Shown in pieces: positions 1-64,000 of a stretch of DNA of 64,000 bases; within the stretch, counting starts at the first letter, position 1; each line of letters opens with the position of its first letter. Below the pieces are notes generated by a model that was not told the origin of the DNA, searched no databases, and saw nothing but the letters and a program-made list of their open reading frames with translations. Origin of the DNA: Octopus vulgaris (Eukaryota); contig OX597820.1 of the NCBI GenBank assembly GCA_951406725.2, forward strand, positions 78,430,001 through 78,494,000, read 5' to 3'. The position numbers were made by a program, and so were the translations under genes.

Positions 1-249
1 ACATCTTTAGTTATTGTTATGTTATTGTTCATGACTAGAGAGAGAGTGAGACATGATTTTCCTTGATATAAGTAATGTTTGAGTATTGTAGTACTAAAGT
101 AGAAGTTGGTTGTAATGTCTAATTCACGACTGTATTCGAGATTATTGTTTACAGGTGTGGTGTATGTAAGGTGTGAGGTGTTTAGGCCCTGTGCGGAGGA
201 TATTACTCAATGAAAGCATAACGACAACTGGGTGTAATATCATCTGTAT

Positions 250-965
250 CGGAGCATGTAACAGTCGGAGTGAACGAGATATAATTTATGTCCAGGAAGG
301 AGAATGTATGGAATCACTATCCAACACTAGAGTTTACCGGATTTCATAGAATGCTTTAGACAAAGATCCAGGGATGATATGTGCTACTATGATAACATCT
401 GACATGAATTTCTGATTCAAATCAGAGAGACAGATTATAGGAGATAGGTCTGCACAAAAGTTAAGGGTTTCTGGAGTTAATCATATCAAATGGCCTGTTG
501 GTAAGTCATCTCTCAATTATTGTCTCTCCGTGAGAAAGTGCTGTGGTGCGTCAAAAGGGAATTCTGTAGATTCCAGTTCGAATCAATATTCCTAAATGAA
601 AATCCACTTTTTTCTTTCCAAGTAAAACATTTTGGTAACAACATATATATTCATAAGTACATGTATATATACTTGGTAAGTATTGAAATCGAGTTATTCG
701 ATTACAATCCCTTAAAGGCGACCACCCAGCATGGCTGAAACAAATAAAATATATTTCTTTCACCAAATATTTCAAAGTAGCGAAGATAATTGCTTACAAT
801 TGTCATCAGTTGCTTTGAGATACCAGAAGTCAGAGTAATAACCAGGAAGCTGTTATAATCAAAGTAGTTCTTCTTCGGAAAGGCTACATTGAAAGGGGCG
901 GAGGGAATAACACCGCCGAGACCAGTTACATTTAGGAGGATGTAGGCGTTAACAAAAAGAAGCAC
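250..965 (-). pseudogene. Degenerate LINE reverse transcriptase fragment (CR1/L2/Jockey-like)
   Basis: ORF 702..965 reads PKKNYFDYNSFLVITLTSGISKQLMTIVSNYL, resembling the PKK...YRPISLTS..SK..E RT motif; downstream on the minus strand near 345-375 is SLD..SKAFYEI (LD.SKAFD motif), interrupted and frameshifted. Confidence 0.55.
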
Positions 966-1727
966 TCTAGTGGCGAATTAAAGTCTCCTATCTAATAGAG
1001 GTCATTTACTACCCTCGAGTGTTGCAGACGATGCTTATAAACAGTTTCAAAAAATTATATTAACATATGCAAAAGACTTGTATAGGAATCTTCTGGCGAT
1101 ATCTCAATCACTTCAGATATTTAAGTGCTCTTCTTTATATATTCATTATTATATAATACTTAGTTTCGCTATCATCTGCGACAGCTACTTTTTTGCAGTA
1201 TTGTAGATGGTGATTTAATAACCAATTCCGAAAAACTGTATTAACATTCACAAATATTATATCAATATTTTCTTCCGTCAATTCTCTCAGCCATTCCATA
1301 ACTGTAAGTGCGCTTCTTTAATCATTCATTATATAATACCAAGTTTTTTTCGTATCTAAGTAATGAAGTCGTTGTAGCTGTTAATGTGAATATTATGCAC
1401 AAGCATAATGTTCATCCAAGTCTGAAATATTGTCGAAAGCTAAATCGAACTAATAACGCTTAATGGACATCAGAAAACAATATTAGTACCCTTTTCTTGT
1501 CATTTCTCCGTATGTTAAAATTGCAAATCGATGTACAGCTTCATATAAAACTAAATAATGAGTCTTCAAAGTGTGACTAGAAATTGTTATATATAAGTTC
1601 CAGTCATGTCGACGGAGAAAATACTTTGGGGCATTGATTTTACTTCAAATTCTGCTGAGGTAAATTTAGCCCTCCATCATTCCGCATTTAATAAGATAAA
1701 ATCCAGTCAAACACTAAAATCTCCTTT

Positions 1728-1900
1728 GGAGGCGCATGGCTCAGCGGTTAGGGTGTTATACTGATGATTGAATAATTGTGGTTTCGAATCCTTGACTGGG
1801 TGACGTTGTGTTCTTGAGCAAAACATTTCATTTTGAGTGGGGACGGACCGGTGTCCCGGCCCTTATGAGTCGGAACGACTCGATAATGTAACTTTACTTT
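1728..1900 (+). mobile_element. tRNA-derived SINE (decayed)
   Basis: GGAGGCGCATGGCTCAGCGGTTAGG (A box) ... GGTTTCGAATCC (B box) ... GTGTTCTTGAGCAAAACA; same head as 3212-3540. Confidence 0.7.
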
Positions 1901-2704
1901 ACCTTTTGTAATCCCCCTTCATTTTGGTAAGATAGAATTGTGCGTCTGGTTTCTTTTTTATTGCCACAAGCATAAGGCGCAGCGATAGATATTTCAAAGG
2001 CAGATTACAAAACGCAGGGTCCAATTATTTTAACTGGCAACATGTCTACGCCTATGAGTTTATCGTTTGTACCTTTATGAATCCATTTTTGCAAGCGTAT
2101 TTTAACGTATTAGTGTGTGAGTGTGTGAGCATTAGTCTGTGTATATTTGTGTATTTGTTTGTCTGTGTGCATGTGCCTGTGTTCGCGTATATTTGATATT
2201 AGACCATGTCTTCATACTAGTTTTCAATGTTACTTGCCTACTAATTAGCTGATACGTCTTTTTTTGTAATATTTCTAGATAAATCAAACCTAAAATTATC
2301 AAAGTCATGTTCCAAGAAAGTTTCAAGGGTTTTTAATGTCATTATCAAAGAATTGTTACGTCAAAAATATAAATCAAAATTAACACATCACCTAAGAAAT
2401 ATGAAGATTAATTGAAAGACAAGAAAAATGATTACCTCCTCTTAATTACTATCTGGATAGATTTTGTGTTTCGATGACAGACTCTAAAACGATGATTAAC
2501 TGTTAAAAAAGTAAATAAAACGATTAGTAATGCATATAATTAGATATATAATCTCTTTATAATACAATGTATTAATATATAAAGTATAGGCTTGTCTGTG
2601 CGTGAGTGTATGTATAAGTGTGTGTATACGCGTGTGCATATGAGTGTGTACACGCATCGTGTGTATACGCATGTATATGAATATATATATATGTGTGTGT
2701 GTGT

Positions 2705-2753
<49 letters not shown>

Positions 2754-2943
2754 GAAGCCGAAAAGAGCTTCTCAAACTGTTACTCAGTGCTTCACATTAC
2801 TGTTCGTCGGACAGTTGCGATCATATTAAAACAAAGATATGATGAATATGTGTGTGCGTGCGTGTGTGCGCGTGTATGTGTGCGTGCGCGAGTATGTGTG
2901 TGTGTATGTGTGTGTGTGTGCGAGCGCGTGTGTGTTGTGTGTA

Positions 2944-3080
2944 CACAGAAGTGGCTCTGTGGTAAGAAGCTTGCCTCCAAGCCACATTGTTTCCGATTCT
3001 GTCCCACTAGGTGCAGACCCACTAATGGCTTGTGATTGAACTTGGTAGACAGAAACTGTGTTGAAGCCCATCGTACATAT
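2944..3080 (+). mobile_element. SINE family A copy (GTGGCT.TGTGGTAAGAAGCTTGC... GTAGAC.GAAACTG..GAAGCCC.TCGTA)
   Basis: Homologous to minus-strand copies at ~8145-8270 and ~19160-19320; tRNA-like head; tail runs into (TA)/(TG) microsatellite. Confidence 0.7.
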
Positions 3081-3211
3081 ATATATCTGTGTGTGCGTGT
3101 GTGTGTGTGAGTGAGTGCGTATGATTTTGTGTTTGTCCTCTGCATCACAACCGTAACTAGTACTTTTAGTGTTACCGTGACCAAGATATTTAGTAATAAG
3201 CGATACAATAA

Positions 3212-3540
3212 ATGTGGAGGCGCAATGGCCCAGTGGTTAGGACAGCGGACTCGCGGTCGGAGGATCGCGGTTTCGATTCCCAGACCGGGTGTCGTGTGTG
3301 TTTATTGAGCGAAAACACCTAAAGCTCCACGATGCTCCGGCAGGGGGGGGGGGTGCGACCCCTGTTGTATTCTTTCATCCCAAATTTCTCTCACTCTTCC
3401 TTCCTGTTTCTTGAGTAACACTGCGATGGACTGGCGTCCCGTCCAGCTGGGGGGAACACATACGCCATAGAAACCGGGGAACCGGGCCCATGGGCCTGAC
3501 TAGGCTTCAAAAGGGCGCATGAATGAAATAAAATAAATAC
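3212..3540 (+). mobile_element. tRNA-derived SINE with V-domain-like core
   Basis: A box TGGCCCAGTGGTTAGG, B box GGTTTCGATTCCC, core GCGATGGACTGGCGTCCCGTCCAG, A-rich tail; head almost identical to the minus copy ending at 33879. Confidence 0.8.
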
Positions 3541-3801
3541 CAGACATTAAAAAAAAACTCATAAGTACTGCTACTGAAATATTCGATTAAAGCCTTGAAG
3601 GTGGAGTTCGAGCAAAGCCGCAACCTAATGACTGAAAAATTAAAATATAAAGAGTAATATGGTTTTTAATTGGTTCGATTCATATTTTATTGACTCCGAG
3701 CCTCGGAGGAGTTTGAACTCAGATCGTAAAGATTGATGCAATGTCGCAAAGCACCTTGCCCGACGCGCTAGCGTATCTGCCAGCTCCAACTCTATGATAG
3801 G

Positions 3802-3921
3802 GAAGAAGAAAAAGAAGAAGAAGAAGAAGAAGAAGAAGAAGAAGAAGAAGAAGAAGAAGAAAAAGAAAAAGAAGAAGAAGAAGAAGAAGAAGAAGAAGAA
3901 GAAGAAGAAGAAGAAGAAGAA
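3802..3921 (+). repeat. (GAA)n microsatellite
   Basis: Directly visible; source of the poly-K and poly-L ORFs. Confidence 0.97.
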
Positions 3922-4753
3922 ATGCCATGATGCAGTACCAAGCAGTGGCTCTCGTGGCTTCTCTGATCTTAACTGATTTGAAGTGTTATCATGTACATTA
4001 TTTTGTCTTGGTATAAAAGGTGGGCTACAGCAAATATGCTGCTCAATACCTCAGATTTCCTTGTCAGTTGTTTGACCATAACCAGTTGAGCATGTCCCTT
4101 AGTGGCTGAAGATATGTGCATCTCTGATCACAAGCAGAAGTAATGGGAGAGCATCATAGCCATGGGTTGAGGAGAAGTCTTTGGGATTTGAATAAATCAC
4201 CTAGGGAAACATTGGCATTTCTTTTCAACATCCTTAAACAACCCTTATTCAGGGACCTTTTTGGGCGGGACGGGTTAAAAATCAATGATAAGTGTTTGCA
4301 GGTTTTATAGAGCAGGCTACATATTTTTTTAACACAGATCTTGAGTTCTAATCACGCCAAAAATGATTTTTTTTCCATGTCGTTATCAATTTAATCATTG
4401 AATCACGTATGTCATTCTATAGAAGGCAAATGAGTTTGTGCCGATTCGAAAATATCATTATCATTCTTACTAATTAAGGCGACACAATGCAGAACAGATA
4501 GAGTGTGAGGGAAAAATTCATTGTAGCATCTGTTCTCATCACATTTTGAGCTCAAATCCTGCCCGGGACAACTATATCTTTCATTGTTTCGGTGTAGATA
4601 AAAAAGAAAGTTCTACCCACGTCTCTGCTGTCGATAGTTCCGTTAAATTCCTTCTCAAAATCGTTGGCCTTGTATCCAACTCAGAAACTATTACTTATCT
4701 GCTATACTATATCAGCTATTTAAATCATTTTTAATTTCATTCTTTGAATTCTT

Positions 4754-4936
4754 GAGTACGCTTTAGCGGGTGCGATTTCATTTGTATGTAACGCTGGAAA
4801 ACATGATTCTATACATACCGCTGAAAAGAAACGATGTTTTTGTCAGTTAACGAGCTTTAAAAATCAATGCATGCCGCCCCAGTTTGCACCTTGCAGAGGC
4901 ATAATCATATAAAATGGCGCCCGCTAAAGCAAACTC
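4754..4936. mobile_element. Small MITE-like element with ~25-bp imperfect TIRs
   Basis: GAGTACGCTTTAGCGGGTGCGATTT at the left end vs AAATGGCGCCCGCTAAAGCAAACTC at the right end (near reverse complement). Confidence 0.5.
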
Positions 4937-7129
4937 GCTGGCTCAACGTCTTATTTCATGACTATAATTTGGAAATGCAGTATGGCTTGGCTGCCTAACC
5001 GACATCGATATGAAATTAGCTAGTAATTTCTTATGTACTACAAATCAGCTTTACTCGATGAATCATACGATTTTCAAGTATTCAGTCAAACAACTGCGAG
5101 CGACCCACATCTCTGTTTTTCTCTGCCTGTCTCCACCTAGATGTGAAGCGTATTGCTTAACAAGGAGCATTCATCAGACCACTCGTGCCTCTTTAATTGG
5201 TGCACCACTACGATCGCTCTTCTAAATCTCCTTCACATACACCTAAATCTCTTAAAATTAGATGAATATACACGACTATGTATTTTTAATACAAAACATC
5301 CGTAAAAAGAATTCGGAGGTCATGTTCTGAATATCGAGCGAAGAACGTAGGTTCGAAACACAAAAGTACTTGTAATATACTGGGGTTGACTATATTGTTT
5401 GTGCTTTAGAATTCGATTCACCATGCCATGTCGGTAAAATGCTAATACTGAATGGCTTTCATGTTTTTGTCAGTACATTATTTTGGGTGAGTTAGAAATG
5501 AGAATTTGTGATGTTCACACATTTCCTAAGGGCAGCGATCTTTTACAGGAAATGAACTTGCAAGCCTACTTTATATATTGTCCCCTATCATATGAACTGA
5601 AATTGCTTTTTTCTCTTTCCAGAGTTAATAAAATAAGTAACAGATGAGTATTGAAGTCAACCTATGTATATAAACTCGATATGACGACTGGAGCCTATGA
5701 AAGCTATCAGTGAATGTTGTAAAAACACAAAGAAATATATATTGGTATTCTTCTTATATAACATGTGTACAGGAACGAGAACATGGTTATGTTTTATAGT
5801 AAAGTTATATTGATTACAAAATGATTCAATAATTGATAAAGAATAATACCTATTGATTTTCGATTGATTTCAAACAGTTTACATACATTAGTGTCTAAAG
5901 ATAAAAGATGTGAGGAAATTAAATGCTGTTTTTATATTTTGGTGCATGATAATCATCAATGATAATTTTTATTAAAACTGAATCGAATAAAGTGAAATGT
6001 TTATACAGATGTGTACACAATAATAAATGTTCATGTATGTACCTATGTAAAAGTAACATTTATGTTTCCCTATAAACCAATGTTTGTGATAGTTCTTTTT
6101 TCCGGTGTGCACGTATGTGTGTGATCTGATGTAGTGCATGAGAGAAAGAATGCTTGCTTAACTGGAATTTCAAAGCAAATAGACGCCATTGCTTTCTGTT
6201 ACATTGATTTAATTTTTGTATATTTAAAAGCTTTGCACCTACAATGTTTGTATTTACGTGTGTATGTGTGCGAATGTGTGTACTTAAGCGTATATGTAAA
6301 TATGATACAAAATACACAAGTATATATGTATGTATATATATATATATATATATTAATCTATATATATGTATATGTATGTATGTATGTATGCATGTATGTA
6401 TGTATGTATGTATGTACGTATGTATGTACGTACCTACATACATACATACAAACGTACGTACGTTCGTATGTATGTATTTATGTATGTATGTATGTATAGG
6501 AGTTTGAGTATGTATAAACGCATTTATTATGGATGTATGTATACGTGAATATATATGATAGAAATATATCATTCATACATGGGTGTGCTTGTGTGTAAAG
6601 ACACACGCCCACACATATATGCGAACATTTAAGTAATTTTGATATTTGTGCGCATTCATTATATATGTTGTTTGTACGCACGTGTATGCGCATGCCCTTG
6701 CGTAGAATGGAGGTTTGACTATAAATAAGTGTACGAGCGAATACATACATACCTACATACATTCGTACTTACATATATACATACATATATGAGTGTGTGT
6801 GTGTATATAAGTATATATATATATGCGCATGTACATACGTATGTATATATGTATGTATATATTTGTGTGGGTGGGGGTGCGTGTGTATGTTTTATTATGT
6901 TTAATGGCTGTCACTCTATTTCGAGTAATGCCGACGCTGATTGTTTCCTGAAATATGAGCAATACGGATGCGGTTCTTCCGCTCTGCAAGAAAATTATAC
7001 GCATATATAATAAATGGTGCAAAGATGGACGCCTCTTTAGTATATTTCATGATATTGCTTTGCCGAACCTTGATTTTAGAACCTTCTTTTAGAATTGCCT
7101 CCTAACGCCTATTCTTTTCCGCACACGTG

Positions 7130-7480
7130 ATTTAGCCATATAATTCAAAGATAACAACTACCTTGGATGTGTGGTTTGTCTAATGAATTCTAAGGGCTTC
7201 CTTATTTAGATACACACGCCCGTCCTCGTTTCATGAGAAACTGGGCTGTGTACCTACACACTCAGACAAGTTCACATCAAGACCCTTACGAATATCTTCT
7301 TTCAGTTGTCCATGCTTGAAGCGATTTTGGTTAAATCCCCACCTCCCATCATACATTGCCCTTTTCCACGATAAACGATCTGGAATTAGGTTTTCCCAAA
7401 CATTTTCCAAGATTTTATTGCACTTCAGTATATTTTTGATGCAATCTTTATACTTTAATTTCGGATTGCGCACTGGACTT
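7130..7480 (-). pseudogene. RTE-clade LINE ORF C-terminal remnant
   Basis: RNPKLKYKDCIKNILK...WENLIPDRLSWKRAM matches the RTE GRPK.RYKD...WE.LA.DR..WR pattern, followed by a decayed C2H2-like GRVYLNKEALRIH. Confidence 0.7.
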
Positions 7481-7669
7481 CTATTCTAAGCTAAATCACT
7501 TCTCTTTGATGTAACACCTACGACTTTCATGTTCATGCTCCAGTAGATTAGCAGTTCATTAAAATAGACAGTTACCAGGCTTAAAAAAGAACAGAACAGT
7601 CGATTCATTCGACTAAAGTTCTTCAATCCAGTTCCTCAGCATGGTTACAGACTAACGACTGAAACAGAT

Positions 7670-7714
<45 letters not shown>

Positions 7715-7954
7715 GTTTTGGAATTTGGTTTGCAAGATTCTTTATGTCAGTTCGTGTGTTGAAGCATATTCTGTTGTGTCTGGGGAGAGTTATTTTTTTT
7801 TGTGCCTTATAATTTAACACAGTCACCGGTAAAATTTTTACTTATTCCTTAAAATTTTAGGAAAATAAAAATAAGGAATAAGTGGAAATTTTACCGGTGA
7901 GAGTGTTAAATTATAGGCCGCAAAAAGAAAATAACTCTCCCTAGACACAACGGA

Positions 7955-7998
<44 letters not shown>

Positions 7999-8144
7999 GC
8001 GCATGCGTATCCTGCAATTTCTTTCCATTCATGGAGCTAAGATCACTTTGGAAGGTTAATGAACAAATGGATTTAAGAACACTAACATACCGAAATGCAC
8101 ATAACCCAAAATGTAAGCAAATTTTAATAAGAAGCCATCAATCT

Positions 8145-8270
8145 ATATACACGGGCTTCTTTCAATTTCTATGTATGATAGTAGAAAACACGAAAGCTGC
8201 TACGCTATGGGACTGAACCCGGAGGCATTTCGTTAGGAAGCAAACCTTTTAACACACGGCCACGCCTGTA
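8145..8270 (-). mobile_element. SINE family A copy
   Basis: Reverse complement reads GGCGTGGCCGTGTGTTAAAAGGTTTGC...CCGGGTTCAGTCCCATAGCG; homologous to 2944-3080. Confidence 0.6.
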
Positions 8271-8307
8271 CATGTATATGATATGATATGATATATATAT
8301 ATGCGTA

Positions 8308-8423
<116 letters not shown>

Positions 8424-8792
8424 CAGGAAACCTGTAACCAGTCGCTGTAAATTTCTATTTTCTTTTACAATTATCATTCCTTTTATTTCTCATTCAATAA
8501 TATTCTAATGTTCAATGAAAGACCCTCATCAGTACCCCTCATCAGCGTATATATTTTCATCGTACGCCTTTAATTTTAATGGGCCCAATCTTTGATTTCT
8601 TTGTTATTTCCTTTCATATCTCTTTGCATTATTCACCATATTTTTTCAGTTGTCTAACCTTATACGGTATTTATTTGTTGTCTCCTGCTATTACTCGTTT
8701 CACTACTTTAGTTTATGCTATATCCGCAAAGAGAGAAAGAAGATAGCGATTAGCAGACGATCAAATAGTTTGACAGGCAGACATGTGGAGAT

Positions 8793-8888
<96 letters not shown>

Positions 8889-9284
8889 ACGCTGCATTTA
8901 TATTGGAGACTTGAGAAGATATATCTCATTCATTGCTACATACACAATGCAAATATATTTATTTAACAAAGCCATGGAATTGTAATTCTGCGTTGATATA
9001 TCTGGTATAAAGAGGAAATACGAAACAAAGACTCTATCTAAACTTATCAATATCTCGCAATCTATTTCCTTCGCCCTCGCATACATTTTTCTTCTTCTTC
9101 CCTCTTTGCTTATCTCTATATCTCCTCTTTATCTTTTTTGTCACTTTCGCTATCTCTCTCTGATCTCTGTACATACACACACACATACATACATACATAC
9201 ATACATACATGTATGTATGTATGTATGTGTGTGTGTGCGTGTGTTTGCGTTTGTATGTGTGTATATATATATGTATATATATAA

Positions 9285-9315
<31 letters not shown>

Positions 9316-9529
9316 TGTATGTATTGAATGTATATGAATATATTCCGAAAATACCTTTGTTCTGTTTTTTTCTTGATATTGAACAGATTTAATTCAATTT
9401 GTAATATCTGTTCCTCTTATACTTTCCTTTCAGTAGCAAATACCAAAAGCAAAATAATAGTTTTACTACTTTCCTATACAGAAAGCTGGAATTGGATGCA
9501 AAACTTGAGCAATCTCAAAGTACGCGTAC

Positions 9530-9571
<42 letters not shown>

Positions 9572-10429
9572 ATTATTAACGCATACAATGATTGTTTCTC
9601 CATCTCTCTTTCTATACACTATATATACATATAAAGGGTATCTATGTATGCTTGTATGTATGTATGTATTATCAATGGCTCGATGGATGGACTGATGGAT
9701 GGCGAACGGATGGATAGATGGGTGACTGTGTGTCTGTGTATGTGTGTTGTAGAACATCAAAATAACATTTCTGCTAAAACATCGAGATCCAACATATATG
9801 TAAAGGAAACATAATGTGAAAATAAACATATATTTTTGTCAGTTATCTTCTACAAATGAATTCCCAAAACCTAGTTACATAACAGAAGTTAGATATAATT
9901 TGTACATTAGGTTGCTTTTTTCTGTTCTTTTTTTTCTTTTTCTTTCTTTTTTTTTTTTACTTTGGCTTACAATAATAACTACTACAAGCTGTTAGTATCC
10001 CAGCATACAGATTGACGCATTGTTCTTTCATATCCCGTTAGCAGCCATTTTAATTCTCCTCCCCACTTCCGGCTCTCTACTTTCTGAATTCAAATTCCAC
10101 TGTGTTTGACCCTGGCTTTGCTCTTTTTATCTCCGAGTTCGATAAAAAAAAATATCAGTTGAGCACTGAATTTTATGTAAAACATGAAGTCATTTTAATC
10201 CTCCTCTCTTTGATTTCGTCTACCAACAGACATATTTGATGCTGTATTCATGAGTCTGAGATTATAGGTTCAAGCAGAGGATTCTTTGTGTGTTTTCTGA
10301 AAGTTTCTCTCTTTTAAAAGAAAGTGCAAGCCATGATTGTAGCAAAGACAGCAAGGACAGCTGTATTTAACCACATATTTCTCTGGATTGATTTCAAGAC
10401 ATGATAACTTACATATATTGATTTCAAAT

Positions 10430-10620
10430 TTTGGGACAAGGCCAGCAATTTCGAGGGAGGAGCTAAATCGATTACATCGACCTCCAGTGCCCAATTTTAT
10501 CGACTCCGAAAGGAGGAAAGGCAAAGTCCACCTCCACGGAACTTGAACTCAGAATCAATGACAGACGAAATGTGGCTAAGCATTTTGCCCGGCGCAGTAA
10601 AGATAGTACCACGTCGCCAC
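10430..10620 (-). mobile_element. SINE family B copy (GAGTTCAA.TTCCG..GAGGT.GACTTTGCCTTTC.TCCTTTCGG.GTCGATAAA)
   Basis: Homologous to 40690-40885 (+) and the tandem copies at 53280-53930 (-). Confidence 0.7.
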
Positions 10621-10635
10621 TTTCTATCTTATATA

Positions 10636-11472
10636 CGTGGCCTGATCAATAAGTATCCGGACTGTTGCTATGAAAAAGACGCTAAAGCACGCAGTTCAAA
10701 GCCGTTTGGCAAAGATTGACCTTGAATTCTGCTGAGTATGCGCACTAAGTTTTAATCTTCTATCTCACTTCCGCTGTTCACAGCAGTGCTTGGACGGAAG
10801 GTGTGTAGCGTGTGGTCGTCGCATTGACCACGACAGAGAAAGTTAAGCAGAGAATCTGCATCAAATTTTGCCAAAAGCTTCGTGATACCTGCTCAGAGAC
10901 CAAAGCAAAGTTTTCAAAACGAAAAACGTTTTCATCGTCCTCGCCTCAATCAAGGAGATCTTGTTCAACTGAAACCCGTGTGGCAGACATACGTTTCATA
11001 CCCAAATATTCAGTGATAAGGAACTGAACTGAACCGTAACTAATATGCACATCCTCTGATGACTCACAAATGGTGATTCGACGATTTTCCCTCACAGCTG
11101 CATGCATATCTGCGATGTTTTTCTCAGTTCTGCAGATCGCGGGTCTCCTAGAACTTTCACCAACATCGACATTTTTTTCCGCCATCTTCTGTGCGACTCG
11201 TCCACTCCTCTCCATACACTTTCTGCAAATTTGCGTAGGCTTCTAAGTAGGTATCGCCGTGACAACTTTCTCTGACATGGTCAATTTGACGATCACACGC
11301 TACACACATTCTTTCCAAGCACTGCTGTAAACAGCGGAAGTGAGCTAGAATGTTAAAACTTAGTACGCATGCACAGGAGAGTTCATAGTCAATGTGTGCA
11401 AGGCGGCTTCATTCTGCGTGCTTTCACTTCGTTACTATGCCAACAGCCCGGATATTTATTGATCAGACATCG
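10636..11472. mobile_element. Non-autonomous mariner derivative with ~210-bp inverted arms and TA target duplication
   Basis: TA|CGTGGCCTGATCAATAAGTATCCGG ... CCGGATATTTATTGATCAGACATCG|TA; plus arm encodes EKVKQRICIKFCQKL, minus arm encodes RENRRITICE...ISYGSVQFLITEYLGMKRMSA (mariner transposase N-terminal HTH region). Confidence 0.85.
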
Positions 11473-11795
11473 TATATTAACCTAATCATCATTGCATTTT
11501 GCATCTTACACGCCATAGATATGGCAAGCGATGTTGCTATGCTTTATACCATTATGTACAAAATTTCGTAAAATACAAATCTTTTGTCTCTTACCTACTT
11601 CAGTTATCAGACTGTGATTATGCTAGAGTAACGCCTTGAAACATTTTTAGTCAAATAAATTAACCGTAGTGTTTACTATATATGTACTTATCATTTCAAA
11701 CCTACTACTTATCTCTTTTCGCCAAACCACTAAGTTACGGCTGTCAACCAGATGTGGGTGGACAAACGCAGACACGAACACACACACATGTTTGT

Positions 11796-11830
<35 letters not shown>

Positions 11831-12273
11831 AAATGAAAAAAACGAAGAACAGACGCAAAAAAAACAACACGAGGACGTGGTACAAGTAAGGTATTAGCAG
11901 ACGCTCAACGAAGTTAAGAAATCTGGTTTAATGCTTCGAGCAGAGCTCTACTTCAGAAATAGAGGTAAGCCCAATAGAAAAGAAATACGGAGGAAGAAAA
12001 TCGCCATCGATTCATATGGACGGTCTTCCTTTAGTTTCCATTTTCCAAAATCACTCACAAGTCAGTCGTTGGTCAGCCCGAAGCTTTTGTAGAATACAGT
12101 TTTCCAAATTGTCACCCAGTGGGACAGAACCCTTAAGGAACCATATGTTGCAAAGCAATCTTCCTCCAATGCAGCCACCCAAGAAAATGAAACGATCTTT
12201 ATTTCATTATCTATTTTAGGATAACCTTTTCAAAAAGCTCTAACAAATAGCTTAACACAATAATATAATATAC

Positions 12274-12307
<34 letters not shown>

Positions 12308-12324
12308 GTACGTATGTATGTATG

Positions 12325-12387
<63 letters not shown>

Positions 12388-12701
12388 CAATATTAGGGAA
12401 TAAATCCAAACTTACAGGGAAAAATCAGATTTAGGATTGAATCCAATTTTATAGTAAAATATTATATTATATTAAATTAGAGATAAAACCACTATTAGGC
12501 AAATCATACAATGAAAAACTTAAGCTCAATACATAAGATTAATTAATTTATATTATTTAAATATATATAAAATTATTAAAATTAATTATCTTTTTTAATA
12601 ATTTTGATATATATTTAAATAATATAAATTAATTAATCTTATGTATTGGCTTAAGTTTTTCATTGAATGATTTGCCTAATAGTGGTTTTATCTCTAATTT
12701 A

Positions 12702-12743
<42 letters not shown>

Positions 12744-12959
12744 CAAATCAAATAGAAACAGTAAACACAACGGTTAATTGGGTTTACACGATGAATACGA
12801 CTATATTGGGCTGATTCTCTGTGAAAGTGTTTAGATGAAAAAACAGCAGTGACGTTCCGAACATGGGTCTTCGTCGAAAAGCGCAAAAAAGTACAGAGAA
12901 AAAGAAAAGGAGAAAGGATCGAATAGTTCGAGAAAAGCATGTACGTATATCATGACATG

Positions 12960-13916
12960 TCCTGGCATCTCTGTTGGGAGTAGAGCCTCATCTCTTTTAG
13001 CCTCTCTCAGTAGCTCATCTATTGCACCGATAGATATCGCACCAGTTTTATTTATGTGGTGACTTTAATAGCCTCGAGTTCGGTTGTTAGTTTCACTCTT
13101 TTTGTTGACCACAGTTAGGTTCAGTAATTTAGGTGATTGCAAAGAAATGTTCTTCATAGAAGTAGGACGATTCCTTATCCTTGATCCTGAATGATTTCAG
13201 AATCCAACCAACCACTTTCCAGTACAACGGGGACCACTCAGCAATAAGCTCATGGATGTTGTATCAATACTCACGTACATTCCTCGGACACGCATCGATT
13301 CTGCCTCTGGGACTGCACAACTCGCAGGCCATTTGTTTTCCGATTATGGACCGATAGTGGAGTATTTGAAACTTCTCAGCATTGAACCACATAGTATTTT
13401 CTTCATCCCACTTGTATATGGCATTCAGGTCTTTCTGAAATTGTAGGGTGTTGTCGAGGCAATTGGCCACTTGCGACACTTTAGTATCATTATCATAGCT
13501 GGTGAGTATGGCTGACTGTATGATTGAGAGCATGTCTTACAAGACCACCGCAAAAAGTAGTGGTTGCATTATAGTTCCCTGAGGCACACCGCTGAGAAAT
13601 GGTGTCACTTAAGAGAGAGCGCCAATGGTTGCAACCGGTCTCTGCTTTTGAAAATATCATGCATCAACTCTCTTAGTTTTCCAGCGATACAAATGTCACG
13701 CAGTTTGTGACATGTAATTCCATTGTCGACTTTGTCGAAGGTCTCGGCAAAGGCAAGATAAATCACATCCACATTTGAGCGGTTGTGTTCTTGTTTCAGT
13801 ACCCAGTCATTATGCTGCCGTAGCTGTGTGAGGCAGCTCCTCGCTGAACGGAAGCCATGTTGTGTGTTTGTGAGCAAGCTGTTTTCTTCGAGAAGTGTGA
13901 ACAGCGGGAAATCCAT
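12960..13916 (-). pseudogene. CR1/L2-like LINE reverse transcriptase, degenerate
   Basis: QHGFRSARSCLTQL, DVIYLAFAETFDKVD, SGVPQG-like motif near 13575-13595, SYDNDTKV (YADD-derived), FQKDLNAIYKW...WFNAEKFQILHY. Confidence 0.9.
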
Positions 13917-14212
13917 CTTGGCCTGGTGACGAGTTTAAGCTTATCTCATCAAAGGCAGATATTACATCTCCCTTTATGGTGATGTCATTAATGACTGTCT
14001 CTTTCTAGACGAAGACCAATATTCGAGACGTCATTTCCTCTCGTATTTTTCTGTCTAAAACTTTCACAGACCATCAAGCTAATGTATTCACTGTGCACGT
14101 CGAATTGATGTTTATTTTTTATCTCCTTTTTTGTTCCTTTTGTTTTATACTTGAATTTGCCTATATATGGATACATAAAGAGAGAGAAATACATACATGC
14201 ACACACACATGC

Positions 14213-15101
14213 ATGATGGGGTACACAAATGAAACCGGAATTTTGCAATGTTATTCTATTCACTTAGCTTTACATGTTTACACTTTTATCGCCTTCAAAG
14301 TATTCTCCATTTGAAGCAATGCATCGGTCCAGACGCGTTTTACGCTATTCGAAACAGTACTGAATTATTGCAAAGTGATGCCTTTTAACGCCTCCGTCAT
14401 TTTTTCTTCACCTCTTCCACATCTTTAAATTCCGTAGCACCAGCGTTCGGCACTAGTGATGACCTTCGAAAAAAGGTCCAGATCAAATTCCAACTGTTCT
14501 ATCCGTTAACGACACGCATTCTCTCATGACTGCTTCTGATCTTCTGTGAGTGAGCGAGGCACAAATTTTGCTGCAACTCTTTTCATTCACAATACCTTGC
14601 TCAAAATTCGTTGGCAGGAACCTCGGGGCATACCACTTATTTAAAAAAAAGTTCGTCAGTTGTTCGGTGATGGTCATCCAAGATCACTTCATGAATTTTC
14701 ATGTTTCTATTCGTTCGGGAGGTCGACGGTTGCCCTGTCCGAGGTTGGTCTTCAAGCGACAAAACACCTTTTCTAAAGAGTGAAAACCACTCGTAAACTT
14801 ATGTTTTGCTCATGGCGGGGTCCTTGTAAGCTGTTTGGAGCATGGCAACTGTTTCGGTCGCCATTTTCCCCCGGAGAAAACAGCATTTCACGGAAGCATC
14901 CTGTTCCTTCGATTCAGCCATCGCAAAAATCGACGAAGAGGAGAGAAGCACCACATGACAGTACGATCCTAATAGACGTCACCGGTTGGCAGACTGATGC
15001 CTGAGGGTCGCATAAAGTGGCTTCAAGAGGTGAAAGTCCGAAATGCAACGGGCTTGTCCCACTGAGAACGTTACCGGTTACTTTTCGGTACCGCTTCATA
15101 T
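14213..15101 (-). mobile_element. Internally deleted mariner element
   Basis: Imperfect TIRs TGATGGGGTACACAAATGAAACCGG / CCGGTTACTTTTCGGTACCGCTTCATA; minus strand encodes VYEWFSLF...EDQPRTGQPSTS, KRVAAKFVPRSLT and FSKVITSAERW (WVP and KVITGDETW mariner motifs) with stops. Confidence 0.8.
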
Positions 15102-16817
15102 AAACTAATATATGTTTATATACATAGATATACGCATGCATATACTGATAAATATCTACTTACATATATATACATATAGAGATATGTATATATGAATGTA
15201 TATATACAGATATATATAAACATATATATTATGTATATGTGAACATATATGGGTATATATATTTACATATATATGGATAGATATATGTACGTATGTAAGT
15301 CGGAGACTATACGCATATGTTTATCTACGTATAATACATAACAGTAACATATATATTGGGTCATATAACCTTTCATTGTTTAATATAATTACAAAATAAC
15401 ATAACCATTCGATAAGACGAAGTAGATACGAGATATTTATACTTTTACATTGTATTTCATTTCGTAAAGAACAACAAAAACAAACTACAGCATTATCTTT
15501 CTTGAACAGTAATAACAATTTCCTCGTCATTTTCTATAATTTCTGTTGTTATAGAAGTATGTAGTTATTTTCTTTCACAGCAGCTTCATGTGAAAATGAT
15601 AGCTTATATATTATCTAAGATGGTTTCTTTTAAGAATTGTCTATTCTTAGGATGCATAACAGCACGGTGTAACTATATGTGTTAAGTAAGATAACTGTAA
15701 TTTTTCTCTTAAGAAAATATTTTTCATATTATACGGCACCGTTTTCTCTACATGCAGTCTGAGAGTTTTTATTGGCAAAAAAAAACATTTTGATTCATAG
15801 TTAAAATGATTTTCTGTGTAGTTATGTATTATATACTAGTATTTCTTTACTACATATACAGACAATAAAAACAATGAAATGAATATGACTAAAATTCCTG
15901 ACGTTTATATTTAAGTGAATCAATACAGAACAGGACAGAAAGCCGTTCATATTTTTTTTAGCGTTTCACAGCATGAAACTACAACTAAAGTTCACAGCAA
16001 GAAGCGGCGACACTTTCGTGATCTCTTATGACATGTTCGCTTGTAAATATGATAAAGACTTAATCTTATTTTGTTTTTTGTATTTAAAATTCATATTTCT
16101 GATCCCGTTATGGTTAATCTAAAAGTCACTATCTCTCTTTCAATCACTGCCACTAGGACAATTGTTTTGCATGACATTTGTTCTATACGACAATTTGCAC
16201 ACACGATCGTCCTTAATTTCACGTTTCCAACAAATTCATCACTATTTCCTTTTATTTCTGTACGAAAGATTCCAAACGGAGTGAATAACTCAATGCAAAA
16301 CAAATATCTCAAGGGTCATCTGCATTTGGTTCTCATCCTCTGAAAATATTATCGTGGTACACCTGGGAGGGAAGAGATCTTGTTACCTCTCACTTCAGAT
16401 GTGAAGAGGGGCACATGACCTGCATTTATATGCACGGCTTCAAAGAGGGCCGCCTGCATTTATTTCTTCTTTTGATTGCACTTTCTCTCTGTTCGTTCCC
16501 GCTTCTTGTCGCTGATTGTTGCTGTAAGTGCAAGCTTCACATCATTCTGTTAAGTCCTGGAAATAAGGGCTAAGCAATATTCTCAGATTTCTCCAGAGAT
16601 GCATCAGATGCCATCTTAGGATCAGTAGGCTCTGTTGGTCGTTGCTGATCTTGGTCGTAATTTCCTCTTGTGAAACCTTCTGGACTGGAAACGTGACTTT
16701 TACTCCACATATTTAACAGCTGATGTTTCTGACAAGGATGGTTAGTCTGCTTTCTCCTCGGTATCTTCTACAGAGAACAACTAAGGGATCATTTTGTCGT
16801 CTTACTGAATGAATCAT

Positions 16818-16870
16818 CAACGGTGACGTCGGTGTTTTGAACGGTGACGTCGGTGTTTTGAACGGTGACT
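16818..16870 (+). repeat. 21-bp tandem repeat (AACGGTGACGTCGGTGTTTTG), about 2.5 copies
   Basis: Directly visible. Confidence 0.85.
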
Positions 16871-18782
16871 CATGCTTTGCTCTTCCATACATTATGGGAT
16901 CATTATGAGCAAGTGGGTTTCCTGTTGTGCTTTTACCACATCCACTATTTTGAATAGGATGCATATTGTTCCATATATTCTTATTAACGAGGACAAGCAC
17001 AAGAACAACATTTCTCAGCAGTAACGAGAAGGCATCTTTCATTCAAAATACTGTGCAATACAAACAGACGGCAACACAACTCTCTCATGAATAGCATAAT
17101 GTATCTTAAAACAATATATTGCACAACATAGACAAGCATAACAACAACTTTCTGGAAAATGGTGAGAACATATTTCGGCTCAAAAATTCTGTAAAGCAAA
17201 GAACGGTGCTACAACTTGCTCAAGATCAACGTGAACAGATCTTAGAACTCGGTCCTGGGTAGCAACGATAAGTACACGAGCAACCTTTGTGACAACATTT
17301 TTAGGTATTGCCGCTCGTTCAGCACTAAACAGTCTCAGTTCCAATCATTTCGAGTTCAATTGTGCCTTTCATCCTTTGAGAGATCGATAAAAGAAAGAGA
17401 AGAGTATATTTTTTAAAACTACAATAACTGAACGCAAGCAGTATCTACCGCTCAGTACATGCTTCCGTATACTACTGCTATATAAGACACATTACCGCTT
17501 TCTTTCAACTTAGTACTATGTACTTTTCGGTTTATCAAGCGATACAGCCGAATACCTTCGCTCTCTTATTATTTAATATTGCCTCAGTTGTCAAGAATAT
17601 AACCAGTTCATTAGAAAATGTTATCAAATATATATTGGGATATATCTTGAGAGATGGTTATATATTATCCTCTTTGTGACATTTAAGCACCGGATACTGG
17701 TTTACTTAAATGCAAAATAGATGCAAGCATTTATATGAGGAAAATTTTTATATGAAATATTCAATCTTTGTCTTGTCTTAGAACTGGAAAATTTGATTTT
17801 AATCACCGAGGTTGTGTCTAAAGGTTCAATAAATAAATTGAACTTTAAGTTAAGGCAATCCTATTAGAACAACGACAGCGTCGAAGACACAAAAGAGCCA
17901 TTCAAAAACACGAAACGCAGTGGAACTATGTCAGTGACCAGGACACAATTGGTGCGACAAAAATTTTGACACTAAATAGTAAATATAAAATGTTTAAGTT
18001 AACAGTGTTTCCGACTGGCCAATGTATGTCTTCTACGCTATAATTGATTTAGTTTCAACACAGTCTCAGATCAAATCACTTGGCAGACACTTACACCTCT
18101 GAAATTCTATTATAGATTCAGTAATATTATCGAATTCCATTTCTACCATCATTTTGCATTATCATTTTTTTATGACTTTAGCAGACATGAAAACGCAACT
18201 TTTATTCGGTATCTACACATTATCTGCTGTATTTTCTCCTTCCTCTGCCATCATCTTCACAAACGAACGACATCATTTACAGAATTATAAGCTAGTCATG
18301 GAATGAAACGTGTGGTGAGAATTATTTATGATGTTTTATACATTTACTTACTCTAAGTAACCGACATCTAGCAATAACCAACGTACTTATTTCAAAATTC
18401 AAATATATATATATATTTATACATCGGTTGATAATATCGATAATTCTGTAACCGCAGACACATAGAGAGAAACATTGCGTTATAAAATCTGAAACCTAAA
18501 ATTTCCAATGAAACACCAATAGATATTGTATAACATTTTTTCAGGCATAAAATATAATTGTGATCTGCATTCTGAACATATATTTTGTTCTCAAGTCGAA
18601 ATCAGATACGCAAATCCGTGTTTCACTACAGCTCCTAAATATACAATTTGTTGGGTACAATATATCCTATATAAAAATCAGTATATTACTTTATATATAT
18701 ATGTGTGTGTGTGTGTATGTGTGTGTATGTATATAAATTTTATCCTATAATGTAAGTAAGTATCATATGACATGGACACTAG

Positions 18783-18820
<38 letters not shown>

Positions 18821-19126
18821 TGAGCGATATAAGTGTCTAAGGATCACTCAACCTCACGATTAATATTCTTTTCGTATATATATATATATATACTTTTAAT
18901 AAAATCTCATCAAATGGCCAGCATATTATAATACCTTTTAAGGTAAAAATTATAAACAATTATAAGTAACATCCGTTGGATTAATCCCGAAATCATTCGC
19001 TTCAGAGATAATGAATTCTAAAAAAAATTCCGTTAGCTTGCTTTCCTCGTTTTCAACACCACCTGTATTTATAGTGATGTATATTGAATGTGATTGACGA
19101 TTTAAAGTGTATTTCTCAGCATATTG

Positions 19127-19159
<33 letters not shown>

Positions 19160-19320
19160 CGACAGGCTTCTTTCAGTTTGCGTCTACCAAATCCACTCAC
19201 AGAAGGAGTTGGTCGGCCGGAGGCTATGGTAGAAAGCACTTACCCAAGGTGCCACGCAGTGGAAATGAACTCGGAACCATGTGGTTGGCAAGCAAGCTAC
19301 TTACCACGCAGCCACTCCTA
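19160..19320 (-). mobile_element. SINE family A copy, fairly intact
   Basis: Reverse complement GGAGTGGCTGCGTGGTAAGTAGCTTGC...GGTTCCGAGTTCA...GGCACCTTGGGTAAGTGC...GGTAGACGCAAACTGAAAGAAGCCTGTCGTA(TA)n. Confidence 0.8.
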
Positions 19321-19575
19321 TATATATACACATCATCATCAAAATAAGCAACAAGGATATCTAGAGGTAATGCAGTACGATCGTTTCATGCAAATCGGAG
19401 TTGCATAAAACGATCATACTACATTACCTCTGGATATCCTTTTTGCTTATTTTGATTTTAATCACCTTACTTTGAAATTGTATGGATAATACCATACTAA
19501 ATTCTGGTGCCTCAACATAAGTACCATATTCATCTGAATCTAAATTTTTGCTGAACTCATCTACCATATTCAATC

Positions 19576-19617
<42 letters not shown>

Positions 19618-19973
19618 TGTGTGTAAGTATGTATTTATGTATGTATGTATGTATGTATGTATGTATGTATGTATGTATGTATGTATAGTTGAAAAATAAG
19701 AATGATACTTGTAATCAATAGAGAACCAGTTCAGCAAATATAGAATCATTTTTATTGATTTTCTTACTAATGTTGTGTTGACTAAGATTAAACCGGTTAA
19801 GCTTGATCCAGTAGAACTATGACGTGCATGTCGATCGAACAGCTAGATGTGATCCACATGTCTTGCGAAAGAGGAATTGCATATATTTGATACATGAAAC
19901 ATTATATTATATACTTCGACTATGTGTAGGTTGATAAATCAGGCAGGGAAAGACAGGCATTAAGTGTGTAACT

Positions 19974-20467
19974 CAGCGTTTCTCAACCGATGTTCTTCGA
20001 AATCCAAAAGTTTCGTAACAGGTTGTAATGGATTCCGAGAGAAATAGTGATAAATAGGCTACTTGCTAGCGGTTCTTTGTGTTACTGTTGCATTTAACTT
20101 TATACCCGTATATTTTTTTTTTATATATGCTATATAATAGTAATATTGGCTGGAGGTAATGATCATAGGCAATTAGAAGAGTCTACTGGATAATGACCTC
20201 TGGAAATGTAATAAGGGAATTGTAATGGAACTTCATTCTTAAAAAAAGGCCTTGGTTAAGATGAAATTTCTTAAATCGCTTTCGTGTCAGCTGATGGATT
20301 AAGGCCAGACAAACATTTCAAGTTTACTTTTATGATTTGTTTAATGTCATAGAAAATTTCGCTTTACGGAAGCGAATGAAAATTTAGTAACTTTTAATTA
20401 GCAGCTTCTTACAAATGTGGAATGTATTTTAAGGTTTCCCCAAGAATAATAAATTTGGGAAACATTG
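19974..20467. mobile_element. hAT/Charlie-like non-autonomous DNA transposon
   Basis: Termini CAGCGTTTCTCAAC ... TTTGGGAAACATTG resemble Charlie-type TIRs; flanking 8-mers GTGTAACT / ATGGAACC match at 5 of 8 (decayed TSD). Confidence 0.5.
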
Positions 20468-22256
20468 ATGGAACCTATCGGGTGATGTGTCAGTTCGGAC
20501 ACGTTTGTTCTTTTTTATTCTCCTGTCCAGAACTTATGTGTGTTTAAGTGTTGTCATTGTTGTGTAGACCAAGGTAAGCTCGGGAGAACTTCAACTATAA
20601 TGAAAAATCTTCCGGAAATAACCATTCTTGTCTTCGATCAAACATAGTATAGTATTTAGGACTGCATACTCAGATGTTTTCAAGGCGAAAGAGCTTGACT
20701 TGGCGAAGAGAGATGTGTTATTTCTAGGAGAGCAATTGACTACATCGATGCAGTCTTGTTAACCGATATATCAGTAGAGTATGGTAGGCCAGTTTGCTTT
20801 CTTCATAGATACATGAGGGCATTTTAATAAGTGTGAGCATCTGGTTGGAAAAGAGTTACTGGATTGCTTATTCTGTGGCTTTGCGAGTTAGGCTTGTGGT
20901 TTATTGAAGTTAGTTTAATACAGAATATGGGTTTGTGGGAGGGGGTTTCTTTAGAAGTCAACGGCAACTGAAATGTAATGCCGTCATGAAATCTCCTGGG
21001 TTAGCAATATTGAATTTATACCAGGATGTACTGGGATGGCGTTAACGAGTGCACTAATGCTTTGTGATTGAGGTATGAAACATCACTGAATATTTGTGGT
21101 GTAGAGGTATGTATATGGGGGTTATGATAATAATGGTCATGGAGGCCCTGCAGAGGGTCACAGACACTGCCTACTCTCCTGACTAAGGAATACTTATATT
21201 TGTCTAAATGAGTGTTAAATGATAAATTTTTAAAACAGCTAAGTATAACAGAAGGCGGTAACTTCTCTATATAATAAACGCAAATTGATAGAATCATTAG
21301 AATAACGGATGAAATTTCTTTAGGTATTTATTCTAGCTGTTGACATTGGTAAGTTCCATTCACATTAAACGTTGCCTTTGATTCATCCAGAATCAGTTAA
21401 ATAGAATACAAGGAGTAATCGATATAATAAAATATTATGAATAATATTTTAGTAAATAATAGAAATAATTCTAAATAATAGTAAATAATTCCAGGCAACA
21501 ATCTCAGCTGGAGTGCTTATATCAACAATAAAATCGATATACCTCGTAGGATGAACACCTAGATCTTCAGATCTTTCCTATCCATTGAGCAAAACGTCAT
21601 CATTCCCATTTTTTACTCCTTTGTACGACCACACCTAGAATGCTGCTGTCTTTTGCTTCATTTGCAGTATTGTTAGGGGGTTGGGCAATATTTGTTGCAG
21701 CTGTTCCAGTTAAGTGCCGAGGAAGTGTAGCGAAATTATTGTTATCTACCCTGTAATAGTTGAAGGAAGAGGGCAGGAAAATACCTTTCTATTCTCCCAT
21801 AGCATTTCGATGACCAATACACAATGCTTGTACATGAAGTTATTCGAATGTGGTTCATTAAATTAATTGCAAGGAAAGGAAAAGAACAGCAGATACAGTG
21901 AAGTGATTATTTCTGTCAAGTTTGCTTGATTTATTGAGAGATAAACTTACTAATGTATATTTGCTATATTTTATACTCACATTCTACATTTGTCATTGAG
22001 GTTTATAAAAATCGTATTACGACTTTTGTAAGGAAGGAAGAAATGCGTTTTGGAAATAATTCATCAAATTTTAAAACATTTTCTGCTTACTTAGATTTAA
22101 TCAATAATCCATCATACATTTCCTAATCTAGACAAATTTGATTTTTATCGAATGTCAAATCTTCGGTAAAAATTATTAAATTATGAACTAAACGAAATTA
22201 AATTGGTAAAAATTATACACTCAGTAAACACATTGTTATACGCTGATTAAAAGCAG

Positions 22257-22343
22257 ATATGCAGCTGCATAAAAGTTATATATGCAGCTGCATAAAAGTT
22301 ATATATGCACCTGCATAAAACTTGTGCATGCAACTGAATAAAG
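22257..22343 (+). repeat. 23-bp tandem repeat ATATGCAGCTGCATAAAAGTTAT, about 3.7 copies
   Basis: Directly visible; unit contains the palindrome TATGCAGCTGCATA. Confidence 0.85.
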
Positions 22344-22639
22344 CATCGTACTCTGCGCATTAAAGGAAACAAAAGTGTCATTCAAGATAAACGTTTGATA
22401 TTAATTTACATTTTTATCATTGATGTTTTGTTTTCAATCTATTTTCGCGAGACAATGAGGTTCTTAAAATTCTCTATAATGTTGCAAGAAGCAGATTATT
22501 ACTGGCGTCAGTAAGCCTTAGAATAATGGCAATAAACGGCTTATCACGTGTGTCCGTCAGAAAGATAAAGCTTCAGAGGACGGGAGCTGCGATGGAGTTT
22601 AGGAAGTGGTGGTAAATTCTTGTGTGTGTGTGACCGCCT

Positions 22640-22960
22640 TTTTCTAATACCAAGAAATAAGAAGCGTGATATGGCAATATGGTGTGAGAAACGCAACATA
22701 GTATATTTTGTCGAACTGACTGTTCAACGTGAGGACAATATAGATGTAGCTCAGATTAGGAAAGGCGATCGGTATGAGAACACATTTTCCCCTAGAAGTT
22801 CAATGTAAAGGTTTCATTGGAACCAGGAATAGAGAATGGTAGTTATCAATTATTGTCAAGCAAACATCACTTCGAAAGAAATCCAATCAAAACTTGAGAG
22901 AGCCAGCCATTGAATATGGATGGAAAGAGATGATGAAACTTGGTTATAGAAGTGATGGAT
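22640..22960 (+). pseudogene. Hero-like (RLE) non-LTR retrotransposon C-terminal endonuclease remnant
   Basis: RDMAIWCEKRNIVYFVELTVQREDNI...RKGDRYE, then FPLEVQCKGFIG and SH.IWMERDDETW, matching the PD..ELTVPWEE..RK..RY / FP.EVGCRGF pattern. Confidence 0.75.
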
Positions 22961-23479
22961 AAGTGTATAGCAGGACCTGTTTGCCTCTATTGCGAATCAG
23001 ACCCGCATGACTGACTTCACAATTTAAATGGTGCTGATGATCCAGCAATGAAATGCTTAAGATCGGATACTAATCAGTTGACCCGGTGGGTGAGGACTCA
23101 CATCACTGAGTGGAGCCGGCGCGTTGTACGCCGTTGAGTGGGAGACCCCAAAATAATGTGCATTTTCTTCTGATGTCACCTGAATTCTACTGGCGTCCGG
23201 TATGCGGATCTTTCCATTTAACAGTATTGGCACAAGCAAATTCTTTTTTGATTATCACAAAAGATGACAACATGTTACGACCGGTATTTTCTGCAATTGT
23301 CTAAATTGTGGTTAGAACTTGGTATCATTATCGAACCACTGGTTCTGCTACTTCACCTTCCTGACGAAAATACTGTATTGCTGTCACACATACCCGTAAC
23401 TGGTCGAGAATTTTTATTCGAGACTTACCTTAACCTATAGTCATGAATGTTCGGTAACGGTCAAAAGAACAGGAGTAAT

Positions 23480-23790
23480 AATACAAGCGACCGAAAAGGG
23501 GTTCTTCCAAAGGATCGACAGGTTGCGTATCTCTGAGATGAAGGTGGTTCTCCAGGTCGAGTCGCTACATCTCCGCTTTGAATGGGCACAACTCCTGTAA
23601 TACGGACATGTGGTTACAATGTTGCAAAAAACGATCGTAAGTCGGATCCTTGAAGCTGAACCAACCAGCAGGAGATTAAGAGGGAGATGGTAGGCTATTA
23701 TCCACGGTCCCAGTGGGTCATACTTAAAAATCTAGCAGCAAAGTATAATGACGGTTGCTTCCGATAAGACCTTAGTCCTTAGCCTGAGGA
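23480..23790 (+). pseudogene. RTE-like LINE 3' coding remnant
   Basis: LQVESLHLRFEWAQLL*YGHVVTM...RILEAEPTSRRLRGR resembles QLRW.GHV.RM...GKRPRGRP. Confidence 0.55.
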
Positions 23791-24329
23791 TTCTATCCCA
23801 ACGAGGAAAGTGGTAGTGGGCAAGGTAAATGGATAGATGAACCCGGCTATAAATGTGACAAGCAGGTATAATTTGATCAAATCTATACAATACTTAACTT
23901 TTGTTTTATCTAATTGACCCCGCACCCCACCCCAGTTGTAGAAAACGAAAATGACTCTGCGAGATTTCAACTTATTCCAGAATGCAAATGGCCATAGAGA
24001 AATATCGCAGAGTATTTTTTCAGACACTTTAAAAGTTCCACACTTCAAAAAATCTTTATATTTATAGGTATTGAAATTTTGAAACTATTTCCAGCAATGC
24101 GGTAAAGAAGAAATCATTAAATATAGAACTAAACAGAATTCTTTTTATTTTTCTTTAACATGTGACAAAGTAGAGAAAATGTGTAAATTAATCTTTTCCG
24201 AAAATGATAAAAGGAAGTCACAGAAATCTTGGATTCTAATAGAGATTGAATTTGGGAAGTGGATGCAGCATTGTTTTAATGTAAGGGAATGTCCCTAAAG
24301 GAATACATCATCATTAACAGTTTCTGGAC

Positions 24330-24525
24330 ATTATTCTCTCTCGAGTCCTGGGATTCATAGGGTTGGTAACTTGTAATAAGGAGCTGGCCACATCATCACA
24401 CCAGTTTGTTGCCACTGAGTGGACTGGAGCAAAGTGAAATGAAGTATTTTGCTCGACCCAGGAATAGAAACCACGATGGTAAGTTCGCGATTCCAACACC
24501 CTAACCATTAGGCCACGCGCCTTCA
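24330..24525 (-). mobile_element. tRNA-derived SINE (decayed)
   Basis: Reverse complement GAAGGCGCGTGGCCTAATGGTTAGGGTGTTGG...GGTTTCTATTCCTGG...GAGCAAAATACTTCATTTCAC; same family as 1728-1900. Confidence 0.65.
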
Positions 24526-26614
24526 AAAGAAAGGGTGCATGAAAAAGAAATACCACTGTAGGACGATAACTCAAAAATGTATATTTGACTGTTATTTATG
24601 TGTACAGAAGAAATCTGCAAAAATCACAATCCAGGTTACTTAGGCAGATATAGATTACCAGACGACTATAATCTTCGTGAAGAGGAACTCTGACATAATA
24701 GACGATATTTATTGTTTCATTGTGGGAATTTCTTATTTATTCCAGAGATCGCTGGAGGTCAGTTTCACTTTATTAGTTAAACGGCAAGTACTGCAATTAG
24801 ATTCACTTTCACTGTACGTTGCTTTAAATAGCAATAACAGCATTTTCTGTAGCTGCAGAACATATTACGCATATGAGATTTATGACAGCCTTGCTTTGGA
24901 CTCCATAATCTTTGAAACAAATCACTACAAACTTTAAAGAACTAAAATCTAGGTGCTGAAAATAGCAGCCAATCTCTCACAAATCACACCATATCGTCTT
25001 TAAAAGCTGATACATTGGAAAATATAATCCCGTATATAGAAATTAACGACGTGGAACAAGTTCTTATGGTTTTGATTAGTGTAACTATAGAAACATGATC
25101 TGGAGGTAAGAACATTACTACCACAAAACGGTACTATTCGTATTATCATAAACTGCGAAAAGACGTCTGCAAAACAACTACGCAACGAAAGGAATATACT
25201 TGAAGCTAAAATAAAAATACAACACTTGAAAATGTGAGGAATATTGTGTGCCAATATCCTGCCTCCAGCATCTTTAATTTTTCAGGTATACTCTCTCTCT
25301 CTCTCTCTCTCTCTTCCGATTTCTTTTTAGCCGCGTCCGCTCTTCTGTTTCCTTTGTGGTTTCCTCAGGGAGACCACAAAGAAAGCAGATATTGTTGGTT
25401 TCGACTTTTCATCGATGCTTCTGTAACTTTGCTCTTTTTTCAGACCCATTTTTACCTTTGGAAAGAGGTGACCCATATTAGTCTAGCTTCTATTTTTTTT
25501 TAACCTGTGCAACATGGGAGGTGTAACCAGGAGCTTGCGCTCTTCGGAGTTACTGAGACCCACAAAGTAACACACCGCAACAAGGACTTGATATTGTGCT
25601 AGTCATGCATGTTAGACATACCCTAAAAGGACTGGTGGCCATATATGGAATGATTTTATCTATTGGCATCCTTCATTATCGCTAACCGAAAGCTAGACAA
25701 CAACAACATCAATTTCACTAGCTGTTAATAAAATAGCAAAGCAACAGAAATTACCGCATCCTGGTCTTTGCTATAAACATAACTTCAGGCTTTATTTTTA
25801 TCGCTAAAAATAACTGCCAGATTCACCCTCGTAATGCAAGTTAACGTTTAAGAAAAGTGGCACATTGGATAGTGTAGACGTGGTTGACTTGTGTCAAATT
25901 AAATAACAGATTATTCATTGCTGTAATCTATGCAAATAACGAAATCGTCATAGCTAGACCGCCATTGATCATTGGTATCTTTGATTATTGTTGACCTGGC
26001 GGCTAGATGACAAATCCCGTCACTAGAAGAATCTGTTGGCATATGCAACTATATTGGATAATTGGAGAAAGACTGCTTGTTACATTGTATAGACTGCATT
26101 TCAAAACCGGGTCAACAAGTGCGTATAAATTGGCCCTAAAGAAACCGTTGGTAACAAGGTACTTATTATGGAGATTGCTGGAGCTGTGAATCGACCGAGG
26201 TTTATTCGACACTCAATGATGTCATAACTTTGCTCATGTGGATTGCACATAATCATTACAGCTACAAAGACCACAATTAAAAATCAACAACATTAACAAC
26301 ATACATACAAGATAAGGAGAAACCCTAGACCGACTCAAGACTTCTCATGAATATCAGGCAAAATAAAACCACACTGAAAGACAAGGGAAGTACAGGTGAA
26401 AGAATGTTATCCCAGGTACGACTTTAAAGGAAAAAGAAAAACAGCGTGTGTACAGCTTACATGCCTGCGATCAGAGATTTACAGGATTGAGTGTGACCTA
26501 GGGTTAAACAAAAGCGCAAACAACATAACAATCATAACACTGCAAGTATTAATATATCTCGCCAATAACAACCGTTGTAGCAACAGGGAAACCAACACCA
26601 ATAACAGCAGTACT

Positions 26615-26650
26615 CATTATTATTATTGTTGTTACTGTTATTATTATTAT

Positions 26651-26726
<76 letters not shown>

Positions 26727-26763
26727 GGTGGTGGTGGTGGTGGTGGTGGTAATGGTGGTGTAC

Positions 26764-26840
<77 letters not shown>

Positions 26841-26895
26841 ACGGTGGCGGTGGTGGTGGCGGCGGCGGCGGTTGTAGTAGTAGCAGTAGTAGTAA

Positions 26896-26928
<33 letters not shown>

Positions 26929-26929
26929 C

Positions 26930-26968
<39 letters not shown>

Positions 26969-26990
26969 TGTGTTGGTGGTCATCAGCAGT
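26615..26990 (+). repeat. Compound trinucleotide microsatellite (TAT)n(TAG)n(TGG)n(TAG)n
   Basis: Directly visible. Confidence 0.95.
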
Positions 26991-29900
26991 AGCAACACGA
27001 GCTTTCTATTGATTATATACAGCCTCGTATTGGAGGCAATAGAAATTTTAATCAGACTCTGTATTACATTCGTTCTTATGTTGTTCAATGCATTGATTTC
27101 TGAAATTCTCAAAGTCATTCTCACCAGTGAATGAATGTTCTTTTAATCCGTTTTTATATCATCTCTAGAAATTTCTTTAGAAAATTTCCAATGAATAATA
27201 TTCCAAAGAAGGAGAAAAAAATAAACTCTTCTTCTTCGAAGTCACTTGGGGGTTCTATGTATGTACGACAGCCAGATTATTTCACTACATTTAATGGCTG
27301 ATATGAAAGAGAAAGAAAATAAGAATAAGATCTCATAAATATCTTGCATGCATAAATGTAGCGTAGCTGCTTTTCCAATACATATTACAAGAAACCTACC
27401 TTGGTGTGTATATCATTATCCTTTTATATAAGATTTCAGGCTGATGTATAAGTGTACTATTATGTTCCAAGCAATTTCATAATAACGCATTAAAATGGTA
27501 AATCGATGAGAAGATGTTAAAAATGGTGATGATGCAATGCCACCAGAATAAAAGCATAGCGTTTATTAGTAAAGTCTCGGTGTGTTCTGGGTTCAGATCT
27601 TGATAGGAGGAAGAAAAATACTTGTTGCTGGGGCTTAGCTTCAGATCAAGCCTGATCGAAGGGAATTATAATGAAAAGCGTTTGAACTGTTATTATCGCA
27701 TTAAATCTTAAATATTTAGGACTACGTTATTCAATGATCAACTTTATAAAAAACAATAGAGTGCGATTTGAAGGGGTTTAGCTGCTATTTCTAAGATGTC
27801 GTGCAAGTCGAAGTATCTTCATCGGTTAATTATGGACTGTAGTACGTTTTATCTGAGATACGGACCTCCACTACAAATTCGTAGTTTTGAGTCAATACAA
27901 TAATTCACTTTCCTTATTCAGTGCTGAAAGAACAAGGTTCCTCTCATTACTCACTCTAAAACTTGAACATCGTGTTCCATTTTTTCAGTAAAACCAATAA
28001 GGGAACCGAGTTAACATGCGAGTTAATTTTGTTTTCGAAAATGCCTTCACTTATATTAGTATTGTAGAACTTCGAAAGGGATTCGTTCTACAGTATTCAA
28101 TTTCGCATTCCATATAAACTCAAGGCTACTTCCTTGTAACTAACATGTTGCCATTAAGAAGTTTCATACTAAACAAAATTGAGTAAAATATAAATATCCG
28201 GATAGATATCTGTCGAAAATATTACAATGACTTTTTGAAATTAGTATTTTAACAAGATGGAAATCAGTTGCTAGTTAAATATTCAACAACTAAACCTGAC
28301 AATAAATAAACAAATACTAAAACTTTGAGTTAAAATTAATCACTTAAGAATGATGAAATATACGCATTAAAAGTGAATTCGACGAAAGTTATAATTCCTT
28401 TTTATTTGCAAACAACTTTGAGAAAAAATTTATATTCGCCAAAGTTACATATAAATGAAATTAGATATGTTTTGATTTTAACATGTTCATATTGCCGTTG
28501 TTGTTGTCTTTAGTTTTACTACCTTTACACCAAGTTGATTCATTTTGGACTGAAGCATTATATTCAGAGAATGACAAAACCATCTGTTCTACCTTTCAAC
28601 TAATGGACTTTTGGAGGAGTAAAAATTATTTTTATTGTTTCAAATAAACTTAGAACAACTAATACACTAATGGATTTTGAGTTACCTTTTTGCTAAACCA
28701 AAAAATATTTAATTTTTAAATGTGAAAAATGGCGACTAACGATAAGACAAAGCATTTTGTTTTATTTGAAGGTATTCGCCACCTGTATTACATACGATAC
28801 TAAGAGTCATCCAACTCCTACTGCTTTGATCTTTCTCCGAGTTAGACACCGGATGCAATTCCATAAAATCTAATATTTTAATGCATCTAGATGAAAGATC
28901 TAACAGACCGGGTTTATAGTTTGTCTATAATCTACTAGATCGGAAAATCTACAGCAAATGATATTATCTATTCATCCTAAAGAAATCCTATTACTGAGAC
29001 CCGAGCCAATGCTTTAAAATACTGTGAAGCCAATTATATTGGTCTTTCATTAGTTTTTATCACTGACCGAAAACAGATCCTGTATTATGAACTGTGAGAT
29101 ATCATCCAAACTTAAGTTCGTGGATACTTTGATTTGCTGTTCTTTTAATAGAAATTCGTGCCTGGGTATATCAATCCAGCTCCAAATGTTAGTCTGAATG
29201 AAGAGCAACTCCCAAGCAACCTATTCCTCGCTTTCACTTAGATTAGTTTTATGCATATAAACATTTCTATGTGATTTTATACCAATACATATTATATGTG
29301 TATGTGTGGTTATATATATTTATATGCGTACGTATACACACACGCACGCACTGGTATTTGTCTGTTTATGCGGCGGTGTTTCTATGCGCGTTTGTATGTG
29401 CATATGTGTGCGTATGTTTATATAAGTGCTTACGTGTAACTATATGTTTTGATGCATACATATACATACGTGTGCATATATTCGAGTGAATATTAATATA
29501 TATGTATATATGTGTGTATAGGTAGGGCTGCATGTGCTCGTTCCTTAGTATATACTAAACTACGTGTACTATTTTTGTAAGTTTACATTCTGAGAAATGC
29601 ATTTTATTAACGTTATTCTCTAACTATTATATGTGTTGCCTTCACGTTTTCTCAATCTTTGTGATAATCCTTTCAAAATTATTTCATCTATGCAGCAGGA
29701 ATTAATCCACGGTCGGGAAATTTTCTTAAGTATCTTATCTTTATATATCTTGAGTTAATCTGGAAGGTTGTCGAGATTAACTCAAAATTAGGCTTTAAAA
29801 TGTAGAAGGGGAAAAGAATGAAGAGTAAGATAGAAAAATGATGGAATGACGAAAATGATGTATACACAGTGACGTAACTAATAGAGGAGCAAGGGTAACG

Positions 29901-30867
29901 ACCACCCTCTTCTCGCTCCGGGCACATTTTTCAAATCTGACGCCTCTTTAACAAGTTTTTTAACTCTTTAGTTATCTACATCAATAGTCTGAAGTGTCAT
30001 ACATAAATGACATTGTAACCGAAACATGAGATCAAGGAATATAGAATAGAGTTACATTTATTATAACTAATGAAATATTTCGCGTAATATACGAGAAATG
30101 CGTTTGAAATTGTTTAGTGTGTATCATGGCGTCTCTTTTTTTTAATACTCGTTCCCCCTAACTTTAGAACCTGCTTAGCATGTGTATACAATGTTGTAAC
30201 TAAGCAGAGAAGAAAATAAATAAAGCAAGCTAACGATGACCAATTCTTGACCAATGTTATGAGGTCAAGGCTAATCTACATGAAAGCAACAAACTCGCAG
30301 GTCTACTAGTTAAAAGAAAAGGGAAGGCTATAAAGAAACTTCCAAACTGTTACTGTGGAACCGGAAGAGTGATGCGGTTGCCGTTGTTGGGCGAAAATTT
30401 TGCATTTCGTTTTAGATGAATTTAAGTAAATTTATTAGTTTTTGAGTGTTGTTGAATAGACTAAATGGCTCTTATACGAATTAGATTAACGTCACTCCTC
30501 TTCATACTATTGCGGTAACAGCATCAGCCATAATTCAGAGGATCTCCGAAGTGCTTAGGTTAGTATTTAATGGCAAAATTGAAACCGTCCCGTACATAGT
30601 ATCAGAAAAGACTACAGAGTTGCAATATGTTTATATTCCCAAAATCAAATTAACGTAAACCAAATAAAATTTCCATAACACAAATAACTTTCTATTACAC
30701 ACTTCAAAATCTTTATTATTCGCTGTAAAATATTAATTAAATATATTTCCGCTTCGATGGAAAATAAATAGATATACATCCATACACAAACACACACAAA
30801 CAAACAAGCAAATGCACATATATAGTTATATATACAAAAATATGCGTATATATATTTATACATACAT

Positions 30868-30909
<42 letters not shown>

Positions 30910-31706
30910 GTATATACATATATATATATATATGTATGCATATGCATATATAGATACATATATCTATCTATATATATATAGATAGATATATGTATATATA
31001 TATATGACTAAATAGATATATATGCATATATATGTATATATAGCTATATATACTTATATATGTATATATATGTCTATATATATATGTGTTTAGGTGTATG
31101 TATATGTGTGTGTGTGTGCGTGTGTGTGTGTATGTGTGTGTGTGTATGTGCGTGCGTGTGTATGTATCTGTGTGTGTATGTCGTAGGGGATATAACGTAC
31201 AGTTTTGCTTTCGCCCAGTGCTCAGATATAATTAAAAAAGTTTATTGCACATCTTCATTCATTATCTCACAGAAGACTTAAATACTCTTACAACCAGCTT
31301 CAGATGTGACTTACAAAAACATCAATTAAATGCATAGTAATCAACGAGAAATACATCAACAAATAGGTCTTGAGAATTCTCCATTCCAAGTAACGGCTTG
31401 AAAATTAAATTTGGTCTACACCAATTTAATCACTTTGTAAAAATTCTTTTATACGGAAGCAATAACAATCTTCCAATACAAATACCACTGAATCTTTGAT
31501 TACCATTCATAAGAGGGTTATACAACATCAAATATTTATCTTAATACGAATCGATAAATTTACTTCTTGGATTTGCATCCGTTTATTTACGCAGTCTGAA
31601 AACTTGTTTTACGCTAAACATGTATGTATGTTCATATGTGTATAGTATGTATGTATATATTGTTTATGTAAAAAAAAAGCACACACACATACATACATAC
31701 ACACAC

Positions 31707-31745
<39 letters not shown>

Positions 31746-33489
31746 GTCCGTGCGTGTATTCATAAATACAGCTATTAACGTGTATGTGCGTGTTTTTTGT
31801 GTTGCCTCTGAGTATAGAAAAATATATTTGAATAGATAAGATAGATGCATGCGTATATATGATTGAGTGAGGGGATGTTAGTGTATGTGTGTACGTGTGT
31901 ATATACATATGTACCTATGTATGTATAAGCAAATTCGTATATACATCACACATGCGCACACATATGCATACACCCTCACACACACATATCCACACCTATA
32001 TCATATAAATATATGTTTATATATATATATATATATATATTTAAGAACTAATCTACGTTTGGACGAAGAATATATGCTTCAATTTTTAAATTATTCATAG
32101 ATTGCAACTTATACATTGACAGCTACTCAATATAATTTTAATAATATTGTTTCTTAGGGCAAAGCCTTTGGCCTTATCGATATCATCTCGACAATGGAAT
32201 GGAAACTACAGCTCCACCAGCCACACTAGGACGTTATTCGCCGCAAGTCACTATCGCTTATCACAGATGAATAACTAGAAAAATGTCCCACAATTTAACA
32301 TATCTCGGATATATGATAAATAACAAAGATTTATTCGATAGAGTATTATTGATCATGCAGCTAAATAAAGTTTGTTTTACTGATTCTTTTGTCGTTTCTG
32401 ACACAACTTCACCATGACGCTATTGACTAAGTTGGTTGGTTATCGGTAAGTTCATTGTGTTTCCAATAATTCTACTGACATTGTATGTCTATTTCTACAG
32501 CGATTCTACATGCAACGTGATTGTTCTTCTAATGCCATTCTAAATCCAGCGCGATCCTACAATATCTTCAATTCCACTCCATATTTTCAATGATTTTCTG
32601 CTACAAATATGAGTCTAATCACATTATTATTATGCTTACACTGTATTTCGACTATTTTGTATCCGTCAATCCAAATTTTATTCCAGTATCATTGACTTCT
32701 AATTCGATTCCACTTTCGCAGTAATCCCCTTCCAATATAATACTATTTCTAATATGGTTTTAGATCCACCGAGAATCAAATTCTATGATCCTGCTGCCAA
32801 TGTGATGCCATTTTTAATATATTTATACTTCTAATATAATTTTGTTTCCACTTCCAATATGATTCCATTTTGTTTGTGTTTCCACATCCAAAGAGATATT
32901 GCTTTCAATAAAAATTCTATTTTTGATGTGATCCTGGTGAAGTCGCCCGTCGCAAATGACTGATGATTTGTCTCCCGTGATCCATCCATCCAATCGACAT
33001 TGCCTGTACAGTGGCACAGTGTGCCACACGTCGGGTGACCAAGCGATCGTAATGCAACATGAAATGAAATGTTTTTCTCAAGAAAACCACGCACCTGGAA
33101 TCAGACCAGGATCTTGCGATCGTGTGTGCATCGCCCTAACTACAAGGTCACACGATTTCGAACACAATGTGACCCTAATTCTTGTATAATAGTTCTTCCC
33201 CTGTGATTCTCCTTCCAGTATGATCCAATTTCCTCTGTGAAATACAAATGGGTTGTATTTTTAAAATCATTTTGTGGTCGATTGTAGTTATTTTCGCCGC
33301 GATTCTACAAGCACCGGGATGCAGTTTCAAATATTCTGCTGCTGTTCGAGGTAGCTTTGAAAATAGAACGTTTATAAATGAGGAAAATGAGATTTCTACA
33401 TATCGTTCAGATGTAGAACAATTTGGTCAACAGTGGTACATAACAATAAGGATATGTTTAGGTAGAAGAGCATTCTCGCAAGCTGCAAG

Positions 33490-33565
<76 letters not shown>

Positions 33566-33599
33566 ATATATATATATATGTATGCATGTATGTATGTCA

Positions 33600-33879
33600 C
33601 GTGACCGTGACCGACCAGACCATGAGATGTTGTTACACATCGCTGGTCACAATGCGTTCGCATTGTTTTAGCCTTCGAATGACGCCACCCCGCTGGCTAA
33701 GCGAGCATGCCAACAGAAGAAAGAGTGGGAGAAAGTGTGGTGAAAGAGTACAGCAGGGATCACCACCCCCTGCCGGAGCTTTTAAGGTGTTTTCGCTCAA
33801 TAAACACTCACAACGCCCGGTCTGGGAATTGAAACCGCGAGTCCGCTGCCCTAACCACTGGGCCATTGCGCCTCCACAT
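33600..33879 (-). mobile_element. tRNA-derived SINE, same head as 3212-3540 with a different tail
   Basis: Reverse complement TGTGGAGGCGCAATGGCCCAGTGGTTAGGGCAGCGGACTCGCGGTTTCAATTCCCAGACCGGGCG...TTTATTGAGCGAAAACACCTTAAAAGCTCCGGCAGGGGG. Confidence 0.8.
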
Positions 33880-34148
33880 GTATATAGTGAGAATTTACAA
33901 AAAAGCAAAAGACGAAGACGGGTGTGTAAACAAAAAACAGATGTATTAGTTTAACGCTCGGGAAGTAAGAAAGTATTTTGTTTCGACAGAAGGAACGCAG
34001 AAATAAACAGGGAAAGAAACTAGAAAAAGTTTTAGTGGCTAGTGATCTATCATGGCGAATGTCTGACAGAGCGGGTGACACAGGAGGGCTATGAAGAAGG
34101 GGAGATAATAAAGTATATATATATATATATATTCCTTTCCCATCGCTC

Positions 34149-34188
<40 letters not shown>

Positions 34189-34419
34189 CACACATCGCAA
34201 CAATGACTGATTGTCTTTCCATTTCTTGCGTTATTACTTCATGTGGCAGAGGAAATCTCAAAAAAATAAAATCCATTTAGTTGTTTGAAAGAGCGTCATA
34301 TACTGATAATTCAGTGTCCTCAAATATCTCTCGCAGGTCCCTGTATATTGATCAGGTATATATTTCAAAATCACAGCCAGTACATGAACATACGATAGAT
34401 AAGCATCCAGTCAACTTTC

Positions 34420-34797
<378 letters not shown>

Positions 34798-35490
34798 TAG
34801 ATAGATATAGATATAGATATAGATATAGATAGATATAGATATATACGTGTGTGTCCGAGTGTGTGTTACCAAGACACAGGGAGAGAGATACCAATGTATT
34901 ATATGTGGGTGTATATTTTTAAATTGATTTTCTAAGATGTTCAGCTGTATGTGTGCATAATATATGTATCTGTACATTGTTGCATCATACATGGATATAC
35001 AATGCTTTGGGGTGGAAAAAACTATACATTTAAGAAAAGGAACCTGTTTATTTATTCATTCTCTCAATAAAGATGCCAAACAGCCAATGATTTAAACTGC
35101 GAGCCTCGGGTTCCAGACAACTCAAAATCCATATCGTAATTGATTAATTGCAATATATGTCTATATTATTGCTGAAGGAATATAAAGTTACTATTGCAAA
35201 ATATGTGTGTGTATGTGTGGGTGTGCGTCTACATACATACACACACACACAAACAGACACATACACACACGCACACACACATATATATATGTATGGGGGG
35301 TGTATTTATATATATGTATATATATGTATATATGTGTGTGTGTGTGTATGTGTGTATGTGTGTGCTGATATTAGAGAAAAAGAACAAAAAAGCAAGGTAG
35401 GACCAGTATCTCAAGTCATTTACAATATTTAATTAGTGTAAGGTAAATTTGAGGCACTTAACTAATTAATTAGTTAATTAATCGTTAGGT

Positions 35491-35559
35491 GTTTTACAGC
35501 TGTTTCTGAGCTATGATAGGTTAGCATTTCCATACACTGGGTATTCCGTCATCAGAGAC
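35491..35559 (-). ncRNA. Hammerhead-ribozyme-like motif (type I, Penelope pLTR type)
   Basis: Minus strand GTCT-CTGATGA-(42 nt)-GAAAC AGCT GTA-AAAC: intact core and palindromic stem III, but stem II is poorly paired; related to 60760-60811. Confidence 0.5.
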
Positions 35560-35614
35560 AATGTGAGTATGTAGGAAAGTTCTAGGCTAGGAATTCACAG
35601 TTTATAAAGGAATA

Positions 35615-35840
35615 AAATAGTAGAGAGAAGAATAAAGAGTAAAGCAGTAGAAAGGAGAATAAAGAATATAGCAGTAGATAAAAGAATATTGATTAAAGCA
35701 GTAGATAGAAGAATAAAGAGTAAAGCAGTAGATAGAAAAGTAAAGAGTATAGCAGTAGATAAAAGAATAAAGATTTAAGCAGTAGATAGGAGAATAAAGA
35801 GTAAAGCAGTAGATAGCAGAATAAAGAGTAAATAATGGGA
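35615..35840 (+). repeat. 27-bp purine-rich minisatellite (AAAGCAGTAGATAGAAGAATAAAGAGT), about 8 copies
   Basis: Directly visible tandem units. Confidence 0.9.
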
Positions 35841-36379
35841 TAAGTGCAGGAAAGAATGAATGAGAGCGAAATTAAAATAATTTTTTTTTAAATAGAGATA
35901 ATATGCCTATATTATTCTTCATTAGGGCCGTTTGGCGGGGTGATAGGTCAGACGTTAAAATTTTGGTAAAGTGGAGGAGGAAGGCATTTATGGTTGTTAA
36001 TTAAATTGGTGAATTCTAGGTTAAGTGTGGTCATAAAGAATATTTAGTTCAGTGATCAGTAAGTGTTTTAATCCTATATATACTCCCTTAATTCAGGCAT
36101 CTATTTTTAACTATTTTTAGCTTTCTTACTGACCACTGAACTAAATATTCTTTCTGACCACACCGAACCTAGAATTCCTTTATTTAATTAATAGCCATAA
36201 ATGCCAAAACCTTAACGCCTGCTCTCACCCCGAAACGACCCAAACGAAGACTAATACTGGCATCTTATTTCTATCTTTATTTTTTTATTTTTCTCCGTTG
36301 ATTTGTATTTTACTTTCGTTTTCTTTGCCACACGTATCTCATTCCTTTCTTTTCTCTCTGTTTTTTTCTCACTCTGTAT

Positions 36380-36705
36380 ACTCTCATGGACCATTTTCGT
36401 GTCCAAAGGGCAGCTGATTTACACAATACAACGTGTGGTCCCACGCAACAATATCTGGCCGGTTGTGTTTTAATTTGGTGGATATTATAATTTTTAAGTC
36501 CTACCAATATTCTTTTGACCACTTGGTTTCGATGTAGTCACCTTCGTCTCCAGGAGTTCTCTTTTTTATGGTGTCCTCTTCCAGTCTGTTCTGCATCACG
36601 CCTCTTGGGAAGATAATATCTGGAAGACATTCACTCGCAGTCAGCAATAATGCGCTTGATGTCTTCAGTCTTGATCTTGCACAGCCTACATTTGCTGTCC
36701 GTCGA
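36380..36705 (-). pseudogene. R4/Dong-like (RLE) LINE C-terminal remnant
   Basis: TDSKCRLCKIKTEDIKRIIADC (CCHC-derived), MSSRYYLP, KHNRPDIVAWD and ISCPLD motifs across shifted frames. Confidence 0.7.
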
Positions 36706-37096
36706 ATGTATGTATATTTGTATGCATCTACACGCGCGTTCGCATAAACAAACGCTCATACACAAACGAAGGTATACATAAGGCAGTAGAGAGTGACTAC
36801 TTTTTCTGGTTGTCAAACTAGCACAAAGATGATTTATTGCAGGGATCATTAAAGAAATCAATATGAATATTCTTAAACATTGCACTTCAAACAATCGCTT
36901 TGTCATGTATCTTCGTAACAATAATGAAAGTAACCATTATTTTAAGACAGTTTAATTCATGTTATTTGTGTTTTATCAGTTTTATCAGCACGACCAGGGG
37001 CCATGTTCTTTTCAAATATTGTTTGAACGGATGTAGCATGTTAAGCTTTAACATTTTATATATGTATGAATGAATGAATGTATTTATGTATGAATG

Positions 37097-37402
37097 TGTT
37101 GTAAAGTGGGTTCCTCCAACTGATGTGATGTATAACTGCCGTTGTCCTGTAGTTGCTGTTTTACGCTAGTAGCCACAATAGTTACTAGTCAGCAGATATC
37201 GTTGTATCTTTTGGTACCGGAATAGTAATACACTAACTTCTGTCTTACTACCGCTGATAGATCCACAAGACACTGGCTAGAACGGTCGACTCTCGACTCT
37301 TCGACTTTCGACTCTCTCTTGACGACCGGCTACTGGTCTATTTATGATGGCTGGCTCCTACCACTTTTTACCGGGAGGGGTATACAGTTTCACTACACGA
37401 CA
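37097..37402 (-). mobile_element. Probable solo LTR (~306 bp)
   Basis: Starts TGTTGTAAAGTG, ends CACTACACGACA (TG...CA with short inverted termini); flanks GAATG / GTATG (4 of 5 TSD match); higher GC than the TATG-type repeat it interrupts. Confidence 0.55.
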
Positions 37403-38607
37403 GTATGTATGTATGTGTATCGGTATGTATGTTTGTGTGTGTATATCTGATTATCGGTGCATGTGTTTATCAATGTGGTCATGCGTGTAATCAAACAGGA
37501 CTCTACATATGTTTGTTTGCAAAAAATAAAATTACTGTCTCGAGTACGGTTAAACGCCGGTTTCCATGGCGTTCAACTGAACGAGCTCATAACACAACCA
37601 TTCAACGAGATGGCAATCTATCGCAGGGTTATTATTTTACCACAGAGTGAATTGGAGAAGAATGAAAGGAAGTGTTTGTTCAAGAACACAACGCACCGGC
37701 TACTCCGGGAATCGAAATCAGATCGCAAGATCGTCAGTGTAACACTCTAACCACTGACTCATGTGCCTTTAGGTTTGTATGTACGGGTATGTAATATGAA
37801 ACTGAAAGAAAACATCATTCAGACTTCAAAGGTCATTGTAAAGCTGCAGAAATATTTATTGAAAGACGTGAAGTGGAAATTTATCAATAGAATTTGATGC
37901 TGGCAATACATTTCGGAAACGATAATGAATAATTACTATCGGATAAAGTGAGAAATAATGTCACGAATATTGCAGGAAAGAAGGAAAGTTCTTAACTTTA
38001 CATATAATATTTCAAAATATATTCAAACAGCTCATAATTCAAGAGGGAAAAAACTCAGGTTCCCAACTGGACGACAGGAAAGTTGGAGCACGGAAACTGT
38101 GAACATTTCTGTTAAAATATACTAAAGAATAATCTAGATTTACGTACTGAGTTCTATAATTAATCACTTCTCGCTCATTCAACAGATATTCAAATAGATA
38201 TATATATAAACTTAAATAATCGGAAAATGGAGAAAACTTTAGATCAACAAACAAACAAGTTGGACCACATCTGTGGATTATTCTTTAATACAAAACATGA
38301 CATAACATTTATGTCACATGTCATACTTTGTATTAAGAATAATCCACAGATGCGGTCCGACTTGTTTGTTTGTTCATCTGAAGTTTTCTCCATTTTCTGT
38401 TTATTTAAATTTGATTCCAGATAAACTTTTTGTTTATTCTGTTGTCATATGTATCCTACGAGCATAGTGTGCCTTCATACCCGTGCCCTGGGATAGTATA
38501 GGCAACAAATACCGATAGCAAATTCGGATATGTTATCTCTTAGTCAGTTACTATAACCGCTAACTCTGCTTACCTTTGGTATTTATATACATATATATAT
38601 ATTATGC

Positions 38608-38675
<68 letters not shown>

Positions 38676-39909
38676 GTCCATATATACATATATATGCATG
38701 TGTGTTTGTTTGTGTAAGTATGTAAACATACGGGATGACAGAGATAAACATGGATGCGCTCGCATACAAATATAATTTCAAATATACTTAAGGCATGTTC
38801 GAACGCATAAGAATGTTATTCACTGTATTTTGCTTTTGGAGAAAATTGCTCGCTGTAGAGAAATACGTGTAAACACACCGAGTCAGTTCACAGCGTTCCC
38901 TAACCAGATTGTGGGTCGTATGCATTTCGGAGTGGTTATCTCTTCCTCAACAACAGAGACCGAGAAAGGCAGACGCTGCGAACTGACACGAGAGACAATC
39001 CCCCCCTTATGTTATTCCCGTCATCGTTTAATGACTGGTGGTGCTATACAGCAGCTCCCCTTAAATAAAATGTAGGGCGACAGCGCTAAGCAGAGATATG
39101 TATACATACAAACTTGTTACCAGTTTAAATATACTGGAGGTATATTTGAAACTGTAAGAAAGCTATTCACTGCCTTTTGAACACAAGTTGCTTATAAACA
39201 ATTCTTTCGTATTTCAATGTACGTATAGATGTAAGTATGTATACACACACATTCATACACATACATACACACACGCATACCCAGACACAAAAATATATGT
39301 ATATGTGTTGCAATGTGTATGTGTATAAATACATATACGCATTATATATGTATGCACGTATGTATGCACCAAAGTATGTAAGTGACTATGTATGTTTGTG
39401 TGCAAGTATTTAATGATATTGGACGAAAACATTATTGTTATTCAGAGTTCAAAGGACAAACTGAAACAACATTTATGTATATTAAAAGGGGAGAAATGAG
39501 AATTTATGAAGGGAATATATTTCAAATAAAGTGATGAATAATTATTATAAAGATAACAAAGATGTAGACAAGGTTACGAATATTACAGAACTATTGCAGT
39601 TATTCATTGCAAATGATAAACGAGAAGTCATCGTTTACTTTTCTAAATGACAAATATATCGTTTCGGCAAAAATCATGTAATTTCTCTGCGAAATGATCC
39701 GGGTTCTATCGAATGCCATAAAGTTTCCACCTGGTATTGCTTCTGCGAATTCGATGTACATAGGATGTGAAGATGCAATATGTATTCCGTTAATATATGT
39801 AAGATTTAACTGTTTGAGAGGGCTTATGCGCGTATGTGTGCGTATTCTTGGGCTAATGTAAATAACGCTAATTCCATATAAAATATTGGTCACTATGGTT
39901 CTAAATACG

Positions 39910-40520
39910 TTACAAATAGTGCCACAATCGTTTAATGGTTTTGTCCACTCCTTTGTTCTTTAGATGCCAAGCATACCGTGACAAAGTAGTGCATTTCCCT
40001 GTGCGATTGTATCTGAAAGAATAGGTGCCTGTTGAATGAGTTACTGGTAAGTCTAACAAGCGTTTTCCGTAACATTTATAGTACATCATCAACTTTATGC
40101 ACCGCTTGCTAGTATAACGACTCAATATGCAGTTAATTATTGTACACGAACAATTTACTATGAGTAAAATTATATCTAATTACTCCTCTAACAATCAATG
40201 CTTATCAACTTATAGAACCGACATAGAAATTATAAAAAAAAGAATTTTCAGTCACATCAAAAGTTCACTCGATATGTACATCAAGGGGAAAAATCTAGGG
40301 GAAAAATCTATTTCATGGTCAAAGTAAAATGAGTTTATAAAATACAAAAGAATAACGAATAGAAAATCCTACCACCAAGTATACTGAAACTGGAAAGATA
40401 AAACCCTTAAACGTTTACCTTATGCACAATTGAGATGGTTGTGAAGATCGCCTTGAAGACCAGTATTTTGCATAAGAGTAAAGAAGTGTTTTCTTCTTTG
40501 CACAAAAGAAAACACATATC
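39910..40520. pseudogene. Two decayed Penelope-like GIY-YIG C-terminal remnants in opposite orientations
   Basis: Minus strand: TYSFRY...TTLSRYAWHLKNKG (cf. SF...TELSKYIW.LK). Plus strand: KKRIFSHIKSS...LCTIE...HKRKH. Motif resemblance only. Confidence 0.4.
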
Positions 40521-40689
40521 AAGCCTTTAAACATACACCCTTTGCGGTGGAACACTCCTATCGTACGTGTCTGTAACTAGATAACTTAAGTCGGCATATA
40601 AAGCTTTTTTTGTGAGACATGCACTTACGAAGACATTAGTTACACGCAGATGGCGAGAAAAATCATCGCTTCCAACCTAGGGCTTAGCA

Positions 40690-40885
40690 AAGATTAAGGC
40701 GATCAAAATACTTAGGCGTATTTCGTTCATCTTTACGTTCTGAGTTCAAATTCTGCCTAGGTCGGTTTCGCCAGTCATCCATTCGGGGTCGATAAAATAA
40801 GTACCAATTGAGGACATAGATCGATGCAACTGACTTACCTCTTCTTCCTTAAATGCTGGCCTTGTTCTAGAATTTGAAACCAATA
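40690..40885 (+). mobile_element. SINE family B copy
   Basis: TTACGTTCTGAGTTCAAATTCTGCCTAGGTCGG...ATTCGGGGTCGATAAAATAAGTACCA...GCTGGCCTTGT. Confidence 0.7.
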
Positions 40886-42447
40886 TTAGGCAAAGATACT
40901 TGAAATCTAAATTCTATTGCAGACATCGAATAGTTCAAATTTAATTTAAATTCACATGTAGCCGAGTTAACTGCATAGTATCACCCGTTATTGCACCCTT
41001 ATATTTAAGCACCTCCAGACTTAACAATAGTAGCCGCTCAAACATGTACAGTAAAAACTACGCTTCACAGTCCTAGTTAGGATGCCTCGGCTGAGTAATT
41101 ATTTCGTCAGTGGAATTTTGATAGATTGCAATTATGCAATACGCTGATTGAGATAAACAAGAATACTCAATACAGGATTTAGAGTATGATTATTAAATTT
41201 ATTCGGTTATTACGATTTATATCGCCACTCAAAGTGTCTGTGTGTGTTTCCTCACACCGTAAATAATGGCGAAAACATTAACATTACAATGAAATTCATG
41301 ATAGTTTCATAACACGATCGTCCTGTTGCCCGACAAAAATAGTGTCTGAATAATACATAAATCATGTAATGAGTCAGCAATATTTAAAAATATGGAGAAT
41401 AGTTCAGCTTTCTAATTGAAATTGAAATTATTTAAGATATATAACTTAAATCTTAATAATGATTGGAATTTAATTAAATTAAAGTAAAGTAAATCAAAGT
41501 TAAATTTTATCAAAACAAATTAAAATTGCTGTCCTTTAAATTTCATGAATTAAGATATTCGAGCTATTTCTATCCTTACAATAAAATTTAAACGACAACC
41601 GAATAATAATCAAATTTTTAATCACTTAATACGTTATTATGTTAAGACATTAAATACATCACACAACTCGTTCTCTGTAACTCTGTTCATGTGACCCAGT
41701 TACTTTCAATAAATTCATGTTCGGCATTTCAAACACATCTGGTCACGTATACACAAAACAGATTTTAAATTATTTGTTTCTCGTTTAAATTGCGTCTCAT
41801 TAAAATTCGTGTAAGAGAATGCATCTTTTATATTACTTCTTATACTTGTTTCTCTCATTGCACTGCGACAATGCTGCGGAAAAACCTCGGGGGGTTTAGT
41901 TGAAGAAAATTGAACCCTTAATCATTTTTTTTTTTGTCTGTTACATGTTCAATCGCTCCTTTTGCCGAACACTGGTTGCCAAACTGCGAGAAGAGAACAA
42001 ACAGTACCCAAAAACACACACGTACATATATATATATTATATATATATAAATTGAGCGGAGCAGGTAAAATCTAGGCTACATATGTTTCCTGGCTAGTAG
42101 ATCTTCAGATGTAATAATTAGTCAACGTGGTGTACTCGGTCAGTTATTCATCAGGCCGAAAATATCTTAATTATATGAAGGTTACATTGCCGTTGAGGGA
42201 TCCCAAATTAAGTCGCCAAAGATAATTTGAAAATTATGTTTTCAGTGAGTTAACTTGGGATTCATTAATGACAATGTAACCTTCATATTATTAAGGTACA
42301 TTGTGCACAATGTGTGTGGATCCTCATAAGATATCAGTTAGCCCGAGGATATAGTAAAGGAAAGATTTGTCGAAGGTGCCAAGCAGTGAGACAGCCCATG
42401 AAACCACATGGTTGCAATACAAGTCTCTTAGCCATATAACCATGCTT

Positions 42448-45410
42448 TCATTCAGACTGGGATAAAAGTTGTTGTGTCTTGCTTGACTCTGATATGCCCC
42501 GCTTTATAATGACGTACTTTGCCGTCTGCGTAACTGGCCGAACGGCGTACCTCGCCGACTGAATTTCTTTATCGGCCACAAAGGGCCTAACATAGAGGGG
42601 ATAAACAAGGACAGACAAAACACAAAAGTGGGGAAAAATCAAATTGAATGAAAAGAATGGTAACGATAAATGAAAAGGTGGAATGACGTCAACTCGAAAC
42701 CCCACACTCCAGATAGCGTCATTGAATATTTTTAGGAGTTTTTAAACAGTTATTTTAATGTTGTCTCTTTGTTCTTGCTGTGTGTTGCTTGTGTTCTATA
42801 TTCAGTGTTCTTTTGGGGGGTAGCATTTCTTGCTCCAGTTCTCCTTCTCCACAGTCTTCTTCCGCCTCTTTCTACTTCTATTCCTCCTCATCTGGAGCTT
42901 CCACCGTGGGCTTCTCCTGCTATTCCTTTGGTTCATTCTGTTTTTTGCTTGTGCTTCAGGTGGAAGGGTCTGGGGACACGTTTTCCTTATGTGCCCCTTC
43001 AGTCTGCACCCGAAATATCTTGACATTCTGCCCTGGACCGAGACTCTGCATTCGTTTCTGTTCTTGGGCGTCCATTTGTGTCTCTTTGTCCTTGTGTTAC
43101 TTGTGTTGTATATTCAGTGTACTTTTTTGTGGTATCTTTTTTTACCTTTTGGCGTCTGCGTTTGTAATATCTTTTGTGTGCGTTTGTGTGTGTATGTTTG
43201 TTTGAGGAAGTGAACGAAAACTTTTTTCCTCTTTCTCCCTGCAACTGACCATTCCTCATCACTTACCTCGGTGGATGTGGACGGTCCTGCTTCCTCCGGT
43301 GCCCAATTCTCCTTTTCCACCACTTCCTGCTTCCCTTCCTCCTCACCTAGAGCTTCCTCGTTATGCTTCTCTTGCTTTTCCCTTGGTTCAACCCGTTTAT
43401 CTACATGTCCTTCAAGTTGAAGGGCTTCAGAGCACGTTTTCCTTGTGTACCCCTTCAGTCACAACTGGAAGCATCATGGGATTCTGCCCTTCACCGTAAC
43501 TCTGCGTAAGTATCTGTTCTTGAGCGTTTATGTGTGTCTCTTTCTCCTTGCTGTGTGTTACTTGTGTTCTATATTCAGTGTCTTTGGGGTGGGGGTATAT
43601 TTTCCCTTTTGATGTCTGCGTTTGTAATGTCTTTTGTCTGCGTTCGTATCTGTTCGTGTGCATTCGTTTTTAAGCTTTTTGTGTTTGAGGAAGAGAAGGA
43701 GAACCTTTTTCCTTTCCTTCCCTGCAACTGACCATTCCTCTTCATTTACCTTGGTAGATGTGGACAGTCCAGCTTCCTCTGGCGTTCAATTCTACTTTGC
43801 ACTGTCTTCTTAACCCCTTCCTGCTTCTCTTTCTACTCATCTACAGATGCCTCGTTATGCTTCTCTTACTGTTCCTCTTGTTCATCCTGCTTTTCTCCCT
43901 TGTGCTTCAGGCTGAAAGACCTGGGAGTACGTTTTCATTATGTGCCCCTTCCGTCAGCACTCGAAACATGGTATTTTGCCCTGGACTGAGACTCTCAGTT
44001 TTGTCTCATCCGGCAGAATTATAAATTCTGGAATTTCTTCCAATTCTGCTGGTGTGACTTCAATTGTCGCCCGAAGAATCCCGCCACACCAGTTCTGCAC
44101 TTTTTTCTCCTCGAATACCAGCAGTGCCACATCCTCCTTGATATTGGAGAAAGCGGCTTTCAGAAGCCAGGCCGATCTAATTTCAGTCGAATAACGTTCT
44201 ATTGCGATTTTTGTGATTCTTTTGCCTAGGTATGAGGGAAAAGAGCCAGCTCGTTCGTCTGCAGGGTGATCGCGGAATCATCCCTAACGTCGTATTCTCA
44301 CACAAATTGTACCTCCATAGTACCGAATTTCTTTCTTCTTTTCATGAACGACACTTTGAACAAAATAGGCTTTAGGACATTTTCTGTTTCTTCAGTACAC
44401 ACGATATCTATTTTTTAAGAGATAGTGTTCTCTAAATTATAGTTATTTTTTCTTGTTTCCTCTGTTGCTTCTTTCCGGGGAGATAATCTCACTTTTGCTC
44501 CATCAGCCCGCAGAATTAGTTGAAAATTATCTATAGCCTCTGGCCTAAAGTTGTATCTTCTTTGATTTTCGACGACAGTTGCTGCATAATTTTTCACACT
44601 TCCTTCTGAGACGCTTTCTTACTCCACGTCGACGCTCTCCAAGAACACCAACACTTCATACAAATCACTAGTCATTTTGTGCGGCCACAATTCCCATACT
44701 AAGTGAAAACAATTCGCTCCTAACAGAGAACAACAGGAAAACCAAGCCTGGTCAGGCGAACAATGTGTCAAAAGACATTAACAGCTTTTTAAACATGAGG
44801 TAGTCCGAAGGGGGACAACTGCAACAAAACAACGTCAAGCAATAAATGACCAACCGCAACTTAAAGGCGTACCTCGCCGACTGAATTTCTTTATCGGCCA
44901 CAAAGGGCCTAACATAGAGGGGACAAACAAGGACAGACAAAACACAAAAGTGTGGAAAAATCAAATCGAATGAACAGAATGGTAATGATAAATGAAAAGG
45001 TAGAACGACGTCAATTTGAAACCCCACACTCCAGAGAACGCCAGGGAACATTTTTAGAAGACGTTTTAAACAGTTATTTTATTTTGTCTTTGTTCATGCT
45101 GTGTGTTGTTTGTGTTGTATATTCAGTGTTTTTGTGGGGGTAACTTTTTTTGCTCTCTGCATTTCTAATGCTTTTGTCTGCGTTCGTATCTGTTCCTGAG
45201 CGTTTTTTTGCGTCGCTTTGTCCTTGCTGTGTGCTACTTGTGCTGTGTATTCAATATTCGTTTTAGTGGAACATTTTTCCTTTTTGCTGTCTGAGTTTGT
45301 AATGTCTTTTGTCTGCGTACCTATTTGTTGTTGTGCATTTCTTTTTAAGCTTTTTGTGTTTGTTTGAGGAAGAGAACGGGAACTTTTTCCTCATCCTTCC
45401 CGCACCAGAA
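42448..45410 (-). mobile_element. Head-to-tail tandem retroelement with decayed gag/ORF1-like zinc-knuckle coding region and no RT
   Basis: ~260-bp direct repeat (42544-42820 vs 44866-45140); three internal ~460-490-bp units, each with a CCHC-derived knuckle (FGCRLKGHIRKTC at ~42975-43015; decayed versions near 43450 and 43945). Confidence 0.65.
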
Positions 45411-46199
45411 ATAGCGGGTGGAGAAAATAGACGGCCGGATGAACGGAAGGAAGGAAAGAAGGATGGATGGATGGATGGATTTTGAATTATGATAAAACAG
45501 TTTGGAAATGGTTGTATTTATTTATTTGAATCAATAAAAACATTGAAAATGGAAGGTGTTATACAGCTTCCTCACATGATAACCGTAAAATAACATTACT
45601 TTTTATCATGTTTACCATTATTCCTAAGAGTATTGTTTTGCTTGTTTTGGACTGAGATTTCCTATTACAATTATATATTTCAATGCACTATATTTAATGA
45701 TATTTTCCATGTCTGTATCGTTTTTCTTTAAATTGCATACATTTCTAAGTTTCTCATAAAATTTCATGAGTTTATGGTTTACATTTCATTATAATATTGA
45801 CATTTTATAAAACTACCTATTTTCATTGAGAGAGAAGGAGGCAAAAATTCAAATTAACAAAGATTTGCAATAGTTACTGCAACATATCAATATATCTGAA
45901 AAACAGTAACTGCATCTTCACAATCTGTATCAGTTTGTATGGATTTGATTATCGATTTCAATGAAACATTCGTTGGCTTTTATATTATTTCAGTCATTAA
46001 ATAGGCGTTTTCTTAGTTAGATGATCAAATTTGTCTCAATTTGACTTGTTTCTATTCAAACTGTATACCGCTAAATCGGCAAATTACATTCTATTTTTTA
46101 ACAGGGTATTATTATAGAACTAATGTTTTGCAGATAATTCAGTTAAGTTTGAAAGCTTTTTTCTGTTCCTTTCATATGAAATTTTATGCAGTGTCTGGG

Positions 46200-46800
46200 T
46201 GAACGTAGCAGCAGACTTTTGGCTGAAAGTTCGTTTCTCAGCTTAAAGGATTATGGTTTCAGAGATCTGTGGTTAAAATTACCAATTCGCAACTGCGTAG
46301 TTTCATATTCATTCCACGAAATCTTGAGCAAGTATCTGAGAACATAGCCTTACATTGACCAAAGGTATATGAGGAGAATCTGCGCTTCGGTGGCTGGTTG
46401 AGGGAGTGTAGCAGCTGCTGTGTGGCGGTTGGAGGTCGGAGAGACGCTTGTCGACTTTGAAATGATAGGAAGTAACGAAAAGTTGATTCAGGGAGAAGGG
46501 TCAAGATTGGAATTGGACCCGCCCGAAGATATAACGGGAAGTGGAGGGGAGAAAGTGGTGGTCTCTAGAACCCTATCACTGACAAACAAGAGGGTGGAGG
46601 TGGCTGGCGAGGAATATATTGAAGAGAGCTTGAAGGATATAGGTAACACTGAATTTAGCTGACTTTGCTGTGTCTTTTAGCGAGATATACCCTGTTGCGA
46701 GCATTTTAGTTAGATTTCCAGTTTGTGAATAAATTCCTCTATTCTTTCCAAGTCAAAGATATTGTTCCTCCCCTAAAATTTGTCCAAGATACTGCTACTG
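46200..46800 (-). pseudogene. Decayed LINE endonuclease/linker remnant
   Basis: LNIFLASHLHP resembles the LDLFLTSHP motif of CR1/L2-like APE domains; compositionally coding-like with many stops. Confidence 0.35.
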
Positions 46801-48392
46801 CCTTTTACCTTTTACTAAACCAGAGGTGCCAAACATACGACCCCCTCTACTAAATTTCATATATAAAATTATTATAATTATTATCAAAATTTAAAATATT
46901 TAAAATATATTAATACTGATTCCGATTGGTTGAATTCGGGCATCTCAGGGAATCGTTTGCTTTTTCAGCCAGAGAAAAAGAAATTTACAAATCCATACAT
47001 GTATATGTATACTATTTCTCTTTCACTTTGTCTATAAACGTACAGCCAAGCGGAAGATTTTCCTCAAATGTGCGTATGTGCTCGTGGGAAAGGTTTCTAG
47101 TGACATAAACAAAATTCAAAGGTTTTGAAGTTAAAAGAGTGCAAGCTATCGACCAAGCCGTTTTAAGCATTCATTTGGAAAATGTCTATCCCCGCGTTTA
47201 CTTTAAAGATCTCTATTTAATAAGACTGCATATATTTTATGCGGACGAGTTTTTTCAAATATTTCTAAGCCCCGAATTTGCTAACAACTCTGTTGTTTAC
47301 TTTTCATAAAGTAGTTATTTCAACGTACATTAAAACAAGTTTATCAAAATAAGGAAGAATATTAGACGTCGGCAAAGATTGTGCGCAGAGACATTTGAGG
47401 AAAACCTGTATGTTGCCGCCACTTTTATCTATTTAGGTCTACATCATGAATGAGATTCATCTAGCTATCATTAGGCACTACGGCAACATAGAGTCTATTC
47501 TTTGAGAAACAGAAACGGAAACACTGACAAATATTTCATAAGAATAAATTATATGTGCATGTATATATGAATGAATTTTTCAAAATTTTTCCCAAAAATT
47601 TTTCAGAATTTTCCCAAAAAATTTTTGAAAGTATTCACTAAACGTTTTTGAAAATTTTCCTAAAAAATTTTACAAAATTTTTCCACAAAAATTTTTGAAA
47701 ATTTTTGAAAATTGTTCTCAAAACTTTTTCAAAATATTTCCCAAAACTTTTCATAACTTTTTGGGAAAAATTTCAAAAATTTTTAGGGTAAATTTTCAAA
47801 AATTTTTGGCAAAAATTTTCAAAAATTTCTGGGAAGATTTTCAAAAATTTTTAGGGAAAATTTTCTGTTTTTGGGGAAAATTTTCAAATATTTTTTTGAG
47901 AAATTTTCAAAACTTTTGGGGAAAATTTTCAAAAATTTTCAAAAATTTTTAGAGAAAATTTTCAAAATTTTTGAGGAGAATTCTCAAAAGTTTGAGGGGA
48001 AAGATTTCAAAAATTTTTTAGGAAAATTTTCAAAAATTTCTAGGAAGATTTTTATGGAAAATTTTCAAATATTACTGGGAAGATTTTTTAAAATTATTAA
48101 AGAAAGGTTTCAAGAATTTTTAGGGAAAATTTTCAAAAATTTTTGTCAGAAATTTTCAAAAATTTCTGTGAAGATTTTCAAAAATTTTTAGGGAAAATTT
48201 TCAAAAATTTTTGAGGAGAATTTTCAAAAATTTTGATGGAAAGTTTTCCGTGAAAATTTTCGAAAAATTTTTGGTGAAAAAAAATTTTTGGTGAAAATTT
48301 TCGAAAAATTTATTGGTAAAATTTTCGGTGAAAATTTTCGAAAAATTTTTGGGGAAATTTTCGGTGAAAATTTACGAAAAGATTTTGGGTAG

Positions 48393-48597
48393 CATATAAC
48401 GAATATGCTCCATATGCTGAAGTCTATAAACGTCGATATCGTCATAGTTGTTATGTGTAAAGGAGAATCTAGTGTCTCGTGGATGGTGAGGCATCTTAAC
48501 TGTAGTAGTAAACCAGAATTAACTCTATACACAGAAGGCATCAGCAGCAGCAACCTAAAAATCTATTTTTAGCCATAACATATATTTTAAGCTCGGG
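48393..48597 (-). pseudogene. CRESS-type Rep 5' cassette, copy A (long; ATG at 48494)
   Basis: Translates MPHHPRDTRFSFTHNNYDDIDVYRLQHMEHIRYM; ~100 bp of upstream sequence shared with the other copies. Confidence 0.6.
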
Positions 48598-48721
48598 TAA
48601 AATTTTCGAAACATTTTTGCTAAAAATATTCGGTGAAAATTTTCGAAAAATTTTTTGTTACAATTTTCGAAAAATTTTTATGGAAAATTTTCGAAACATT
48701 TTGGGTGAAAATTTTCGAAAT

Positions 48722-48926
48722 CCCATATAACGAATATGCTCCATATGCTGAAGTCTATAAACGTCGATATCGTCATAGTTATTAAGTGTAAAGCAGAATC
48801 TGGTGTATCGTGGATGGTGAGGCATCTTGAATGTGGTATTTATCCAGAATTCACACTATATATACACAGAAAGCAGCAGCAAACTAAGAATATATATTTA
48901 GCCATAACATGTATTTTTAGCTCGTG
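48722..48926 (-). pseudogene. CRESS-type Rep 5' cassette, copy B (long; ATG at 48825)
   Basis: Translates MPHHPRYTRFCFTLNNYDDIDVYRLQHMEHIRYMG; RCR motif I FTLNN. Confidence 0.7.
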
Positions 48927-49179
48927 GAAAATTTTCAAAAATTTTGGGGGAAACTTTTGGTGGAAAATTTTCGAAAAATTTTGAGTAATATTTTCGAAAA
49001 ATTTTGGGGGAAAATTTTAGAAAAATTTTTGGGGAAAATTTCTGAAAAATTTTTTTTGAAAATTGTCGGTGAAAATTTTCGAAAAATTTTTTGGTAAAAT
49101 TTCCGTCGTAAATTTTTGAAAAATGTTTGGGGAAAATTTTCGGTGAAAATTTTCGAAAAGTTTTTGGGGAAAATTTTCG

Positions 49180-50115
49180 GCACCTCTGGCTTCGTGATTT
49201 TCTGATTTTGGCACCGCCGGTTTTCCATACTTTGTGATTTGTCACCGCCGGTTTTCCATACTTTGTGATTTTGGCACCGCCGGCTTTCCATACTTTGTGG
49301 TTTTGGCACCGCCGGCTTTCCATACTTTGTGATTTCGAAAAAATTTTGGGTAAAATTTCCGGTATAAATTATCGAAAATTATTTGGGGTGGGGGTTTCGG
49401 TGAAAACCACAAAGTTATGGAAAGCCAGCGATACCAAAATCACAAAGTATGGAAAGCCGGCGGTGCCGAAAATTTTCCCCGATAATTTTTCGAAAATTTT
49501 TACCGAAAATTTTCAACAATAATTTTTCGAAAATTGACACCGGAAATTTTACAAAAAAATTTTCGACAATTTTTACCCTAAATTTTCAACAAATTTGATT
49601 TTGGCACCGCTGGCTTTCCATACTTTGTGATTTTGGCACCGCCGGCTTTCCATACTTTGTGATTTTGGCATCGCCGGCATTCCATACTTTGTGATTTTGG
49701 CACCGCCGTCTTTCCATACTTTGTGATTTCGAAATATATTTGGGTAAAATTTGCTGTATAAATTTTCGAAAAATTTTTGGGGAGAATTTTCGGTGAAAAC
49801 TTTCGAAAAATTTTTGAGGAATATTTTCGAAAAAATTTTGGGGAAAATTTTCGAAAAATTTTTGGGGAAAATTTCCATACTTTCGGCACCGCCGGCTTTC
49901 CATTTTGACACCGCTGGCTTTCCATACTTTTGAGGAATATTTTCGAAAAAATTTTGGGGAAAATTTTCGAAAAATTTTTGTTTAAAATTTCCATACTTTC
50001 GGCACCGCCGGCTTTCCATTTTGACACCGCTGGCTTTCCATACTTTGTGATTTTGGCACCGCTGGCTCTCCATACTTTGTGATTTTGGCACCGCCGGCTT
50101 TCCATACTCTGTGAT
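49180..50115 (+). repeat. 32-bp repeat TTTTGGCACCGCCGGCTTTCCATACTTTGTGA in tandem clusters (also at 51017-51170)
   Basis: Clusters at ~49205-49335, ~49600-49730, ~49875-49930, ~49990-50115; two inverted copies at ~49403-49470. Confidence 0.92.
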
Positions 50116-50205
50116 TTCCAAACATATTTGGGTACAATTTTCGGTATAAATTTTCGAAAAATTTTTGGGGAGAATTTTCGGTGAAAATTTTCGAAAAATT
50201 TTTGC

Positions 50206-50355
50206 GTTAAGTGTAAAGCAGAATCTGGTGTATCGTGGATGGTAAGGCATCTTGACTGTAGTAGTGAACCAGAATTCACTCTATGTATACACAGAAAGCA
50301 CCAACAGCCACCAAAAAACCTATTTTTTTCTATGACATCTATTTTTAGCTCGGGG
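50206..50355 (-). pseudogene. CRESS-type Rep 5' cassette, copy C (short; ATG at 50250)
   Basis: MPYHPRYTRFCFTLN, then runs into the A/T array. Confidence 0.6.
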
Positions 50356-50565
50356 AAAACTTTCAAAAAATTTTTGGGGAAAATTTTGGTGGAAAATTTT
50401 CGAAAAATTTTTGAGGTATATTTTCCAAAAAATTTTGGGGAAAATTTTCGAAAAATCTTTGTTGAAAATTTTCGGTAAAAATTTTCGAAAAATTTTTTGG
50501 TAAAATTTCCGGTGTCAATTTTAGAAAAATTTTTGTTGAAAATTTTCGGTAACAATTTTCGAAAA

Positions 50566-50777
50566 CCCATATAACGAATATGCTCCATATGCTGAAGTCT
50601 ATAAACGTCGATATCGTCATAGTTGTTAAGTGTAAAGCAGAATCTGGTGTATCGTGGATGGTGAGGCATCTTGAATGTAGTATTTATCCAGAATTGACAC
50701 TATATATACACAGAAAGCAGCAGCAGCAGCAACCTAAAATTGTATTTTTAGCCATAACATCTACTTTTAGCTCGGGG
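50566..50777 (-). pseudogene. CRESS-type Rep 5' cassette, copy D (long; ATG at 50669)
   Basis: MPHHPRYTRFCFTLNNYDDIDVYRLQHMEHIRYMGF (start of listed ORF 49578..50669). Confidence 0.7.
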
Positions 50778-51260
50778 AAAATTTTCAAAAATTTTGGGGG
50801 AAAATTTTCCAAAACTTTTTGAGTAATATTTTCGAAAAGTTTTGGGGGAAAATTTTCGAAAAATTTTTGGGTAAAATTTTGAAAATTTTTTTTGAAAATT
50901 TTCGGTGAAAATTTTTCGATAAATTTTTTGGTCAAATTTCCGTCATAAATTTTTGAAAACTTTTTGGGGAAAATTTTCGGTGAAAATTTTCGAAAAGTTT
51001 TTGGGGAAAATTTTCCGCACCTCTGGCTTTGTGATTTTGTGATTTTGTCACCGCCGGTTTTCCATACTTTGTGATTTGTCACCGCCGGCTTTCCATACTT
51101 TGTGATTTTGGCACCGCCGGCTTTCCATACTTTGTGGTTTTGGCACCGCCGGCTTTCCATACTTTGTGATTTCGAAAAATTTTTGGGTAAAATTTTCGGT
51201 ATAAATTATCGAAAAATTTTTGGGGAGAATTTTCGGTGAAAATTTTCGAAAAATTTTAGG

Positions 51261-51410
51261 GTTAACTGTAAAGCAAAATCTGGTGTATCGTGGATGGTGC
51301 GGCATCTTGACTGTAGTAAAAAACCAGAATTCACTCTATATATACACAGAAAGCACCAGTAGCGACCAAAAAACCTATATTTAGCTATGACATCTATTTT
51401 TAGCTCAGGG
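51261..51410 (-). pseudogene. CRESS-type Rep 5' cassette, copy E (short; ATG at 51305)
   Basis: MPHHPRYTRFCFTVN, then array sequence. Confidence 0.6.
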
Positions 51411-51534
51411 AAAATTTTAGAAAAATTTTTGGGGAAAATTGTCGGGAAAATTTTCGAAAACCTTTTGGGTAAAATTTTCCGGGAAAATTTTCGAAAAATT
51501 TTTGGGGAAAATTTTCAGTTAAAATTTCCGAAAA

Positions 51535-51743
51535 CCCATGGAGTGAATATGCTCCATATGCTGAAGTCTATAAACGTCGATATCGTCACAGTTGTTAAGT
51601 GTAAAGCAGATTCTAGTGTATCGTGGATGGTGAGGCATCTTGACTGTGGTATTAAACCAGAACTCACTCTATATATAAACAGAAAGCTCCAGCATCCACC
51701 AAAAAATCTATTTTTAGCCATAACATCTATTTTTAGCTCGGGG
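51535..51743 (-). pseudogene. CRESS-type Rep 5' cassette, copy F (long; ATG at 51638)
   Basis: MPHHPRYTRICFTLNNCDDIDVYRLQHMEHIHSMG. Confidence 0.65.
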
Positions 51744-51946
51744 AAAATTTTCAAAAATTTTTGGGGAAAATTTTGGTGGAAAATTTTCGAAAAATTTTTG
51801 AGTAATATTTTCGAAAAGTTTTGGGGGAAAATTTTCGGCTTTCCATACTTTGTGATTTCGAAAAATTTTTGGGTAAAATTTTCGGTATAAATTATCGAAA
51901 AATTTTTGGGGAGAATTTTCGGTGAAAATTTTTGAAAAATTTTTGG

Positions 51947-52068
51947 GTTAACTGTAAAGCAAAATCTGGTGTATCGTGGATGGTGAGGCATCTTGACTGT
52001 AGTAAAAAACCAGAATTCACTCTATATATACACAGAAAGCACCAGTAGCGACCAAAAAACCTATATTT
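51947..52068 (-). pseudogene. CRESS-type Rep 5' cassette, copy G (short; ATG at 51991)
   Basis: MPHHPRYTRFCFTVN; nearly identical to copy E, with the upstream part truncated. Confidence 0.6.
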
Positions 52069-53279
52069 TCAAAAATTTTTAGGCAAAATTTTCAAATATT
52101 TTTGAGGAGAATTTCCAAAAACTTTTGGGGAAAATTTTCAAAACTCTTTGGGAAAAATTTTCAAAAATTTCTAAAATTTTTAGCGAAAGTTTTCAAAAAT
52201 TTGAGGAGAATTTCAAAAAAATTTTTGGGGCAAATTTTCAAAAATTTTGGGAAAAATTTTCAAAACTTTTTGGGAAAAATTTTCAAAAATTTCTGGGTAG
52301 ATTTTCAAAAATTTTTAGGGAAAATTTTCAAAAATTTTTGAGGAGAATTTTTTAAAATTTTGGTGGAAAATTTTCAAAAATTTATGTGGAAAACTTTCAA
52401 CTCTTTTTGGGAAAAATTATCAAAAATTTCTGGGAAGATTTTCAAAAATTTTTAGGAAAGTTTTCGAAAATTTTTAGGGAAAATTATCAAAAATTTTCAA
52501 AAATTTCTGGGAAGGTTTTCAAAAATTTTTAGGGAAAATTTCCAAAACTTTTTGGGAAAAGTTTTCCAAAATTTATAGGAAGATTTTCAAAAATTTTTAG
52601 GGAAAATTTTCAAATATTTCTGGGAAGATTTTCAAAAACTTTTAAGGAAAGGTTTCAAAAATTTTTAGGGAAAATCTTCAACAATTTTTGGAAAAAATTT
52701 TCAAAAATTTTTGGGAAGATTTTCAAAAATTTTTAGGGAAAATTTTCAAATATTTTTGAAGAGAATTTCCAAAAATTTTTGGGAAAAATTTTCAAAAATT
52801 TCTGGGAAGATTTTCAAAAAGCCTTTCTGTCTCCACTATATCACCCCCTCTGTCGCACAATCCTACTGTCTCACACTACTACCCTCTAATCTACAACACA
52901 ACCAACTGACATCTAATTTGCATACCGAAGTGTATTATGCTGTGCACATATCATCAAAGGGAAGTTTTGCTGATAATGCTGAGGGAGAACCATTTTATCG
53001 CCGGTATTGGCCCCCTTCATTAATAACCAATGGTATAAAATATACGTAGATAAATATAAATACATGCATATATAATTGGTTTCCTGCTCAATTTTCATCA
53101 AACAGATTCCCCAACACAATATTTGTGAACCCTAGACTGTAGTTGAAGACACTTTAGCAAGTGTCTTCAACTATCTTATAAGGTATTATTGTAGCTCGAG
53201 GTTAATTTGCAGTAAAACGGTTATGTGAGGCAAACGTCTCTATCACAGTACAATGCCTGTAATGATAGCATTAAATCAT

Positions 53280-53930
53280 TTTCTCTACTATAGACACCAA
53301 AGCCTGATAGTGCCAGTCTATTACATCGATCCCAGTGTTCGACTGGCACTTATTTTATCGATCCCGAAAGAACGAAAGGCAAATCTGATATCGGCAGGAT
53401 TTGAACTCAAAGTGTACAGAAAATGACGTTGAGCATTTTATCCGGCGTGCTAACGATTTGGCCAGCTCACCGCCTTATAACATTCAAAGAACCCTTTCGA
53501 CTAAAGGCATAAAGCCTGAAATGTGGGGCGATGGGGCTATTCTATTAGATCGGCCCCAATATGTAACTGATACCTAATTTATCGACCCCCAATTTATCGA
53601 AAGGAAAAGTCGACCTTGGTTGAATTTGAACTCAGAACGTAGCGACGGGCGAAATACTGCTAAGCATTTGGTCCAACGTCCTAACGATTCTGCCAGCTCA
53701 CCACCATTCAAATAGTCTTTTTTACTCTAGACACAAGGCCCGAAATTTTGGGGGAGGGGGCCAGTCGATTAGATCGAAACCAGTACGCAACTGGTACTTA
53801 ATTTATGGACCCCGAAAGGATGAAAGATAAAGTCGACCTCGGCTGAATTTGAACTCAGAACGTAAAGACAGACAAAATATGCTAAGCATTTCGTCCAGCG
53901 TGCTAACGATTCTGCCAGCTCGCTACCTTT
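53280..53930 (-). mobile_element. Three tandem SINE family B copies
   Basis: Three successive ~200-bp units ending GCTAACGATT..GCCAGCTC.C..CC on the plus strand (near 53475, 53705, 53928), each with ATCGA.CCCGAAAG...TTTGAACTCA. Confidence 0.85.
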
Positions 53931-54481
53931 ATATAAAATTCAAATAATACAAATAAGCTGTTTTTCATTACCAGTGGCCTAGCGTGTCAAAAATGGAAAT
54001 TTCTAATATTTATGATTACCCTTTGATATTAATTATTCATAATTTTTTCTCTGGATAATTTTCGAATTGAAAAGCCGGCATGTTATATTTACTGCCGAAA
54101 AGGAGCTGCGCTTGCGTGGTAGATCTGAAAAATTAGAATGTATAAGCACGGGGCATATAGTGGATTGCCTCGTGTATATATATTTAATCTAAGGTGTACC
54201 TGCTGAAGAAGACTTCACTTAGCAAATTATTTTATTTGCTAAAAAAAGTCTGAAACCATCGGTCCACTAGTTAGATGGTAGATGTTTTTATTTTTCATTC
54301 ACTTCAAAATTTTAACCCTAATAGTGGTTTGGAATTTAACTGTTCTCTCTAGCGTGATGGATGGCTCTTATGTGTTTAAATGTACACTGTATTTATATGA
54401 ATAATATATAATCTGTTGACTAAATTCTTACACGCTAGGCCACTGGTAATGGAAATTTTAAATATTTCTGATTACCCTTTG

Positions 54482-54614
<133 letters not shown>

Positions 54615-54623
54615 AAATATTGC

Positions 54624-54656
<33 letters not shown>

Positions 54657-54731
54657 TTGAGTTGTGGGGTATCGCACGAGTGGGATTATATATGAAAAAA
54701 GGTTTGAAAATGCAATTTAAACGATGTTTAT

Positions 54732-54777
54732 TTACTTAACCGGTTTCACTCTTTGTTAAAAAGATTGTCAAAAGTAA
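54732..54777 (-). ncRNA. Variant minimal hammerhead-like motif in the element's 3' terminal repeat (mirror copy at 60024-60070, +)
   Basis: TTACTT-TTGACAA-TCTTT..AAAGA-GT-GAAAC CG GTT-AAGTAA: 6-bp stem I, U3/A8 core variant, hairpin stem II, palindromic stem III ACCGGT. Confidence 0.55.
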
Positions 54778-55541
54778 CATTGAATATTATGGGTTCAAAA
54801 AAAGTTTTTTACATAATTGTCACATTGAATATTATGAATTCAAAAATGTTTTTTTATACATAATTGTCACATTACATGTATAAATATAGTATAAAAAAGT
54901 TCAATAGTGTGATGAGAATATTTGGAAAAATTGGCAGAAAAGAATAAAACAAATATATTATTGGAAATTTGGTTGCGTTAATTATTGGTTGTCGCAAATT
55001 GTCACATTACATGTATATATATACAGTCTTTGGTAGAAATGACATGTTAAAGACATAAGGAAGTGTAATAGTTTGGTGAGAAAGCTTGTAATATTGACAG
55101 AGAAAATTAAAATGGATATTTTAGACATCTCAGAATATTTTGAATCGAAGGCGAGAATTTGTTTTTTACTGACCTGTTTGTTTTAGCAGAAAAGTTGAAT
55201 TGAGAGAAAAAAAGATATGTACCCAATTTGGTTTATACTTCCCCTTCAAGCATCAGTGACTTTGGGGTTATTGGGAGGTGAGTATGCGGGTGTGAATAGA
55301 TGTGTCCGTGTGCCTGCTGGTCAGACAGCGTCTGTTTGTCACACACATATATACACACACACACACAACAACAATACACACACACACATAGTATACACAC
55401 ACACACCACATACACACAACACACACACACACAGAACACACACACACACAACGCACCCACATATATAATATATACACACAGCACACAAATATAACATGTA
55501 TTTATATATAATATACACACATATATAAAACATACACACAC

Positions 55542-55576
<35 letters not shown>

Positions 55577-56824
55577 CACACGCACACATATATACATAAT
55601 ATAAATATCACACAAATACACCTAGCATATATATACACATACAATACACATACACAGCATGTATATAATACACATACACAATATATGCATGCAATATACA
55701 TACGCAATACATACATATAATATATATATATATAGACAATGCATATACATATATACATATATACATATAAATAGTGTTTACATACACATACATAGATATA
55801 CCACATATACACACAATATACATACATACAATGCATACACATACACGTACGCATACATATAAAATATATAGACACACACACACATAACATACATACACAA
55901 TGCATACATATATATACACGCAACGTATATACATGTATTCATGTATATATAACACACTTACAATATACATATATACAATGCACACATACACACATATATA
56001 CACTTAATTGTACACATACATATACAATACACATACATACAATATACATATACACAATGCGCATGCAAATAATGCACATGTTTATACACCCATATACATG
56101 AAAATATATATACACACACACACATACACACACACATATATATATATACACATATATATATATATATACACATATACATACATACATACATGCACATACA
56201 TATATTTTTTCACACACATACACACACATATATATATAAAATTCACACACACACCCACACACACAAAATACAAACCTATAGTGTACACACTCAAATATAT
56301 CTCTACATACCGCACACACACACAAACAATGTACTCACATATACACACATACCATGCATATACACACACAGCACACGCACATATATATATATATATATAT
56401 ATATAAACAAATACACATGTAAATACATACACTCGTACACAATGCTCACACACACACACATACACACACACACGCACACAGTGCACACACACACACATAT
56501 ATACACACGTGCACACACACACACAACGCGCGCACACACACACACATACACACCCGCACACAGTGCACACACACACACACACATAAACACACGCGCACAC
56601 ACACACACACAACGTGCACACTCACACACACACACACAACACTCACACACATACATAACCTACATATATATAATGCATGCGTGTACGTGCCACGTATGTG
56701 TGCGGTCAATGCCCGCTAGTGTGTCCTATGCGTGCCGATGCGCGCATGTGCCCACCCGCACGATATGCTGTGAGTGTGCGCGTGTCCCTGTGTGCCTGCT
56801 CTGGATGTGTGCCCAGGGGGTATG

Positions 56825-57425
56825 TTAGAGTATGTTTAGTTGTGGTCTGTATTTTTGAATAAGATTACTTTCCTTATTTATTCGTGTTTGGTCTGTGGTG
56901 TTGTCCGAGCATTGGTATAGTGGGAAGACTAAGAATTTGGGGGACTTATTGTGTGCACAAAGGTCTAAGTGTCCACTTAGTGGTATCTGTCTTGTGGAGG
57001 GGTCCCTCAGTTGTTGTCGGTGAACTGTCATTCTTTCTCTGAGGGTAAGGCTCGTTTGCCCTATGTAGTCTTCGTGGCATCCTTCACACCTTATGACGTA
57101 GAGTAAATTTTTTGATGCGCACGTGAAATTATTTTTTATGATGAATGTGTGTCCCGAGTGGAACTTGTACGACGATCCCTCAATGAGGTGGATGCAGGTC
57201 TTGCAATTGGGGCGACCACATTTTTTGATGGTGGGCGGTGGGTTTGTGTTGTGTAATTTTGCGTTGGTGAGGAGGTTTTTTAGGGATTTAGGTTGTCTCT
57301 TACTTTTTATTATTTTATGAGCTGCCAGTATTTTTTTCAGGCGTGGGTCTTGATTTAGTTGTGGAATGTTGTTGTATATAATAGTGTAAGCTTCTGCATT
57401 CCTTGGGTTGTGTGTTGAGAGATAG
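56825..57425 (-). CDS. Penelope-like GIY-YIG endonuclease with Cys-rich linker (frameshifted continuation of the RT ORF)
   Basis: Alternative frame reads YLSTHNP...KKCGRPNCKTC...FTCASKNLLYVIRCEGCHEDYIGQTSLTLRERMTVHRQQL...KESNLIQKYRPQLNIL*. Confidence 0.9.
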
Positions 57426-59100
57426 GGAGGCTATTTACTGAACTGTGGATGTGTTTGGGTTTTCGTAGGTCTTGAATGTTGATTGATTTGGCCCGTTCTA
57501 TTCCGTTGTCTACTAGTGATGCCGGGTAATGTCTTTCGAGAAGAATTGCCCTTAGTTCCCGGAGTCTTCTATTTCGTGTTGTGTCATTTGAGACAATAGT
57601 GCAGATTCTTCTCGCTAGGTTGAAGGGGATATTTGTCTTTGTGTGTTTTGGGTGATTGGAGGTGAATAGAAGGTATTGTTTAGAGTCAGTGGGTTTGTAA
57701 TGGATGTCAGTTTCAATGTTGACGCCTTTTTTAATGATTAGGATGTCAAGAAAAGGGAGTTGGTCCTGACTATATTCCATTGTGAATTGAATGTTGTTAT
57801 TAACACTGTTGATAAGGTTTTTGAAGTCTTTAAGTTGGTCGAGTGTGTGGGACCATAGGATGAGGCAATCATCTAAGTAGCGTTTCCAGTTCTCCAACAG
57901 GTATTTGTGGAAAGACTGGCCGTACTTATATTTGGATTTTTCATAGATATGTGATTCCAGGTAGGCCATCACCAGGTTTGCATAGGTAGGTGCAACTTTC
58001 GTACCCATTGCAGTTCCTGAGACCTGTCTGTAAGTGTTGTTGTGGAAATACATGAAGTTGTTTTGCAGAATAAATTTGAGGCCCTCAATTATGAATTCTT
58101 TTTTAATTCTTTCCGGGATCTCATTGGGATATTTATCCAGCCAGAATTTAATGGCTTCCAGTCCATATTCATGTGGGATTGTGGTGTAAAGATTAATAAC
58201 ATCAAAAGAAACGATTAAGGTGTCTTTATCGGCATGTTTGGGGAGATGATTTAATAGGTCCAGGTCATCTCTTACAATACTTGGAATGTGTTTCAGTATT
58301 GGCTTTAAGATGATATCTATAAAGTTGCTAAGTCTGTGTGTTTCACAACTTGGGCCTGCCACTATTGGTCTCAGTTTGAGATCAGTGGGATGTGGTATAG
58401 TGATGCAGGTTGAAGTGGACTTTTTGCAAGCTTCTGTGATAATTTGACTCTTGTGTATTTTTGGAAGCCCATAGAGTGTGCTGGTTTTGCAATTAAATTT
58501 AGTAATGTAGTCGCATTCCTTTGCTGTCAAGTCATTCCGGTGTTGGTAAATGAGTGCCTTCAGTTTGGTCATTGTTTTGGATTGCTGGTAGTCGACTACT
58601 CTCTCATAGTATGTGGTATCCTCTAAAAGGAGAGATACAGAGTTTTTATATTGCTCAGTATTCATAACAACGACCGTACTACCCTTATCAGCTTCCTTTA
58701 TTGTGACGTTATGATTGTCTCGTAGCGTATGTATGATTTCCCATTCTCTTTTACTGGTGTTGGGTTTGAGTTTAGGTTGTGGGAGTTCACCATAAGGGAA
58801 GTTTGAGATGTAATCGCAAAATTTGTCTAAGGTTTTGTTTTTGCCTTTTATGGGATTATAGTTGCTTTTGTTACGGACCATTGATTCGTCGTTATTATTA
58901 GTTTTCCTGTCAAAGAATTCCTCTGTGAGGCGTAATTTTCTGCAAAAGTGTGAGATGTCATCCTGTATTTCCCTCAGGTTAGGGTATTGCGGAGTTGGGG
59001 TGAATTTTAGTCCTCTTGAAAGGATTTTTATTTGTGGTGTCGACAGGTTTAGGTTAGAGAGATTCACTATTTTTGGTTTTTCGGGGTTGGTATCTACCAT
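57355..59100 (-). CDS. Penelope-like reverse transcriptase (Neptune-like), probably 5'-truncated, single frameshift near 57424
   Basis: 581-aa ORF with LSRGLKFTPTP, IKEADKGSTVV, LYGLPKIHK, RPIVA, SFDVINLYTTIP, GTAMGTKVAPTYANL, RYLDD, LPFLDI, HYKPTD and SNHPKHTKTNIPF. Confidence 0.96.
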   Translation of the reverse strand: MVDTNPEKPKIVNLSNLNLSTPQIKILSRGLKFTPTPQYPNLREIQDDISHFCRKLRLTEEFFDRKTNNNDESMVRNKSNYNPIKGKNKTLDKFCDYISNFPYGELPQPKLKPNTSKREWEIIHTLRDNHNVTIKEADKGSTVVVMNTEQYKNSVSLLLEDTTYYERVVDYQQSKTMTKLKALIYQHRNDLTAKECDYITKFNCKTSTLYGLPKIHKSQIITEACKKSTSTCITIPHPTDLKLRPIVAGPSCETHRLSNFIDIILKPILKHIPSIVRDDLDLLNHLPKHADKDTLIVSFDVINLYTTIPHEYGLEAIKFWLDKYPNEIPERIKKEFIIEGLKFILQNNFMYFHNNTYRQVSGTAMGTKVAPTYANLVMAYLESHIYEKSKYKYGQSFHKYLLENWKRYLDDCLILWSHTLDQLKDFKNLINSVNNNIQFTMEYSQDQLPFLDILIIKKGVNIETDIHYKPTDSKQYLLFTSNHPKHTKTNIPFNLARRICTIVSNDTTRNRRLRELRAILLERHYPASLVDNGIERAKSINIQDLRKPKHIHSSVNSLPISQHTTQGMQKLTLLYTTTFHN

Positions 59101-59213
59101 CTGTATATTGCATGCATATATTGTGTATGTGTATTATATACATGCTGTGTATGTGTATTGTATGTGTATATATATGCTAGGTGTATTTGTGTGATATTTA
59201 TATTATGTATATA

Positions 59214-59259
<46 letters not shown>

Positions 59260-60104
59260 GTGTGTGTATGTTTTATATATGTGTGTATATTATATATAAA
59301 TACATGTTATATTTGTGTGCTGTGTGTATATATTATATATGTGGGTGCGTTGTGTGTGTGTGTGTTCTGTGTGTGTGTGTGTTGTGTGTATGTGGTGTGT
59401 GTGTGTATACTATGTGTGTGTGTGTATTGTTGTTGTGTGTGTGTGTGTATATATGTGTGTGACAAACAGACGCTGTCTGACCAGCAGGCACACGGACACA
59501 TCTATTCACACCCGCATACTCACCTCCCAATAACCCCAAAGTCACTGATGCTTGAAGGGGAAGTATAAACCAAATTGGGTACATATCTTTTTTTCTCTCA
59601 ATTCAACTTTTCTGCTAAAACAAACAGGTCAGTAAAAAACAAATTCTCGCCTTCGATTCAAAATATTCTGAGATGTCTAAAATATCCATTTTAATTTTCT
59701 CTGTCAATATTACAAGCTTTCTCACCAAACTATTACACTTCCTTATGTCTTTAACATGTCATTTCTACCAAAGACTGTATATATATACATGTAATGTGAC
59801 AATTTGCGACAACCAATAATTAACGCAACCAAATTTCCAATAATATATTTGTTTTATTCTTTTCTGCCAATTTTTCCAAATATTCTCATCACACTATTGA
59901 ACTTTTTTATACTATATTTATACATGTAATGTGACAATTATGTATAAAAAAACATTTTTGAATTCATAATATTCAATGTGACAATTATGTAAAAAACTTT
60001 TTTTGAACCCATAATATTCAATGTTACTTTTGACAATCTTTTTAACAAAAGAGTGAAACCGGTTAAGTAAATAAACATCGTTTAAATTGCATTTTCAAAC
60101 CTTT

Positions 60105-60156
<52 letters not shown>

Positions 60157-60759
60157 TCTAATTAATGCTTCGGATTTTACCGAAATAAGCATAGTGTTTG
60201 ATGATTTTAACCCACGCTGGTGGAAAGGGGAGAACAGAAATTCTTCGCTTGCTTATTTGGGTTCGTTGGCACTGTTAGTTACGAGCAGATCTTCGAAAGG
60301 GTATGTTCTTACTTTCAGTGTTTCCAAATCCAAACCAAGGAGTTTCTGAGCTGATGATAGAAGTGTTGTTTTGACTAATCTTGAAACGTACGTTCTCAAA
60401 TAACCTTAGCATTTGATTTTTTGATGTCCTTACCCCCAAACTTTTGTGAGTTGAATTAAGCAAACACTATATATGAGAGAGATTTTCTTTAAGTATTAGA
60501 AATAGTTTTAAAAAAGTTTTTTAGCTGCTATTTCTAATGAGTTCAGTATGCGGCAAAGTAATTTATTTTACTAAGCCCTTTTATATAATATATATATATA
60601 TATATATATTGAAATATTGCATATATATCATGATGCCTAAAAAAATGCGTTTACAACTTCAATATCCATATATATCTTGCATCTATTTTCTTTCCTCCAC
60701 CTCACTGTCTATTTTGTATCACATCTAAACTAACTATGACTTAACTATCGTCTCACACC

Positions 60760-60811
60760 GTCTCCGATGAAGGGATATTATTAATAAATATCCTAGAAAC
60801 AGCTGTAAGAC
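60760..60811 (+). ncRNA. Minimal type I hammerhead-like ribozyme in a Penelope-type terminal remnant
   Basis: GTCT-CCGATGA-AGGGATATT...AATATCCTA-GAAAC AGCT GTA-AGAC: stem I GTCT/AGAC, ~8-bp stem II, palindromic stem III, GUA site; U4C core change. Confidence 0.65.
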
Positions 60812-60967
60812 CTTCTATCTATAAATGCTCTAATATCTACACACCCTTGGTTTTTTTATCGTATTACGCAAAAAATTCTTATATGTATACATATATATAT
60901 ACATGTGTGTGTGTGTGTGTGTATAGATAAAGATATGGACGTAGATATAGATATGTATGTAAGTATG

Positions 60968-61038
<71 letters not shown>

Positions 61039-61107
61039 ATATATACAAGCACGCACACAGATGTATGAATATGCATGTGTATATGCACGCATAATACATC
61101 TAAGAGC

Positions 61108-61158
<51 letters not shown>

Positions 61159-61329
61159 TAACTCATGACATTCAGAAGAAACTAGAACAATACATACATA
61201 CATACCCGATTCGCGTATTATTTTTTTTATTTCTATACCTAAATTCGATTACGTTATAATTTCACCAGAAAATCAATATCTCCACTCCTTATACGGATTT
61301 ACGTCCGGATATTTATCATAACGGAACAG

Positions 61330-61620
61330 TAACATTCCCACATCACCTCGCACCGCATTATTTAGCACCGCGCCGCATCATTCTGAGAGATAGAACACAT
61401 CCCCGCGCCCTTTCCCACTGCCCATCCTCGTTTTCTTTTGTTTTTGTTCAATTGGCCCAATAAGTTTCCGATTCCGCTTCAAACAATATAACTTCAGAGA
61501 ATCCAATTAGATTGTTCGGAAGTGACCGACATACCAGTCTGTAATTAGGCAGAGCTGCAGACACTCCTACAGTAGTTTCGGTTCGAGTCGAAAGTAGAGG
61601 TTAAGAACAACCTTGAAACA
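61330..61620. promoter_or_regulatory. Possible promoter-like island
   Basis: Locally CpG-rich non-repetitive sequence with clustered CCAAT/ATTGG boxes (61450-61510) and an ETS-type CGGAAGTG; no associated exon identified. Confidence 0.25.
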
Positions 61621-61867
61621 ACTCTAATGAGATAGCACCGGATGTACGAACTTCAACGTACATTGTTATATATGTATTATGCAAATACATTCAGTCGCAG
61701 AATCGAATCGAACAAACGTACACACACATACACACAGACATATTGACACACGGACACAGACACACACGCATATGCATATTTATATTTCATATGTTAAGCA
61801 AAGCAAATAAACTTGTTCACTGACATATTACTTCGTGAAAAAACAGTAGATTATCAATGAATGTGTG

Positions 61868-61903
<36 letters not shown>

Positions 61904-62549
61904 TGTATGTATATATGCATGTATGTATGTATATGTGTATATATGCATATATGTATTTATACATATATATACATATATATATATGTATATGTATAAAGAT
62001 ATATATATGTATATATGCATATATATATATATACACATATATGTGTATGTATGCATATGTATATGTATATGAATGTATACGCATATGTATCAATATAAAT
62101 ATGTAAATGTATATACATATAGATGTATATACTTGTATCCATGTATGCAATAAAATATATATTTATATGTATATATAATAAACACATATATGTATATACA
62201 CATACATGCGCATACGATACATTTACGGTGAGAGAGAGAGAGAAAGAGAGATGAAGGGTAAGTGAGAGGCAAATGAAGAGGGATGAAATTAAAGATACAT
62301 TCGACATCTATTAATTGCTTATGTAAATATATTCATGTACGAGTGTGTGTGTGTGTGAGTGTATTACCATACATTCGATACGTGCTTACATATATTGTAT
62401 ATATTTAGGAGCACACATATAAATATGTAAATGATGTACAATACACATATATGTTTACATAAGTGAGGTTATCCTATTATACACACGAAATCGATATGCT
62501 TAGTATATGCGTGTAAAGAAATATCCATTTGTATATACATATACGTATG

Positions 62550-62619
<70 letters not shown>

Positions 62620-63213
62620 TATATTTATATATACATACATATATATATATACATAAATACATGCATACAAATGAGTGAAGATATATGCATATATATATAT
62701 AAATATATATATATGCATGTCTGTTCATGTATGAGTGTATATATTAATATATGTGTGTGTGTGTGTAAACTGACAGGATAAAAACTGTGTTAGTAAGGTT
62801 TACAGCTGTATGTTGTTGTGTGTAACATGTTCTTACCTTCTTCAGCGAATTAAATTATGGTTGCATATGCACACGTGTGTGTATGTGTCTGTGTGTGTGA
62901 ATGTGTTTGTGTGTGTGTGGTGGGGGGGCCTGTTTGTGTGTGTATGTGTATGCGAGTGTATTTGAGTATATATGAGTGCGTATGTGTGTGCATGATTATA
63001 TAATAAACTGTAACATTTTTACTTTCATTGCGTATAAACACTTCTAATGAGTATCAAAATAATTGCTCATTATTCATGTTGTCTTTATTGCACAGCCTTA
63101 AACACATTTACATATTCAAGACACACTGCATTCATATATATGAGTGTGTGCATATATCTATACACATGAACATATGCATACACATACACTTATATACATA
63201 TATATATAAATAT

Positions 63214-63244
<31 letters not shown>

Positions 63245-63567
63245 CAAAATTAGAAAATGGAGAAACATACTTAAATCAATCAAACATCAACCATCAGATG
63301 ATACCCAATCAATACTTTATTACTGATTGATTGGGTATCATCTGATGGTTGATGTTTGATTAATTTAAGTATGTTTCTCCATTTTCTAATTTTGTATTAT
63401 TAATTTACGGTAATATTTTTACCCTTGCCCATATAATACAGTAGATGAATTAATTGCATGGCAATTTTTAACATTTATGTATTTGTCTTGTTGGGTACCT
63501 CTCTAGCAGTATATTGGATATATGTTATCCCATGGTGGGTTGAATTTTCAACCCCTATCTCATTTTA

Positions 63568-63660
<93 letters not shown>

Positions 63661-64000
63661 GAGTGTGAGTGTGTGTGTGTGTGCGCGTTTGTGTGTGCAT
63701 GTATGAATCTACAAACTAACATCTATACTTTAATGGTCCCGTACGACTTTGTAGTACGTGGATCTATTATAATCCGTTGACAAAGTATAAGTCCTGGAGT
63801 CGATTTGGTCGACTAAATGCGGTTCTCCAGCATGGCCGCAGTCAGATTACGGAAACAAAAGCATAAAATGAATATATAAATATATATATGTATACATATA
63901 TTTATATATATATATATATACCTATACATATATACACACATATATATATATAAATATATATATATACATACATACATACATATATATACATATATATACA

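Follow-up and report, generated by a model that had tools for sequence, protein, structure and literature searches.

The window, a 64-kb stretch of octopus DNA, contains a 5.2-kb array with a GC content of 30% made of an A/T-palindrome satellite. The palindrome GAAAATTTTC occurs 49 times inside the array and 0 times elsewhere in the window. As originally predicted, seven co-oriented cassettes, each opening with AAG-ATG on the minus strand, are embedded in this satellite (Table 1), and the ATG-to-ATG spacing is irregular (331-1425 nt). The prediction was right that four cassettes are long and three short (through codons 34 and 15, respectively), but the stop codons that it placed at their ends do not exist, and the frame runs on into the satellite. 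The conserved upstream DNA of about 100 bp holds in general, but the copy starting at 51991 shares only about 75 bases of it, and the exact peptide quoted is read in just two of the seven copies. The main layout stands as described, but three features had been overlooked: a third module, a GC-richer 32-bp unit present in 18 copies; an inner block in the opposite orientation; and the inversion of the left end. The two termini of the array are imperfect inverted repeats of each other (74-82%), which follows from the palindromic nature of the repeat units.

Table 1. Features of the array (positions are those of the window)
Feature	Positions	Strand	Remarks
Whole mosaic satellite array	47575..52820	.	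one of many dispersed arrays of the family
Left terminal A/T-palindrome tract, period ~23 bp	47575..48390	.	47575-47750 inverted relative to remainder
Cassette 7, long, ATG 48494	48393..48594	-	damaged motif I
Cassette 6, long, ATG 48825	48724..48923	-	within 801-nt block, 90% identity to cassette 4 block
32-bp unit x4	49205..49334	-
Inverted inner block: satellite + 32-bp unit x2	49400..49595	+	opposite orientation
32-bp unit x4	49598..49728	-
32-bp unit x3	50018..50116	-	further single copy 49902-49934
Cassette 5, short, ATG 50250	50206..50351	-
Cassette 4, long, ATG 50669	50568..50773	-	GCT tract, TATA-like box 50708, Rep codons 1-34 including motif I
32-bp unit x4	51042..51171	-
Cassette 3, short, ATG 51305	51261..51406	-	98.7% identity over 233 nt with cassette 1 block
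Cassette 2, long, ATG 51638	51537..51739	-
Cassette 1, short, ATG 51991	51947..52066	-	through codon 15; upstream part shortened
Right terminal A/T-palindrome tract, period ~23 bp	52065..52820	.

The cassette had been read as a CRESS-virus Rep gene cut short after its 5' end. By itself the peptide gave a weak profile match (Pfam E 0.11) and zero matches in the PDB, but a relative in the same genome, the Rep domain at locus C14, matches the Viral_Rep profile with an E value of 5e-23 and solved Rep structures with 2e-14. The cassette aligns with this intact HUH Rep over 72/102 nt and 23/34 amino acids (E 4e-13), and the mismatches fall at codon positions 1/2/3 in the ratio 11/3/16, a pattern of purifying selection. 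The genome also contains an origin-to-origin CRESS provirus and further CRESS fragments. Given this identity, the purifying pattern and the CRESS sequences in the genome, the stub is viral: at the level of sequence, codons 1-34 of the cassette are demonstrably derived from a viral Rep, in support of the original reading. Thus, the cassette shows the N-terminal HUH Rep homology with motif I of an endogenous CRESS-DNA virus element, established through C14, and it is integrated in host DNA, with host repeats at its flanks and the left junction recovered in 3 of 4 runs. Beyond motif I, motifs II and III are absent, and the arrays lack the Rep catalytic motifs. A copy continuing into motif II, which had been envisaged, was found neither among the copies at 30 loci read nor among 126 protein matches in the genome, the longer of which continue into satellite. 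No direct parent virus copy was found, the nearest being 71% identical in nucleotides; a degenerate-pattern search of metagenome contigs for a free parent gave 0 matches, and the best matches of the C14 Rep among viral contigs are 33-50% identical.

Across the genome, one Viral_Rep match lay above the cut-off. The C14 Rep frame (104 aa, helicase-less) is a single insert inside a Merlin-like transposase, where it terminates at the insert boundary and substitutes for 39 nt of the transposase without duplication. We rejected Rep as a standard component of the Merlin family, since it is absent from other Merlin copies. A second locus, C15, combines a hairpin bearing TAGTATTAC (z -4.0) and a duplicated intergenic region with a 354-aa frame that has 99 homologs, of which 83 carry Viral_Rep and one bears the name SF3 helicase. 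A Pfam search of the 354-aa frame itself gave no helicase match; it includes what we take to be Walker motifs. A convergent frame (Atlas 0.90, a lead) suggests a capsid-like gene. The combination of a Rep with a helicase half, a capsid and a nonamer hairpin, as in the presumed parent group, is found in the relatives only; no relatives of the C15 frame were found among viral contigs. The CRESS record of the octopus germline comprises several lineages, a provirus and additional origins.

The cassette, a stub of 200 bases, is highly repeated. At least 140 copies lie on 13 contigs, and a search of the genome with the 23-nt start motif gave 140 matches, compared with 1 for the motif reversed, so the repetition is not due to chance. 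The copies have a common 3' junction directly past codon 34, which indicates that the Rep 5' end was likely captured a single time. Among 95 collinear copies, mismatches at the three codon positions number 209/182/190 (pN/pS 0.98) and stops occur in 22; indels or truncations affect 26/121 copies. As judged from these substitutions, the cassette has demonstrably evolved neutrally since capture, although a DNA- or RNA-level role may be compatible with neutral evolution of the protein. The host could retain the arrays because they yield antiviral small RNAs or act as regulatory repeats with a promoter, a reading that would fit the TATA-like box kept upstream of the ATG and the siRNAs that PMC5014472 describes from amplified yam geminiviral repeats. 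We consider it very unlikely: decay is equal at all codon positions with no sign of constraint, the cassette is frequently cut or inverted and missing from most arrays, and the archived virus amounts to merely ~100-165 nt.

Copies within arrays are closer to each other (distance 0.088) than copies on different contigs (0.113). The closest relative lies in the same array for 49/95 copies (5.1 after shuffling), and the closest out-of-array relative lies on the same contig for 20 (7.0 when shuffled; 10/2000 shuffles). The satellite itself is more widespread: a 47-mer of it has 310 genome matches and a 32-mer of the 32-bp unit 111, with 0 for controls, and the cassette is absent from 21/27 sampled loci carrying an exact 47-nt satellite match. 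The family thus has the tandem short units, many unlinked loci and within-array homogenisation of a dispersed complex satellite. Another array carries an unrelated 277-nt insert, duplicated there. When compared with 80 viral contigs and with the unit at C15, neither the 32-bp unit nor the satellite gave a match. Consequently, the claim that the whole array derives from a Rep replicon is not supported, since its two other modules match no viral sequence compared and are mostly cassette-free. An origin of the satellite from Rep codons past 34 was rejected, the similarity not exceeding that of shuffles (276/1000 and 580/1000). The satellite might, however, have arisen where the Rep fragment was captured, most loci then losing the cassette.

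We then considered whether the arrays could be transposons of a non-autonomous kind, resembling Replitrons, Helitrons or foldback elements and served by an enzyme from another locus. Arrays on many contigs, the inverted ends of the window array and the helicase-less frame at C14 would all suit such elements. The ends, however, differ at nearly all of 79 array junctions: no terminus is shared (the commonest 8-mer, seen 3x, is a MITE junction), and no target-site duplication pattern appears. Thus, within the approximate boundaries set by BLAST, neither the conserved TIRs and TSD of cut-and-paste or foldback elements nor, with no common ends, the conserved 5' and 3' termini and subterminal hairpin of Helitrons/Helentrons were found. 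Palindromic units suffice for inverted ends, and the C14 frame is a lone insert cut at its boundary, a protein 79% identical to it being longer. Replitrons, according to PMC10288648, are multicopy eukaryotic elements with a CRESS-related Y1 HUH Rep, reported from plants, algae and protists; they have no helicase, their own conserved region of 230 aa and short direct terminal repeats. The octopus arrays fit none of these: we found no helicase-less Rep transposase with a second domain and, at the 79 junctions, no short direct terminal repeats or common termini. The suggestion of a Replitron-like element likewise fails on the relatives, in which the C-terminal half is of helicase type and a capsid-like gene lies in convergent orientation. 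Altogether, we regard a transposon as highly improbable.

The upstream part of the cassette is similar to the DNA on the Rep side of the endogenous origin C12 (p<=0.05 in 49/120 copies, an equally high score in 9/6698 control windows), in a comparison that followed two negative ones, similarity to upstream DNA of C14 or C15 not being significant, and that used non-independent copies. A GCT tract lies 49-70 nt upstream of the ATG in 83/120 copies; such a tract adjoins the endogenous origins C12 and C31, and is near 0/65 hairpin origins of viral contigs. The TATA-like box, 37-39 nt upstream, is retained among copies. The assignment of this part to the viral promoter side is therefore probably right, and the cassette appears to begin at one arm of a viral origin stem. 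Such a start might hint that the first step depended on Rep.

On these grounds, a defective virus-host hybrid might have formed at the viral origin, with Rep on the retained GCT repeats aiding amplification and reinsertion. Plant minicircles of BCTIV offer a parallel, a viral intergenic piece fused to A/T-rich host DNA, but, as described in PMC6293997, they are episomal, about half genome length and always keep the stem-loop origin. In the octopus the loop and second arm are absent and the region is unfolded (z 0.06-1.4, against -4.0 and -5.4 in real origins). The nonamer-like AAATATTAC between A/T arms, 162-172 nt upstream of 3 window cassettes, forms a hairpin in just 1/14 arrays, and the motif is present at cassette-free loci too. 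A nonamer at -16 (TAATATTAC in 9/121 copies, TAGTATTAC in 1/121) was rejected: these copies belong mostly to one C14 sub-group and form no hairpin, and the commonest letters among the 121 copies differ from both. No GC-stem origin was found across 14 arrays (47,693 bases). The proposed rolling-circle concatemer was thus not borne out; no intact stem-loop with nonamer was found, one arm at most being retained, and, instead of head-to-tail units of equal length, the arrays are irregular mosaics with both orientations at several loci. Nor is the stub a concatemer confined to one locus, given its many copies on 13 contigs, their common 3' junction and their neutral decay. Given also the wider spread of cassette-free arrays, the hybrid seems unlikely, and it is equally doubtful that an octopus CRESS Rep would have driven genome-wide amplification of a host satellite via GCT repeats, as a virus-powered germline satellite.

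Long low-complexity arrays are prone to mis-assembly, and the support for the junctions comes from contigs rather than long reads and covers the left side alone. There, the linkage of array and flank is upheld: contigs from three of four public runs (X2, X3 and X14, with three organism labels, one possibly the assembly's own sample) span the left junction, and the fourth, X5, has no flank coverage. Copies sit among host SINEs on 13 contigs, and a block of MITE-like element plus cassette is found on three contigs with unrelated flanks. An assembly artefact or contamination is extremely improbable.

We therefore favour, as the probable explanation, that a dispersed, pre-existing A/T-palindrome satellite captured the Rep 5' end a single time and that this end subsequently spread as a non-functional passenger; the original prediction as a whole is partly supported. 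Germline infection would have left many fragments of the CRESS group, probably patching DNA breaks. One of these, carrying the origin-side GCT tract, TATA box and Rep start, would have joined the satellite, and blocks of satellite and passenger may then have been copied to new sites by template switching or circular intermediates, with host recombination and repair as the likely spreading force. Growth of the arrays in place would have involved duplications (330-1840 bp) as well as deletions and inversions. Microhomology at junctions averaged 2.9 against 2.3 in simulated joins (1021/5000) and, under another rule, 2.45 against 1.17 (130/5000); a first control (0/2000) was discarded because BLAST extension had biased it.

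Several known systems share parts of this picture. The GRD of Nicotiana, as described in PMC5014472, are direct repeats of a truncated, degenerate rep 5' part with an intergenic fragment and, like the cassettes, are multicopy and evolve neutrally; they carry origin-like sequence and occupy one or two chromosomes, whereas the octopus copies, in an animal host, have no intact origin and are interleaved with satellite on 13 contigs. Drosophila Rsp-like/1.688 and Tribolium Cast form short arrays that spread in bursts, insert into other repeats and enlarge by unequal exchange. For such dispersed euchromatic satellites, the routes put forward are microhomology repair and circular DNA (PMC7403614, PMC11610590). 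Unlike the octopus arrays, they are not described with a viral passenger; for the octopus, too, the spreading route is only proposed. Endogenous animal Rep-like sequences are truncated fragments, some within transposons or genes, usually with fewer than 10 copies, at most ~60 (two arthropods), and with mostly unrelated flanks, according to PMC3198968; the octopus has at least 140 copies from what is likely a single capture. We found no literature on a satellite-borne stub or on the octopus CRESS group in a search covering the main texts of mostly open-access papers.

These results indicate that a one-off viral scrap can exceed a hundred copies without a transposase or selection; the copy number of an endogenous viral element therefore does not necessarily imply that infection was repeated or that the element has a function. 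The cassette can serve as a dated tag for tracking satellite movement between chromosomes, and the octopus emerges as a host for a CRESS clade otherwise met in this analysis only as contigs.

The window array mixes three modules: A/T-palindrome tracts (periods ~23, ~24 and ~37), a 32-bp unit and the ~200-bp cassette. A recount confirmed seven co-oriented minus-strand cassettes. Four extend to codon 34 and three to codon 15 (motif I), much as originally predicted, but the proposed stop codons are not there and the frame continues into satellite. Truncation at codon 15 was unique to this array among 121 copies compared. The array has been enlarged by local duplication: an 801-nt block recurs at 90% identity (offset 1842) and a shorter one of 233 nt at 98.7% (offset 686), further blocks are also duplicated, and one inner block is inverted. 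The original prediction had called for reads linking the array to its flanks; contigs of sequencing runs X2, X3 and X14 reach across the left junction and 31-36 letters into the array, those of run X5 not covering the flank. The array, with its Rep-derived cassettes, is real.

Features in the window and in excerpted loci (L) of octopus contigs (C)
Feature	Position	Strand	Remarks
Satellite array	window 47575-52820		
AAATATTAC between A/T arms	window 48985-48993, 50823-50831, 51802-51810	minus	162-172 nt upstream of three cassettes
SINE-like host repeat, 224 bp	window 53300-53930		three tandem copies, directly right of array
Penelope-like retroelement	window 55233-59568	minus	592-aa reverse transcriptase and GIY-YIG frames, Pfam above cut-off; flanked by CA-rich repeated ends
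Rep HUH-domain fragment	L031:1383-1794 (C14, 64.34 Mb)		inserted in Merlin-like (IS1595-type) transposase; single locus
Origin-to-origin CRESS provirus	L168:4805-7124 (C15, 38.11 Mb)		intergenic region at both ends, broken Rep, capsid-like frame
Defective viral copy	L231:3900-4831 (C12, 6.09 Mb)		origin hairpin, capsid part; nearly all Rep deleted
Helicase-half and capsid fragment	L180:4225-5700 (C11, 25.61 Mb)		long open frame
Capsid-like frame, origin-like region	L230, L232 (C31, 6.46 and 3.48 Mb)		segmental duplication
277-nt non-viral insert	L211:5548-5824, 6422-6699		two copies (99%) within cassette-free satellite array
MITE-like element, about 400 bp	L069, L070, L073		inverted ends roughly 110 bp; upstream of cassette

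The 34-aa cassette peptide alone reached Pfam Viral_Rep at E 0.11 in two of three copies tested and matched nothing in the PDB; its predicted identity as a CRESS Rep start was established through another locus. A genome-wide Viral_Rep family search gave a single match above the cut-off, a 104-aa frame on C14 with all three motifs, I to III (Viral_Rep E 5e-23; solved Rep structures E 2e-14; 8588 relatives). Window cassette 50669 shares 72 of 102 nt and 23 of 34 aa with it, and the mismatches by codon position (11/3/16) indicate past selection on a protein. Logan contigs from other samples encode close relatives of both (proteins P0003/P0157 and P0001), 61-64% to the cassette peptide and 79% to C14 Rep residues 51-102. 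The C14 piece is a 412-nt insert replacing 39 nt of the transposase, and is absent from nine other retrieved transposase copies.

The C15 provirus has a hairpin, TAGTATTAC (folding z -4.0), and a Rep start, AAG-ATG, 64% like the cassette; its broken Rep lacks the motif II stretch. Its other frames are one of 354 aa and a convergent one that is capsid-like. The provirus as a whole resembles a fragment of a rolling-circle multimer. Viral_Rep occurs in 83/99 homologs of the 354-aa frame; the nearest named ones bear the species labels Octopus vulgaris and Octopus bimaculoides, and one of these is annotated as an SF3 helicase domain protein. A Pfam search of the frame itself gave no helicase match. 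Nine further helicase-part and five further capsid-part matches lie elsewhere in the genome. Since related elements have helicase-type homologs and a capsid-like frame, sequence comparison assigns the cassette's parent to a Rep-helicase and capsid CRESS virus. The Replitron-like transposon originally entertained is rejected, the features given in the available text on Replitrons (PMC10288648) being absent here. Among virus-derived loci compared, only C14 matched the cassette at the DNA level; no direct parent copy was found among the genome's virus-derived loci, and the satellite was absent from all 12 helicase-part or capsid-part loci examined. The C11 frame is 88% identical over 258 aa to Octopus bimaculoides protein P0257, and may be an old shared insertion or domesticated. 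The C31 duplication is about 96% over 4 kb.

The cassette's own upstream 100 nt gave no fold and no match to C14 or C15 upstream DNA. The C12 origin hairpin folds at z -5.4; its nonamer lies on the capsid strand, whereas C15 has it on the other one. The Rep side of the C12 hairpin shows the same succession as the cassette: first the stem arm, then the GCT tract, the TATA box, ACTACTAC and finally the ATG. Similarity of the C12 flank to the upstream part of the cassette is moderate: the best copies stand at 1-2 of 500 shuffles, p<=0.05 holds for 49/120 copies, two of three window copies tested are not significant, and 9/6698 control windows score as high. The GCT tract occurs in 83/120 cassettes and adjoins a second origin-like site on C31 (weak fold, z -1.4); it was beside none of 65 viral-contig origins. 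From this shared order and tract, a viral source is probable for about 65 nt upstream of the ATG. The 5' break is likely to lie at the origin stem, the loop and the other arm having been lost. Such a break would allow a Rep-linked first step, though no usable origin remains. Plant virus-host minicircles all retain their origin, according to the available text of PMC6293997. The AAATATTAC hairpin, present in one of 14 arrays (the window's), is likely a satellite variant.

The satellite also exists without the cassette. Genome searches gave 310 matches for its 47-nt pattern and 111 for the 32-bp unit, with none for the controls. The 39 exact 47-mer matches form 27 loci, six already known to contain cassettes; none was found in the other 21 (10 kb examined each; one array exceeded both ends), nor in 14 loci chosen by the 32-bp unit among those not known to hold any, one overlapping the 21. 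The cassette is probably a passenger of the satellite, not its driver, and the predicted descent of the array as a whole from a Rep replicon is not supported. Array ends occur at any position in any module; 79 junctions yielded no shared terminus, and no target-site duplication pattern was seen at array junctions. The MITE-like element meets the cassette at the identical base on three contigs, while the outer flanks are unrelated, terminating in simple repeats or other satellites, which indicates block copying. Two other repeats, a distinct satellite of 22 bp and one of 9 bp, are interspersed with the cassette satellite (L070:5850 onward, L073:5157-5300).

The cassette start had 140 matches genome-wide (control 1), with copies on 13 contigs; retrieved DNA held 121 in 27 arrays. 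The junction after codon 34 is common to them, which argues for a single capture. In the 95 copies that are collinear, mismatches by codon position were 209/182/190 and pN/pS was 0.98; stop codons occur in 22, and the ATG is missing from 11. Indels or truncations affect 26/121 copies. Distances rise from 0.088 within arrays to 0.102 on the same contig and 0.113 between contigs, an order supported by nearest-neighbour tests.

In the part of the literature that was searched, we found neither octopus CRESS elements nor the present satellite described. Rep-like elements in animals usually number under 10 copies, in the available part of PMC3198968. The closest system is Nicotiana GRD, likewise a truncated rep with an intergenic fragment, in direct repeats and neutral; GRD differs in retaining origin-like sequence and being clustered (PMC5014472, available text). 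Microhomology at the array junctions did not separate clearly from that of simulated joins (mean 2.9 against 2.3, 1021 of 5000; 2.45 against 1.17, 130 of 5000, under a second rule). Spread may have occurred by template switching or through circular intermediates, the routes put forward for satellites of flies and beetles (PMC7403614, PMC11610590). The best explanation, and in our judgement a fairly probable one, is that a dispersed satellite captured a Rep 5' end once and then spread it as a passenger.
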